From Somniosus microcephalus (Eukaryota): a stretch of DNA of 64,000 bases. The DNA lies in assembly GCA_052327205.1 (NCBI GenBank), contig CM126218.1, forward strand, positions 58,776,001 through 58,840,000, given 5' to 3'. A program made the position numbers and the translations under genes. Every line of letters starts with the position of its first letter. The stretch's first letter is position 1. The notes under the pieces are model-generated. The model was not told the origin of the DNA, searched no databases, and saw only the letters and a program-made list of their open reading frames with translations. This document shows positions 1 to 64,000 of this stretch, in pieces.

Positions 1-152
1 GCCAAAGTGCATAACCTCACACTTTCCAACATTATATTGCATCTGCCAAATCTCTGCCCACTCACTTAGCCTGTCTATGTCCTTTTTGCAGGTTTTTTAT
101 GTCCTCCTCACTCACTGCTTTCCCTCCCATCTTTGTATCGTCGGCAAACTTG
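1..152 (-). mobile_element. CR1 RT fragment cut by the window edge
   Basis: Minus strand encodes KFADD...DRLSEW...WQMQYNVGKCEV-like sequence. Confidence 0.75.
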
Positions 153-169
153 GAGGTGGAACACCAAGA

Positions 170-1170
170 CTGTCCTCATCAATCGTTCTCTGATTAATAC
201 TGCTATCATCGCCTGTCTTCTTAAAAAGCCTATCTTTGACCCCTTTGTCATTTTCTGTGACTGTGTCTCCTTGAACTCTCTGTAGTCTTCAATAGTCAAC
301 TCCATGGTACAGCCCTCTCTTGTTTTTATTCTCACCCCCTCTAACACACCCAAACCCTCTCCTCCCAGGCCCATATCCTTATCCTGATGTATTCCAAGAC
401 TCCATTCTTTGCCTCATCCTTTTCCTTATCTTGGGAACATCATCTGTGAACATGGAGCTAAGTTCCATATATGTGCTGATAACACCCAACTCTATCTCCG
501 CCCTTGATTCCATAACTGTTGCCATGCTGGTTGACTGCCTGTCTCTCAAGTCCTGGTTGCCAAATGTCATTCACTTCAACATCAGCCAAACAGATGCCAC
601 CTTGTTTTGCTTATGGCAGAATCTTTGCATCTCAAGTGCCAATTCTATCTTCCTCCAGGGATGCTCATTCAGAATAAACATGCAGGTGCATAACCTTGTT
701 ACCCATCGCTGAGTTGAGCTTCAAACCCAACATCTAGTGCATTGCCAAAACCACTTACTTCCACCACCAATAAAACATTTTCCACACCTTCATCACCTCA
801 AGCCTCCATTTCTCCAGTGTTTTTCTTGCCAGCCTCCCCATCTTCAGCCTACACAAACACTAACTCATCCAAGACTCTTGCAGCCTTGAACCTATCCCAC
901 ACAAAATCCCACACATCAATTACCTTTGTCTTTTGCAAGCTCCAGCGCATCGACGTCAAAATCCTCACCCTTATCTTCAAGTCCTTGCATGACCTACCTG
1001 TAAAATTGTCTGCAACATCTGTGCTCCATTTATTTGACTCTGGTCTACATCAAATTTCCCCCATCTCCATTCCACGGTGGCAAAGCCTGAAGCCACCTTG
1101 CATACTGGAATTATTTTCCTAAATCTCTTTGCCCTGTTCTCTATTCTCATCTTCCATCAAAACCTACCTT
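170..1170 (+). mobile_element. Degenerate L2-clade LINE fragment
   Basis: Decayed RT and C-terminal motifs (YADNTQLY-like, QRIDVKILTLIFKSLH); boundaries approximate. Confidence 0.6.
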
Positions 1171-1245
1171 TATGGTGACCTATCCAAAGTTGGTAATGAG
1201 TCAAAGAGTCACAGAATCTCCAGCACCGTAATGTGTAAACAGTAT

Positions 1246-3149
1246 GGGGGAAAAATTCGGTATTGACCATTTTGGGGCGCTAACATTGCCTGCCGCAAAC
1301 TTTAGCGCCCGGCGCTAGTTAACGCCGTCAACCGCGAAATTTAGTTTTACTGCTCCAAGATGGAGGTGGAGCATTAAATCAAGCGCGCCACTTCCTTCTT
1401 GGAGCGCTAACCCCGAATATCAGGGTGGAGAATTCAACAGTGCCGCACACTGGGCCATGCAGCGCTGCCGCATTCAAAGGCCCCTTCCCTCCCTTACTGC
1501 ATAAGGCTGCATAAGATAAGAGCTCACGGAGTTGGGGGTAGTATATTAGCATGGATAGAGAATTGGCTAACTAACAGAAAGCACAGAGTCGGGATAAATG
1601 GGTCATCTTCTGGTTGGCAAACGATAACTAGTGGGGTGCCACAGGGATCAGTGCTGGAGCCCCAACTATTTACAATCTACATTAATGACTTGGATGAAGG
1701 GATCGAGTGTAATGTAGCCAAGTTTGCAGATGATACAAAGATGGGTGGGAAAGCAAGTTGTGCAGAGGATTCAAAGAATCTGCAAAGGGATATAGACAGG
1801 CTAAGTGAGTGGGCAAACATTTGGCAAATAGAGTATAATGTGGGAAAGTGCGAGGTTATCCACTGTGGCAGGAAAAAAAAGCAAACTATTATTTAAATGG
1901 AGAGAGATTACAAAATGCTACAGTTCAGAGGGACCTGGGGGTCCTTGTGCATGAAACACAAAAAGTTAGCATGCAGGTACAGCAAGTAATCAAAAAGGCA
2001 AATGGACTGGCCATTTATTTCAAGGGGGTTGGAGTATAAAAGCAGGGAAGTCCTGCTACAACTGTACAAGGTTTTGGTGAGACCACACCTGGAGTACTGC
2101 GTACAGTTTTGGCCTCCTTATTTAAGGAAGGATATACTTGCATTGGAGGCAGTTCAGAGACGATTCACTCGGTTAATTCCAGAGATGAGGGGTTTGACTT
2201 ATGAGGAAAGGTTGAGCAGGCTGGGCCTATACTCATTGGAATTTAGAAGAATGAGAGGTGATCTTATTGAAACATATAAGATACTGAGGGGCCTCGACAA
2301 GGTAGATGCAGAGAGGATGTTTCCCCTCGTGGGGAAATCTAGAACTCGGGGGCACAGTCTCAGAATAAAGGGTCGCCCTTTTAGAACTGAGATGAGGAGG
2401 AACTTCTTCTCTCAGAGGGTTGTAAATCTGTGGAACTCTCTGCCCCAGAGAGCTGTGGAGGCTGGGTCATTAAATACATTTAAACTGGAGATAGACAAAT
2501 TTTTGCAAGATAAGGGAGTGAAGGGTTATGGGGAGCAGGCTGGGAAGTGGCTTTGAGCCCTAGATCAGCCATGATCTTATTGAATGGCGGAGCAGGCTCG
2601 AGGGTCCAAGTGGCCTATTCCTGCTCCTATTTCTTATGTTCTTATGTTCTTAAAGGGAAGGGCCATCACTGCAGGCTCTGCAATAGAAAAATTACCTACC
2701 TGGACCACCAAGGTTGCTGCGATCCAGCGGGATTAGTCTGGCACTCAAGCAGCGTGCTGAGCTGATAGATCGCGGGCAGGAAACCGCGAACAAAACACCA
2801 ACAGGTAAGGTAAGTTTTTTTTATGCTTACCTCGGCCACCTCGCCTTTAATCATCGCCCCCGAAGCGGCCAGCCGACCGATGCAAGCCTCCTGCAGCTGT
2901 CGGTGTTTTCGACCGGGGCTGCTGCAGGGGGCGGAAGGCAATTTCGGGTCCGGACACTGCGCACGGCGATGACGTCATGATCTCCGGGCGAAGGAGATCG
3001 GAGTGCAACGCTGCAGCGTCGCCACAAAACTCCCACTGAATATGGCGGGAGTCGATGTCAGCGCCGCGCTGGTCACAAGGCAATTGGTGCCTCGCTAGCG
3101 CCCCCGGGGGACATTAACAAGAGGTGCAAAGGCACCCAATTTCTCCCCC
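1246..3149 (-). mobile_element. Non-autonomous Harbinger MITE (~750 bp) interrupted by a CR1 insertion
   Basis: TIR GGGGGA(A/G)AAATT(C/G)GGT; TAT TSD (1243-1245 and 3150-3152); TAGCGCC-rich subterminal sequence. Confidence 0.85.
1497..2650 (+). mobile_element. 5'-truncated CR1 LINE (RT C-terminus and 3' UTR, TTCTTATG tail)
   Basis: ORFs with VPQGSVL, KFADDTK and LVRPHLEYCVQFW; 8-bp tandem tail. Confidence 0.95.
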
Positions 3150-3542
3150 TATGTGTTCTGGAGTTTTCAGTCTCCCATTGTGATATGAGAGAAACTCAAA
3201 CAAATTAAATTACAAATGAGAACTTTTCAATTGCCTCAATGAATCCACAGGGTCTGTAGCTTTTAAGGGGTAATGTCTCCAAGCTTTCCTAAAACACTAG
3301 TGATAACTCAGTATGAATACTTCATCCAAGGCAGGTTCATACCTAGTGTAATCCAAACCTTTCTCTTTCTCTTCTCAGTTTGGAATTTAACGCTAAAGAA
3401 CATTGGAAGAGCAGGTGTGAAGTGAGAAGCAATAATATCCTCTCATGGTTAAAAATGTATTCTTGTTTTCCAAAGCTGGGAATTGCCTTTAAGGCAGCAC
3501 GGGAAATTAAACCAGGTGCAAGAACTGGAGCATGCTTCTTAC

Positions 3543-3779
3543 CGGAGAGTCCAGTCATGGTTACAGTAAGGTTGGACATTTCCCAGGTAGAAGCCCAGGG
3601 ACTGAGTGACATCCACAAGATTGGTGAAGTTGAGACTAATGCTGTTGTACAGGACTGACGTCATCGTAATTTCATCAATAGCCCACACGTCCTCACCCGG
3701 CCCAGAGTGGTAAGGCTGCCACCATCGGAACTGGATGCCAAACTGCTGTGCATTCTCCGGGAGCTCCACAGAGATAATT
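3543..3779 (-). CDS. RELN: Reelin coding exon (approx. exon 20), 237 nt, [24 protein letters not shown]...[12 protein letters not shown](R)
   Basis: ORF 3539..3769; tag acceptor, gtaag donor. Confidence 0.96.
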
Positions 3780-6189
3780 CTAAGACCAAAAAAACGGCAG
3801 TGTGTGAAAATTCCATAGTCTGCTAATCATCCTTTTGTATCTACAGTATTTTCAGCAGGTAGAGAATATGATAAAATAGAAAGTCAAGCTATGCACACAA
3901 ATATTGTCCTGCGAGAGAAATGGTTTAAAAGCAGTGATTTTGGGACAAGAAACTACACAGATGTGCAGACAGCACTGTGACAAAACTCAATAGATATTTA
4001 TTAAAAGGACTTTTTGAGATCACACTGTTTCTGGTCTGTAACAAAGGCAAATATGGTTTCCAACATGAAAATGAACCGGAAGTTTTCTAAGATAAAGCCC
4101 ATTAAGACTGGGGGGAAATCTTGTAAAAAGTTGTAAAATTATTGACAGATAAGGTGGTCTTTACAAGTAAGCTACAGGTCAATGGTCCAGTGGTCCCAGT
4201 AATATTCACCGCTCAAAGAAACCCAGAGAATGTTGAGGAAAAACTAACTTGTCCAGATGAGTATTTCAGTTATTGAGGTGCGATCACTTCTTACAGAGGC
4301 TCAACAGGAGACTAGGTGACTTAAGCTTGGTTGGAATTTAGTCACACATTTTAAAGCTATTAGGGCAACAGGCTGATGCTGACTGGCTGAGTCAAGAGCA
4401 TGTGATGACTCCCACAACAGAAATCCCCTCACTTCCTGCATCAGTAACAAGGGAGCTTAAAAAGAGAACAGCATTAAGGTACCTACAAAATGTTTTAAAG
4501 CGTTATTGTTTATTAAGATCAAGGAAAGAGTCAGCACTTACAAAAACCTTAGTATAAAAATAATGATGTTTGGATGCCAATTTGGAGCTTAGAACTATAC
4601 CGCTGTCGGCAACATTAATGGAAGAAAACCTAAAGCATTTATTTGATACTTGTTTGTCCAATAGTTTAGCAGAGCGTTAATCCAAAAAAATGGAACACCA
4701 CCTGCATTTAAATAGTGAACAGAGGAATGCATGAAATCTTTTATTTGCTATTATCACCAACAATAACTTTTTGCCTTAAATATTAAATATAAATAAAGGA
4801 TTAGCAGGTCAACAACAAAGCCCTAGTCCCAGCCCAAAAAAACTGGATGACATTTCTGTTTGTGCCAGGGTTTTAAAAAAAAGTAAATAAGTAAGTAAAC
4901 ATTGCCTCCCCTCCTATTTAGTCCACTCTATGGACTGAAGCCACCAGTTTAACCAGGGCCGCCAGCCCTCATACTGTATTAGTGAAAGTCATTTATTTTG
5001 CCTCTGCTGCTTTTCCCCAATTGCTAAGACTAGTAATTAGTGCCCCGAGTCTAAATTTAGTACTTGGTGTTGAGTCAATACGTTCTTATCCACTCATGTA
5101 AAACAGTGCAAACCTTGCAAAGTACACACCACAAATGAAGAATAATGTCACCTTTTTAACAACTGTCGACATATGGAGCAGCAGGGAGGACATATTATCA
5201 TAGGAAAAAATAATTCTATCTCCATGATTAGCTTCATAAATCAACGGTACTGTTCCCACCCAGCTCTGCACCTGCCAGGATCAGCAAGCAACTGGGTTTC
5301 TTGGCAAACTTGCTGGTTGCTGCTACTGCACAGCACAGCACAAATGAACTGCCTCGCTAAAAGAGCTTACAGCAGGCAGAATGCTGAATTCCGTGCCTGC
5401 GGTCCACTCCTTTCAATTGTAATTCTTTTGTAGGAGACTGACTGGTGCCTAGTCAGCAATTTCTATTGGACTACACAGTTATATCAAAGCTTTCTCAGAT
5501 TATATTTTGACTATAAACTTTAGAAATAGGAAATTAATTTAGAATGAGATAATAGACATCTGAAATATCAGTATGATGTCTGTCACGTGAAAGAGAACTT
5601 ACAACAACGACAACTTAGTTACAGAAAAATGTAAATAAAATATGAGCAAAACAAAAGATTAAAAAAGATAAGCAGTAGATGTACTCTTGTATTCAAGAAT
5701 GACGCTAGCAGTATTCACTGAGCATTTAAAGTACTTCTTGTAATATTAATGATGCTACACGGGGACAAGGCCAGATGACAAGTATAAGGAAGATTGATGG
5801 GATTCAAAGGTTTCTGGACCAAGTGAGCAGATGGGCTAGGGGAAGGTAGATGGATTTAAAGGTAGGTAGATAGATGCAAAGTAATGCATGTTGAAGGGGA
5901 AGCAGAAAATGTGTGCACAATGAAAGCGTGTATTTTACCAAAGGTGGTAAAGGAAAAAAGATTGGGCATGATTATTAGAAGTGCCCTGTCAATATAAAGC
6001 TGTTACTAACAATGCTAATCAAATACTAGGATGCATTTGAAGGAATTGCGATTAATGGGTAGATTTTCCATGTTTGTGCCCTCGGAGCAGAGCATTGCAT
6101 GCCAAGAACACATATTAGAATATTTATTACAGAGGATAGTGCATTCATTATGCAGCCTGCCTAGTTTTCTGCCAATAGATAGAAAATCA

Positions 6190-6420
6190 GGTGGTGATGT
6201 TGGTTGAGGGATAAATGTTGGCCAGGACACGGGGAGAACTCCCCTGCTTTTCCAGGCCATGGGATCTTTTACATCCACCTGAGAGGGCAAACGATGCCTT
6301 GGTTTCATCGGTCATCATCCAAAGTGTCAGATTAGATTATGTGTTCAAGTCTCTGGAGTGGGACTTGAACCCACGACCCTGACACAGAGGTGAGAGTGCT
6401 ACCCACTGAGCCATGGCTGA
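6190..6420 (-). mobile_element. Partial DeuSINE copy inserted in an old CR1 (about 5750-6790)
   Basis: Same A/B boxes and Deu-like segment as 36352-36800. Confidence 0.8.
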
Positions 6421-8050
6421 CATCTAGAGTAGTGGATATGTGGAACAGATTCTCAGAAAAGGTTATTCCTGCTGCATTGATTAACTTCTTCTTTAAAAAA
6501 AAACTGGATACATATTTAGATGGGAAAGAGTTTGGAGGCTATAGAGATATCTATTGACCAAGACCACCAAATCCAGTAGGTTTACCCACTGTTCAAGATG
6601 CTTCAGTGTGTTTGAATAGTGGAGATGTGGGGATGGATAGGAAAGTGTTGCGCCATTAGCTTTGGGAAATTCTGATGTATTTGTACAGAACCTTTCCTCA
6701 TGAGATTAACTAGATGGAATAGAGCCCAAGAAAAGGATAACTCGTACATGGTCTTCATCTTTTCTTATTCCATAGTTTCTTATGTCTTTCGATACCATTA
6801 CATTCTGATCACACTAATTCTTTATAGCCAAACAAAATAGTAATCGTAACAGAAATGATACCTTCACAGGAAAATAATTGATTTATATACAACACTGAGG
6901 CAGCAAAACACTGATCTTAAGGGGGTTTGACCCAGGCACAGTTGATCTCAAGTGGAAACGAGATTGATGTTATGCTATAAAAAATATCCTTTAAGACACC
7001 TTTTCTACCTTTTGCTGCAGAAAGCCAGACTAACAAAAACTTAGCAGGCAAAAAAAGGGAGCATCTGTGGTCCTGCTCTTTCACTCTGTCGGCCATCTCT
7101 CTATTGGCACTAAAGCTATCTCATGCACATGGAGTCACTGCTGCATAAACAGACACAGTGTGGTCATATATATATACCTATCTCAGTTTAAATTCCAGGG
7201 AATGGTGTTAACTTCCCAAAATGCCACAATACTGAGAATTAAATCTATTGCACGTTGTATGTATTATCCCATCAGGTTATGTTCTACGTTTCTAATTATT
7301 TGAAGAAACCTGGTGTAAAAAAAGAAACCAACTGGGAAAACAATATTAAATCTGATCACAAAGTCATCAAGAAGGCAGCCAGTTATTCAGGGGTTAACTG
7401 CAAATCAGGGTAAAGGGATGGCCTAAATGATAGCATCATGCTTGGAGTATGTTTTGTTTTATTCAGCTGGCAGTGCTGTCACTGGGACAGGTGGCACACA
7501 CCACAAAAATAGTGCACTCGGCAAAATCACTGGGCCGAGCACAGCTGGGGAACAGTTCTGAAACCTGGCACAGCTGGCGTTCTAGTCACAATGGGCACTG
7601 CGGACAAAGCTCAAGCAGTGGAGATACTTGGCAAAGGCAGAAAGCTGGCCCAGCAGGCAGACGCAGCCTGCAAAGATTCTGTCTTGTTTGTCAACTCGAG
7701 CTTGTTCCAACTCGTCAATGACAAGTGTGCATAATTAGAACAAAAAATGATCAGAGTAAGAGGGAGGTGGATAGGAAGCAGGACTTTTTGGGCTATTTTA
7801 TAAGCCCAAGGTGAGAACTTCAGGCATCTGTTAATTCTGAAAGTTGAAAAAGAGTTACAAGTATCTGAATATTGTGATGCACTGAAGAATTAGTTTTAAA
7901 ATTCAGTGAGATAAAATCCTGTAACCTTGGTAAGATGGCTACGCTGGAGTTTGAGAATTAGCTTTTAGTTCCACTGTAACTATAGTAACAACTTAATTAA
8001 TAACAGCTGTTTGAAAAAAAGTGTTGTCATGCTGATCAACATCCGATAGT

Positions 8051-8530
8051 TATTGATTATTCTATATTGAAAAAGTAACAGATTGCTATAAGGTTTCTTT
8101 TTATAATTTGCTGTACTAGCCGAAGATTGCCAAAGGGTTATATAATTTCCCCGTTTGCCCAGATCGCACATTTATCCTCAGTGTGACACTTCATCCGCTA
8201 ACCATATGAGAACTGACACGCCGAGAGTTTGGAGAGGAAAGGGCTGGAAGTCTTGCTTTATTTAATGGAGCTTTATTTTAGGCACACAGTCCGGTTTGAC
8301 CCTCCAGTTTATCTGAGGTGTACGTTGATTCCTTCTGTTTGAACATTCTGTTGCAATGCTGATTAATTTATCTAATAGGTGTATTGATTATATATTAACA
8401 AAGTAACAGATTGCTATGAGGTTTCTTTCTGTAATTTGTTGTACCATCTGAAGATTGCCAAAGGATTACATAATTCCACCCCCTTGATGACATATTTCAC
8501 CTCAGTGTGACACTATCCACCAATCACAAG
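8051..8530. repeat. Diverged direct duplication of about 150 bp (8051-8205 and 8382-8530)
   Basis: Shared blocks AAAGTAACAGATTGCTAT, GAAGATTGCCAAAGG and CCTCAGTGTGACACT in the same order. Confidence 0.8.
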
Positions 8531-9163
8531 CTAAGTCAAGCGAGCGGGACTCAATAGGACTCAGCTTCTAGCCTTCATGCTGTGTCAAATACTTCCATCT
8601 CCTGATCTATTCAAGCTGTCCAAGTGATAATAATATTACTTACCATCATAATAATAATAATAGTAATAAACTTAATTATTACTAATTGTAGACAGTTACT
8701 AGATGGAAACTGTAGATGACCAGTTATGTGTTAAATAGCGAGATTATTCAAATTGATGGCTCACTGGGCACAATCACTGCCATGTCTGGCAGCGAGGCAA
8801 AGAGACCAAGTTGGCCCCAGGTTCCATTCCTGGTCTGAGCTGATCTCAGCCAGGACAGTGGTACCGACACTGCAATTTCCCCTCAGCACCACGGAGCTGC
8901 GGAAAGTAAAGTCAGCCAGTATCCCCGCTTTTGAATCCTGTCCAGAGTGACCTTGCCAAAACAAAAGGTTGAAATAGAACTTCCTAAAGTTGTGGGAAGA
9001 TGTTGTTATTTTCACTTTCTTGCTGTCATTTATGAAGGGGCATCCTCACCAATGAAAGGACGCGAGCAAAGCTCTTCAAGAGCTGTTTGTGTTCATGAAC
9101 AAAATCATCCCTGGCACAATGATGCCGTTGATGCCAACAGTTACATCTCTGTGAGGAAACAGA

Positions 9164-9834
9164 GGGGGAAAAATTCAGTTGTTTGTGCCTCCCGTTAGCG
9201 CCTTAAGAGGGCGCTAATGGGGCGCAAAGCAACTAGCGCCCGGGCGCGGCGAGGTTTGCGCCGCTTGCGAAATTAACTAGACATTTTGCGGCAGCGCTAA
9301 ACACTACCGCCACGATCTCCTGCGGCAGCAGATCGTGACGTCAGTCGAGTGCGCAACGCCCCGGTAGCGTCCCGGACCGGATATTGAGTGGCGCCCCCTG
9401 TCTTACCGCCTGCCGCTAGCAACGACAGGTTGAGGGGAGCGTTTTGCAGTCAGAAAGGGACTGGGGGAGCGCTATTTAAAGGCGACTGCTTCCTGCCTTT
9501 TTTTGTTGGTGACATTTTTGCACCACGCATTCTGAGAGATAGAGACTTCTGGAGAGATTCAATGCTGTGTGAAGGAGTTTTGAGTACTGAGCAGCACTTT
9601 GCAGGTTCATTTTGATTTGCCCTTCCTTGCTTCGCCAGCGCTCTGAGGTAGCGGCACGCTCCTCGGCCTTTGCGCCTTAAGACAGGTGTGAAGCGCCTGA
9701 TTTAGCACTCCAATCACCTCCAGGGACGATAAAAGCCAAGTATGCCGTCGGAGGCGATAATTAGCGACAGGCGCTAAACTTTGCACACGGCCGATAATGG
9801 CGCCCCAAATGGGGCGATACTGAATTTTTCCCCC
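9164..9834 (+). mobile_element. Non-autonomous Harbinger MITE (671 bp)
   Basis: Perfect 16-bp TIR GGGGGAAAAATTCAGT; AGA TSD; both ends resemble the ends of the 44795-49090 element. Confidence 0.9.
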
Positions 9835-9858
9835 AGAAGGTCTTTAAAAAAGTATATT

Positions 9859-11183
9859 TAGAAACATAGAAGATAGGAGCAGGAGTAGGCCATACGGCCC
9901 TTCGAGCCTGCTCTGCCATTCAATGAGATCATGGCTGATCATCCAAATTCAGTACCCTGTCCCTGCCTTCTCCCCATATCCCTTGATCCCTTTAGCCTTA
10001 AGAAATATATCCAACTCCTTCTTGAATATATTTAATGAACTGGCCTCCACCGCCCTCTGTGGCAGAGAATTCCACAGGTTCACCACTCTCTGGGTGAAGA
10101 AATTCCTCCTCATTTTAGTCCTAAATGGCTTACCCGTTATCCTTAGACTATGACCCCTGGTTCTGGACTCCCCGGCCATCGGAAACATCCTTCCTGCGCC
10201 TAGTCTGTCCAGGCCTGACAGAATTTTATAGATTTCGATGAGATCCCCTCTCAATCTTCTAAACTCCAGTGAGTATAAGCCCAATCGACACAATCTCTCC
10301 TCATACGTCATTCTGCCATCCCAGGTATCAGCCTGGTGAATCTTCGCTGCACTCCTTCCATGGCAAGAACGTCCTTCCTCAGATAAGGTGACCAAAACTG
10401 CACACAATACTCAAGGTGCGGTCTCACCAAGGCCCTGTACAACTGCAGCAAGACATCCTTGTTCCTGTACTCGAACCCTCTTGCTACGAAGGCCAACATA
10501 CCATTTGCCTTCTTAACTGCCTGCTGCACCTGCATGCCTACCTTCAGCGACTGGTGCACAAGAACACCCAGGTCTCTTTGCACTTCCCCTTCTCCCAATC
10601 TATTACCATTCAAATAATAATCTGCCTTCCTGTTTTTGCCACCAAAGTGGATAACCTCACATTTATCCACATTATAGTGCATTTGCCATGTTTCTGCCCA
10701 ATCACCCAACCTGTCCAAATCGTACTGGAGTTTCACAACATCCTCCTCACAGCATACCCTCCCACCCAGCTTTGTGTCGGCTGCAAATTTGGAGATATTA
10801 CATCCAATTCCCTCGTCCAGATCATTAATGTATATTGTGAACAGCTGGGGTTCTAGGACCGATCCTTGCGGTACCCCACTAGTCACTGCCTGCCACTCGG
10901 AAAACGACCCGTTTATTCCAACTCTTTGCTTTCTATCCACCAACCAGTCCTCTATCCAAGTCAATACCTTGCCCCCAATCCCATGTGCCTTAATTTTGCA
11001 TGCTAATCTCTTATGCGGGACCTTATTGAAAGCCTTCTGAAAGTCCAAATACACCACATCCACTGGTTCTCCCTTATCTATTTTACCAGTTACATCCTCA
11101 AAAAATTCCAGTAGATTAGTCAAGCACGATTTACCTTTTGTAAATCTATGTTGACTTTGTCCGATCCTGTCGCTGCTTTCCAA
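9859..11183 (-). mobile_element. 5'-truncated CR1 LINE (TTCTATGT tail subfamily)
   Basis: RT ORFs 10308..11213 and 9949..10407 in different frames; highly similar to 42315-44047. Confidence 0.95.
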
Positions 11184-11769
11184 ATTCCAATTTAAAATAG
11201 AACACTTCCCCACAAATGTTGTTGCCTGTTGAATGATTGTGCTTCGTAAATTTCAGCTCGCAGTTGTCTGCTCTGTGAACACCATTCGGATCCCATAATC
11301 TCAAAGTGATAAATGACCATTATCTGGACGATTTATGATCACGGCTATTTATTAGGCTAATGCGACTCAGGTCTCTGCAGCTTTGACTGCTACAATTTGT
11401 TCTGTCACCTCAAAACAACGCACAAGTTATTTTCCTCAGATAAAATGTTGAAAACATATTAGAATGTTGCTTTTGTTGGTCTTGTTTCCATACAGTGCAT
11501 AATCCGAGTTAGTGTCCAGTTTAATTGAATTCGGACTATTTCTGGGAACTTTGTCAAGATTGCAGAGTTTTAATTCATTGTGTGATCAGATTCAAGGGCA
11601 TTTTCATGTCTTAAAGTCATGTCTTAACCATAAAGTCAATAAAACAATAATTCTAACATTTGGGAAAATGCTAGAGATAATTGTACAGAAATTACTCTTT
11701 TCTCATGTAAACAAATGGCTCTTGCAGAAATCACACTGCTGCCAAGCTATTGGTTCCACATGTTGCAGT

Positions 11770-12052
11770 CTCCATTTCGGGTAACTCGCAGTCCGGATGG
11801 GAGGAGGGGAGCCGGGCATGGTGGCCAGAGCGGGAGAAGCAGGCCACCACACGTGGAGCCGGCAACAGTGAGGAGGAGGCCGCGGTGAAGAGGAGGACGG
11901 AGCGGCTGAGGGACATCGTGCTCCCACTGCCACGGGAAGCCATTGTATTGACTCTGAACGCGGCGCTGTATGTATAGCTGACGCGTCCCTACGGGGAACA
12001 AGCATTCCATTGTACTTGTTACATATGGCAAATAAATCTAATCTGAATCTGA
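11770..12052 (+). mobile_element. GC-rich short retroposon with a Rex1/Babar-like 3' end
   Basis: Ends in CATTGTACTTGTTACATATGGCAAATAAA followed by (AATCTG)n; CpG-rich body. Confidence 0.45.
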
Positions 12053-12382
12053 AGTAGCAGCGGTAAGAAAGCAGGTGTCCAGTCAGGAAAGTCGCGATCG
12101 CCATTGATGCCAATGGGACAGAACTATGGAAATTAACTTACTGAATCAGCTAACGGCAGAGCAGAATAAATGGCCCAGAAACTTTTGGTGTGGCGGAAGT
12201 AATGGTATAAGTCACTTTCACCATAATTTCCTGGAAAATCTGCGCTCCAATAATGGCGTATGATGAACATAAGACGTAGGAGCAGGAGTAGGCCATTCGG
12301 CCCCTCGAGCCTGCTCCGCCATTCAATAAGATCATGGCTGATCTGATCTTGGCCTCAACTCCACTTCTCTGTCCGCTCCCCA

Positions 12383-12750
12383 AACATTGAGTTCAACAAT
12401 TTCTGATCATAACCACTGCTCTCATTTTTTCGGACAACAGGTGCTGGTAATGATTCTGCTGTTGCTATTGACAGCTCCTCTAGACCCATCTTTTGTTTCT
12501 TTACTTGTCCTATTACCGCCCCCTTTTGCCTTGCACCATCATCCCTTTTGTCATTTAATCTTTCCAGCCTTCCACCCTATCACAGACCTTCCCTTTTGTT
12601 CTTTCCTCCCCCCCTTTCCCTGCCCCTGTACTTGCTTAAAACCTGTTACAGCTGTAATATTTTCCAGTTCTGACGAAAGGTCACCGACCTGAAACGTTAA
12701 CTCCATTTCTCTCTCCACAGATAATGAGTATTTCCAGCGTTTCTGTTTAT
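12383..12750 (+). mobile_element. Penelope-like element 3'/pLTR fragment abutting a CR1 tail (12266-12383, minus)
   Basis: Homologous to 40760-41176. Confidence 0.85.
12666..12702 (+). ncRNA. Minimal type I hammerhead ribozyme motif (Penelope-associated)
   Basis: AGTT-CTGACGA-AAGGTC-ACC-GACCT-GAAA-CGTT-AACT. Confidence 0.7.
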
Positions 12751-13365
12751 ATACACTGTCCACGTGAACGGATGTATAATTCACACTTGTGATTAATGGC
12801 TTTAAGCACATCCATCACATGCGTTTCCATCACCTCTTCAGACTTCAAATTAAAGCTTTCAAGGTGCTGGTGCTAGAAGATATCATTGAATGATGAAGTT
12901 CACGTCAAGGCCCTAATCAGGGTTCCAGTTAAAGACAACTACAACCAAATCCCTCAACCGTGACTCATTTACAGCCATGTGCCCACTCAGGAGGAGGCTA
13001 TCCAACCCAGCCTTGCACGGAGAGCTGGCAGAGGAATGTTGTATGAACATAACAGGTATTTGTACACTAATATCATCAACAATGATGGCTAGGTTCTGAT
13101 TCTGGCTGAAATTGGCAAACTCACCCTCTGGGAGAGTCGAGATTGGGATGCCAACCAATGGATGGTTCCAGAGTTTGGGTGTATTAAAGCCACTTGAAAA
13201 GTACTCTTCACCTTTTCAAAAATCAAACTTACAGGAGAATCACAGGTAAAATCCCATATAGCACAACAAATTAAAAGTAGAAACAATACTAAAAGCTGGC
13301 AAACCTTTTAATTCATTAGTATTAAATAACAGAAGTGCTATAAGAGTGACATGTACTTTCCTTAC

Positions 13366-13527
13366 CGTGGTTCATGGTAACTCTGGTAGGAGTAGTGTTG
13401 CAGCAAGTTCCATGTGATCCCATTGTCAGCAGAATAGTGCAGTAGAACCCCTTCTCCCGGCTGGTCTGGGGGCCTGCACGTGCTTAGTACATACTTGCTG
13501 CCTAGGCGAAGAGTGAATTGGAGGAAC
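13366..13527 (-). CDS. RELN: Reelin coding exon (approx. exon 19), 162 nt, [54 protein letters not shown]
   Basis: Manual translation with Asp-box SADNGITW; cag/gtaag boundaries. Confidence 0.96.
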
Positions 13528-13801
13528 CTGGAGAATAGTTAAGACTGTGAGGCAGGACATTTACTACCTTAAATAAACCCATCCTTAAAAGCCTACATTA
13601 AAATGTTCAGAAAGTCTTAACATTTTTGAACCTTGGATTTTCTTGATTGTGACACAAGTGGGTCCCGGCAGCTGCAAATAAAGACGCTAGGCCAACATGA
13701 GTTCCGAGTTCAATGATTTACTCGGCTATGTAACTCAATGTCGCAGTGGCAAACCACATCTCTCCCATCTCAGCACACAAGTACGCTCAACGTGCAATCA
13801 T

Positions 13802-14221
13802 ACGAGGAGCAGGTTGGGCCTGTACTCATTGGAGTTTAGAAGAATGAGAGGTGATCTTATTGAAACGTATAAGATTCTGAGGGGGCTCGACAGGGTAGAT
13901 GCAGAGAGGATGTTTCCCCTCGTGGGGGAATCTAGAACTAGGGGGCATAGTTTCAGAATAAGGGGGCACCCTTTTAAAATGGAGATGAGGAGGAATTTCT
14001 TCTGAGGGTCGTGAATCTTTGGAATTCTCTACCACAGAGAGCTGTGGAGGCTGGGTCATTGAACATATTTAAGGTGGAGATAGACAGATTTTTGAACGAT
14101 AAGGGAGTGAAGGGTTATGGGGAGTTGAGGCCAAGACCCGATCAGCCATGATCTTATTGAATGGCAGAGCAGGCTCAAGAGGCCAAATGGCCTACTCCTG
14201 CTCCTATTTCTTATGTTCTTA
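13802..14221 (+). mobile_element. CR1 3' fragment
   Basis: LGLYSLEFRRMRGDLIE...RNFF; TTCTTATG tail. Confidence 0.9.
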
Positions 14222-14554
14222 TCACAGTTCCCAGGGTAGAACTTGATGGGATAGTTCTGACCTATCTGATTCTAGCCAGAGCATCTCCAAAAATGGCTTC
14301 CCTTTCCGCTTCCCACGCTGTTACCTCTGGAGTCACCAAGGATCTAACCTTGCCCAGCTCTACCTCTCCACCACCTCCTTTGACCCTTCCACTGCCTCTG
14401 TGTTGTCAGACTACTTGTCCAGCATCCAGTCTTGGATGAGTGAAGATTTCCTCCAGTTAAACATTGGGAAGACCAAAGTCTTTGGCTACCACATCCTTTC
14501 CATGGATTCCAACCCCTCCCCGGCCACTGCCTAAGGTTGACCCCGACTAGTTAC

Positions 14555-15248
14555 AACATAGAAACATAGAAGATAGGAGCAGGAGTAGACCATTCGGCCC
14601 TTCGAGCCTGCTCCGCCATTCAATGAGATCATGGCTGATCATCCAAATTCAGTACCCTGTCCCTGCCTTCTCCCCATATCCCTTGATCCCTTTAGCCTCA
14701 AGAAACATATCCAACTCTTTCTTGAATATATTTAATGAACTGGCCTCCACCGCCCTCTGTGGCAGAGAATTCCACAGGTTCACCACTCTCTGGGTGAAAA
14801 AATTCCTCCTCATTTCTGTCCTAAATGGCTTACCCCTTATCCTTTGACTATGACCTCTGGTTCTGGACTCCCCGGCCATCAGAAACATCCTTTCTGCATC
14901 TAGTTTGTCCAGACCTGACAGAATTTTATAGGTTTCGATGAGATCCCCTCTCAATCTTCTAAACTCCAGTGAGTATAAGCCCAATCGACACAATCTCTCC
15001 TCGTACGTCATTCCTGCCATCCCAGGTATCAGCCTGGTGAATCTTCGCTGCACTCCCTCCATGGCAAGAACGTCCTTCCTCAGGTAAGGTGACCAAAACT
15101 GCACACAATACTCAAGGTGTGGTCTCACCAAGGCCCTGTATAACTGCAGCAAGACATCCTTGTTCCTGTACTCGAACCCTCTTGCTACGAAGGCCAACAT
15201 ACCATTTGCCTTCTTAACCGCCTGCTGCACCTGCATGCTTACCTTCAG
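14555..15248 (-). mobile_element. CR1 3' fragment
   Basis: ORF 14649..15281; TTCTATGT tail. Confidence 0.93.
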
Positions 15249-16544
15249 TAATATTCTGCAATGTACCTTACCCGATACCATTTATTATTTCATATATATC
15301 CCCTTAACCTTGACTGCTTTCTTTCTAGACTGCACAGCTTGAGCTTCTCTAATCGGTTCTCATAGGTCATCCTCTTTCTATTTGGATCAGTATTGCTGCT
15401 CTCCGTTGTACCTTCTCCAATACCTGTATATGTTTTTTATGGCATGATGATTAGACTTAAACACAGTATTGCAAGCGTGGTATGATCAGTGCATTGTAAG
15501 AGCTGAACATAAGCTCAGATACTTGTACTTATCTGTGCTGGTTATCTGGGATGGGCGAAATAGGGATAAAATTGACAACAAAGAGAGAGTTTCTGACAGG
15601 TGGGAAGCCATCCTTGCGTCCACTGGTATAGGTTGTTTTGGACTCGAATATCCGCTCAGGCTAGAGTTAAAATTTCAGTTGGGGTCCGTTGGTGTCATTG
15701 GATCCCAGTCTGCATATTTAAAGAAGGATTCCGACAGCTTCGGGTGGGTGACTTTGCCACCAGCTTAAAAGAGCAGGAAATCGATAGGCAAGTCTCCTGA
15801 GGTATTTTAACTGCCCACCCACCTGGTTTCCGTCGGGCAGGTAGGGCTAAAATTGCCCCCCTTTACGCGGTGAAACTCTACCACAGATTCAAACTAGCCT
15901 GGACCCTCTGCTGCCTTTGGACTGTAGACTGGCTAGTCGGGCTCAGATAACGGCAGATAAAAGTCCCAATCTGAGTCTTCTGGCCACAGAGCTGCCAACT
16001 GAACAAGTACAGCTAACCATTGATCTTGCCCCTTCTCGCAGTTGTCAATCAAAATCACCCCCCCTCCCTCCCCCCCCTCGGGTGACTTGCTTCTTTGATC
16101 TGTGCCAGGTACTTGACAAACTTGTTTCAAGATCCTGTTGTTATGTCAGAACAGAAGAAATTAATAAACTGGAGCTTTAAAAAGATACACAGGATATTGA
16201 CCCTTCGATTGAATTGCTGTTGTAACAATCCAATTGTCAACAGATTGATATCAATGACTACATTCAATCAGCATTGGCGTAGTAATCTCTCCTGTCAGAA
16301 ACCAAAACTCAAACATACATTAATTGACTTCTGGCCTGCCAGACCAAAACCTGTACCCCTGTACCTTGTAGAAAGAGCTAACAGAAATTAGCATTAACCC
16401 CGTGTATGCTGTAGCCATCAATGGAGAATCCAAAATAATCAAAACAAATAAAAAATGCTTCATTTTTGTCACAGCTCTTAAACATCGATTATCCTGGCAA
16501 TAACAAGGTCAATGATTGTGGCGACTCTTCAGCGCTGTAGTGCT

Positions 16545-16773
16545 TGACATAAGAAAATTACTAGGCACTTGGTCTAAGCTTTAAACAAAGCTTTAATCAA
16601 CTGTTTTACAACATGGAGGTCTAGTTGTGTCCTTCACTAGTTCCTGTTGAAGAATGTTCCGAGCAAGCTGGGCCCATGCCCGAGTATTTATACTCTCCCT
16701 GGACAGCGCCACCAGCAGGCCGCCCAGTATTATTTCATAAGTAATTTCCACATGAATGACAAGATTCATGTCA
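16545..16773 (-). mobile_element. Solo LTR, copy 1 (229 bp)
   Basis: TGACA...GTCA termini; internal TATAAA and ATTAAA; 5-bp TSD GTGCT/GTACT; near-identical inverted copy at 18582-18810. Confidence 0.8.
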
Positions 16774-18183
16774 GTACTCAGAACCGATTTTTAGTCCACA
16801 GCAATTTTGCAGCATTGAGAAAACAGGTGGTAAGCAAGGGTTAAACTGCACTCCGCACTGCTGATCAGTAAGGCTCCGAGTGTTAGGCTTGACGCCAAAC
16901 AGCAGTTCCCAGACTTTGGTTCACTGCTATTACAATGAAGAGGTTTTACATCAGTCGTGTTCTTGGGATAATTCTGAACAGATTAGAACAGACTGCTCTA
17001 CAAATAATGTTGAAAACTTGTGCATAAAATGATAAAGTTCCATTTTCCAGCACGAACACAGCTCACTTCCATAAGCATAAAAGTTCACTTAAAAGTCTTT
17101 AAGCTATATAAGAGAGCCAAGGTTGACTTAGCCATCTGATCAGGAAAAGCAATTGTCCACTGACCATATTTCAGAGAAGAGCTCGTTCCTTCAGCAGCGC
17201 TTTTAAAACTTCAATTGCGAAAATTTGACAGGTCGTCACCATTGTACATTATGGAGATAATCTGATGGACGTACGGGTTTGACACACTCCTCATTGAAAT
17301 TTCTCCTGCAGCCTCTATGATTACATGTAGAGTTATCAGCTTCCTGATCACAATATGGATTATACCTTAAAGTAAAGTGACAGCATTCACTTTGATGATA
17401 CTCATACTGTTTCAAGTTCCTTATTGTTTTTGTCCTTCTTCTATTCTGAGTACCCCATAGCTGTTGCCAAGTATCAACAAAAAAAATGAAAATAGCTATG
17501 AAGATACTCAGAGCAGGAGAGACAGGGATCAGAGGACCTGAAATGGACATCCTACCATCAGTATGAGCATCATCAAGGAGAATTTCATCCATTGACGTCA
17601 GGCAGAGAGGGTGGAGATTTAGAAGGTAAAGAAGCTCTCTCACATTGTACGTGCCGCATTCTCTGAACAAAGTGTCTGTTGTTGACTGATCCCGAGACCT
17701 CGTAGTTCTCTGTTTCTTGAGCAGGAGCTCCTTCTGGAGTAATTATATCACGCACATTACAGTAAACCTAATTGCTGGTTCCCCATAGCCTAGGAATGTG
17801 TCATGTGTGGATGGTATTAGTTCAGCTGCATAAGTCTCTAATGCTCCTTTTGGCTGAAATCACTTAGTATTTATGAGTCTTTGGAAATAACCCATGCATT
17901 GGTTCCTACCAGATACATCACTCAGCTACTCAATAGATTTACTACAGTCATGTACCACATCTGGTGGCAGAAAGATCAATATGATGCCACATATTCACAA
18001 ACTATAAAACGTAGTTAAGTCAATTCATCTCAGATATGAGCATGCCATGCCTTAATTCCCTGTTCTCATCAGTGTGACACCCTGGATTGGAAGTAATTGG
18101 TTGCTGCTATATCGTTTTGTTTTTGAATGATTTTACCACCCTTATGCTGTAATTTGTAGTTTATAACGGGCAACACTTTAAAG

Positions 18184-18515
18184 TAGGGGTGTTTAACTTG
18201 TAGCCCTCGGGCCTCGTATCCTGCAGCCCAGCCTTCATGACCAGGACAATTCAGATCTATTTGCGCCGATATATTTCTTATTTGCTGGTTTGACTGCTTG
18301 AATTTTGTGGGCTTGAAGATTTGGAAATAGCTGATTTGAACTCTGCTGCCTACTGGTGGATAAATCCTAAATCAGGACACCAGGATCTGATAGTACTGTA
18401 TTAGCAACTTGAGATGTATGCAGTTTAATGGGAACATTGATTTAACTACGTGGTCCCCAAGGCGCCACAGTTTGCACCATTACGGTGCACCGAGACAAAA
18501 GCTTGGACACCCCCG
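18184..18515. mobile_element. hAT (Charlie-like) MITE, 332 bp
   Basis: Imperfect TIR (T/C)(A/G)GGGGTGT(T/C)(T/C)AA; perfect 8-bp TSD CTTTAAAG (18176-18183 and 18516-18523). Confidence 0.85.
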
Positions 18516-18581
18516 CTTTAAAGCTATTTTTCACGTATTCTGTAAGGTTTAACCGGTTCTACTTAACTTTAGCGCAAACAT

Positions 18582-18810
18582 TGACATGAATCTTGTCATT
18601 CATGTGGAAATGACTTATGAAGTAATACTGGGCGGCCTGCTGGTGGCGCTGTCCAGGGAGAGTATAAATACTCGGGCATGGGCCCAGCTTGCTCAGGACA
18701 TTCTTTAACAGGAACTAGTGAAGGACACAACTAGATCTCCATGTTGAAAACCAGTTGATTAAAGCCTTGTTTAATACTCAGACCAAGTGCCTAGTAGTTT
18801 TCTTACGTCA
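18582..18810 (+). mobile_element. Solo LTR, copy 2 (229 bp)
   Basis: TG...CA termini; AGTATAAA TATA box; ATTAAA; perfect 5-bp TSD AACAT. Confidence 0.85.
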
Positions 18811-19427
18811 AACATTTTATTCTCTCACCTACAAAACACCTGCAAAGAAAACCTTTGATCATAGGTAGAAAATGTTGAAGTGAAGGGAGGCCACTGAACA
18901 GGAACCCCGTTTCCATTATCAGAGCAACACTCAATACTGCTCAACTAAAGTAAATTGACTTGCACTTTACAGAATTTTAATCTGGCCTTTTCTTTCTCTC
19001 TTAGTGAAGTGAGCAACATTTATCTTAACATTATATTGACAGACTATTCAATAAGGAAACCATTTTCTGTTTTTAAACAAGTACTGAACAATGCTTGTGG
19101 TGTTAAAATTTCGGATTAGACTAAAGCAGTTAGCTTGACCCACTATCTTCCCGGTTTACAGCAAGCTCATAAAGTAGGCTTTAAAGATTGTGCAGTGTTT
19201 ACCACACTGTTGCAGTGTCTCCCAGTTGTTGACAATAAATGGGGATTGTATCCCAAAGGAATTCAATGTCTGAGGAGATTGACCTCTGCAGACAATCTTG
19301 TTCTTTCTCTATAAAGAATTCTGCGGACAGTGATACAAACAATATTGCTCACAGAGTAAAAGCACAACATCTGTATGAACCCCAGCAGCCATTTTTAATT
19401 CATATTAAATACTTTCTTGCCATTTAC

Positions 19428-19661
19428 CTGGCTAGAGTACTGTCAAGGAAAGAAGTAATGAGCTCTCGCCTTCCCTCTTTGTTAAATACTAGAGCCTTGC
19501 CACTTGAGAGGACGCCACAACCAAAGCCAAGTTCTGCACCACGGATTGAGTGGAAGTTGTGGTAGGAGGAGAGCCGGGAACTACTAAAACTTTCTGAAAT
19601 TATGGTAGGAAATGTTTGTGAAGCCATGTCACATCCAGGCCCCGAAAATCCTGGGTCACAT
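19428..19661 (-). CDS. RELN: Reelin coding exon (approx. exon 18), 234 nt, [18 protein letters not shown]...[11 protein letters not shown]
   Basis: ORF 19424..19693; cag/gtaaa boundaries; symmetric phase 2-2. Confidence 0.96.
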
Positions 19662-20842
19662 CTGAAAGCAAATAGAAAAGCGGAGAGATTCACATCAAAA
19701 AGCTGATAGAAAACATAACTGGGGCATAAATCTTTTACAGTATATTGTCATTATTTGATGTAACATTTGAAGTAATTGATGATCGATGTGGTTAATGAAG
19801 CTGGAGTAACAAGCATTCCCAATAGAAGCATCGTGCACAGGACAGTGCCAGGCTTCCTTTGATTTATTGCAGTCCCAACATCAGAGATTGTGCTGTCAGT
19901 TGATTCAGGTCTCTTAAATCTGAAGCTTTTGAATTAGGAATTAACAGAAGCAGCTTTGTGCTGTGCTCTCTATAGACTAGATTGAGATTTGTAAGAATTG
20001 GTAAGGCACAGAAAATATTGATGATCTTGTTTTGAAACACATAAACATAGGGCACTCTAGGAAAAGGCCATTTGGCCTCTTTTGGTGGATCACATTTCCA
20101 CTTTCCTGTATCCCTGGGCTCCTTCGTTCTACAGAAACTTATACACCTACCTCCTGAGCTGTGGTATTTTATTTGCTTCAATGCCCTTCCAGGTTAACTT
20201 ATTCCAAATGTTTATTCCCCTTTGTGGAAGCTAGTTTTTCCTATATTCCCTATTCACTCCTATTTTTTTTAAAATGACGGCTTGTGCTTTATATAATTGT
20301 GTATTCATCAGCCCATGATTTTCCACCCATTAAAGTGAATGGGTATGTCTGCTAGTAATTGGAGATCCAGATTAATAGCAAGAATTTATTTAGATCTGCC
20401 TTGTCAGTACCTTTCATAATTTTGAAAACTTCTATTAGCTCACCTCAAAATCTCCTCTTTTCCAATCAGAACAAGCCCAGCTTTAATCTTTGCTTATATT
20501 GTTCTGGGAACATTGGGCTTTTTTGCTTTTTCAGATGTAGTAATGGGGGGATATTTATCTTGGATTACTAGCGTCAGCAGCAAAGCTGGTGCAAATATAA
20601 ATAGGGAAACTTTTTTTGTTTATATGAGTGATTCGAAGAAAGCATACCCAAAGATCCTTTCTATGAAAAGATGATCAGTGCTACACACTGGGGATGGAGT
20701 CTATCTACTGCCTTGATATTTATTTTGTTCCTCTTCTAATATAACACACTGCCTGTTTTTTTCCCCACTGCTGTCATACACTGTGCTGATGGCTGCAGTG
20801 AATCTTTTGACTGTAACTCTCAATTCCCTTTCCTGATTAGTG

Positions 20843-21497
20843 CATAAGAACATAAGAAATAGGAGCAGGAATAGGCCACTTGGACCCTCGAGCCTGCTCC
20901 GCCATTCAATAAAATCATGGCTGATCTTGGGCTCAAAGCCACTTCCCTGCCCGCTCCCCATAACCCTACACTCCCTTATCTTGCAAAAATCTGTCTATCT
21001 CCACCTTAAATGTATTTAATGACCCAGCCTCCACGGCTCTCTGGGGCAGAGAATTCCACAGATTTATGACCCTGAGAGAAAAAATTCCTCCTCATCTCAG
21101 TTCTAAAAGGGCGACCCTTTATTCTGAAACTATGCCCCCGAGTTCTAGATTTCCCCACGAGGGGAAACATCCTCTCTGCATCTACCTTGTCGAGCCACCT
21201 CAGTATCTTATATGTTTCAATAAGATCACCTCTCATTCTTCTAAATTCCAATGAGTATAGGCCCAACCTGCTCAACCTTTCCTCATAAGTCAACCCCCCC
21301 ATCTCTGGAATTAACCTAGTGAATTGTCTCTGAACTGCCTCCAATGAAAGTACTGTATATCCTTCCTTAAATAAGGAGACCAAAACTGTACACAGTACTC
21401 CAGGTGTGGTCTCACAAATACCCTGTACAGTTGTAGCAGGACTTCCCTGCTTTTATACTCCAACCCCCTTGCAATAAAGGCCAACATTCCATTTGCT
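20843..21497 (-). mobile_element. CR1 3' fragment
   Basis: ORFs 21006..21383 and 21311..21538; very similar to 1497-2650. Confidence 0.93.
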
Positions 21498-22169
21498 GTC
21501 CGATTGCTGTATTTCAAAAATTGGGGCTCAAAATACATGGATCTGACATCCCAGCGTAAGTGCCGGGATGTGCCTGCTGGGAACCTCTGCCATGGACCCT
21601 GCTGGACCTTCCAGGACCAGGGGGAGGTTCCCTAATCAGCATATAATTAGCAGGTACCTACGCATCTCAGGCACCTGCCTGAAGATGATTGCAGGAAATG
21701 TTGCACTTGCTAGCTGTTCACCAACCCACCAGCACCACTGGCACAAAAGAGGGCAAAGGTCATCCCCCATCACCTCTCTTTACAGTTGTCCAAAGTCTTC
21801 AAAAACACAGGTCAAGTCCCAGGCCTTGAGCCCCCAGGTGGGTTCTACTTCGCCAGACCAGTATGCCTCCTTACATCTGGCATACACCTTGGATCCCTGG
21901 CCAGGGCCAAGGAAACTCCTGGGCTCAGAGGCTCCTCCCTCCTATCCACGCCCCTCTGATGTGGATGGCCTTATTTAGGCAAGACAGAGGTTCACCCTCA
22001 AACAAGGCCCCGTGAATACAAGTACACTATATTGCAGGCCAGGATCCGTGTTTCCAGGTTCTGGCCTAATTCGTAGGCCTTCCATCCAGATTATAGTAGA
22101 ACTGTGTGGCTGGTGCTATAGTCTCTGTTTTGGCTCCTTGCTCCCATGCTAATTATTTCACATTTAAAA

Positions 22170-22410
22170 AAAGATCATTCTTGGGATGTATGCGTCGCTG
22201 TCAAGCCCTAGTTACCCTGAGAAAGTGGTGCTGGGCCTTCCTCTTGAATGGCTGGCGGTTCTTGCTCGGCCATTTTAGAGGGCAGATCAGAGTCAACCAC
22301 ATTGATGTGTGACTGGAGTCACATATAGGCCAGACCGGGTAAGGATGGCAGGTTTCCTTTCCGAAAGGACATTCATGAACCAGATGGGTTTTTATGATAA
22401 TCCGGCATTT
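22170..22410 (-). mobile_element. SINE fragment with a MetaSINE-like central domain
   Basis: GGTTCATGAATGTCCTTTCGGAAAGGAAACCTGCCATCCTTACCCGGTCTGGCCTATATGTGACTCCAG; 3' part shared with 49545-49640; family name from recall. Confidence 0.5.
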
Positions 22411-23155
22411 TATTTCTGGCTCAGTTTCCGAATTGATCTAAATCGTTTTCAATCTGATTGTAATAGTCCTCATTATTTGCTCTGCCTCTAACTTTAGTAT
22501 CTGGAAACTTGGAGATCTTGCTTTTGCTACCTTACGTCAGTCATATATATGTATTTCTATATAAAAGTAAAGAGCAATCCCTGGGGCACCCCACTTATAA
22601 CCACTGTTCAATTTGAAAAGTTTCCATTTGTAGCTACCCTCTGTTTCTTGTCTAGAGCCATATTTCCTATTCCATGAGTATTGATCTCAGTCAGTAAATT
22701 CTGATGCTGACCCTTAGTAAATGTTTTTTTTGAAAATAAGCAGCTATTGGATTTTCCTCATCTAACCTGACCATGATAACTTTAGAAAAACTTTGAGATA
22801 AATTCATCTTCCTGAATTGGTTTAAATTAGTTTTGACATCAGGAGCTATGAAAAGTGACTGAAATTAGGCAGTCATTTCTCCAGTTCGTGCCAAATGTGT
22901 TAGAAGTCAGTCTGATCAACTGAAATGGTTACCGTGACAATGCTATCAAGACCTCCAGAGCTTGCTAGTATTTTGCTGAGCAGCAGGGATGAGCAAGAGA
23001 TATTAAGAAGCAAAATTTTCAAACTGCATTTACTGCCATGCAAAGTTAAGATCACAATATGCTCTTTACAAATATAGCACAACATGTATAGTGGAAATCA
23101 TCCCCCCATGTCTCCACAGAAAATATCTAGGACAAGTGTTTCATCAAACATGATA

Positions 23156-23937
23156 GGGGCGATTTTGTCAATTGGCGTTGGAGGCAGGACTGCTGCTTGT
23201 CGGGTTTTAGTCCCGCCTCCATTGACTTTTGGCCAACCCACGCTATTTTCCCTTGATTGATCTTGTTAAGCCCACCCTGCGGGCTTAGCAGGCCAATTAA
23301 GGGAAAGCCGGTTACAGAGAACGTCAGCGTATGAAGCTGTCAAACACTGACATTCTCTGTTGTTTGATGAGTCCTTGTATTCAAGACTCATCAAACCTCT
23401 TTTGTGAGCAGAAATTAGATGGTTGTTGCATCACAGAATGCAGCAGCCATCTGTCATCTCTGCCGCTGAGATGCGAGACTCTCCGCATCCCCAACTGTTG
23501 AAGCCTGCAGGAAGAAACAAAGGTAAGTAAACATTTTCTATCACTTTCCACTCACCTCACATACTTATCTCTCCACACTTGCACCCATCACTTACCTTCA
23601 CAGTGCGCTTTTGTACCCCTCCAACCCCCGCAGACCCACTGCTCGCCTCGGTGACCCTGGCGGGGTTTCCAGACATCCAGAGCCTCTATTGGAAAAATGG
23701 GGATAATCCTCTTAACTGCCTGTTAACTACCTGTTAACAGGTAACAGGTAGTTAAGTGGCTGTAATCCCCTTCCCGCCTCTAGGAGACAGGACCCAGCGC
23801 CGGTCGGCTACCCGCCTCCTGGGAAGATGGCACAGAGGCGGGTTGGGGGCGGGATGGGTACCCGCCCCCAGATTCTGCCATTTTCCCAGCAGTCCTGCCT
23901 CCAAACCCGCCTCCCCAGGGCTGGCACGATCGCGCCC
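23156..23937. mobile_element. Older Harbinger-type MITE
   Basis: Imperfect GGG(C)GCGAT termini plus an 18-bp perfect subterminal inverted repeat TTGGAGGCAGGACTGCTG / CAGCAGTCCTGCCTCCAA. Confidence 0.65.
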
Positions 23938-24388
23938 TATGTGTGCTTTACAGTTATTATGACGTCTTGTATCTTGATTTATTTGTGTGAGCAGATTACA
24001 TGGCAAATATATTGTCACACACTTCTGTCACATACTCATTAGCAAAAAAATAGCTCAGTCAGTTGTTTCAACAGTTGCTTTACCATTTAAGCTTACTGAA
24101 CTGTGGGTTGTGACATTATCCAAGATGGTTAGTATTAATCTGCATCATACAAGAGATTATCGACAGGAAGTTTACTTAAAGCCCACTGTGCTGGGTTGGT
24201 AGACAGGTCCCAGTTAAATAAACAATTCTGTTTTCTTGTACATGTCATGTGGGTGAGAGATTGGGGAAACTGAGGCAAGATTAATTACCAAAGGAATGTC
24301 AGTAAGAATGTTTTAATTTGTTGGCGATATCACAAAGTCCAGTTTCTATTCAGATGAAATACTAAAGAATAATGAGGTTTCGTCTTAC

Positions 24389-24455
24389 TTGCATCCGTTA
24401 GTGGTACATCGACCTCGACCAGAGCACAGTTTATAGCACGCAGGGCCAATGTAGA
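24389..24455 (-). CDS. RELN: Reelin coding exon (approx. exon 17), 67 nt, [23 protein letters not shown] (EGF-like motif)
   Basis: Manual translation; cag/gtaag boundaries. Confidence 0.94.
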
Positions 24456-24779
24456 CTGCAGGAGGAATAAAACATACCAAATGATCAGACTCTTGGAATG
24501 TCAGCCTGGACTAAAGTTAGTTCACAAGATTGGCAAAGTGAATGAACTTACTGCATTGGGAAAACATGATACATTGAGGAAAAGTTGCCATGAATAAATG
24601 GGATACTTTGTATTGTCCTCATACTGACTGTTTTGCTAAAATTATCAACAGGAGGAATTTATCAATGGAAGAGTGAGCAATGATATGGTTGGTGCCAATC
24701 ATATCTGCAATATTACTTTTTTCTATGTCAATGAATTTTTCACTCTAATTTTTTTTACCTTTGATTTTCTCCAGTTACC

Positions 24780-25175
24780 CCTCCCCCACTGATGGGGTCA
24801 ACTAATTTGTGTTAAGAGTTTCACAGGCAGCATTGGCTCGCTACTGCTTCACACTGGTGGCCACTGTTTGAGCCTGAACAGTGATTGTTGGTGGGCTGAT
24901 AGACCATGTGCGGGGCACGAAACCTGAGCCCAGTGCTGTCCAAATCTAAAGTCTATGCACATGGGCTTCAGGGAGGAGCTGCTGGATTGTGGCCAGCAAT
25001 GAGAACCATGGTCAGTCCTTTCCCAGCCCAGGCAAACTGAGGCCAATTCTTGCACAATTATTCTTACATGCTCTTACCCTGACTGAGTTTGTCTAGGGAT
25101 CAAAATGTGGGGCCCTCCTGGTATGTACGGCTGAGACTCACACATGGGGGTGCATTTACCCAGTGAGCCATTGGG
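24780..25175 (-). mobile_element. Old tRNA-derived SINE-like element (related copies near 8755-9010 and 52940-53260)
   Basis: TGGCTCACTGGG A-box-like head; partial similarity between the copies. Confidence 0.45.
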
Positions 25176-25492
25176 AGATACCATTTTCTTTATTTTTTTT
25201 TTAAATCATAGTTTTAATAAAATATGGCACCAGTTTAAAATAAACAACTCATTGTAAAAGTTTGCTGTGACATACAGCAGCATAGCAGTAGGGCTTCAGA
25301 GTGGGCTGTCGACCTGCTGTTAGCTACTGTTTGTAGTGATGGAGTTGTTTAGGTAGCCCAATCAAATAGATAAGGAAATCAGGTAAACCAAATGAAATAT
25401 GCAAGGAAATAAGTGGCTGAACACAACATGCTCACTTGGAATCGTGCTGATTTTTTGCACGGTTTTAATTTCAAAAACGCAACGATACTAAC

Positions 25493-25602
25493 CATTGTCA
25501 ATTGCCCACATATTTCCTGTGACTGGACCCATCTGGCTCCAGCGAAACCTGGTACCAGTGGTGAGTGCTGCGTATGGTAGAGGAATGGTTATACGACTCC
25601 AC
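25493..25602 (-). CDS. RELN: Reelin coding exon (approx. exon 16), 110 nt, [36 protein letters not shown]
   Basis: Manual translation; cag/gttag boundaries. Confidence 0.95.
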
Positions 25603-27154
25603 CTGAACACAGGACAACATTCATGTTATCAAATGACAGCTTTTAACATTGACACGTTCGTCAGTTCAGTTATTTTAGACATTAGCACTTGCGGAAGTGT
25701 GGCAGGGCGGGGCGCCCTGCTGCCTGACTGACCAGACACTGCCCCAATTAAGTTCCTGGGATCAGCCTCATTTACCATTTTTTCAACAGGGTCCTGGCAC
25801 TATTCCGCCTGTGCTTGGGTAGCTTGTTGCTGGGGGAGGTGAAAGAGAGGGAGGATAATGGCTGCTGCAGCAAGCATTAATCACCCAAAGCCGCTTAGAA
25901 GGTTAAACTGACCTGGATGTTTTCATCAATGGTCCCATCATCAATTCAATTGACTACTTTGGCCATTTAAGGAAAGTGATGCTTTAGGCTTCCTCTAGCA
26001 ACACTGGACGCCTGGCCTCTTCTGGCGTTACTAACCATCCAACGTTGCTACGGCAATAATGACTGAAAACACAGCGAATGGCGTCACCCATCATTATCGA
26101 CTCCCCTGAATGTGTCTGCCCTGTGGACGCTTCGGGTGTCTGACAGAAGTGACGATAGACACGAAAATGTTAAGTGATCCATCCTTGGAATCCCTGCTTA
26201 ATTCTCCGCCCCTACTCATCCCAGTACCGCTGCTAAACCAGCAGAAAGACAGAGGAAAATCTGGACCTTCAAAACCAAGTTAACTGCAGAATGCCTTTCT
26301 TTACTTTTAATACTACAGTACATAGAAGTGAGATAAGGTCATGAATAACCTGACTCTTTCAAAGAAAAACTTTCTATTTCTATCAGTCATATGACTAATA
26401 TATTTTGCACCAGTTTATATCACTTATATATCACTTAAATGGCCAAAGTAGTCAATTGTTTTGTAATTATTATTTATTATTGCTCTCCTTTCTTGTTCGG
26501 TCGTCTCCCTTTTTGATTTCCAGTTGAGGGGCCAACATCCAACCCTCTCCGTAGCCCACCCCACCCCATCCCATCCCATCCCACCCCTCTGCACAAGTGC
26601 ACGGACAAACCTTAACTATGCCAATGCATTCTCCCGTATGGGCTGAATCCATAGAAACATAGAAGATAGGAGCAGGAGTAGGCCATTCGGCCCCTCGAGT
26701 CTGCTCCGCCATTCAATGCGATCATGGCTGATCATCCAAATTCAGTACCCGGTCCCTGCTTTCTCCCCATACCCCTTGATAGAAAGACAATCCTTTTGTT
26801 TCCAGCACACTCACACAATATGCATTGTGGGAAACTCACCATTAATTTTTACAGGCATAAAATTGGGTTTGTGCGGCCACCCTGAACTCTGTGCTGGAAC
26901 TGCGGGGTCATGGGGCTGGTCTCATGTGACTGGTCTCATGTGACCAAGCTGTATATTAACCTTCAAAAATATATTTATGTATTCCCTTAAAAAAATTCTT
27001 TAAAAAAAAGAGAAAATACATTTTGATCTCGGTTTTGTTCTCTTTGACGAGCAACATTTTTCAGTCTTTCAGTCATTCTACACTGCAATGCAATCATTTA
27101 AAGATACAAACACTATTACCAGAGATAATAATGGAATGTTAGTTAGATCCTTAC

Positions 27155-27283
27155 CCACTATAGTTTTCGGAAGAATAGACGGAGCTGTGGGGGTGGTGTG
27201 GGCCTGTGCACAGATCAGGCAGACACTCCATGTGCAGCAGGGACCAGGATCGGCCATGATTAGTCGAAAACTCCAAACTTATG
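27155..27283 (-). CDS. RELN: Reelin coding exon (approx. exon 15), 129 nt, [43 protein letters not shown]
   Basis: Manual translation with BNR/Asp-box-like motif STNHGRSW; cag/gtaag boundaries. Confidence 0.95.
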
Positions 27284-27991
27284 CTGGTGTCACAGAAACA
27301 TTAAAAAAAAAATCACAGTTATCATCACTTTCCTTCACAAAGAATGATCTAGTAGAAGTGAGTGTGGCTAAGAGAGTTTTGAATTCAGGCTATAAAATCT
27401 GTGGGGTCTTATAAGGCCTCAGCGGAACTAACAGAGCTGACGCGAGTTCTACAGAGGCCTTCTGAAAAGCCCCAAAGCTTAAGAAGGGAAAGGCAATTAA
27501 TCCTGAAGGGATGAGTTATTTTTCTGAAGAGGCAGAATGGCCAAAGACTTCTTTTTCATCTAACCCAATAGGTCTTGAGAGACTTCAGGGAAGCAGCTGT
27601 TGGTTGCTCTGCCTTACAAAGGCATAATGGGGCGGGGGACCCTTACATACACAGGCAGCCTGCTCCGACCATGCAAATTACTCTGTGCCCGCAAACAGGG
27701 TCCGCGGCTTTGGGCTAGGGTGGATGGAGGTTCTTGATTTTTTTTAAAAAAGTTTTTTACTTCAGTTGTGTACAATTTCTTAATGGAAAGTAGCTCAAGA
27801 ATGATTGAATAATCTCAATCCAGTGATCAAAGTATTAAACCAAGCATACTTTCTGGCCTGCAGAGCTCGCTGTCACAATTGGCAGCACGTTTACCAACTG
27901 AGCCGTCAGGGGAGCTATGTACCATTTTAGAAGTTGTTAAGCAAATTGTCCAAGATGAGGAAACTTCACCAGGTGATTGATAGGCTGCTAC

Positions 27992-28200
27992 CTGTTGCCT
28001 GGTTGATGAGATCCGCAGCCCATATTGATGGAAAACTCTGTTAAGTGAGAAGGTGACGGTGGCATCACAGGTAGAATGTGGAAGAAGTCCACAGCCCACA
28101 CATTCCTGTTCAGTCCTTGGTGACTCTTCTGTTTCAAGCAGAACCTCGTGGCTGATGTCTGCAGTTCTGGAGTGATAGCAACAGAAACCAGGGTTGCTTT
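27992..28200 (-). CDS. RELN: Reelin coding exon (approx. exon 14), 209 nt, [41 protein letters not shown]...HQPGN
   Basis: ORF 27988..28206; gcag acceptor, gtagc donor. Confidence 0.95.
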
Positions 28201-28404
28201 CTGCAAACAGTAACAAACAGGTTAAACTGTTGTCCTCATTTTTACTCCTTAAATTTCATCCCATAAATGTGCAGTGAGCATCGCAATGGTTCGAAATACA
28301 CTGAAATCAGCCAAGAATCGTCACGTCTCAGATATTCAAATATAACATGTTATTAAAAAGATTGATGACTAATGAGGATATTGGCCCATCGCTACTGAAA
28401 CAAA

Positions 28405-28512
28405 GTAAATTCCACACCGTACTCCCCTCCTGAGCTCCAAGTAAATTCCACACCGTACTCCCCTCCTGAGCTCAGAGTAAATTCCACACCGTACTCCCCT
28501 CCTGAGCTCAAA
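28405..28512. repeat. Minisatellite, 3 x 36 bp (GTAAATTCCACACCGTACTCCCCTCCTGAGCTC + 3 nt)
   Basis: Units start at 28405, 28441 and 28477. Confidence 0.95.
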
Positions 28513-29159
28513 GAGGCTCTTGGAAACAAGCACTTTAGGAGAAATGGGGCAAAGTGGAGAAATATAATTGATAAATTGTACCCTTTGGCTGAATAATTCT
28601 GTAATGTGACTTTAGTCAAGAGGACGGGAAATTGTTTTTCGTTACACTGATTTGCTGAAGGGGATTCCCAAGTCTTCAATATGTGACTTTATATGAATGG
28701 AATTTAGTGCTACTGCCTCTAAGTCATATTAGAGGAGGAGGAACCCTTTAGAATATGATGTCACTGTCACTGTCCATCTGGGTAATGCAGCAGTTGCCTC
28801 TGTGACTGATTTACAGCAATCGTAATTAAGGGCCACAGTTACACAAACATTGACTACATTTTTGTGGTTTACTCCCTTCACTCGACCTAGGTAACTATTC
28901 AAATACTGTCAAATTATAATAAAAGATATATGCACATATACATTTAATTGCTATTATCACAAATTAACAAGGATTTCCAATGTAATTATTCTTATCAGGT
29001 CACATGTTAGCAAATGTTTGAATCGTATTTTTTTAAGAGCATGATATCCTCTAACTTTTCCCTCCCTTTCTGCTCTCGCCGGGCACACCCCTCCTGCAGC
29101 AGAGGCCAGTCTGCCGCCTGCACCCAGACTCCTCCCAATGTTGTTCTTATGTGGGTGAC

Positions 29160-29555
29160 AATAACAACTTGTATTTATAGAGCGCCTTTAACATAGTAAA
29201 ATGTCCCAAGGCGCTTCACAGGAACGTTTTAAAACAAAATTTGACACCCAGCCATATAAGGAGATATTAGGGCAGATTGGTCAAAGAGGTAGGTTTTAAG
29301 GAGTGTCTTAAAGGAGGAAAGAGAGGTAGAGAGGCGGAGAGGTTTAGGGAGGGAATTCCAGAGTGTAGACCTTTGGCAGCTGAAGGCACGGCCACCAATG
29401 GTGCAACAATTAAAATCAGGGATGCTCAAGAGGCCAGAATTAGAGATGCGCAGAGATCTCGGAGGGTTGTGGGGCTGGAGGAAGTTACAGAGATAGGGAG
29501 GGGTGAGGCCATGGAGCAATTTGAAAACAAGGATGAGAATTTTAAAACCGAGGCA
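29160..29555 (-). mobile_element. L2-clade LINE 3' end
   Basis: FKILILVFKLLHGLTPPYL...FKTLLKTYLFD; tail AAAGGCGCTCTATAAATACAAGTTGTT. Confidence 0.88.
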
Positions 29556-29907
29556 AGGGATTGTGATAGCGGGCAACTCTCTCTTCGATTTTCCTTAATC
29601 GGGAAGCTGACTGGCTTCCAAGTGCCACACTATTGTGAAGATGGGGCAGTGATTGGAACCTTAGCAGAAGCTGGAGAGTAAACCTGTACCCCACCACTAT
29701 GTCACGCTACCCTTCCTGATCTTACTTTCATTGACTGAGTGGGGGGAAAAAAACCTTTTAAAATGAGAGGTTTCCATCATGGTTTGATGTGATAGGATTT
29801 AATTATCCATGTATACTCAAATGAACAGTGTGTCTCCAGAATAACAATTTGAAATCACTGGGTAATTAATGCTAGCCATTATAATTTGACGCAGCAATTC
29901 TACTTAC

Positions 29908-30020
29908 CCTATAGGATGTAAAAGGCAGCACATCCAAAACATGCTCTTTTCTACCCTCAACCAGGGCATACAGCGTGACATCGTTTTCATGTGAATCCCC
30001 TGGATTACATGAACCACCCC
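29908..30020 (-). CDS. RELN: Reelin coding exon (approx. exon 13), 113 nt, [37 protein letters not shown]
   Basis: Manual translation; cag acceptor, gtaag donor; frame continuous. Confidence 0.93.
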
Positions 30021-30830
30021 CTGATAGAATGAGATAGAGTATTATTTCCTGTGTAAACTATCTGATCACGCAACATCTGTGTGTACAAAACGCAATATAA
30101 ACTAGCCAATATTTAATTACATTTTTCATTGGAATTCTTTATTTGCCGTGGTTCATAGATACAATATTGTTCCATCAATTTGGCATTATAAGCCTATATA
30201 GTTTCAAAGAAAATAGGCTAACATTAAGATCTTATAATGCAAGGCTGTTGGATGTCTGTCTCCACACGGAACAGGTTGGAACTGGAAGTTAAATCAAAGC
30301 CAAATCTTGCTGCACTGATGCAATTCTAAAAGGGAGGTAATAGGACTTGACCTCAAAAATCCGCGGCCATTCCTGTGTGCTCCTAATGGAAAGAGGAGAA
30401 ATTTTCAGAAAAATAGGAGGAATAAAAAAAATTGATCATCATTTTGTGGTTGTTTTATAAGTTTAGGGTCTTGCCTTAGATATTCTTTCTGGTAAAACTG
30501 TGCTATTCATTCCCAAAAGTGGTCTAACTATTTTACATTTAGGGGTGTGCGTGTACTGCCCAATATCCAATTATACAATGGTGTAATCCAGGGGCGCGAC
30601 AGTACATTTCTCATAGCTTTAGGCTATTTTATTTACGTGCGATCTGAACTGGATAGCCATGTTTTTTGTACGATCGCTTCTTCGATCTTTTCAAAGGTGA
30701 CCAAGAAAACACTTTTTAGACGAGGCCAGATGCAAATAGTTTAAGCTATTGGATTTCACAGCAAGTGAACATGGAGAGCAAACAAAAAATTCACTCTCCG
30801 CTATGTTTCCTGTCTTTTCCATTCACTCAC

Positions 30831-30982
30831 CCATGCTAAAGTAAAATCTGAGGTTTCCATCATTAGTTGTGTCTAGAAACGGGGTGCAAATACGGCGGTC
30901 TCCATCTTTGAGGAACACAAGCGATGAGCCTGACTCCACTACACCGCACTCTGTGCCAATGATAGCGCCTGATGTTTCCCAG
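30831..30982 (-). CDS. RELN: Reelin coding exon (approx. exon 12), 152 nt, [27 protein letters not shown]...LRFYFSMG
   Basis: ORF 30823..31035; cag acceptor, gtgag donor. Confidence 0.95.
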
Positions 30983-33520
30983 CTGTAGACAGAAAGAATG
31001 TGATAAACGAGCAGCACAGCCTGGTTCTGCTTCACACTTTAATTACAGTCACGATATCACTTAAATCCCACTTTACTTTATAAACATTAGCGGCAAACAC
31101 ACTATTGTTTTAAGAACTGAAAATTGCAGAAGCTCAGCTTTGAATAAAACTGTCCCTGTACAGTCTGATTGGCTTGATAAAAATAATTACCAGGAATGCT
31201 ATTGTAAACACATTTTTATTAACCTCAGGACAAGATATGAAATGTTAATCTGGGGTTTAAAGGATACAACTTGTGGAATGCGACTTTGTTCACAGTCACT
31301 TGAGTGAGCACAGGAAATCTTTCTACAGAAGATGTTTACTGCAAAGTGACATTGACCATTTTCAGAAGTAGATACCTGTATTAACAAGAGATTTGAAATG
31401 CTATACCAGGGTAAAAACGGATTGGGTTGATGGTTCCCACTGTGAAACAAAGCACTAATTGGAAATCTGGGGAGTCCAGACCAAAAACAGGGACATGTCT
31501 AGCTGCACAGATTACCACAGGTCACTAGTTTAAAACAGCAAGATTTGCTTTTCACAGACCTATTTAAAACCCTGGTGTCAGTGGAATCCTGGACTCCCAG
31601 CCCAGAGTCACAGCTCGTATACCAATCCCTGACTGAACTGTGATATTTATTGGCATTTCTAGCGAGGGCAAGGTAGGGAAAGATGGAGATAAAAAGAAAA
31701 ACCTCAGGTCAGACACCTGAAACAAAAACAGAAAATCCTAGAAATGCACCACAGGTTCGTTAGTGTCTGAAAGAGAAAGACAGAGACAGACTCATGTTTC
31801 GGATGGGACCATTAATCAGTTATAGCTCTAAAGAAACAAAGAAATGGCATTTATATAGTACCTTTCAGGTCCTAGAATAAAAACAATTCTAACTCTGATA
31901 AAACAAATTGATTTTGGATTAATTAAAAAAAATTCAAAATCCATGACCCATTTGTCCAAACTGTTGCATTGTTTTAAAGTCTACAGGAATTGACTCAATC
32001 TTATGAGCTGCTACTAGATTCAGACAGTAGTGAAGATAAATGCAAGTAATTGTGAAGAAAATCTACAACAGGGATGCTCACTAACTCTTTGTTGGGGGAA
32101 TAATCCTAATCTCTTTCGTTATATCCCAGTCCCTACAACAACAACAACGTGCATTTACATAACACCTTTAATGTAGTAAATATCCTGAGGCACTTTAAAG
32201 GGCAGAAGAAAAGAAGAGGGGAAGCAGCCAACAAGCAGTAATAGGAGAATTACATAGACATTACAATACGGAAGCAGGCGGTTAGGCCCAACCAGTCTAT
32301 GTTGGTGTTTATCCTCCAGTAGTACTCCTAATCGCACCTGCCCTCCCTGTTCCCATGGCCCTTTACACACCTCTCCTTCAACTACCTATCTAACCTATTC
32401 TTGAATGCGGACATGGGTCTCTGCTGCAAGCACGAACTCCAGTAGTGCATTCCACAGCCTCACAACCCTCAGTGCCAGAAAAGCAAGAAAAATCAGGGGA
32501 AGTGATTGAAGGCACAGTTGAAGAGATAGATTTTGAGGAGGTTTTTAAAATTGGAAAGAGATGTAGCAAGGAACAAAGTTCCAGAGGTCAAGGCTGAGAC
32601 AGCTGAAGGCTACCATTGACTGGTGAGCAGAAGGAGAAGGGGATGAACAGTGGGCTATAGTCAGAAGGCCAGAACGTGCAAGAGTATGGACAGAATTGCA
32701 AATGAGGATGATCAACATATTACAGATGGTAATTGTGGATGAAATGCCAGAGAATCATGGCTCAGCTTGTCAGTTGAGCTACACAGGTAGATGCCACTGC
32801 ACCACTGGTCTGACCTCTCTGAGCATGGGGCATTTGTAGATATTTTTAGTTCTTTACAGTGGAAGGAAGCAGTAAGTAACAATAATGGAAAGATCCCCTC
32901 AAATCACTAGTTGCAGTAAAACCATAAGTCCACTCTTTATTCGTGCACGTTACGATATTGCTACAAATAGCAAAGAGAACAACTTTTTCCTTTTGTCACA
33001 CAAGAACATTTCACTGTTATTCAGATTAAAATAGCTGAAATCTTAAACATTATGAAGCCACAAAGGGTTAACTGAAAATGAAACTCTCCAAGGAGGGTGT
33101 TGCATGCTTATCCTGGTGCTGGCAATTGAATGAGGATAGGCAGTGAGGATAGGTTCAGGGAATTGAATTCCCGGTGCTGTCAAGTGCTTTTTCGATAAGC
33201 AAGTGTACAGAAAACCTTTTAGAGAACCTCTGTAGCAGTGAACTGGGAGAAGATGATTTACTTTTCTAGTGCGACAAAGTAAATAGCTATGTTTCTTTCC
33301 CTTTGAAGTGACAATTGCAATAAAGAGTTAAAATATTATTTCCAGTGCATCCTTTACATCCCCCTACAAATTCTTAATTCTTTCTCTCAGCAAATTTCTT
33401 TGACTAGCAGCTGCAGTTTAAATATGTATGTGTGGGGCTAATGCAACCCTCCTTTGAATCTCACTTATCCCCAAGATAACTGTACACATATTCAGAATAC
33501 CAGAGATAACAAGCACTTAC

Positions 33521-33666
33521 CCTGCAGGCTGACTTTCAAACTCTTCCACCCACTGTGTTACAATGCCTTCAGTCCAAAGATCAACGTCCCTGGTTGTTAC
33601 AAAGTTAAAATCAGTGCCCTCAGTCCCATGGAAATACATGGAGTTACCATCAGATTGACAGCTATG
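33521..33666 (-). CDS. RELN: Reelin coding exon (approx. exon 11), 146 nt, [34 protein letters not shown]...EEFESQPAG
   Basis: Manual translation; (TC)n tract plus cag acceptor; gtaag donor. Confidence 0.95.
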
Positions 33667-33670
33667 CTGT

Positions 33671-33692
33671 GGAGAGAGAGAGAGAGAGAGAG
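33671..33692. repeat. (GA)n microsatellite forming the polypyrimidine tract of the RELN exon ~11 acceptor
   Basis: Directly adjacent to the cag acceptor at 33667-33669. Confidence 0.9.
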
Positions 33693-34029
33693 ATAGAGTG
33701 CATTACAAGGGCTCAGGACACTATTAAATCTTTTTTATAACCACAACAAACTCGGGCTTCAACAAAGAGAATTTTGAAGAGAAGTTTTCAATTATTTATT
33801 CTTTATCGCCTTAAGCATGGAGTCCAATTATGATGGCAGAATCACAGTTAAACAACACAGCAGCTCAGTCCCTCAGTCTAAGTATCAGAGTGGTAAATAC
33901 AATATTTATTTTCATTGAGTGTTTCGTAGGCTGATTATTTAAACCAGTGATAAAATGAAAATACTCTGGTTTCTATAATCACAATTGTTTTAGCAGTACT
34001 TTTTATGTTTGATTTCAGTAATCTAAAGT

Positions 34030-35330
34030 TTCTCCTCCTAACTATAGTTTCTAATTTGTGGTATCACCCTCATTAATCTAGACTAATCTATGGCTTTAAT
34101 GGCTTTTTTTAATAGTGGTGTACCTACGAGACTGCACACAGTAGTCTAAGCCTAGCCATTGGCTTATACAAAGTTATCATTGCCTATTTGGTCTTGTACT
34201 TTAAGCCTCTATTTATAAAACCAAAAACTATATTGGCCTTTGTTATGGCTTTATCTAGCTGCTTTGTACTTTCAAAGAATTATATATTGGAATTCCTAGG
34301 TGTCTCTGTTCACCCACACCCTTCAGCATCTTTCCATTGAGTGTATACTTAATTTTCCTTCCAGAATGTGTTATCTTATACTTCTCCACATTAAATTACC
34401 TCTGCCACTTCTTTTCCCATTCCGCTAACCTGACTACGCCCTCCTGAAAACTTTTACAGTTTTTCTCATTGTTTGCCAAATCCCTTAATTGAGTATCTGC
34501 AACAAATTTTGATTTTGTGCTCCCGAGACCAAAGTCCAAATCATCTATCTATATTGAAAATGAAATCGGTCCTAGCACTGATCCCTGGGAATGCCACTTT
34601 CAACTCTTCTCCAATCTGAGCAACATCCAATAACTCTAACCTCGTTTTCTGCCCATGAACCAACTTTCCATCCATGCTGCTACATTTCCTCTTATATCAA
34701 ATATCTGAATTTTTGTAACAAGCCTCTTGTAAGACACCTGATTGAAAGCCATTTGAAAATCAATATAAATTACATTCATTGCATTCCCTTTATCTACAGA
34801 ATTAATCACAGCTTCAAGACAAAAACACTATTACATTTGTCAAACATGAATGGTCTCCAATAAATTCATGTTGATTTCTAAATGTTCATTAATTTCATCT
34901 CAAATTAAGGCTTCTAAGAGTTTGGCCACAGCTGACGATCGACTAACTGGTCTGTAATTACCTGATTTATCCTTCGCTCCCTTCTTGAGCAGAGGTGTTA
35001 CATTGACTACTCTTCAGTCCCACGGCACAATGTGCATATTAAGGAGAACTGAAAAATTATGGTCAGAGCCTCTGCTATCTCCTCTTTGACTTCCTTCAAC
35101 TGCCTAAGGTGTATGCCATCACAATCCAGTGACATCCATCTTGAGTTCCACTAGTTTTTCCAGAACCAATTCTTTTTTCTGCAGTTATTTTTAACAATAA
35201 TTCCATATCCTCCTCTTGTACACTTACATTCCAGCATCATTTGTAAAACTGAAGCATATTTAATATCACTGCCATACAATCATGTGCCACAACTAGATTT
35301 CCCCTTCATCCCTGAGTAGTCCTACCTTTA
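34030..35330 (-). mobile_element. Degenerate CR1 RT region
   Basis: Decayed minus-strand matches to [12 protein letters not shown]-like and NYRPVS segments; boundaries approximate. Confidence 0.7.
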
Positions 35331-36351
35331 ACTATTTAAAAAAACACCTTTCATTATGATTATAAAAGCCCTCAATGATAACAAAAGAACTAGGTGCCAG
35401 TAATCTGTCATAGCATGTAGGTTGCACTTGTGTGAAGCAGCAAAAAATATCAGGAAGGAAGGCTTTGATAAAATATCCTAGCTTTAGGAACAGGAAAAAA
35501 GTCTAAGGCCCTTGAGAGAGGAGAAGGGAGGCTTGTGTGAGGGAAAACTGTTAGAGGTATTGGAAGATGGAACAGATCAATTATAAATTCTGTGTTTTTC
35601 CAGTATTGTTGATTTTTTTTTCATATCCTTATTGCTCTGGGAATTTTATTTTTAGGGGCAAATAGTGCAGTAGGCAGGAACCAATAAGACCACTTAAATG
35701 ACTTTGAAAAATGTTTTCAGTGATGCGATTGGGTCCTTTTTGTGCGAAAAGGAATTTTTTGCCAGATAATGATGCACCCTCGGTGTACTTGTGAGTATTT
35801 AAATGTCTTTTCATTGTTTGCTTTATAGTAAATGAGAAATTTCAGCCACTAGTTTGCTTTGTGTCATATACATTCCCCTGCTCTTCAGAAACATTGCCCT
35901 ATGGACAATGGGAAACCTTTAATGGTCAAGATGGAATAAATCCAACACATTTTGCTTTTGAAACTCGTGTATCCTACACCTACTTTTAGTTTTATAAAAC
36001 AAGCAATAAGTCATCTCAATCAAATGATTAGAAAATGAAATTGCCAAGCAGAAACAGAAAATATTCTTTAGTGGACTGTGGTAATTATCACCACTTAATA
36101 TTTGTTCCTCCAGTTGCTAATGTGAGTGGAAAAGTGCGGGTATGAAACAAATGTTTTGTATTTGCACTAACTTTGTAGGCTCTCATTGGTGACCAGAAGA
36201 AAATATACCCAGACATGTTATGGGGTAGGATCCCAGTAACTATTCCACATTGTTCTTGTGTAAAGATCATGAAATAATCCTACATTTTTCCATACAGATC
36301 ATAAACGTATGATTGTAAACACTGCCTTAACTCAATCGGAATTAGATAAAA

Positions 36352-36800
36352 GAAAAAAAGACTTGTATTTATATAGCGCCTTTCACGACCACTGGACATC
36401 CCAAAGCACTTTTACAGCCAATTAGATACTTTTGAAGTGTAGTCCACTGTTGTAATGTGGGAAACGCGGCAGCCAATTTGCGCACAGCAAGCTCCCACAA
36501 ACAGCAATGTGATAATGACCAGGTAATCTGTTTTTAGTGATGTTGGTTGAGGGATAAATATTGGCCAGGACACCGGGGATAACTCCCCTGCTCTTCTTCA
36601 AAATAGTGCCGTGTGATCTTTTACGTCCACCTGAAAGAGCAGACAGGGCCTCGGTTTAACGTCTCATCCAATAGTGCAGCACTCCCTCAGCACTGCACTG
36701 GAGTGTCAGCCTAGATTTTTGTGCTCACGTCTCTGGAGTGGGACTTGAACCCACAAACGTCTGACTCAAAGGCGAGGGTGCTGCCCACTGAGCCACAATG
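36352..36800 (-). mobile_element. Full-length tRNA-derived SINE of the DeuSINE (SacSINE1-like) type
   Basis: A box TGGCTCAGTGG; B box GGTTCAAGTCC; central GATGAGACGTTAAACCGAGGCCC...CAGGTGGACGTAAAAGATC (Deu domain as recalled); L2-like tail. Confidence 0.85.
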
Positions 36801-39479
36801 TGGAACATTGTTTTCACAATTGATTGAATTCCAGTTGGACTCTCCCTCATAATTATGACGTTATCAAATAAAAGTCAGACAATCTGCTGTATCTAGCATC
36901 GTGTAACCTTGGTATTAAATTATCTTGGAGCATATTTTTCCAGCCCAAGAACCTAATACCCCTCCTTAAACTCTAATACAGAGTGACACCGTAGACTAGT
37001 AAACTACCGTAGCAATTGAACTAATTTAGAAAAAATAATTAAAACTCTAATTTTAGTGATTTTAATATCAAATCTGTGCTTTTCACATGAACTAATGTTT
37101 GAGTTAGCAGTTTGATTAAAAGGGAAAGATTTTTTTTGGTGAGTTGGCTAATGTTACATTAAAATTGGATGATACAACAATAGAAAGTCAGCAAATCATC
37201 CTACTTCAACTCTTAAAGCAACAAACCAAAACAACATTTCAATTTTAATTACATTTTAATATGTGGGTTCAGTCAGTTTGCATTCTGCTCATTTCATAAA
37301 ATGATACTTCTAGCTAAAAAAAAATAAAAAATAAAAATCGGACTAATTAACATTGACAGATGCATTAGGCTAAATCTGGACTGCCCCTATAGATCTTGTA
37401 CCTGAAACGATGCGTCAGTGGAGTGGTTACTTCTTGCAGTGAACTGAAAACCTCACAACTGACACACAATTATTGGGGGACTGCAGACGCAGCAGTGTCA
37501 GGTGGTGCTTTCACCTCTGGAATGTCTCCCTTCAATCTATCCCAGAGATGTATGAATAATAGATCACTTCCGTCTGATGACTTTTAAGAACATGTCAGGG
37601 GTGAAATGAGTTCCAGCAGACTGAATTTAATGGTGAATGAGCTAATTATATTTAAAATGCCAACAAAATAAATATATGGTTTACGTTTTTGGCAGATCTG
37701 AAAGGGCTCGCTACTAACCCACAGCTATCCATCTGCCTATGTAACAGTTTGTAATAATTCAAAATAACTTGCATATTAAAAGTAAAATAACATGGTAATC
37801 TTGTGGTTGTCAAATCATGATTTCTAACATAATTCAAATTTAGATCAAAAGCTTAGAAGGTAAGTTAGTGCTGGAACCTCAGTGGGAGCTTCAGAGGATG
37901 CTGTTGAGATACCACAATACTGACAGAAACAAGGATATGCTTGTGTTGATGAGTTGACTCATGACCTCAACGTTACAGGAACTGTTGACACAGGAATAGA
38001 AGCCACTGATGGAATAAACAGATCTGAAAGGTCGCAGGTAAATTGCAGCAGATGGAGGTCAGACTTGGCAGATCCATGGTTAGTGATATGAAGAAAATAT
38101 TTAAGTTTCTTTTGCACCCACTTTAAAATATTTCACCCAAGAAATATTCAAACCCTGGCGGTGGTGCAGAGAGCAGCCACGACACTAATCCCTATTCCCA
38201 CAATTCTAAGGAAAGAGTGGAGAAACAAGCTTTTTCGCTTCAAAATGGGACGACCGAGAGGAGATCTCATAGGGGTATTTAAGATAGTAAGAAATACAGA
38301 AGAGGCAAATTCAGAACATTACTTCAAAATAAACTGTTACAGTGGGACAAGACAGCACAGTATAAACTAATGAAATTTAGGACCGACGCCGAGAATTTCT
38401 TCTTCATACAAAAGAGATGAATGCAAAGGGTGGACTCCTAGATATGAGAGTGGAGGCAAAACCCTGGAATCATTTTTAAAAAGAGTTGGATGCTGCACTG
38501 GGGACTGTAGGTTATTTCTTGATGGATGAGCCAGGGTGAGCTTAATAACCCTGCTGATCCATATCCATCTTGTGATCATGGAGACAGAAAAGGTAGAACG
38601 GAGGTCACGGCAAAAAAGTAAGCAATAGAGATGGACAGAACTGAGAGATCAGGAGGATAAGCAGCAGAATGGAATCCTGGCAAAATGGCAAAAGAATTTT
38701 TCAAAAATAACACCAAAATATTATTCCACATCATTTACATTGAGGTAACCCATTTATTCCGTACACAGCTACAGTAGTTGAAACGAAAGACTTGGAGACA
38801 GAGAAAGGCAGCGCTGAGAAATTCTGACGATAACATAGGTGATGAATGACGATGTTCACAGATCGAAGAGATGGATGAGGACAAGTATCACAGGGACCAT
38901 GAAACTAAAAAAAAATGAAAGATAAAGTTCAAGATAGAAGAAAATACAAATAATGACAGAGAAATTAACGGGCTTGGTGAAATCATAATGGGCAGAAAGA
39001 AATGAGATAGTAAAATGGAAAAAAAAGATGATCAAAGCAAAGTAAGAATCTTTTTATGATAAAGAATGAAGAAAAGTAGAGTGAGAAAATGAAGAAAACA
39101 AAGGTGAGTTAAACAAAATTTAAAAGAAATCAACGTTGGATAATAAGTAAAAAGAAGTACAGTAAATACAATGTCCTTCCAGATTATTTAAAAAAAATCA
39201 ATCCTGGGTAAGTGGATGAGAGACACTCTGAATGAGGACTTGAGTGAGACTGAGGCCAAAAATCCCAGGTTAGGTGTGTACGTGAGCTGTTTAACTAGTG
39301 GCACGTTGCTTGCCAGTGGAATTTAAAGTAGAGAACCTGCCCAGACTCCAGAAAGTCTGCTGAGGTCAGTGGTTGAGGTTACGGGTGGACACATCCATTG
39401 CCCCCCACCCCCAGTCCCCCCTCATCCCATGGACTTTCAGTCCCACTGTGCGGATGGGAAAACTGCAGAGGGCTATTCA

Positions 39480-40410
39480 ACAACAAAAACTTATATTCAC
39501 ATAGCGCCATTAACACTACAAAATGTTCCAAGGCGCTTCTCAGGAACGTTATATAAAAAAAAGCAAAATCTGACACCGAGCCATATAAGGAGATGTTGGG
39601 CCAGGTGACCAAAAGCTTAGTCAAAGAGGTAGGTTTTAAGGAACGTCTTAAAGAAGGAAAGAGAAGTGGGGAGGCGGAGAGATATGGTGAGGGAATTCTA
39701 GAGCTTAGAACCTAGGCAGCTGAATGCACGACCGTCAATAGTGGAGCAATTAAAATCGGGAATGTTCAAAAGGCCAGAATAAGTGGAGCACAGAGATCTA
39801 GGGGAAATTGTAGGGTTAGAAGAGATTACAGAGATAAGGAGGGGCGAGGCCATAGAGGGATTTGAAAACAAGGATGAAAATTTTAAAATCGAGGCGTTGC
39901 TTAATTGGGAGCCAATGTAGGTCAACGAGCACAGGGGAGATGGGTGAGCGGGACTTGGTGCGAGTTAGGACACGGGTGGCAGAGTTTTGAATTACCTCAA
40001 GTTTATGGATGCTAGACGACGGCGGAGAGACATTGGAGCAGAATTCTGTGGTCAACCGTGTCAAAGGCTGCAGACAGGTTGCAAAGGACAAGAAGGGATA
40101 GTTTACCTTTGTTGCAGTCAATTAGGATGTCATTTGTGACCTTGATAAGAATTGTTTCGGTACTGTGACAGGGGCCGAAGCCTGATTGGAGGGGTTCAAA
40201 CAAGGAGCTCTGGGAAAGATGGTCACGGATTTGGGAGGTGACAACACATTCAAGAACTTTGGAAAGGAAAGGAAGGTTGGAGATGGGGTGAAAGTTTGCA
40301 AGGGCGGAGGGGTCAAGGGTCGTTTTTTTTGAGGAGAGGGGTGATGATGGCAGATTTGAAGGAGAGGAGAGAGAGCCGTTAACAATATTCACTAACATGG
40401 AAGTCAGGAA
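39480..40410 (-). mobile_element. L2-clade LINE with internal deletion
   Basis: NFHPISNLPFLSKVLE...LSAAFDTVDH joined directly to the C-terminal HISP/LHWLP region; L2 tail. Confidence 0.88.
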
Positions 40411-40461
40411 GAGAAGCTGAATAGAAGCAGGAGGCTTGCATTAAAAAATGGTAATACAAAA

Positions 40462-41176
40462 GCAAAATACTGCAGATGCTGGAAATCTGAAATAAAAACA
40501 AAAAATGCTGGAAATACTCAGCAGGTCAGGCAGCATCTGTGGAGAGAGAACGCAGATTGGGTGACCGCTTTGCGGAACTCCTCTGTTCACTCCGTAAGGG
40601 TGACCCTCAGCTTCCTGTTGCATGTCACTTTAATTCTCCGCTCCACTCCCACTCTGACCTCTCTGTCCTCGGCCTCTTACACTGTTCCAATGAAGCTCAA
40701 CGTAAGCTCGAGGAACAGCACCTCATCTTTCGATTAGGCACTTTACAGCCTTCTGGACTCAACATCGAGTTCAACAATTTGAGACCATAACCTCTGCCCC
40801 TATCTTTTTATTTTCCATTATTTTTTTCTCTCTCTCTCTCACATGGCAGCTGTTGATCATTCTGCCAGTGCCATTTACACTTCATCTAGAGCCATCTTTT
40901 GTTTCTTAATCTGTCCCATTACCATCTCCTTTTGCCTTGCACCATCATCCCTTTTGTCTGTTATTCTCTCCTGCCTTCCATCCCATCACAGACCTTCCCT
41001 TTTGTTCTTTCCTCCCCTCCCCCCTCTCCCTGCCCCTACACTTGCTTAAAAACCTGTTCCATCCCCAACTTTTTCCAGTTCTGATGAAGGGTCATCGACC
41101 TGAAACGTTAACTCTGTTTCTCTCTCCACAGATGCTGCCTGAGCGGCTGAGTATTTCCAGCATTTTCTGTTTTGAT
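40462..41176 (+). mobile_element. Penelope-like retroelement 3' part (GIY-YIG endonuclease end, pLTR, inverted 5' segment)
   Basis: ORF 40539..40790 RRLGDRFAE...PVACHFNS...RKLEEQHLIFRLGTLQPSGLNIEF; 40490-40550 is the reverse complement of 41117-41176. Confidence 0.9.
41077..41113 (+). ncRNA. Minimal type I hammerhead ribozyme motif (Penelope-associated)
   Basis: AGTT-CTGATGA-AGGGTC-ATC-GACCT-GAAA-CGTT-AACT: catalytic core, stem II, palindromic stem III, short stem I. Confidence 0.7.
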
Positions 41177-42314
41177 TAAAAGAGGGTGTCTTGCTTCAAT
41201 ATTTATCTGATTCTGATAGATTAAAGAGATTAACTAGACACATCAGTTTCTCAACGCCGCTTCTAAATTCCTATCAAAGGTTGAATAGTGGTCAGCATGG
41301 AGTAGGAACGGAGCGGACCTTTATGTTAACATTCTGCTTATTCGTCTGTACCCCAGTGGATATCTTGATTAAAACAAGCAACCTTGAACGTGATACAAGG
41401 CAAAGATTTCTTTTACATCAAGCTCTACATTTTTTTTGTGCGGATGCCAGTCCTGGGGAATGGAACATGCCTCTACTTTTTATATCCAGTGTCAGCATCA
41501 AGCAGCCCTTAGCAAGATGTTGTACAGCAAGATGTTGTACAGGTAAAATGTAAAGTGAAGTTCTCTCTGTGATGCCTCATCCTCTGATTTGTTACAATCT
41601 TAATACTGATACCTCTGTATTTCACACTTTGAGATAACACCAAGATTGAATAGAATATGGTAATTATTTACATTTATTTTTTTAATAAGAGCTTTTCAGC
41701 TACTTGGGGATGGTACACGAGTTAAGTTACATGAAGTAAAGCTTCAATTCTCGAGCTCAGCTGAACTGCTAACAAATCTAATTAACTACATCTGAATTTT
41801 AATTTTTATTCCCAAATCAGTTACAAACCCACAACCTGGCAGATCCAATTTCTCAACTTCAGTATTCAGCTATCACAGACTCAGTAGGGTCAATTTTCAC
41901 TTTTGGGACAACAAGCGGGCAGGGTGCGGCAGTCGGTCGCCTGTACACGTGGCAAAGAAGCGGCCATCATTTTCAGGCACCGGCCTCATTTACATCGGGC
42001 TGGCGAGCTATGGGACACCAAACAGATGTTCCAATACAGCTCAATGGATTCAGACTGGCCACTATCGGGCCACCATCAAGGTAAGTGTGGGGGCGTTGCG
42101 ATCACAGGGCGAGGTCCCTGGGTGACAGATCATAGATTATTTTGTGGAGCTACAAGGAGCATTCATGCTCCTCTGGGCCCCATAAAAAATACTATTAAAC
42201 TTACCTTGGCTGGACCTCTTCGACTCTACCATCGGTGGAAATGATCAAAGCCTGCACGCTGCACTCCCAGCAATATGTAAATCATAAAAATACAATTAAA
42301 TAAATAGAACAAGT

Positions 42315-44047
42315 AAATACATATTTTGGTTCTGTCTTCACAAAGGAGGACACAAATAACCTCCCAGAGCCGTCGGGGAACAGGGCCTGATGAAAGGGAG
42401 GAACTGAAAGAAATCAGTATTTGTAGGGAAATGGTGTTAGGGAAATTGATGGGATTGAAGGCCGATAAATCCCCAGGGCCTGATAATCTACATCCTAGGG
42501 TACTTAAGGAAGTGGCCCTAAAAATAGTAGATGCATTGCTGGTCATCTTCCAACATTCGATGGAATCTGGAACAGTACCCATGGATTGGAGGGTAGCTAA
42601 TGTTACCCCACTATTCAAAAAAGGTGGTAGAGAGAAAACGGGGAATTACAGATCGGTAAGCCTGACATCGGTAGTGGAGAAAATGCTAGAGTCCATTATA
42701 AAGGATGTAATAGCAGAGCACTTGGAAAACAGTGACAGGATTGGACAAAGTCAACATGGATTTACACAAGGTAAATCGTGCTTGACTAATCTACTGGAAT
42801 TTTTTGAGGATGTAACTGGTAAAATAGATAAGGGAAAACCAGTGGATGTAGTGTATTTGGACTTTCAGAAGGCTTTCAATAAGGTCCCGCATAAGAGATT
42901 AGCATGTAAAGTTAAGGCACATGGGATTGGGGGCAAGGTATTGACTTGGATAGAGAACTGGTTGGCAGACAGAAAGCAAAGAGTTGGAATAAACGGGTCT
43001 TTTTCCAAGTGGCAGGCAGTGACTAGTGGGGTACCGCAGGGATCGGTCCTTGGACCCCAGCTATTCACAATATATATTAATGATCTAGACAAGGGAACTA
43101 GATGTAATATCTCCAAATTTGCAGACGACACAAAGCTGGGTGGGCGTGTGTGCTGTGAGGAGGATGCCGAGAAACTCCAGGATGATTTGGACAGGTTGGG
43201 TGATTGGGCAGAAGCATGGCAGATGCAATAGAACGTGGATAAATGTGAGGTTATCCACTTTGGTGGCAAAAACAGGAAGGCAGATTATTATCTGAAGGGC
43301 AATAGATTGGGAGAAGGGGAAGTGCAACAAGACCTGGGTGTCCTTGTGCACCAGTCGCTGAAGGTAAGCATGCAGGTGCAGCAGGCGGTTAAGAAGGCAA
43401 ATGGTATGTTGGCCTTCGTAGCGAGAGGGTTTGAGTACAGGAACAAGGATGTCCTGCTGCAGTTGTACAGGGCCTTGGTGAGACCACATCTTGAGTATTG
43501 TGTGCAGTTTTGGTCGCCTTATCTGAGGAAGGATGTTCTTGCCATGGAAGGAGTTCAGCGAAGATTCACCAGGCTGATACCTGGGATGGCAGGAATGACG
43601 TACGAGGAGAGATTGGGTCGATTGGGCTTATACTCGCTGGAGTTTAGAAGAATGAGAGGGGACCTCATTGAAACTTATAAAATTCTGACAGGACTGGACA
43701 GACTAGATGCAGGAAGGATGTTCCTGATGGTTGGAGAGTGCGGAACCAGGGGTCACAGTCTAAGGATAAGGGGTAAGCCATTTAGGACAGAAATGAGGAG
43801 GAATTTCTTCACCCAGAGAGTGGTGAACCTGTGGAATTCTCTACCACAGAAGGCAGTAGAGGCCAATTCATTAAATATATTCAAGAAGGAGTTGGATATA
43901 TTTCTTAAGGCTAAAGGGATCAAGGGGTATGGGGAGAAGCAGGGACCGGGTACTGAATTTGGATGATTAGCCATGATCGCATTGAATGGTGGAGCAGGCT
44001 CGAGGGGCCGAATGGCCTACTCCTGCTCCTATCTTCTATGTTTCTAT
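42315..44047 (+). mobile_element. 5'-truncated young CR1 LINE with nearly intact RT (one premature stop at 43229-43231)
   Basis: ORFs 42326..43231 and 43235..43966 in the same frame; FADD motif; tail. Confidence 0.96.
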
Positions 44048-44109
44048 AAAAATACCTAAAGGAGTTGTGACAGAAATGAGGATCTATCTTGTTTCAAATG
44101 ATAAAATCT

Positions 44110-44660
44110 TTATATTATATGCTAAACCTTTATAAATCACTAGTTAGGCCTCAGCTGGAGTACTGTGTCCAATTCTGGGCACCACACTTAAGAAGGGATG
44201 TCAAGGCCTTCGAGAAGATGCAGAGGAGATTTACAAAAACAGTACCAGGGATAAGAGACTTCAGTTATGTGAAGACGCAAGAAGCTGGGATTGTTCTCCT
44301 TAGAGCAGAGAAGGTTAAGGGGAAATTTAATAGAAGTGTTCAAAATTATGAAAGGTTTTGATAGTGCTGATAAGGAAAAACTCTACACTGGCAGGTGGGT
44401 CAGTAACCAGAGGACAGACCTATTTAAAATAACTGGCAAAGGAACCAGAGGGGAGAGGAGGAGGAATTATTTTACGCAGTGAGTTATGATGATCTGGAAT
44501 GCACTGCCTGAAAGGGTGGTGGAAGCAGATTCAATAGTGAATTGAATATGTTCTTGAAAATGAAACATTTGCAGGGTTATAGGGAAAGAGCAGGGAAGTG
44601 GGACTAAATGAAGAGCCATCTGATGGGCCGAATGACCTCCTTCTGTGCTGCATGAGTCTA
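44110..44660 (+). mobile_element. Older CR1 3' fragment
   Basis: LYKSLVRPQLEYCVQFWAP; frameshifted. Confidence 0.85.
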
Positions 44661-45127
44661 TAACTTCCCATGTGAAGTTGTAGCAAGTCCAGGCCCCTGG
44701 AATTTTAGAACTGGAAGCCATGGTTGCTGTTTTTGTTAAGTTTTCCTTTGTCTTTTTGACCCAAGAGCGTATAGATAAAGTAAATACATACAAAGGCCTA
44801 GAAATTCAGTTGGGCGCGCCAGCCGTTAGCGCCTTAGGAGGAGTAGATCTCGAGCGCTAGGCGCTTAGCGCCCGGGCGCAGCGCGATCTGCGCCTCGCCC
44901 CAACTTCAGTACACATTTAGCGCCGGCGCAAAGTCTTAGCGCGCACCCTGCTGCGCGCGCAGGTCATGACGTCATTTACTAGTGCAACGCCCTTTGTGCG
45001 CCCCGAACCGGAACTTCACTCGCGCCGGCCCATTGTGCGCCGGGCGGCCCTAACGACTGTGAAGTGGAACGGTACACAGCCGAGGCGGGCCGCGGGGAGC
45101 GCTAATTAAAGGGCACTTACCCTGCAC

Positions 45128-45133
45128 TATAAA
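45128..45133 (+). promoter_or_regulatory. TATA box candidate for the transposase gene
   Basis: TATAAA about 170 bp upstream of the ATG, just after the GC-rich left subterminal region. Confidence 0.45.
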
Positions 45134-45297
45134 GGCCAGCCATTTTGCAGCATTCACTCTTGTGCAACGGTTTTTTGGAGAGAGACCAAGGAGAGCTTAC
45201 TGGTTTGGACCAACACTAGGACAGGTATTTTTGGCTCAGGCCAGAGCTTAGCAATTATCTTTGCCTTCATTGAGAGCTCAGTGTTTGCCAGCATATA

Positions 45298-46443
45298 ATG
45301 GGGGCTGCATTGGGTGCCAACGCTGACTTTCAGCCTTATGCCAGAAGGGCTTACAGACGCCGTGAGAGAGTGGCAGCCCTGGCTAGACGCAGAGGGGGCA
45401 ACAGGCGTCGCCAACTGAGGCCTTACCCACCCAGGGTATACCGCCAGCAGTCCTCCTATCTGACCATGTCTGCCGCGATGTGTGTTAGGAGGCTGCGATT
45501 CAGAAGGGAGGTGGTTGCAGACATCTGCCAGCTGCTTCACAGAGATCTGCAGCCACAGCTGATGCGCAGGACGTCTCTGTCGGTGGCAGTGAAGGTGACG
45601 GTGGCTCTCAACTTCTATGCCACCGGCTCCTTCCAATCCGCTGCTGGGGACATCGCTAACATCTCCCAGTTCGCCATGCATTGCTGCATCCGCCAGGTGA
45701 CCGAAGCCCTTTTCAGAAGGAGACATCAATTCATCTCCTTCCCCATGACACTGGACAAGCAGCAGCAGCGTGCAGTGGGATTTGCAAGAATAGCGGGCTT
45801 CCCCATGGTGCAGGGCGCCATTGACTGCACGCATGTGGCTTTGCGGGCACCTCTGGAGCATGCCGAGGATTACCGCAACCGGAAGGGCTACCATTCCCTC
45901 AATGTACAGCTGGTGTGTGACCACAGGCAGCGCATCCTAGCTGTCAATGCCCGCTTTCCAGGCAGCAGCCACGATGCCTTTATCCTGCGACAGACAACTG
46001 TGGCTGACATGTTCCAGGCACAGCCTCCCCCAAGAGGATGGCTTATTGGGGACAAAGGCTATCCTTTGTGTACCTGGCTCATGACCCCGCTCCGCACGCC
46101 CACGACCCCTGCTGAAGAGGCATACAACGAGAGCCATCAAGCGACTAGGAACATCATAGAACAAACAATCGGCGTCCTCAAGCAACGGTTCCGCTGTCTC
46201 GATCGCTCCGGGGGAGCCCTCCAGTATTCGCAGGAGCGAGTCTCCCAATTCGTCGTCGTTTGCTGCATGCTGCACAACCTGGCTATCCGCAGGACTCAGG
46301 CACTGCCACCTCACGTTGGACCACCACCTCAGGAGGAGGAGCAGGAGGAGCATAAGGAGGAGGAGGACGAGGAGTACCAGCCCAGGAGGGAGGCACAAGG
46401 TCCAAGGGCCACCCGTCGGCGGCTTATTGAACGTCACTTCTAG
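45298..46443 (+). CDS. Harbinger DDE transposase (HARBI1-like family), 381 aa, intronless, apparently intact
   Basis: Motifs GAIDCTHV, YRNRKGYHSLNVQ, FPGSSHDA, GDKGY, RNIIEQTIGVLKQRFRCL, CCMLHN; no stops or frameshifts. Confidence 0.95.
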   Translation: MGAALGANADFQPYARRAYRRRERVAALARRRGGNRRRQLRPYPPRVYRQQSSYLTMSAAMCVRRLRFRREVVADICQLLHRDLQPQLMRRTSLSVAVKVTVALNFYATGSFQSAAGDIANISQFAMHCCIRQVTEALFRRRHQFISFPMTLDKQQQRAVGFARIAGFPMVQGAIDCTHVALRAPLEHAEDYRNRKGYHSLNVQLVCDHRQRILAVNARFPGSSHDAFILRQTTVADMFQAQPPPRGWLIGDKGYPLCTWLMTPLRTPTTPAEEAYNESHQATRNIIEQTIGVLKQRFRCLDRSGGALQYSQERVSQFVVVCCMLHNLAIRRTQALPPHVGPPPQEEEQEEHKEEEDEEYQPRREAQGPRATRRRLIERHF

Positions 46444-46556
46444 GCCCCCTGTCAGGGAATGGCTTGTGCCAATGAAAGAACATGATTGCAGCCGCTCCGC
46501 AAGCCCTCAGCCGGTTAAGACAACAAACACTTCAAAGATCAAACATGGACAATGTT

Positions 46557-46576
46557 AATAAATAAAATGCTTTATT
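46557..46576. terminator. Back-to-back polyadenylation signals for the two convergent Harbinger genes
   Basis: AATAAA on + (46557 and 46561) and TTTATT, i.e. AATAAA on -, at 46571-46576, between the two stop codons. Confidence 0.65.
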
Positions 46577-46703
46577 GTACAAACTCAGGGCCCTTCCCAC
46601 ATGAAAACCAAAAACAGACGAAACCCCCAAAAAACACTCAAACACATTACTCGCTCCCACAACCTGGAGAGGATTAACAAAACAGTGCAACTAAAATGGC
46701 CGT

Positions 46704-46820
46704 CATCCTCGGCCTTCGTAAAAAACAAACATCACATCCTCGGCCTTCAAAAAACAAACATCCAATTCTCGGCCTCAAAAAACAAACATCCAATTCTCGG
46801 CCTCAAAAAACAAACACAAC
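46704..46820. repeat. About 4 copies of a ~28-30 bp tandem unit (CTCGGCCTCAAAAAACAAACATCCAATT) in the Myb gene 3' UTR
   Basis: Repeat units visible directly. Confidence 0.8.
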
Positions 46821-46847
46821 TGGCCACACATTCGACTTTTTGGGCCG

Positions 46848-48729
46848 CTAGGGCGATGCCTTGGCCATCTTTGTGTGGCCCCTGCCCGCCCTGCTGCTCC
46901 TCCTCAAAGTAAGGCCATTGGCTGCTGCAAGGCTGGGGGCAGGCTCCAGAGGGGCACATGTCGTGACGGCAGATGCCCTTGGGGGTCGGCCTAGTCGAGG
47001 TCTGGCCGTCGAGCGGGCGGCTGTTGAATGCTGCAGCTGTGGCTGGCCAGCATCAGTCGCTGCAGCAGCTCCTGGCAGCTCCACTGGGGGAGTGGCAGTG
47101 GCAGCTGGAGGAATGGGGGCAAGCTGGCGGATGGCAGGCGCTCGCTGGTCGCCTGAGACACTGGCACTCGCCCGGGCCAGCACTGCAGCATGCGCACCAA
47201 TCTGCCGAGGGACAGACCGCTGTGCTGCTGCAGCGCGCCGGGTGCCCTGGCGATGCCTGGCTGACACAGCGAGTGTGGCAGCAGTGAGTGCCCGTGTTGA
47301 CCTGTTCAGTGACCTCATCAGAGCACCCAGTGACTGCACGGCACCACTGATCAGCTGCCCACTCGCTGCCTGAGCTGCCCCGAATGCCGCCCGACTCGCT
47401 GCCTGCTCTGCCCCGAATTCCGCCAAACTGATGGCCTGTGAGGCCCCGACGTCGGTCACACTCCGAGAGAGGGACTCGATGGCCTCAGACAACCGTGCCA
47501 CTACCCCCATGAGTTCCATGTGCCGGCGCTCCGAGTCCGCGGACAAGTCCTCGAGGCGTTCCATCTCCTCGGCGAAGACCATCTCCGGACTGGAGGCTGG
47601 ACTCTCCCTCTGGGGAGAAGGCCGCCGAGCTGGCCGACCCTTCCTGCGTTGCTGGACGCCGCTGGGCCCAGCAATTGGACTCCCCTCCGACCCTTCCCCC
47701 CTCTGGGGAGAAGGCCGCCGAGCTTCCACCCCCCTCCCGCGTTTCTGCAGGCCGCAGGTCCCATGAGCTCCCCTCCGACACTTCTGCCACGCTCCCCTCC
47801 AGGGAAGACGTCTCCCCTACATTGGCATGGGTTGCCGCGGCTGAGGGTTCCCCTGATGGGCCGCCTTCCTCTTGCTCCTCCTCCTCCTCCTCTTCTGAGG
47901 GGCTGTCACTGGCAAGTTCAGGGACCTCCTCCTCACCATCTGAAAGCAGGAAGGCACAAGAGTAGCTTTAGAGTGAGGAGAGGGCGTCAGCGAGGGATGC
48001 ATGAGTGGTGGCATTCAGCGCATTGGTCGGACAGTGGCAAAGGATGTAGATCTGATGCGCAAGTGGGACGAGAGAGGTCCAAAAGGTGATGTCCTTACCA
48101 TTGGTGCCCAGAACAGGGTCGGCATCTCCACATGCAACGGGCCCAATCACCCGGCCACCCATGATGCGCTCCACGCGATGTTGCAGCTCGGTGAGCGGCT
48201 GGATCTGGGGTCGGCCTCCCCCGGTCGCAGTCCGGCTCTTCTTGTTATTGGCCAGCTTGGCCTGCAAGAGAAAGGACGGCCTCTAAGTACAGTGTGTAGC
48301 CCTGATCTTGTGTGCACTGCCTCCCATGGTGGAATAGCTTGGCCAGTGTGTTAAGTGCAGAATGTGCAATTGATGTTCATGCCTGTCCCATAGCTGCTGG
48401 ATGAGGGCTGGCCATTAGGGCTTTCAGGTCCCTTTGCCCATAATGTGAGGTGCACATGCAAGGATGAGGAGGTCACTGGAAAGGGTACTCACCCTGACAA
48501 TCCAAGTGAGGTCATTAAACTTTTTGCGGCATTGGACACCGGTCCTGGGGACCTCGCTGTTGGCTGACAGCTTGCTGGTGACATGCCTCCAGGCTCTCCG
48601 GTAGACGCGGACCGGCGACTTCCTGCCATTGTCCGGGTACAAAATATGGCACCTCTTCTCCACACCACCAACCAGCACACTCAGATCACGCTCTGAGAAG
48701 CGCTGCGCTCGTTCACGGGCCTTCTGCAT
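46848..48729 (-). CDS. Harbinger Myb/SANT (trihelix)-like partner gene. Predicted exons 48729-48493, 48261-48099 and 47939-46848; apparent frameshift near 47750-47770
   Basis: Exon 1 RAQRFSERDLSVLV...AWRHVT...RTGVQCRKKFNDL is Myb/SANT-like; exon 2 has the TGGG motif; exon 3 has acidic, low-complexity and coiled-coil-like segments; GT-AG junctions with matching phases (0 then 1). Confidence 0.8.
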
Positions 48730-49544
48730 GGCTTCAGGCGCTATTTGGGTCCAGCAGCAGTGTTCAGGCCTAGCTGGAGGGCTCCACTATCCAGGGCGTG
48801 GCAGCAGACCAAGTCGACCCTTCCCCCTTAATAGCTGGCCGGCGCCAGGGTGTCTGCTGTCAATCACGAGATGGCCGCACCTGCGCTGCGCCCGGCCTCG
48901 GCGCTCTCGCTCAGCACCTCCGGCTTAGCGCCTAAAGAGAGGCGTCCAGCGCCAGTTTTAGCGCTCGAGCAAACTCTTAGGGCGAAGCTAATGAATATCG
49001 GAGAAGTGGCCTCGATTTGGCGGCGGGCGCAAACTTTAGCGGCCGCCCGACTTTACCGCCCCAAAAGTGGCTACAATGAATTTCTAGGCCAAAAGGTCTC
49101 GAGTATAGAAATGAGCTTCAAGGGAGATGACTTTCCTCTGTTTATATTACTACGTAGAGACAGGACAACATGGTTTGATTAACACGCAGACAATTTATGC
49201 ATATTTCCCACTGTGAAAACAAGATGGAGATATTATTTGTAATGGCTCTTCCATCAGTAAGTATCCTGCTTAGAAGACAGTTGTGTCAAAGTGAACACTT
49301 GTGATATTAAAAAAAAACACTTTTGATATAAAAGCTTTGAGGTAGCTGCTCACCTTTAGTTCACTTGTTTAAAATAGGTGTCCAATTCATAGTGTCAAAG
49401 TGGAACAAAAAGTGCCTAGTGCCATGCTTACGTCTTTCCAAACTCAGTTAAAGGATTATGAAAGAAAACAACGTTGAAATGCATTGTCATTTTGATCTCA
49501 AAAAATAGTTGAACTTTTCAGAGAAAGTTAAGTACTGTATTTTT

Positions 49545-49850
49545 TTTATTCGTTCACGGGATGTGGGCGTTGCTGGCAAAGCCGGCATTTATTGCCCATC
49601 CCCCTTGAGAAGGTGGTAGTGAGCCACCTTCTTGAACCGCTGCAGTCCGTGTGGTGAAGGTACTCCCATAATGCTGTAGGGAGGGAGTTCTGGGATTTTG
49701 ACCCAGCGATAATGAAGGATCGGCGATATGCTTCCAAGTCAGGATGGTGTGTGACTTGGAGGGGAACTTGGAGGTGGTGGTGTTCCCATGCGTCTGCTGC
49801 CCTTGTCCTTTTAGGTGGAAGAGGTCGTGGGTTTGGGAGGTGCTGTCCAA
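49545..49850 (-). mobile_element. LINE 3' end (CR1/L2-group)
   Basis: Decayed ORF end then GGGCAATAAATGCCGGC...CCCACATCCCGTGAACGAATAAAA tail. Confidence 0.7.
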
Positions 49851-50949
49851 TATTGCGGCTTTGTGAGAGTTACTTGTTGTTTGGGTTTACTCTCGGTTAT
49901 TTCTCCAACACTTCTGTTATGCTTTGGGTCCATCTCCCAACACTACTTGTGCTCGATGCAAAAGGCAAATGATCCGTTTGGAATCTTTATAATTTTCTAA
50001 CACACAATAAATTTATAGTTTTAGCCTGAGTTAGATGTTTTTCAGCCTATTGGCGAGATCAGGAGTGGGCAGTGGGCGAACCATTCTATTTCTGGTATGA
50101 CCCAATTGTCACCACAGCTAAACGTGCATTTAAGTGCCTTTGTTTGCATGGTTGAGAAATCAAAACAGGTATTCTGAACACAAACTTCTTTATTTTCTAA
50201 ATGTAGACTCAGTAAATGAAAATATTTATTAAAAGTCCCACTTATGCAGAGGCAACGTTTGCCTTGTGGCGCACCCATGCAAGAGTTCGAATTGGGGCCC
50301 CTACATTTTACTAGTCAATGGTACTCAATACTACCTACTTCACCTGGTTGTCTGAGCTTGGTCACCTGTTTATTTGCCAGCTTTAAAAAATAATAAAGCT
50401 AAAAGAAAAGAATAAATAGAGGTAAAATGGAAATGAAGGACAGCTCGGTCAGAATCTCTCTGCAACAGATTCAATTTAATTTATAATTCTATGCGTTACA
50501 CGTCTTGTTATCTTTCGTATTTATATTCTACCATTAAACTTTAAGGACTTTGATTCCGCGCTCTTATTCAGCACCTGGAAGTGCGACTGTCAGTTCCCAG
50601 TATGTAGAATCATTTGCAGGTTTTATGCGGAAGTATTAGTTACCAGGTCGGAGGAGACAGCAAGTACTCTGGTGCATCCGCTTACAATTATGGCAAGAAG
50701 TAAGATTTTTATTTAAATAATAAGATGTAACTGGGAGATGTATTTGCTCTTGAGAGTAGCCTTTGGGAGAGGAGTGGCATCACAGAAAAGTCCTTCTCTA
50801 TCCAAAAAGCGAGCTGGACAACAGAATTAAATACAGGAATACTAAGATCAGGAATGTGCGTCAGAGCATGCATTGTCTATGTTTGAGAGTCAGGCTGAAA
50901 TGCAGAGAGTGTGGGAGGGAGAGGGCACAGAATTGTTAAAAGCCCAAAG

Positions 50950-51210
50950 CAATGAGGAGGAATTTCTTCTCTCGGAGGGTTGTGAATCTGTGGAATTCTC
51001 TACCCCAGAGAGCTGTGGAGGCTGGGTCATTGAATATATTCAAGGTGGAGATAGACAGATTTTTGAATGATAAGGGAGTCAAGGGTTATGGGGAGCGGGC
51101 AGGGAAGTGGAGTTGAGGCCAAGATCAGATCAGCCATGATTTTACTGAATGGCGGGGCAGGCTCGAGGGGCCAAATGGCCTCCTCCTGCTCCTATTTCTT
51201 ATGTTCTTCT
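50950..51210 (+). mobile_element. CR1 3' end
   Basis: MRRNFFS...NLWNSLPQRAVEA plus 3' UTR and tail. Confidence 0.9.
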
Positions 51211-53769
51211 TAAGAGAAGATGGCTATTTTTAGGGGCAGTCATTATTTCATACATTGAAGGGCACTGGATTGCTAAGAGATCATTTACTGAGTTGGGGAA
51301 ATAATTTAGGCACAAAAATACTTTAGTATCAGACGAGACTGGTGCCAATGACCGACTGACTTTTTATTTGCTCTAAGTAGCATGTTATCAATGTTTTGAG
51401 ACATGTCAAATTATTTTAATTTGTTTAAAAATCGAGTAGAGATAGGGGCAAGGTGATGATTTGCGGCATTTAAATTGCAAACCCTTCAGGAAGTATATTA
51501 CTGAATGAAAATAAAATAATTCATATTTAGATATGTATTTTAATAATGTTAATGAAGGTATCAAGATCTGTGCCTATTTTATTTTATTTTATTTATAAAT
51601 CAGCACACTGGATCCGTTGCTGCAATTTCATGGGTTGCACAATCCTAAGCCCACCCCTGTCGATATGCGGTTCTTGTATCTTTTGAGGTGTATTGTTTTT
51701 GAATGTCAGGCTGGAAATTATTCTATATACTTCATCCTACCAATTAAATCCTACGGTATTGAGGCTGGGTCATGTGACATGCTGTTTATCATGGTAGGTC
51801 ATTTCATTTCAAGTGGAATAAACTGCTGCGGGCTGTGTTAGCACTTTAGCAGCACTTCACAAAAAGTAAGGTTCAGGTGGGCCACTGTTATCGGCACCTC
51901 TGCAATTGCACCCCACCAGGAGTTATTGGCATTAGGAGACGAGGTAAAGGGAGAAAACGAGTGGGACAGTAGGAAGAGGAAAAATGAATTAAATAAAGAA
52001 GGGGGAAATGTTACTCCGCTTCGGTCAATTTTTTCAGTTGCTGGTAGTGCAGCTGCATTAACCACTTGACATAATTTTTAAAAGTACTTTTATTTCACTG
52101 CAATTTACAGAGGAATAGAACCCCCCCGGTATACTGTACTTTGGGATCAGCTCCTTCATACCGATGCAGGAGCTGTGTTGAAGAGACATGACATTTGGCT
52201 GCCAGCTTCTCCCTTCCAGAGGCAGGTTGTAAAATATCCCAAATTGTCCAAAACAGATGGACATCAGCAGCAATCAGATCTGGATGGTCATGTCAGATAG
52301 AACTGGGCACAGTATGTATGTAAATCACTGTAGCAAACGGGTAGAACTGCATTAAAGAATTTTGAAGCAGTTCATTTTATTTCCTTCTCTATTCTAACAT
52401 TCACAGGTCACTGTTTTGCAAGGTAACGTTTCTTGCAGATATTAGTGATAAAAATAAATATTAGTTCCATGTTGGTGGAAAATAAATTTGGTGCCCAAAG
52501 GACTAAATAGTTAATTCTTCTGCATGTGTGTGGTGTTCAGATAAATCCAGGAAAACCAGTGCAGATGTTACACCTTAAAATGGATTCTTATGGCCTGAAA
52601 ACCTGATTGTTCAACCAATGCACTAATGGCCTTTTCAACCAATGCACTAATGGTCTTTATCTAGCTTACCAATACACTGATTTTTATAATAAGTGATGAG
52701 ATAGATAAAAATCAGGATCTGTGCACTGGTTGTAGTTTAATTATTTTTAAACTATTCTAAATTCTTTGCGACGGTGATAGGGGTTTGGACTTTCCTGGAA
52801 TTGGTCTTTCAAATATATATATACGGTGCATTTATAATATTTTTGATTTTTGAGGAATGGTGAATGTTTTGCTCACCAACTGGGAAATTGAGCACTTTTC
52901 TGTGTCTATACCTTCAAACTCGATTTCCTCTTCCAATCGTCCTTACCTTATCTCTCCTGAAGGACCTCACTTGCTGCTGGAGTAGTTCTAAAAAGGTACC
53001 AGAATCCCTCCCATACTTTGCTCGAGTGTCCAATTCCCATGTGTGAGCCTGAACAGTCAGTGCCAGCAGTCTATTCAACCGTAAGAGCCATCACAGCTGA
53101 GCCTAATCCTGTTAGCACCAGATGTTCACACATTTACTTCCAGCTGGTGGTCACTGGATGCCGATCAAAAGCAGTGACGCTGACTAATTTTTTCCCCTTC
53201 CCTAATCAGGGAATGATGCGGCCAATTCTAGCATTCCTATTACTGCCCGGTGCCCATTTTAAATCTCCTCTTAATCAGATACGCATCCAGCTCATTTTCT
53301 TAACAGTTAAATCAGTAGAACATTGAATGCTTTTGATTGCATAGTACTCAAATTATTAGACAACGCAGTTTGAAGCAGATAACAGCATTCTTATTATACA
53401 TTCATTATTGATGCTGTTATTAACCACATTATAAAATGTAATGAAATAACCAATTATTAGTATACTTATATGCATTAAATACACTGATTTAACTTTAAAA
53501 ACTGTATTCTAGATGATTGAAAAATCTTGTTTTAAGTCACTCTGAGTTCAGTGTGTAGAGGCCACCCGATTATTGTCTTCTCCCACCAGCAACCTGCCGC
53601 TTTCCGTCAGAAACAGTTGAGCAGCCGACCGGCGACATTCAAATGGCCACTGATTCACCCCCCTCCCCCACCGCCTGCGCGGGATTGCTGTTCGCTCCCG
53701 CTGGGAGTTAAAATTGGCCCTATGGAGTCTGTATCACATTAATATGTTTATATATATTTATATATGCAA

Positions 53770-54060
53770 TAAACAATTCCCTTAGTGTCCAAAACGCTAT
53801 CGCTCTCAGTCTTGAATATACTCAATGACTGAGCATCCACAGCCCTCTGGGGTAGAGAATTCCAAAGATTCACAACCCTCTGAGTGAAGAAATTTCTCCT
53901 TATCTCAGTCCTAAATGGCCGACCCCTTATCCTGAGACTGTGACCCCTAGTTCTAGACTCTCCAGCCAGGGGAAACAACCTCTCAACATCTACCCAGTCA
54001 AGTCCTCCAAAATGTTATATGTTTCAATGAGATCACCTCTCATTCTTCTAAACTCCAGAG
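53770..54060 (-). mobile_element. CR1 internal fragment
   Basis: ORF 53748..53978 (SRTRGHSLRIRGRPFRTE). Confidence 0.88.
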
Positions 54061-54831
54061 AGCATATGCCCTTTCTAATGTATTTCGCAGTGAACAACAC
54101 CAACCCTGGTGACAGAAAATAATCCAAATATACAGGGACCGGGGAACACAAGGCATGTTTCCAATGCAAGCAGGTTGTTAGGTTGAGTTAAAACAATTCC
54201 CATTTCAAGGTTGTTCCACTACATGCAAATCTAAATGACCTCACCTTCATGTCCTGTAAATGTTTCCTGTCACTTTTATTATCACACAGCTAGATGCACA
54301 TGAAAGACCAATATCAAAATAAATTCTGGATTTTCTCCCTAAGGCTTCAGTGTAGTGATGATATTTCCTGACAGCTGGGCCTCACGCTTTGTTAGGATTA
54401 CTGCTGTTGGCCTGCACGCATTGGGTTTGGGCAATGGCAGATTGCAAATGGCTGGTGACAGATGGAGAGGAATCTGCCCTCAACACCTTCATTTCAGAAC
54501 AAGTGAACATCATAAATTTCCCAAATTAAGAAGATGTCATTCAACCCAGCCAGACGGAAGGACAGATTTGATAGCCAGACGGACCAACGCATAATTGCAA
54601 TACAAATTCTGTTTAGAACGGCACTAAATGTCATTTGTAAGCAGGTTTAAATTAATGCGCCCTTCCAACAGAGACGGCATTTAATGACTGTCATATTTTA
54701 ACTGATTAGTCGCTGGGTATGACTTCTCCACAGAGGTATGAAGCTTATCAATTAAAATTGAGACATAGCAAAGAGATGAGGTACGTACAAAGCAGCAAAT
54801 GACTAGGATAAGGGGATTATTCAGAGCAAAC

Positions 54832-55072
54832 CTTCACTGTGGCTCCAGGGAAAAAAAGCCAGTTGCCTGTGTCGACTGGATCTAGGTTATCTTCCAGAAG
54901 AATCTGTTTGTGGGCAGCATTGATGATCAGTATGTTATCCAGAGCCCAGCAGGCCTCATACACGTCACTTCCATGGAGATATTCTTGCTTCCATTTAAAT
55001 TTGATATTTTCGCCTTTGGCATCTTGGGGAAGATAGATTATGTGGATAACGGTGCTGGTGTTAGATGGAGCC
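54832..55072 (-). CDS. RELN: Reelin coding exon (approx. exon 10), 241 nt, [22 protein letters not shown]...[10 protein letters not shown]
   Basis: ORF 54817..55098 translation is clearly reelin; cag/gt boundaries; ends in phase 0. Confidence 0.96.
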
Positions 55073-57488
55073 CTGATATTTAAAGAAAAAAAACGCACAA
55101 GTCATTTATCTTTTTTGTGCTCTATATCTTTTACCCTTGCAACCCACTTGCTATCACGTATTGTCTTCTCACAGAAAAGGGGTGGTTACACGTTTCTCAA
55201 CGGCTGCTATCAATCTGTAGAAGGAGCAAGTCAAGCGAACAGAACCAGGTCAACTTTTCCCTCCCTTACTTTCATCTCTTGCTTGTGTGCGGTGTTCCAT
55301 TTAGCAGCAGCTAAACTTACAAAGAACTTCCCCAACTGAGGCAATAGGATCACATTTATAACCTTTTGGCTAGTGATTACATGTTTAACCCCTGCAAGGG
55401 CACCCTTATTACCCTTATTGGAAACCCAAGTATGAGAACAAGTGACGGAGCAGTGTGTTGAAACCCCTCCCTACTCAACTCCTCACCACCCAACTCTCCC
55501 TCCTGGCCCCCTTGCTAGCAGACACTGCCAATGATTCATTCTCCTCAGGTACCGCCCCGTCCCCTTCCAAACTGCTGTTATCGCCCCCTCCTCAAAAATC
55601 CCACTCTCAACTCTCCCATCCTCAGCAAGTAACATGCCGGAGTGGTTTGTCATAGGGAAAGCGTATTGGGCGGTCAGTGGGAGGACCGACTGCCCACCCG
55701 CCTGATGGTTCTAGCGAGAGGCCCGAACCATCTTCATGGCGAGGTCACATTTGATTGGAATCGGCGAGTTGCCAGTGTTGATTTGGGCCGGTGGGGGGGG
55801 GGGGGGGGGGAGATGCGGGGAGAAATCAGGCGGTTCCTCCACTGAGCTAAGCTGGAAGTCGAAACTTAAAAGCGGGGGAGGGGGGGGGGGGGGAAGGGGC
55901 CAGCAGTAGGTGGGAAGATATTTGTGGGCCAGGAGGAGCATTCACTTGCACGCTCTGACCATTGGTACATGAAAATTGCATCAGAGTCCTATAACCATGT
56001 AGGACCCTGATTTATGTATTTCAATAAGGCTCCCACCTATTCAGGCGGAGGTGCTGGGCGCCCTTTGAGGTCTGCTCAAAAATTGAGTCGGAAGGGCTTC
56101 AGGCATCCAGTGGGTGGTAGATTTTTAAAAAAAATTGCTGACCATCATTTTTTTCAACATTAACAGAGTGGTAGGTAGACAAAAATCCCCACCCCCAACC
56201 GCATCTCCAACGCCCTTGAACATGCCATTGCCTCCCACCTCCTCTGTAACTCTCAGTTCAAATACCTATAGTCCAGCATCCATCTTTCCCAGTACCAAAA
56301 TAGCTCCCACAAGTCACAATTGACAACCTCTTGACTGTAATGGTGGTAACATTGGGCCAAATCTTCCTGGAAAACTAACAGCAGGTCAATGATGCAGGCC
56401 GTTATTAATGTGCAAATTGGCCCGCAAGTTCAGGGGATGAGGGAATACGCTGCGAGTTGGGAATCTCTGGAACTTGCTGGTTGATTTACGCCGTTCAGCT
56501 GATTGTGCCAAACGGCATCTCAGTTTAGATACAAGGAGATTGATGTGTGTGAGAGATACACGTTCACAATAGGAAGAACTTTGACTTGTTGATCAGGATC
56601 AATAACTTTCAAAGCAACAGGTCAGGAAAGCAATGGTAGAATTCTGAAATTGAAGCAGAAAATGCTGGAACGGGAGAGCGGGTCAGCCAGCATCTGAAAG
56701 AGAAAAATATTTCAGGTGGGCGCCTGCATTAGAAACCAAAACGTTACCATACCATTCTCTTACAAATACGAGCCTTAAGGATCACAAAAGGACAAGGCAG
56801 TCATAGTAAATCAAAACAAATTGATATTGTTCCAGAAAATTGAAGGCAATACAGTTAAATCTCATGAATGTAGGCCTGCCCGAGGGACAGTGCATTGGTG
56901 GACACTGATGCTTGTGGTATAAGAGTAGATTCTTCCTTACAATTCTCCATGTTAAGTTCTGACATCTGTGGAGCAGTTGGCCACAGGTGTCCCACTTGCC
57001 CAGAGGGAGTGGGGGAAAACGAGAGGGGGAACCAGCTCACTGACAAACCCCTCTCACAAATCTCCTGCCAGCTGCTTCAATAGTAACACTTTCAGAGGTA
57101 TGGGCACAGGCCATCTGCACATACACTCTCAGAATAATATATGGTGCAAAGACCCAAAATATGGAAAGAAGTGGGGAGTCATGTTAATACAAAAAGCGCT
57201 GACATGCATCCAGTAAGTATGCTGCTAACGAAAAGGTGTTCAATAGCAGTATATATTAAGAAGTCATAGTAGAGAAAGGGAAAATTAAAGACACATTTCA
57301 TTAAAGGGGCAGTCTAATGTTTTTAAGACTATGAGGTGTGCCTGTGTTTTAACAAGTTTCTATTTATCCTACAAAATGGTTCATATCAAAAGTAGACGCC
57401 TCAATTCAGCACATACCTAGATCCTGTTGATTAAGGAACTGATGATATTCTTTCTAGTCCCTGACCATTAATTTTCTTTTGTACAAAC

Positions 57489-57585
57489 CTAATTTTCTCC
57501 AGAACAATCCAATCAGCTGAGGTGTTCTTGGTGTAGTAGACGACAATACTGGGATCGGTGTAGCTATAGCGACAAGTGCCAGACC
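57489..57585 (-). CDS. RELN: Reelin coding exon (approx. exon 9), 97 nt, [33 protein letters not shown]
   Basis: Inside ORF 57431..57646; cag acceptor, gtttg donor; phases fit both neighbouring exons. Confidence 0.95.
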
Positions 57586-60500
57586 CTGTAAGCCAGATCA
57601 GAGGGAAAAATGGCATCAGGAAAAGATCTGACTTAGGCATCAGCAACCACAGCAGTGACCTTCCGTCGCCCCCATGTTAGTCTTCAGCCTTTCATGCTTT
57701 TGATTTATGGTGAAATTATTGTCTGATTTGTGGTTAAATGTAAATATGGAATTTTGCATGATTCATGTGACATGTGTGATATATAGATAATAAATCACAA
57801 TCCTGGAAAGTAATCTGTCACTTTTCCCAAGAGGGAAGACTGAATAAATTTGAAGAAATATTAGGAGCTGGTAATGCAAACGGGTTCACCTGCCACAAGA
57901 GTGGTTATTGCCATTTTAACAGCTTGGACGCATAGGCAGCTTTGGCACATCTATGAAGAGTAATAAATAATACATAGTCAGGACAGAAACCTGATTTTTG
58001 GTTCACAAATGGGTAGAAAACCATAACATGTATCGCTCGCTCAATCAGATGTAACACCTGGTTAGCACCAACGAGCACTTACTGCTGTGTTGTTCGACGC
58101 AGCTGGAAACAATACGTACACATTGTACAAAGAACAATAACCGTTTTCAAACACAGGTTAATCAGAAGCAGTGTTTGAATAACAGAATAGTGTCCTTGCA
58201 CTCACTGCGGCCTAGACATGGTTCATTAATTTTATCAATGGAGTTGTAACAAAAATATTGCAGACTAAGAGCTGCATTCTGATCTGTGGATTATGAATGG
58301 TGGAGCCTAATACTACAATTGTATTGTTATTTTTTTCTGAAAATCTTTTTTGTTCCATATTTAATGTAATTTTCTTCCTCTGTTTGAGGTCCTTTCATGC
58401 CATGCAGCAATCCCCAACAAAGTGGTCAAGCAGGAAATCTCATCCCTGGCTTTCCGATGTGGTCTTTGGGTGAGGTCTCGAGCGTGGCCCAGGGTGACCC
58501 ACCTGCTGATTCTCCCTCCCACTCTGTAGGGAACCACCAGGCTTCAAACTGCTATTTCTTCACAGTAGCTCAATCTTGATCCCCTACAAGTGCCACAATT
58601 TATTTCTCTCTCTGTCCATTTTGTCCCGTTACTCTTTTTCTCAGCTGTTGTCATTGGGCCCCTGCCTCCTCATGCTCAAGCCAGCAGGGTATGGTGACCA
58701 GAGTTGTGGAGTTCTCCACAGCCACTCTCAAATGTTCCTCCATCATCTCTTGGTGCAAGTGCAATTCAAGCAAGGACAGTTAGATGATGCCTCCTTCTTC
58801 CTCCCCTCACCCAATTCACCTTAATTGGGCAGCTTACTTCCGCGCAGTGCTCTACTTAACTGCCTAGCTGGGAACTGATAGCAGTTACATATCAGAAAGC
58901 AGCCTGTCAACATGAACATGGACAGCTGAGACCATAGTGGTCCACTGAGAATTTTTTAGTCAACACAGTGTGCTGGTTTCTTAAAACCAGTCACATTATA
59001 AACAAGGTGTGACTGGTGCTTGCTGTTAGCAGGCACTAATATCAAAAAAGCGCGAGAACAAAAGACATTCTGCTTGGTGATTTATTGCAGCTGGAATGAT
59101 TGCTCCCTGATAAGCTTGTTTGATAGATTGACTGGCTGTAATTCCTATTAATATTAGGTGATGGTGGCCTGAAGGTATAATTAAACACACATTCACCACA
59201 GCTTTCTGACGGTAACTGATTTCTGCATGAATTATCTGACTTTACGTTTCGACAAATACTTTGCAGATGCAATGCTGTTTTTTTAAAAAAAGCTCCTTTG
59301 ATAAATCTCCCTGCTCTCATTTGAACAAGGTCCTGGACAGTCAAATGTTTTAGCAGTGTAGTGATGGTCTAGAACCACTTCTTAAAATGTAATCCAAATA
59401 AATTGGGAACTTGGGCCTAGTAACCATATCAAAAAGAACAGAAACTATTTCTGTACTGTATTTTATTATAACATTCATTTATTTTCCTCAATAGTGGTAT
59501 GAGGAGAGTGGAGCAGTTAGGTGCAATTTGTGCTTTCTCAGGTATTTGACATGGTCCCTTACTTTGGCTGCATTTCAATGTCTAACTGAGGATCTGACAT
59601 TTGAAGGTACGATGCGCTGTCACATGAACAATATTCCAGGTTCAGGCCTGCAATTCTGTTATACCTTGTTGTGGCACTGAGCTCGGTTTCACCATCTAAA
59701 GTGATGCACATCAACTAGTTCTTTCAGTTAACAGGGGAACAAGTAACAAAGCAGTTTAATTGATAGTCATGACATCTTGATCTCAGTGCCGTCAGGGACT
59801 GACGAGTGATGGTTATATTACATCCCCAAAAGCAAATGGTAGTTAAGTCCCCCAAGAGCCCTCTCACATAGCTCCTTGTAGCTGGCTGAAGAGGGATAAA
59901 TCATTGACCACCCTTTTGATCAGAGAATGGTGCATGGCAGGATGAGGTCTGAACAGAAAGGAGAACGTGGAACAAAACAAATTTTTAAAAGTTAATTGAA
60001 AAAATCAATGTGACAGGTTAACAATTTGTAAAGCCATTCCAAGGAGATTGGGTTCAAATCTATCTGGTGAGTCGCTCTAGTGCTTGACCAAATCACCAGA
60101 TGAAGAGCACTCCATCACTAGACAGAAAAAGAAACTTTGCACTTTTCCCCACTGCCAGCACTGACCCGTTCACAGGCAACACCATTCACCTTCCCATCTG
60201 AAGGGAATAAATACTAAATGAAATGGGCAGATTTTGAAACTGGAAAGGAGCACTCAGTAATTAAAAGGTTAACTATCGTATTAAAGAGACATTCTGTACA
60301 TTGGCGTTCCATTAATTTTGTACAAGAGGAGACATGGAATATAGTTCAAATAATTGCATTTAAAATTATAGCTCATTAGAAATTTGAAGTGCAGCTGGAG
60401 TAAGGGACCAGGTCCAAATTCCATCTATTTTGCAAAAGGATAAATGGAGCCTTGGCTGCTCCATTGTCTGCTCTTCAGGAGGAAAAAAAATACAATTAAA

Positions 60501-62145
60501 TATAATTCTATTCAATTGTCTCCTCAATTAATCTCCATTACCACACGAAAGCTGGCTATTCAGAATGTTTCATTTAGACATGGTCCCTAAATGCCATGAA
60601 AGAATTAAGAGTTAAAGGGTCACATATATTATAATATGTCCAGATTCATCCATTATCTTCATGAGGTATCCTTATGCAGTGCTTATCTTTAATTTATTAA
60701 TATAATCTTTAACATTTTTACTAGCAGTAAATATTAATTTGTGCTTTTGCATCAATAGCTTAGCATACAAAACTGAATCCTACAGCTTAATGTGAATGAG
60801 TGATTAGTTTTTATTTTTATGTAGCCCCATCTCAATTCCTTCTACACTGACATCACGTGTGCTATGCATGCTTTAGACAACACTGTAAATGAATGACTGC
60901 TGTTAAAACAACAGATTGTACTTTGATTAATCTAGGACACAACTCTTGGGCAAAATAGATCAACTGAACATAAATGGAACAGTAGAAAAAGGTAAGTGAA
61001 TGAAGAAGAAAAATCTGCCTTCATTGTTATAATTTACAATGCCCCCAAATTCCTCGACGGTTCTGCCCGTCACCATATCTCCAGCAGAACCTGCTGGGAA
61101 AAGGGAGGGACCCAGTTAGGCTGCATCCTCGCTAACTCCATCAATTCCTGGTCAGCCTTGTATGGGGTGGTGAACTCCCGCCCATCCCTTACAAATCCAA
61201 TGACACCACAGGGGTGCAGCCTCCCTCTACTAGTAGTTCCTGATTGCCTACCTCAGAAGGAACCCAGCATCAATTGCCCAGGGTCTTTCTCTCTTGTGCC
61301 TACAAATAGCAGATTTAAGAGTTGCAGGTAATAGGCCTGCTCTCTTGACCTTCTACACTGACAGCACTGTTTTACTTTGGGTAATTGACCCTCTCTTATG
61401 GAAGTCAGGACAGGGGTGCCTGGGAATCTGCCAAGTTTGCAGCAGCCCCCTATGAGTATAGCAATATTTACAGGGGACCACAGGAGTGTGTCAATATTGA
61501 AGGGCAGTCTACTGCACAAAAAAGTTTGAAAACCAGTGGGAAATGCCTCGTCTTCAATCTTGCCGACATCAAATGCCTTGGCTGAGATTAAAAATGCGCC
61601 ATGTGAGATATTGTGGTGAAGTCTCTTCAAACTCCCTCATAGCACAGTGTTTACCAACTTGTTGCTTCAACAGGTCCCCCACAAACAACATGTATATTAT
61701 TACTTTTGCTATTAAATCTCACAGGTGGAAAGTTAAAAATAACAAAAAGCTCACTCTAATATTATTTTCATTAAATTCTATCATCCACAACACCCTAAAG
61801 TAAAAACTGTTTATGAACTGAGAAAAAGCATATTTGAACAAACTTTGAGGAAAATGTTTTTTAACCAAAGAGGAATTTTCACAGATAATTAATGATTAAG
61901 ATAATTAATGCAACAGCTTAATTGAAAGAAAACATTATTCCTCTGGAGTATATCCTAAAAGGAATGAAACCCATTTACATTTCTGTGTTCAACAGGTGAA
62001 GAATATTGTCAAATGCTCGTTTTAATTAAAGTGAGAGTTATTTGAACTGAAGGCTCCTACTTCATCCTAAAGATTTCAAAATACTTCCACATTTCTGCTT
62101 CAATGCCAATTGGGCTGGGTAAGTGAAAAGGCTATTATCACTTAC

Positions 62146-62197
62146 CAATAGAGAACTGAAGAACAGACGCTGTGGTTGTATTAAGCACAACAGTGGT
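62146..62197 (-). CDS. RELN: Reelin coding exon (approx. human exon 8), 52 nt, TTVVLNTTTASVLQFSI(G)
   Basis: Manual translation matches recalled reelin ITTGLNTTTASVLQFSIG; tag acceptor and gtaag donor; phase 0/1. Confidence 0.93.
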
Positions 62198-63669
62198 CTA
62201 GAAAAAGAAACAAGAGCATTACAAAAGGACCCATCTTGACCTTAACTGCTAAAATAATTGAATACGAATGCTCTTTGGCGGGTGTCTCTTCAGATGGAAC
62301 CCTCTCTGACACTCCCTGAATGCAATTAAGCTTTCAGGCCAGGAATTTGGCTCTTGGCGGTGCGAGCAGCCAGACTAATTGAGAAAGCCCTGAGTGCGAA
62401 TCAGAATTTCCACTCAGACCACCAGAATTGCACCCAACGCTGAAAGTGAATCTGCAATTAAATGTCAAGAAGAACATAAGGATGTAGAAATAGGAAAAGG
62501 GATTCAGCCCTTGTGGTTTACTCTGTCATCCAGATCCTATTTTCAGGCCTGATCTCATCACTTTTTGGCTTTTCCTTACCTCAAACCCATATTTTTCAAC
62601 TTTCTGCTGAATCTGGGATTAATCCGATTCCTTTTTAATTGGTTCAACCGAGTCAGTACGTACTGCACAAGGCAACAATCTATTCTGTAAGTTCACAGAT
62701 TCAAACCCAAAATGCTTTAAGCTTACTTTGAGGTTTCTTTATGTTATAATCCAGGTCTCTTCTGAAAAAAGCTGAACTATCATTAGGTTTACTTAGTCAC
62801 CAGATTTACTTTCAGTTGAGAAATCCTGAATAATTCTTGTCATAATCAAAACCAAAAGAGTTTAAATATTTAAAGAAGAAACCAATATAATAGCATTTGT
62901 AAAAACAATAACCTAAAGTTCACTGTGCGTTTAACAAAGAAGGCTGTCTTGTTGCTGACAAGTGGGAGTACAAACTGAATATAAGTGACAAATGAAGCCA
63001 GGCGTTAATAGTCAATTAATTAGCAATGCAATCAGTGTATCTATGATGTTTTGCATCCATCTATCCCACAGGTCCTGCAATTGCTTCATTTATCATTTCA
63101 AATGGCTGCTATTCACAAGATAAATTGGATGAAACCACAATCCAGATTGCACCCAAATGCTGATGACTGATTAATCATCACTATTTCACATGCTCTTTGT
63201 GCTGTAATAGTTGTGGTTTGTGAATTGTGAGGGCAATTTTGTACAAAAAATTCTGCATCCATTTAGAATTGGATTGCAGCTGCCCAAACCCATCTGACTT
63301 GAGATACTTAACAGCTGTTGGAGAGAGGAGATCTTTAGCAATGAACAAACTCGAGCCTTTGAGTATGATTTCAACCTTGTGCATAGCTGCCTCAAAGTTG
63401 TGTAGTACAGGTCTGAGCCTTAACAAGGGTCACTACTCCAACCCACATAGCAGGAGTAAAGAGGCAAAAGGGTTTCCAGTTGAGCAGCTCATTTAGAAGC
63501 ATCCTCCTGTGGGATTAGAAAAATACATTGCTCTATTTATATCATATACTGTACAACGCCACATATGGATATTGTAAACCATTGAGGAGCTGACAATTTG
63601 TTTGGCTTCTGTTTGTACAATTTGTTTTCTATTTTTCTGCCCTTTTCTCATCTCTCTCCTGAAGACACT

Positions 63670-64000
63670 GGGCTGGATTTTTCTCCGGGAGGAGGGGTAG
63701 CCTCTAGCCACCCTGACTCTGCCCCATTTTCCTGGGTCGCGACTATTTAACATACAGGGCTGGCTCCCAGATGGATCCCCTCTACACAGAGGGAGCTCAT
63801 TGCTGCTGGGGAAGAAAATCTGGTAGCGCTGCAGCATAACATCTATTGCAAGGAGGAGGGGGATCTCTTAGAGGGGGACGAAGCTCCCAAAGATTTTTGT
63901 ATAAAATTGAAAGAGAGGCTCTTATAGATCTGCGGAAGTTCCAGCTGCAGGTAGGGAGCCTAAAGAGAGGGAGACGTTCCCATTACTAGGTTCTCGCTCC
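63670..64000. mobile_element. Probable left end of a Harbinger-type MITE running out of the window
   Basis: Starts GGGCTGGATTTT followed by GC-rich sequence; other end not visible. Confidence 0.4.

Follow-up and report, generated by a model that had tools for sequence, protein, structure and literature searches.

A reelin intron of Somniosus microcephalus carries a Harbinger-type transposon, and this locus raises the question of whether the copy is still able to move. The window analysed is a stretch of 64,000 nucleotides of contig CM126218.1 (assembly GCA_052327205.1). A model that saw only the letters (the sequence-only reading) had described the element as complete, young and a possible tool.

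Structure of the element in the reelin intron

The transposon is 4,296 bp long (44795..49090) and full-length, with both ends intact (Table 1). Its terminal inverted repeats (TIRs) are complementary at 14/14 bases (44795-44808 against 49077-49090), and the AAA target-site duplication is found on both sides, as the sequence-only reading had stated. In a scan of the 64-kb window for inverted pairs of 14 bp that start with GG and carry a 3-bp duplication, just two pairs were perfect, those of the large element and of a relative at 9164-9834. The location within reelin was likewise confirmed: the intron (54831-33667, 21,165 nt) lies between minus-strand exons, 55072-54832 and 33666-33521, that match PDB reelin 6a48_A at consecutive residues (109-188 and 189-235). 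No further transposase remnants or close copies of the element were found within the window, and an Rfam search of it gave zero matches. A hairpin model of the left subterminal region was dropped, as its folding was no better than that of shuffled sequences (z -0.34).

Table 1. Positions of the element, its relatives and the flanking reelin exons in the window.
Feature	Position	Strand	Remarks
Second related non-autonomous element	1246..3149	-	TIRs 13/15; TAT (ATA) duplication
Related non-autonomous element (MITE), 671 bp	9164..9834	+	Perfect 15-bp TIRs; AGA duplication
Reelin exon downstream of host intron	33521..33666	-	
Left target-site duplication AAA	44792..44794	.	
Left TIR, 14 bp	44795..44808	+	
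Left subterminal region	44809..45135	+	CpG o/e 1.2; 66% identity to relative at 9164
TAGCGC/GCGCTA motifs x6	within 44809..45135		Candidate Myb-binding sites
CRE-like TGACGTCA; TATA-like	44967; 45128		Left subterminal region; putative functions
DDE transposase ORF, 381 aa	45298..46443	+	D176 45823-5, D252 46051-3, E288 46159-61
Back-to-back poly(A) signals, two convergent genes	46557..46576		AATAAA 46557 (+), 46571-6 (-); putative use
28-bp tandem repeat, 3.9 copies	46705..46816	.	Myb 3' untranslated region
Myb exon 3	46848..47939	-	Acidic linker, conserved helical C-terminal half, basic tail; two different frames
Premature stop of spliced Myb transcript (284 aa)	47485..47487	-	
93-bp tandem duplication in Myb exon 3	47606..47790	-	Copies 78-82% identical
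Myb frameshift	47763..47764	-	Position good to a few bases
Myb exon 2, 163 nt	48099..48261	-	
Myb exon 1, Myb/SANT trihelix domain (79 aa)	48493..48729	-	
Right subterminal region	48730..49076	-	CpG o/e 1.09; TAGCGC/GCGCTA x3; TATA-like at 48833
Right TIR, 14 bp	49077..49090	-	
Right target-site duplication AAA	49091..49093	.	
Reelin exon upstream of host intron	54832..55072	-	

The transposase ORF (45298-46443) encodes 381 aa uninterrupted by stops and matches Pfam DDE_Tnp_4 (E 5.9e-39) with a complete catalytic triad (D176/D252/E288), in agreement with the earlier description. Across 70 named homologues, it keeps 76/77 of the columns with 85% or more conservation, the single change being L to I, and it ranks 2/71 for conserved-column retention. 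The best 64 of the 120 listed matches are without exception named proteins from sharks or rays (best 65-68% identity), which supports the proposed chondrichthyan family. The nearest ones, from Pristiophorus japonicus, Heptranchias perlo and others, are 65-69% identical, and no relative above 69% identity occurs among the 120 matches listed; they are annotated as host genes ('putative nuclease HARBI1'), but none is as close as a member of the same family. Among solved structures no relatives of the transposase were found, only two chance matches. Three features of the PHIS/Harbinger superfamily are present, namely DDE_Tnp_4 with the D-D-E triad, a second Myb/SANT gene, and short G-starting TIRs with a 3-bp duplication. 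The sequence supports an elasmobranch, two-gene Harbinger-type lineage that appears little decayed.

The Myb/SANT gene and its frameshift

As had been recognized, the second gene is spliced and convergent with the transposase gene; it consists of three minus-strand exons. Exon 1 (48729-48493) matches Myb_DNA-bind_5 (E 1.1e-11), and the introns (231 and 159 nt) are both canonical GT-AG. A full HMMER search gave 57 Myb homologue matches; word-index protein searches with exon 1 (longer proteins) and with residues 19-200 of the C-terminal frame found no relatives.

The claim of a complete element fails in exon 3, where a frameshift near 47763 is best read as a 5-nt loss. As spliced, the product ends at 284 aa and the conserved 304-aa C-terminal half is lost. 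Past 47763, the frame actually read scores above shuffles against 0/5 homologue C-termini; the alternative frame (304 aa) scores above 200/200 shuffles against each of the five (5/5). In tblastn with 26 homologues, P0130 matches exon 1, exon 2 and the alternative exon 3 frame. Alignment to the second copy of the internal 93-bp duplication leaves a 5-nt gap at the frameshift, and inserting two unknown residues at the break restores the spacing of homologue P0126. The position of the break was set by repeat alignment and spacing only, because the stretch of exon 3 preceding the break has low complexity and on its own scores above shuffles for 0/5 homologues. The frameshift was read from one assembly, in which a 1-nt error in a nearby G-run would likewise shift the frame. 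By arithmetic, the undamaged Myb protein would be about 498 aa. Losing the C-terminal half, which we take to be the transposase-binding part, would be expected to inactivate it. Two intact ORFs have been used to call elements 'potentially active' (PMC4482050), and this copy, with its Myb ORF frameshifted, is not among such elements.

Related elements, target site and family placement

Two related non-autonomous elements, overlooked in the sequence-only reading, are present in the window. The one at 9164-9834 shares 64-66% identity with both ends of the large element, and the one at 1246-3149 is split by a LINE fragment (about 1513-2646). Taken together, the three elements carry 19 TAGCGC motifs in their six subterminal regions, and the 3.4-kb interior has none. 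Their duplications (AAA, AGA and ATA/TAT) belong to the TNT/ANA class, and all three insertion sites read AnACnn[TnT]GTnT in a single orientation. Eight of 15 columns are invariant, a level reached by random triples at a frequency of 1e-5 (n=200,000), for a pattern spotted at n=3 sites before being tested. All six invariant flank columns equal the Harbinger3_DR consensus (taken from PMC3016246), which 0/200,000 random triples do, and the flanks match this type of target at 22/36 positions (P 5e-6, three sites only). Reading the target as a Harbinger3_DR site with a two-base shift was abandoned, since the third site showed that the opposite strand aligns unshifted. TIR-like candidates at 4110, 12172, 19722-21071 and 56354, which are without homology to the element's ends, were excluded from the target count. 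A CTG duplication accompanies the candidate at 19722-21071, whose right end, however, is inside a LINE.

Based on the Pfam pair, size, TIR range and by-eye block counts, the element appears to be a Nuwa-like elasmobranch Harbinger lineage. Harbinger3_DR of zebrafish (NuwaI-2_DRer; 4.2 kb, 12-bp TIR) has the same DDE_Tnp_4 and Myb_DNA-bind_5 pair, is identical at 50/92 residues over the published DDE blocks with an equal 23-residue spacer (by-eye count), and has extended target flanks that agree at all six positions invariant here. It differs in its duplication (CWG against ANA/TNT), in the start of the TIR (GGC here), and in its Myb protein (221 aa against about 498 aa undamaged), and further differences are the one orientation of all three insertions and the frameshifted Myb gene of this copy. 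The element falls within the NuwaI ranges (the same Pfam pair, about 4.2-4.5 kb, TIR 12-61 bp) but lacks the CWG duplication of that group. The NuwaII group, such as NuwaII-4_XTro and turtle Harbingers, has two ORFs and GG-starting TIRs (13-46 bp) in common with it, and NuwaII-4_XTro is identical at 52/92 DDE block residues (by-eye count), but the NuwaII target C|TNA|G was found at 0/3 sites. Canonical PIF/Harbinger elements (Ping/Pong, most Repbase Harbingers) share the two-gene layout, 3-bp duplication and MITE derivatives, but their TWA duplication is missing from 3/3 elements. The ANT duplication and the second ORF without a known motif that mark Pangu/Harbinger2 are not seen here.

PHIS groups are defined by the duplicated triplet, and since ANA/TNT lies outside the published groups compared (TWA, CWG, C|TNA|G and ANT), the target variant is probably undescribed. 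This strict, oriented target is the single unusual feature of the element and the one most worth the attention of specialists. To our knowledge, few cut-and-paste elements have a target preference that is both long and oriented.

Age, mobility and use of the element

The reported abundance of undecayed CpGs was overstated. Within the large element, CpG observed/expected reaches 1.1-1.2 in the subterminal regions only; the transposase has a value of 0.58 and Myb exon 3 one of 0.57, with a background median of 0.37, and 7% of 293 overlapping background windows reach 0.58. Seven LINE fragments gave 0.27-0.51, and the non-coding relatives 0.9-1.0. The CpG level was rejected as proof of youth. The described youth holds only in the sense that decay is at most about 1%. 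In a neutral-decay simulation with assumed rates, the probability of an intact transposase and ends is 0.036 at 1% divergence and 0.007 at 1.5%. The best fit is 0.2-0.3%, provided that the frameshift postdates the insertion; the lower bound is zero if it was inherited from the donor copy. In slow-evolving sharks this limit can be millions of generations: at 7e-10 mutations per base per generation (PMC10587355), 0.2% equals about 3 million generations.

With a probability of roughly 78%, the locus holds a full-length Nuwa-like (Harbinger3_DR-like) two-protein transposon that inserted into the reelin intron and is now decaying neutrally; as its Myb gene is frameshifted, this copy is probably non-autonomous and unable to jump unaided. 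In a functional element, the Myb protein would bind motifs repeated in the subterminal regions (probably TAGCGC/GCGCTAA) and would also bind the transposase and import it into the nucleus; the DDE transposase would cut at the TIRs, and insertion would occur with a 3-nt stagger into AnACnn[TnT]GTnT sites in fixed orientation. The two-protein requirement and the nuclear import are described in earlier Harbinger3_DR studies (PMC9710019, PMC2836001, PMC9392472). This copy may be movable, and able to supply transposase, only given an intact Myb gene elsewhere in the genome.

It is unlikely that the copy is autonomous and currently mobile, with the frameshift being an assembly error or bypassed by alternative splicing. 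The TIRs, duplication, transposase, four Myb splice sites and poly(A) signals are intact, the in-frame Myb pieces are stop-free, and weak phase-0 donors (48150, 47820 or in exon 1) could join the in-frame acceptors at 47702 or 47609 downstream of the break. However, on a crude matrix four real acceptors score 4.2-9.6 and the bypass acceptors 1.8, the homologues carry the exon 3 linker contiguously in alignment, and one 5-nt gap is enough to explain the repeat alignment as well as the homologue spacing, whereas a 1-nt error would require a separate 6-nt loss in addition. Extinction of the whole family, the fresh look being owed to slow shark mutation, is compatible with the anatomy and comes fairly close to an even chance. 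It agrees with the divergence and generation numbers given above, with the lack of any protein above 69% identity among the matches listed, and with the lack of a close copy within the window, although the source species may simply lack annotation. The possible zero lower bound on divergence argues against extinction, as does the MITE at 9164, which also has perfect TIRs, a duplication and a CpG o/e of 1.0.

A domesticated HARBI1-like transposase gene under selection, with its Myb partner decaying, is very improbable. The intact transposase next to a broken Myb gene would fit such a history, and several apparently domesticated clades (75-92% identity across species) occur among the shark matches. 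Yet the perfect TIRs and duplication are still present, and the transposase, at 49-63% identity to their members, groups with none of these clades and sits on a long end branch (0.42) among Pristiophorus copies; an orthologue above 69% is absent among the 120 matches listed.

For direct use as a tool, this copy is of little value: with its Myb gene broken, a consensus would be needed, as for Harbinger3_DR. Nor are natural intact vertebrate Harbingers as rare as implied, because such elements have already been published: the sea krait Laticauda colubrina has 269 fully intact Harbinger-Snek copies and solo-ORF variants (PMC8437027), and both ORFs are intact in 11 NuwaI and 22 NuwaII families (PMC4482050). 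By description, Harbinger-Snek and the Pleurodeles and coelacanth Harbingers are likewise natural, recently expanded two-gene vertebrate elements, in other hosts. It is doubtful, if conceivable, that the element represents an undescribed elasmobranch Nuwa-like branch with Harbinger3_DR-type flanks, a non-palindromic TNT/ANA triplet, fixed orientation and intact mobile copies elsewhere in the genome. Set beside Harbinger3_DR, such a branch would be a natural comparison for telling apart how a eukaryotic DDE transposase reads the flanks and how it chooses the core, and it would offer a sequence-selective, directional vertebrate integration system. Harbinger/PHIS elements have been reported absent from sharks or the elephant shark in two papers, one of which calls for a test of other cartilaginous fish (PMC4482050, PMC9179366); in a shark genome paper, Tourist/Harbinger is the commonest DNA transposon class (PMC12498223). 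The reelin locus gives a full structural example together with two MITE relatives within 64 kb.

Transposase and Myb gene

The two-gene Harbinger-type transposon is a real and well-preserved element, and it is neither a complete system nor the first of its kind. Its transposase reading frame is uninterrupted and contains the full D-D-E triad (D176, D252 and E288), as the sequence-only reading had claimed. In the homologue search, 8,000 candidates were scored and 476 passed, of which the best 120 were listed. Each of the best 64 among these listed matches is a named protein from a shark or a ray, and the top identities are 65-68%. The transposase keeps 76 of the 77 highly conserved columns, which ranks it second of 71 when compared with the 70 best named matches.

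Features of the window
Feature	Position	Strand	Description
Harbinger element	44795-49090		4,296 bp; GC 59% (42% in remaining window)
Transposase ORF	45298-46443	+	381 aa, no stop; Pfam DDE_Tnp_4, E 5.9e-39
Myb exon 1	48729-48493	-	Myb/SANT domain (Pfam)
Myb exon 2	48261-48099	-	
Myb exon 3	start 47939	-	
Reelin exon	55072-54832	-	
Reelin exon	33666-33521	-	
MITE	9164-9834	+	671 bp; perfect 15-bp TIRs; AGA duplication; 64-66% identity to both element ends
MITE 2	1246-3149	-	reverse orientation; TIRs 13/15; TAT duplication; LINE fragment within
LINE fragments	9863-10992, 1513-2646, 42909-44042, 14555-15245, 20843-21496, 13807-14222, 40015-40440, others		
36-bp tandem repeat	28401-28513		3.1 copies, 94% matches

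A midpoint-rooted tree was built from 48 rows, namely the window protein and 47 named matches selected by length and by breadth of taxa (73 others were omitted). The transposase sits among Pristiophorus copies on a terminal branch of length 0.42, and no small clade with strong support in this tree contains it. More than half of the transposase matches listed are from Pristiophorus japonicus, which suggests that Harbinger has expanded strongly in this sawshark and that the copies are mis-annotated as host genes. Five short-branch cross-species clades of homologues (P0005/P0012/P0013/P0015/P0017/P0019, P0021/P0027/P0070, P0047/P0054, P0016/P0018 and P0007/P0010) are annotated merely as putative HARBI1 and come from distant sharks and rays. 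With 75-92% identity within the clades, they may be elasmobranch-specific genes that arose by domestication, or else products of horizontal transfer. Membership of such a clade was rejected for the window transposase, which is in none of the five and is 49-63% identical to them.

The claim of a convergent spliced Myb/SANT gene stood with respect to the domain, the exons and the splice sites (four of four canonical), but the gene is frameshifted, and the spliced product of the copy as it stands is 284 aa, with a stop at 47487-47485. The element is thus not complete, as it had been called; the same reading proposed an assay with consensus Myb protein, which hints at the defect. Myb homologues were obtained with HMMER (exon 1 query, 1.84 billion representatives, 57 matches), and the best 26 of 57 were compared with the element. 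One of these, P0130, aligns to exon 1, exon 2 and then frame 47816-46848, not to the frame in which exon 3 starts. Past 47763, this alternative frame outscores 200 of 200 shuffles for all five homologue C-termini tested, whereas the frame actually read does not, and its alignment with the homologues reaches as far as the basic tail. A 93-bp duplication holds the frameshift in its first copy, at a 5-nt gap relative to the second, and placing two unknown residues there reproduces the spacing of the homologue P0126. Counting against a true frameshift, it is read from one assembly, the exon 3 stretch upstream of the break gives no score above shuffles, and in-frame bypass sites are present, though weak, with acceptors scoring 1.8 compared to 4.2-9.6 for real acceptors on a crude matrix. 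An assembly artefact or a bypass by splicing is improbable.

In Harbinger3_DR, the zebrafish element reconstructed from a consensus, and in Ping/Pong, both proteins are required, and the Myb protein contacts the ends and the transposase and takes the latter into the nucleus (PMC9710019, PMC2836001, PMC9392472). By analogy, the Myb protein of the shark element would bind the element ends and the transposase and deliver the transposase to the nucleus. Sinzelle (2008) is said to have placed the transposase contact towards the C terminus of the Myb protein, and the C-terminal half, missing here, would carry it. Given this and the two-protein requirement, the copy is probably an intact substrate and possible transposase donor that is not self-sufficient (probability about 0.78).

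Ends, target site and age

The claimed perfect 14-bp TIRs and AAA duplication were both found: the TIRs are perfectly complementary, with AAA on both flanks. When the entire window was scanned for inverted 14-mers that start with GG and are flanked by a 3-bp duplication, 11 pairs with up to three mismatches emerged, of which two are perfect (the element and the MITE at 9164-9834). With three same-lineage members in 64 kb, the element and two MITEs, the genome as a whole may well carry many copies. Searching the window with a profile built from the ends yielded no additional member. TIR-like orphan starts at 12172, 4110, 56354 and 19722 resemble the element ends without detectable subterminal homology and are possibly older MITE families.

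When oriented by homology, the empty sites of the three elements share AnACnn[TnT]GTnT, a pattern from three sites only that was spotted before being tested, with 8 of 15 columns invariant (reached by 1e-5 of 200,000 triples drawn at random from the window). The Harbinger3_DR target consensus is AAACACCWGGTCTTT (PMC3016246). It agrees with 22 of 36 flank positions (P 5e-6) and with all six invariant flank columns, which was seen in 0 of 200,000 random triples with either orientation allowed. The middle base varies between elements and matches on both sides of each, so the duplications are genuine and not element sequence. No unoccupied AnACnn[TnT]GTnT site is present among the 128,000 positions scanned in the window. 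The feature that merits follow-up is this oriented target, whose duplication class is probably new.

The motif TAGCGC/GCGCTA occurs in 19 copies in the six subterminal regions and is absent from the 3.4-kb interior. In Harbinger3_DR, a 9-bp subterminal motif is bound by the Myb protein (PMC9710019), so these repeats are likely Myb-binding sites. In addition, the left ends of the three elements all retain the perfect CRE-like palindrome TGACGTCA (44967, 9336 and 2970) and, further in, a TTAAAGG box, despite about 66% identity.

The element had been described as young, with abundant undecayed CpGs. Only at the ends is the CpG observed/expected ratio near 1; the coding parts (0.58 and 0.57) are above seven LINE fragments (0.27-0.51), yet are equalled or exceeded by 7% of background windows. 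The element is little decayed; the data do not extend to the current mobility that had also been considered. Neutral decay was simulated with an assumed CpG rate x8 and an indel/substitution ratio of 0.05-0.1, and the probability of an intact transposase and ends is then at most 0.036 at 1% divergence and 0.007 at 1.5%. The best fit is 0.2-0.3% for a frameshift acquired after insertion; had the copy arrived with it, the lower bound would be zero. At the epaulette shark rate of 7e-10 per base per generation (95% CI 1.4-14.1e-10; PMC10587355), 0.2% already corresponds to about three million generations, which qualifies the word young.

Relation to known Harbinger elements

Harbinger3_DR (NuwaI-2_DRer) is 4,204 bp long, with a 12-bp TIR, a CWG duplication, and DDE_Tnp_4 and Myb_DNA-bind_5 domains. 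By-eye counts over the published DDE blocks gave 50 of 92 identities between the window transposase and Harbinger3_DR and 52 of 92 with NuwaII-4_XTro. Published groups are defined by the duplications TWA, AT, ANT, CWG and TNA (PMC4482050), and PHISTA by TA (PMC12730594). ANA/TNT matches no group duplication in the available text of these sources, although tables S1-S3 of PMC4482050 could list others. Therefore, the element works like NuwaI but stands outside it.

The supposed rarity of natural intact vertebrate Harbingers does not hold. An expressed coelacanth element is reported second-hand. Laticauda colubrina has 269 intact copies (PMC8437027), and Pleurodeles a recent burst (PMC5741667). 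In the available text, Harbinger/PHIS is reported absent from sharks (PMC4482050) and from the elephant shark, other cartilaginous fish being untested there (PMC9179366), and shark Harbinger is reported present at class level (PMC12498223). The literature searched, with most subscription journals and Repbase Reports outside its scope, contained no account of a Harbinger family from elasmobranchs or of an ANA/TNT duplication, and this is weak evidence of novelty.

Host intron and neighbouring repeats

The reelin-intron location is confirmed: the flanking exons of this minus-strand gene match residues 109-188 (55072-54832) and 189-235 (33666-33521) of PDB chain 6a48_A, which places the element within a single 21,165-nt intron. 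Four more candidate exons match Pfam Reelin_subrepeat-B. The Myb gene and reelin have the same sense. The end of the upstream reelin exon and the start of Myb exon 2 are both in phase 0, the former at a weak donor (54832) and the latter at a strong acceptor (48262), followed by a further acceptor (47940) and a poly(A) signal (46571), all on the minus strand. With this arrangement, reelin transcripts could be captured by the insertion, which would serve as a natural exon trap or poly(A) trap. The convergent transposase and Myb genes have their poly(A) signals back to back in a 20-bp stretch (46557-46576). Many 5'-truncated LINE fragments, 72-95% alike, are also present in the window, one with an RVT_1 match and one inside the MITE at 1246.
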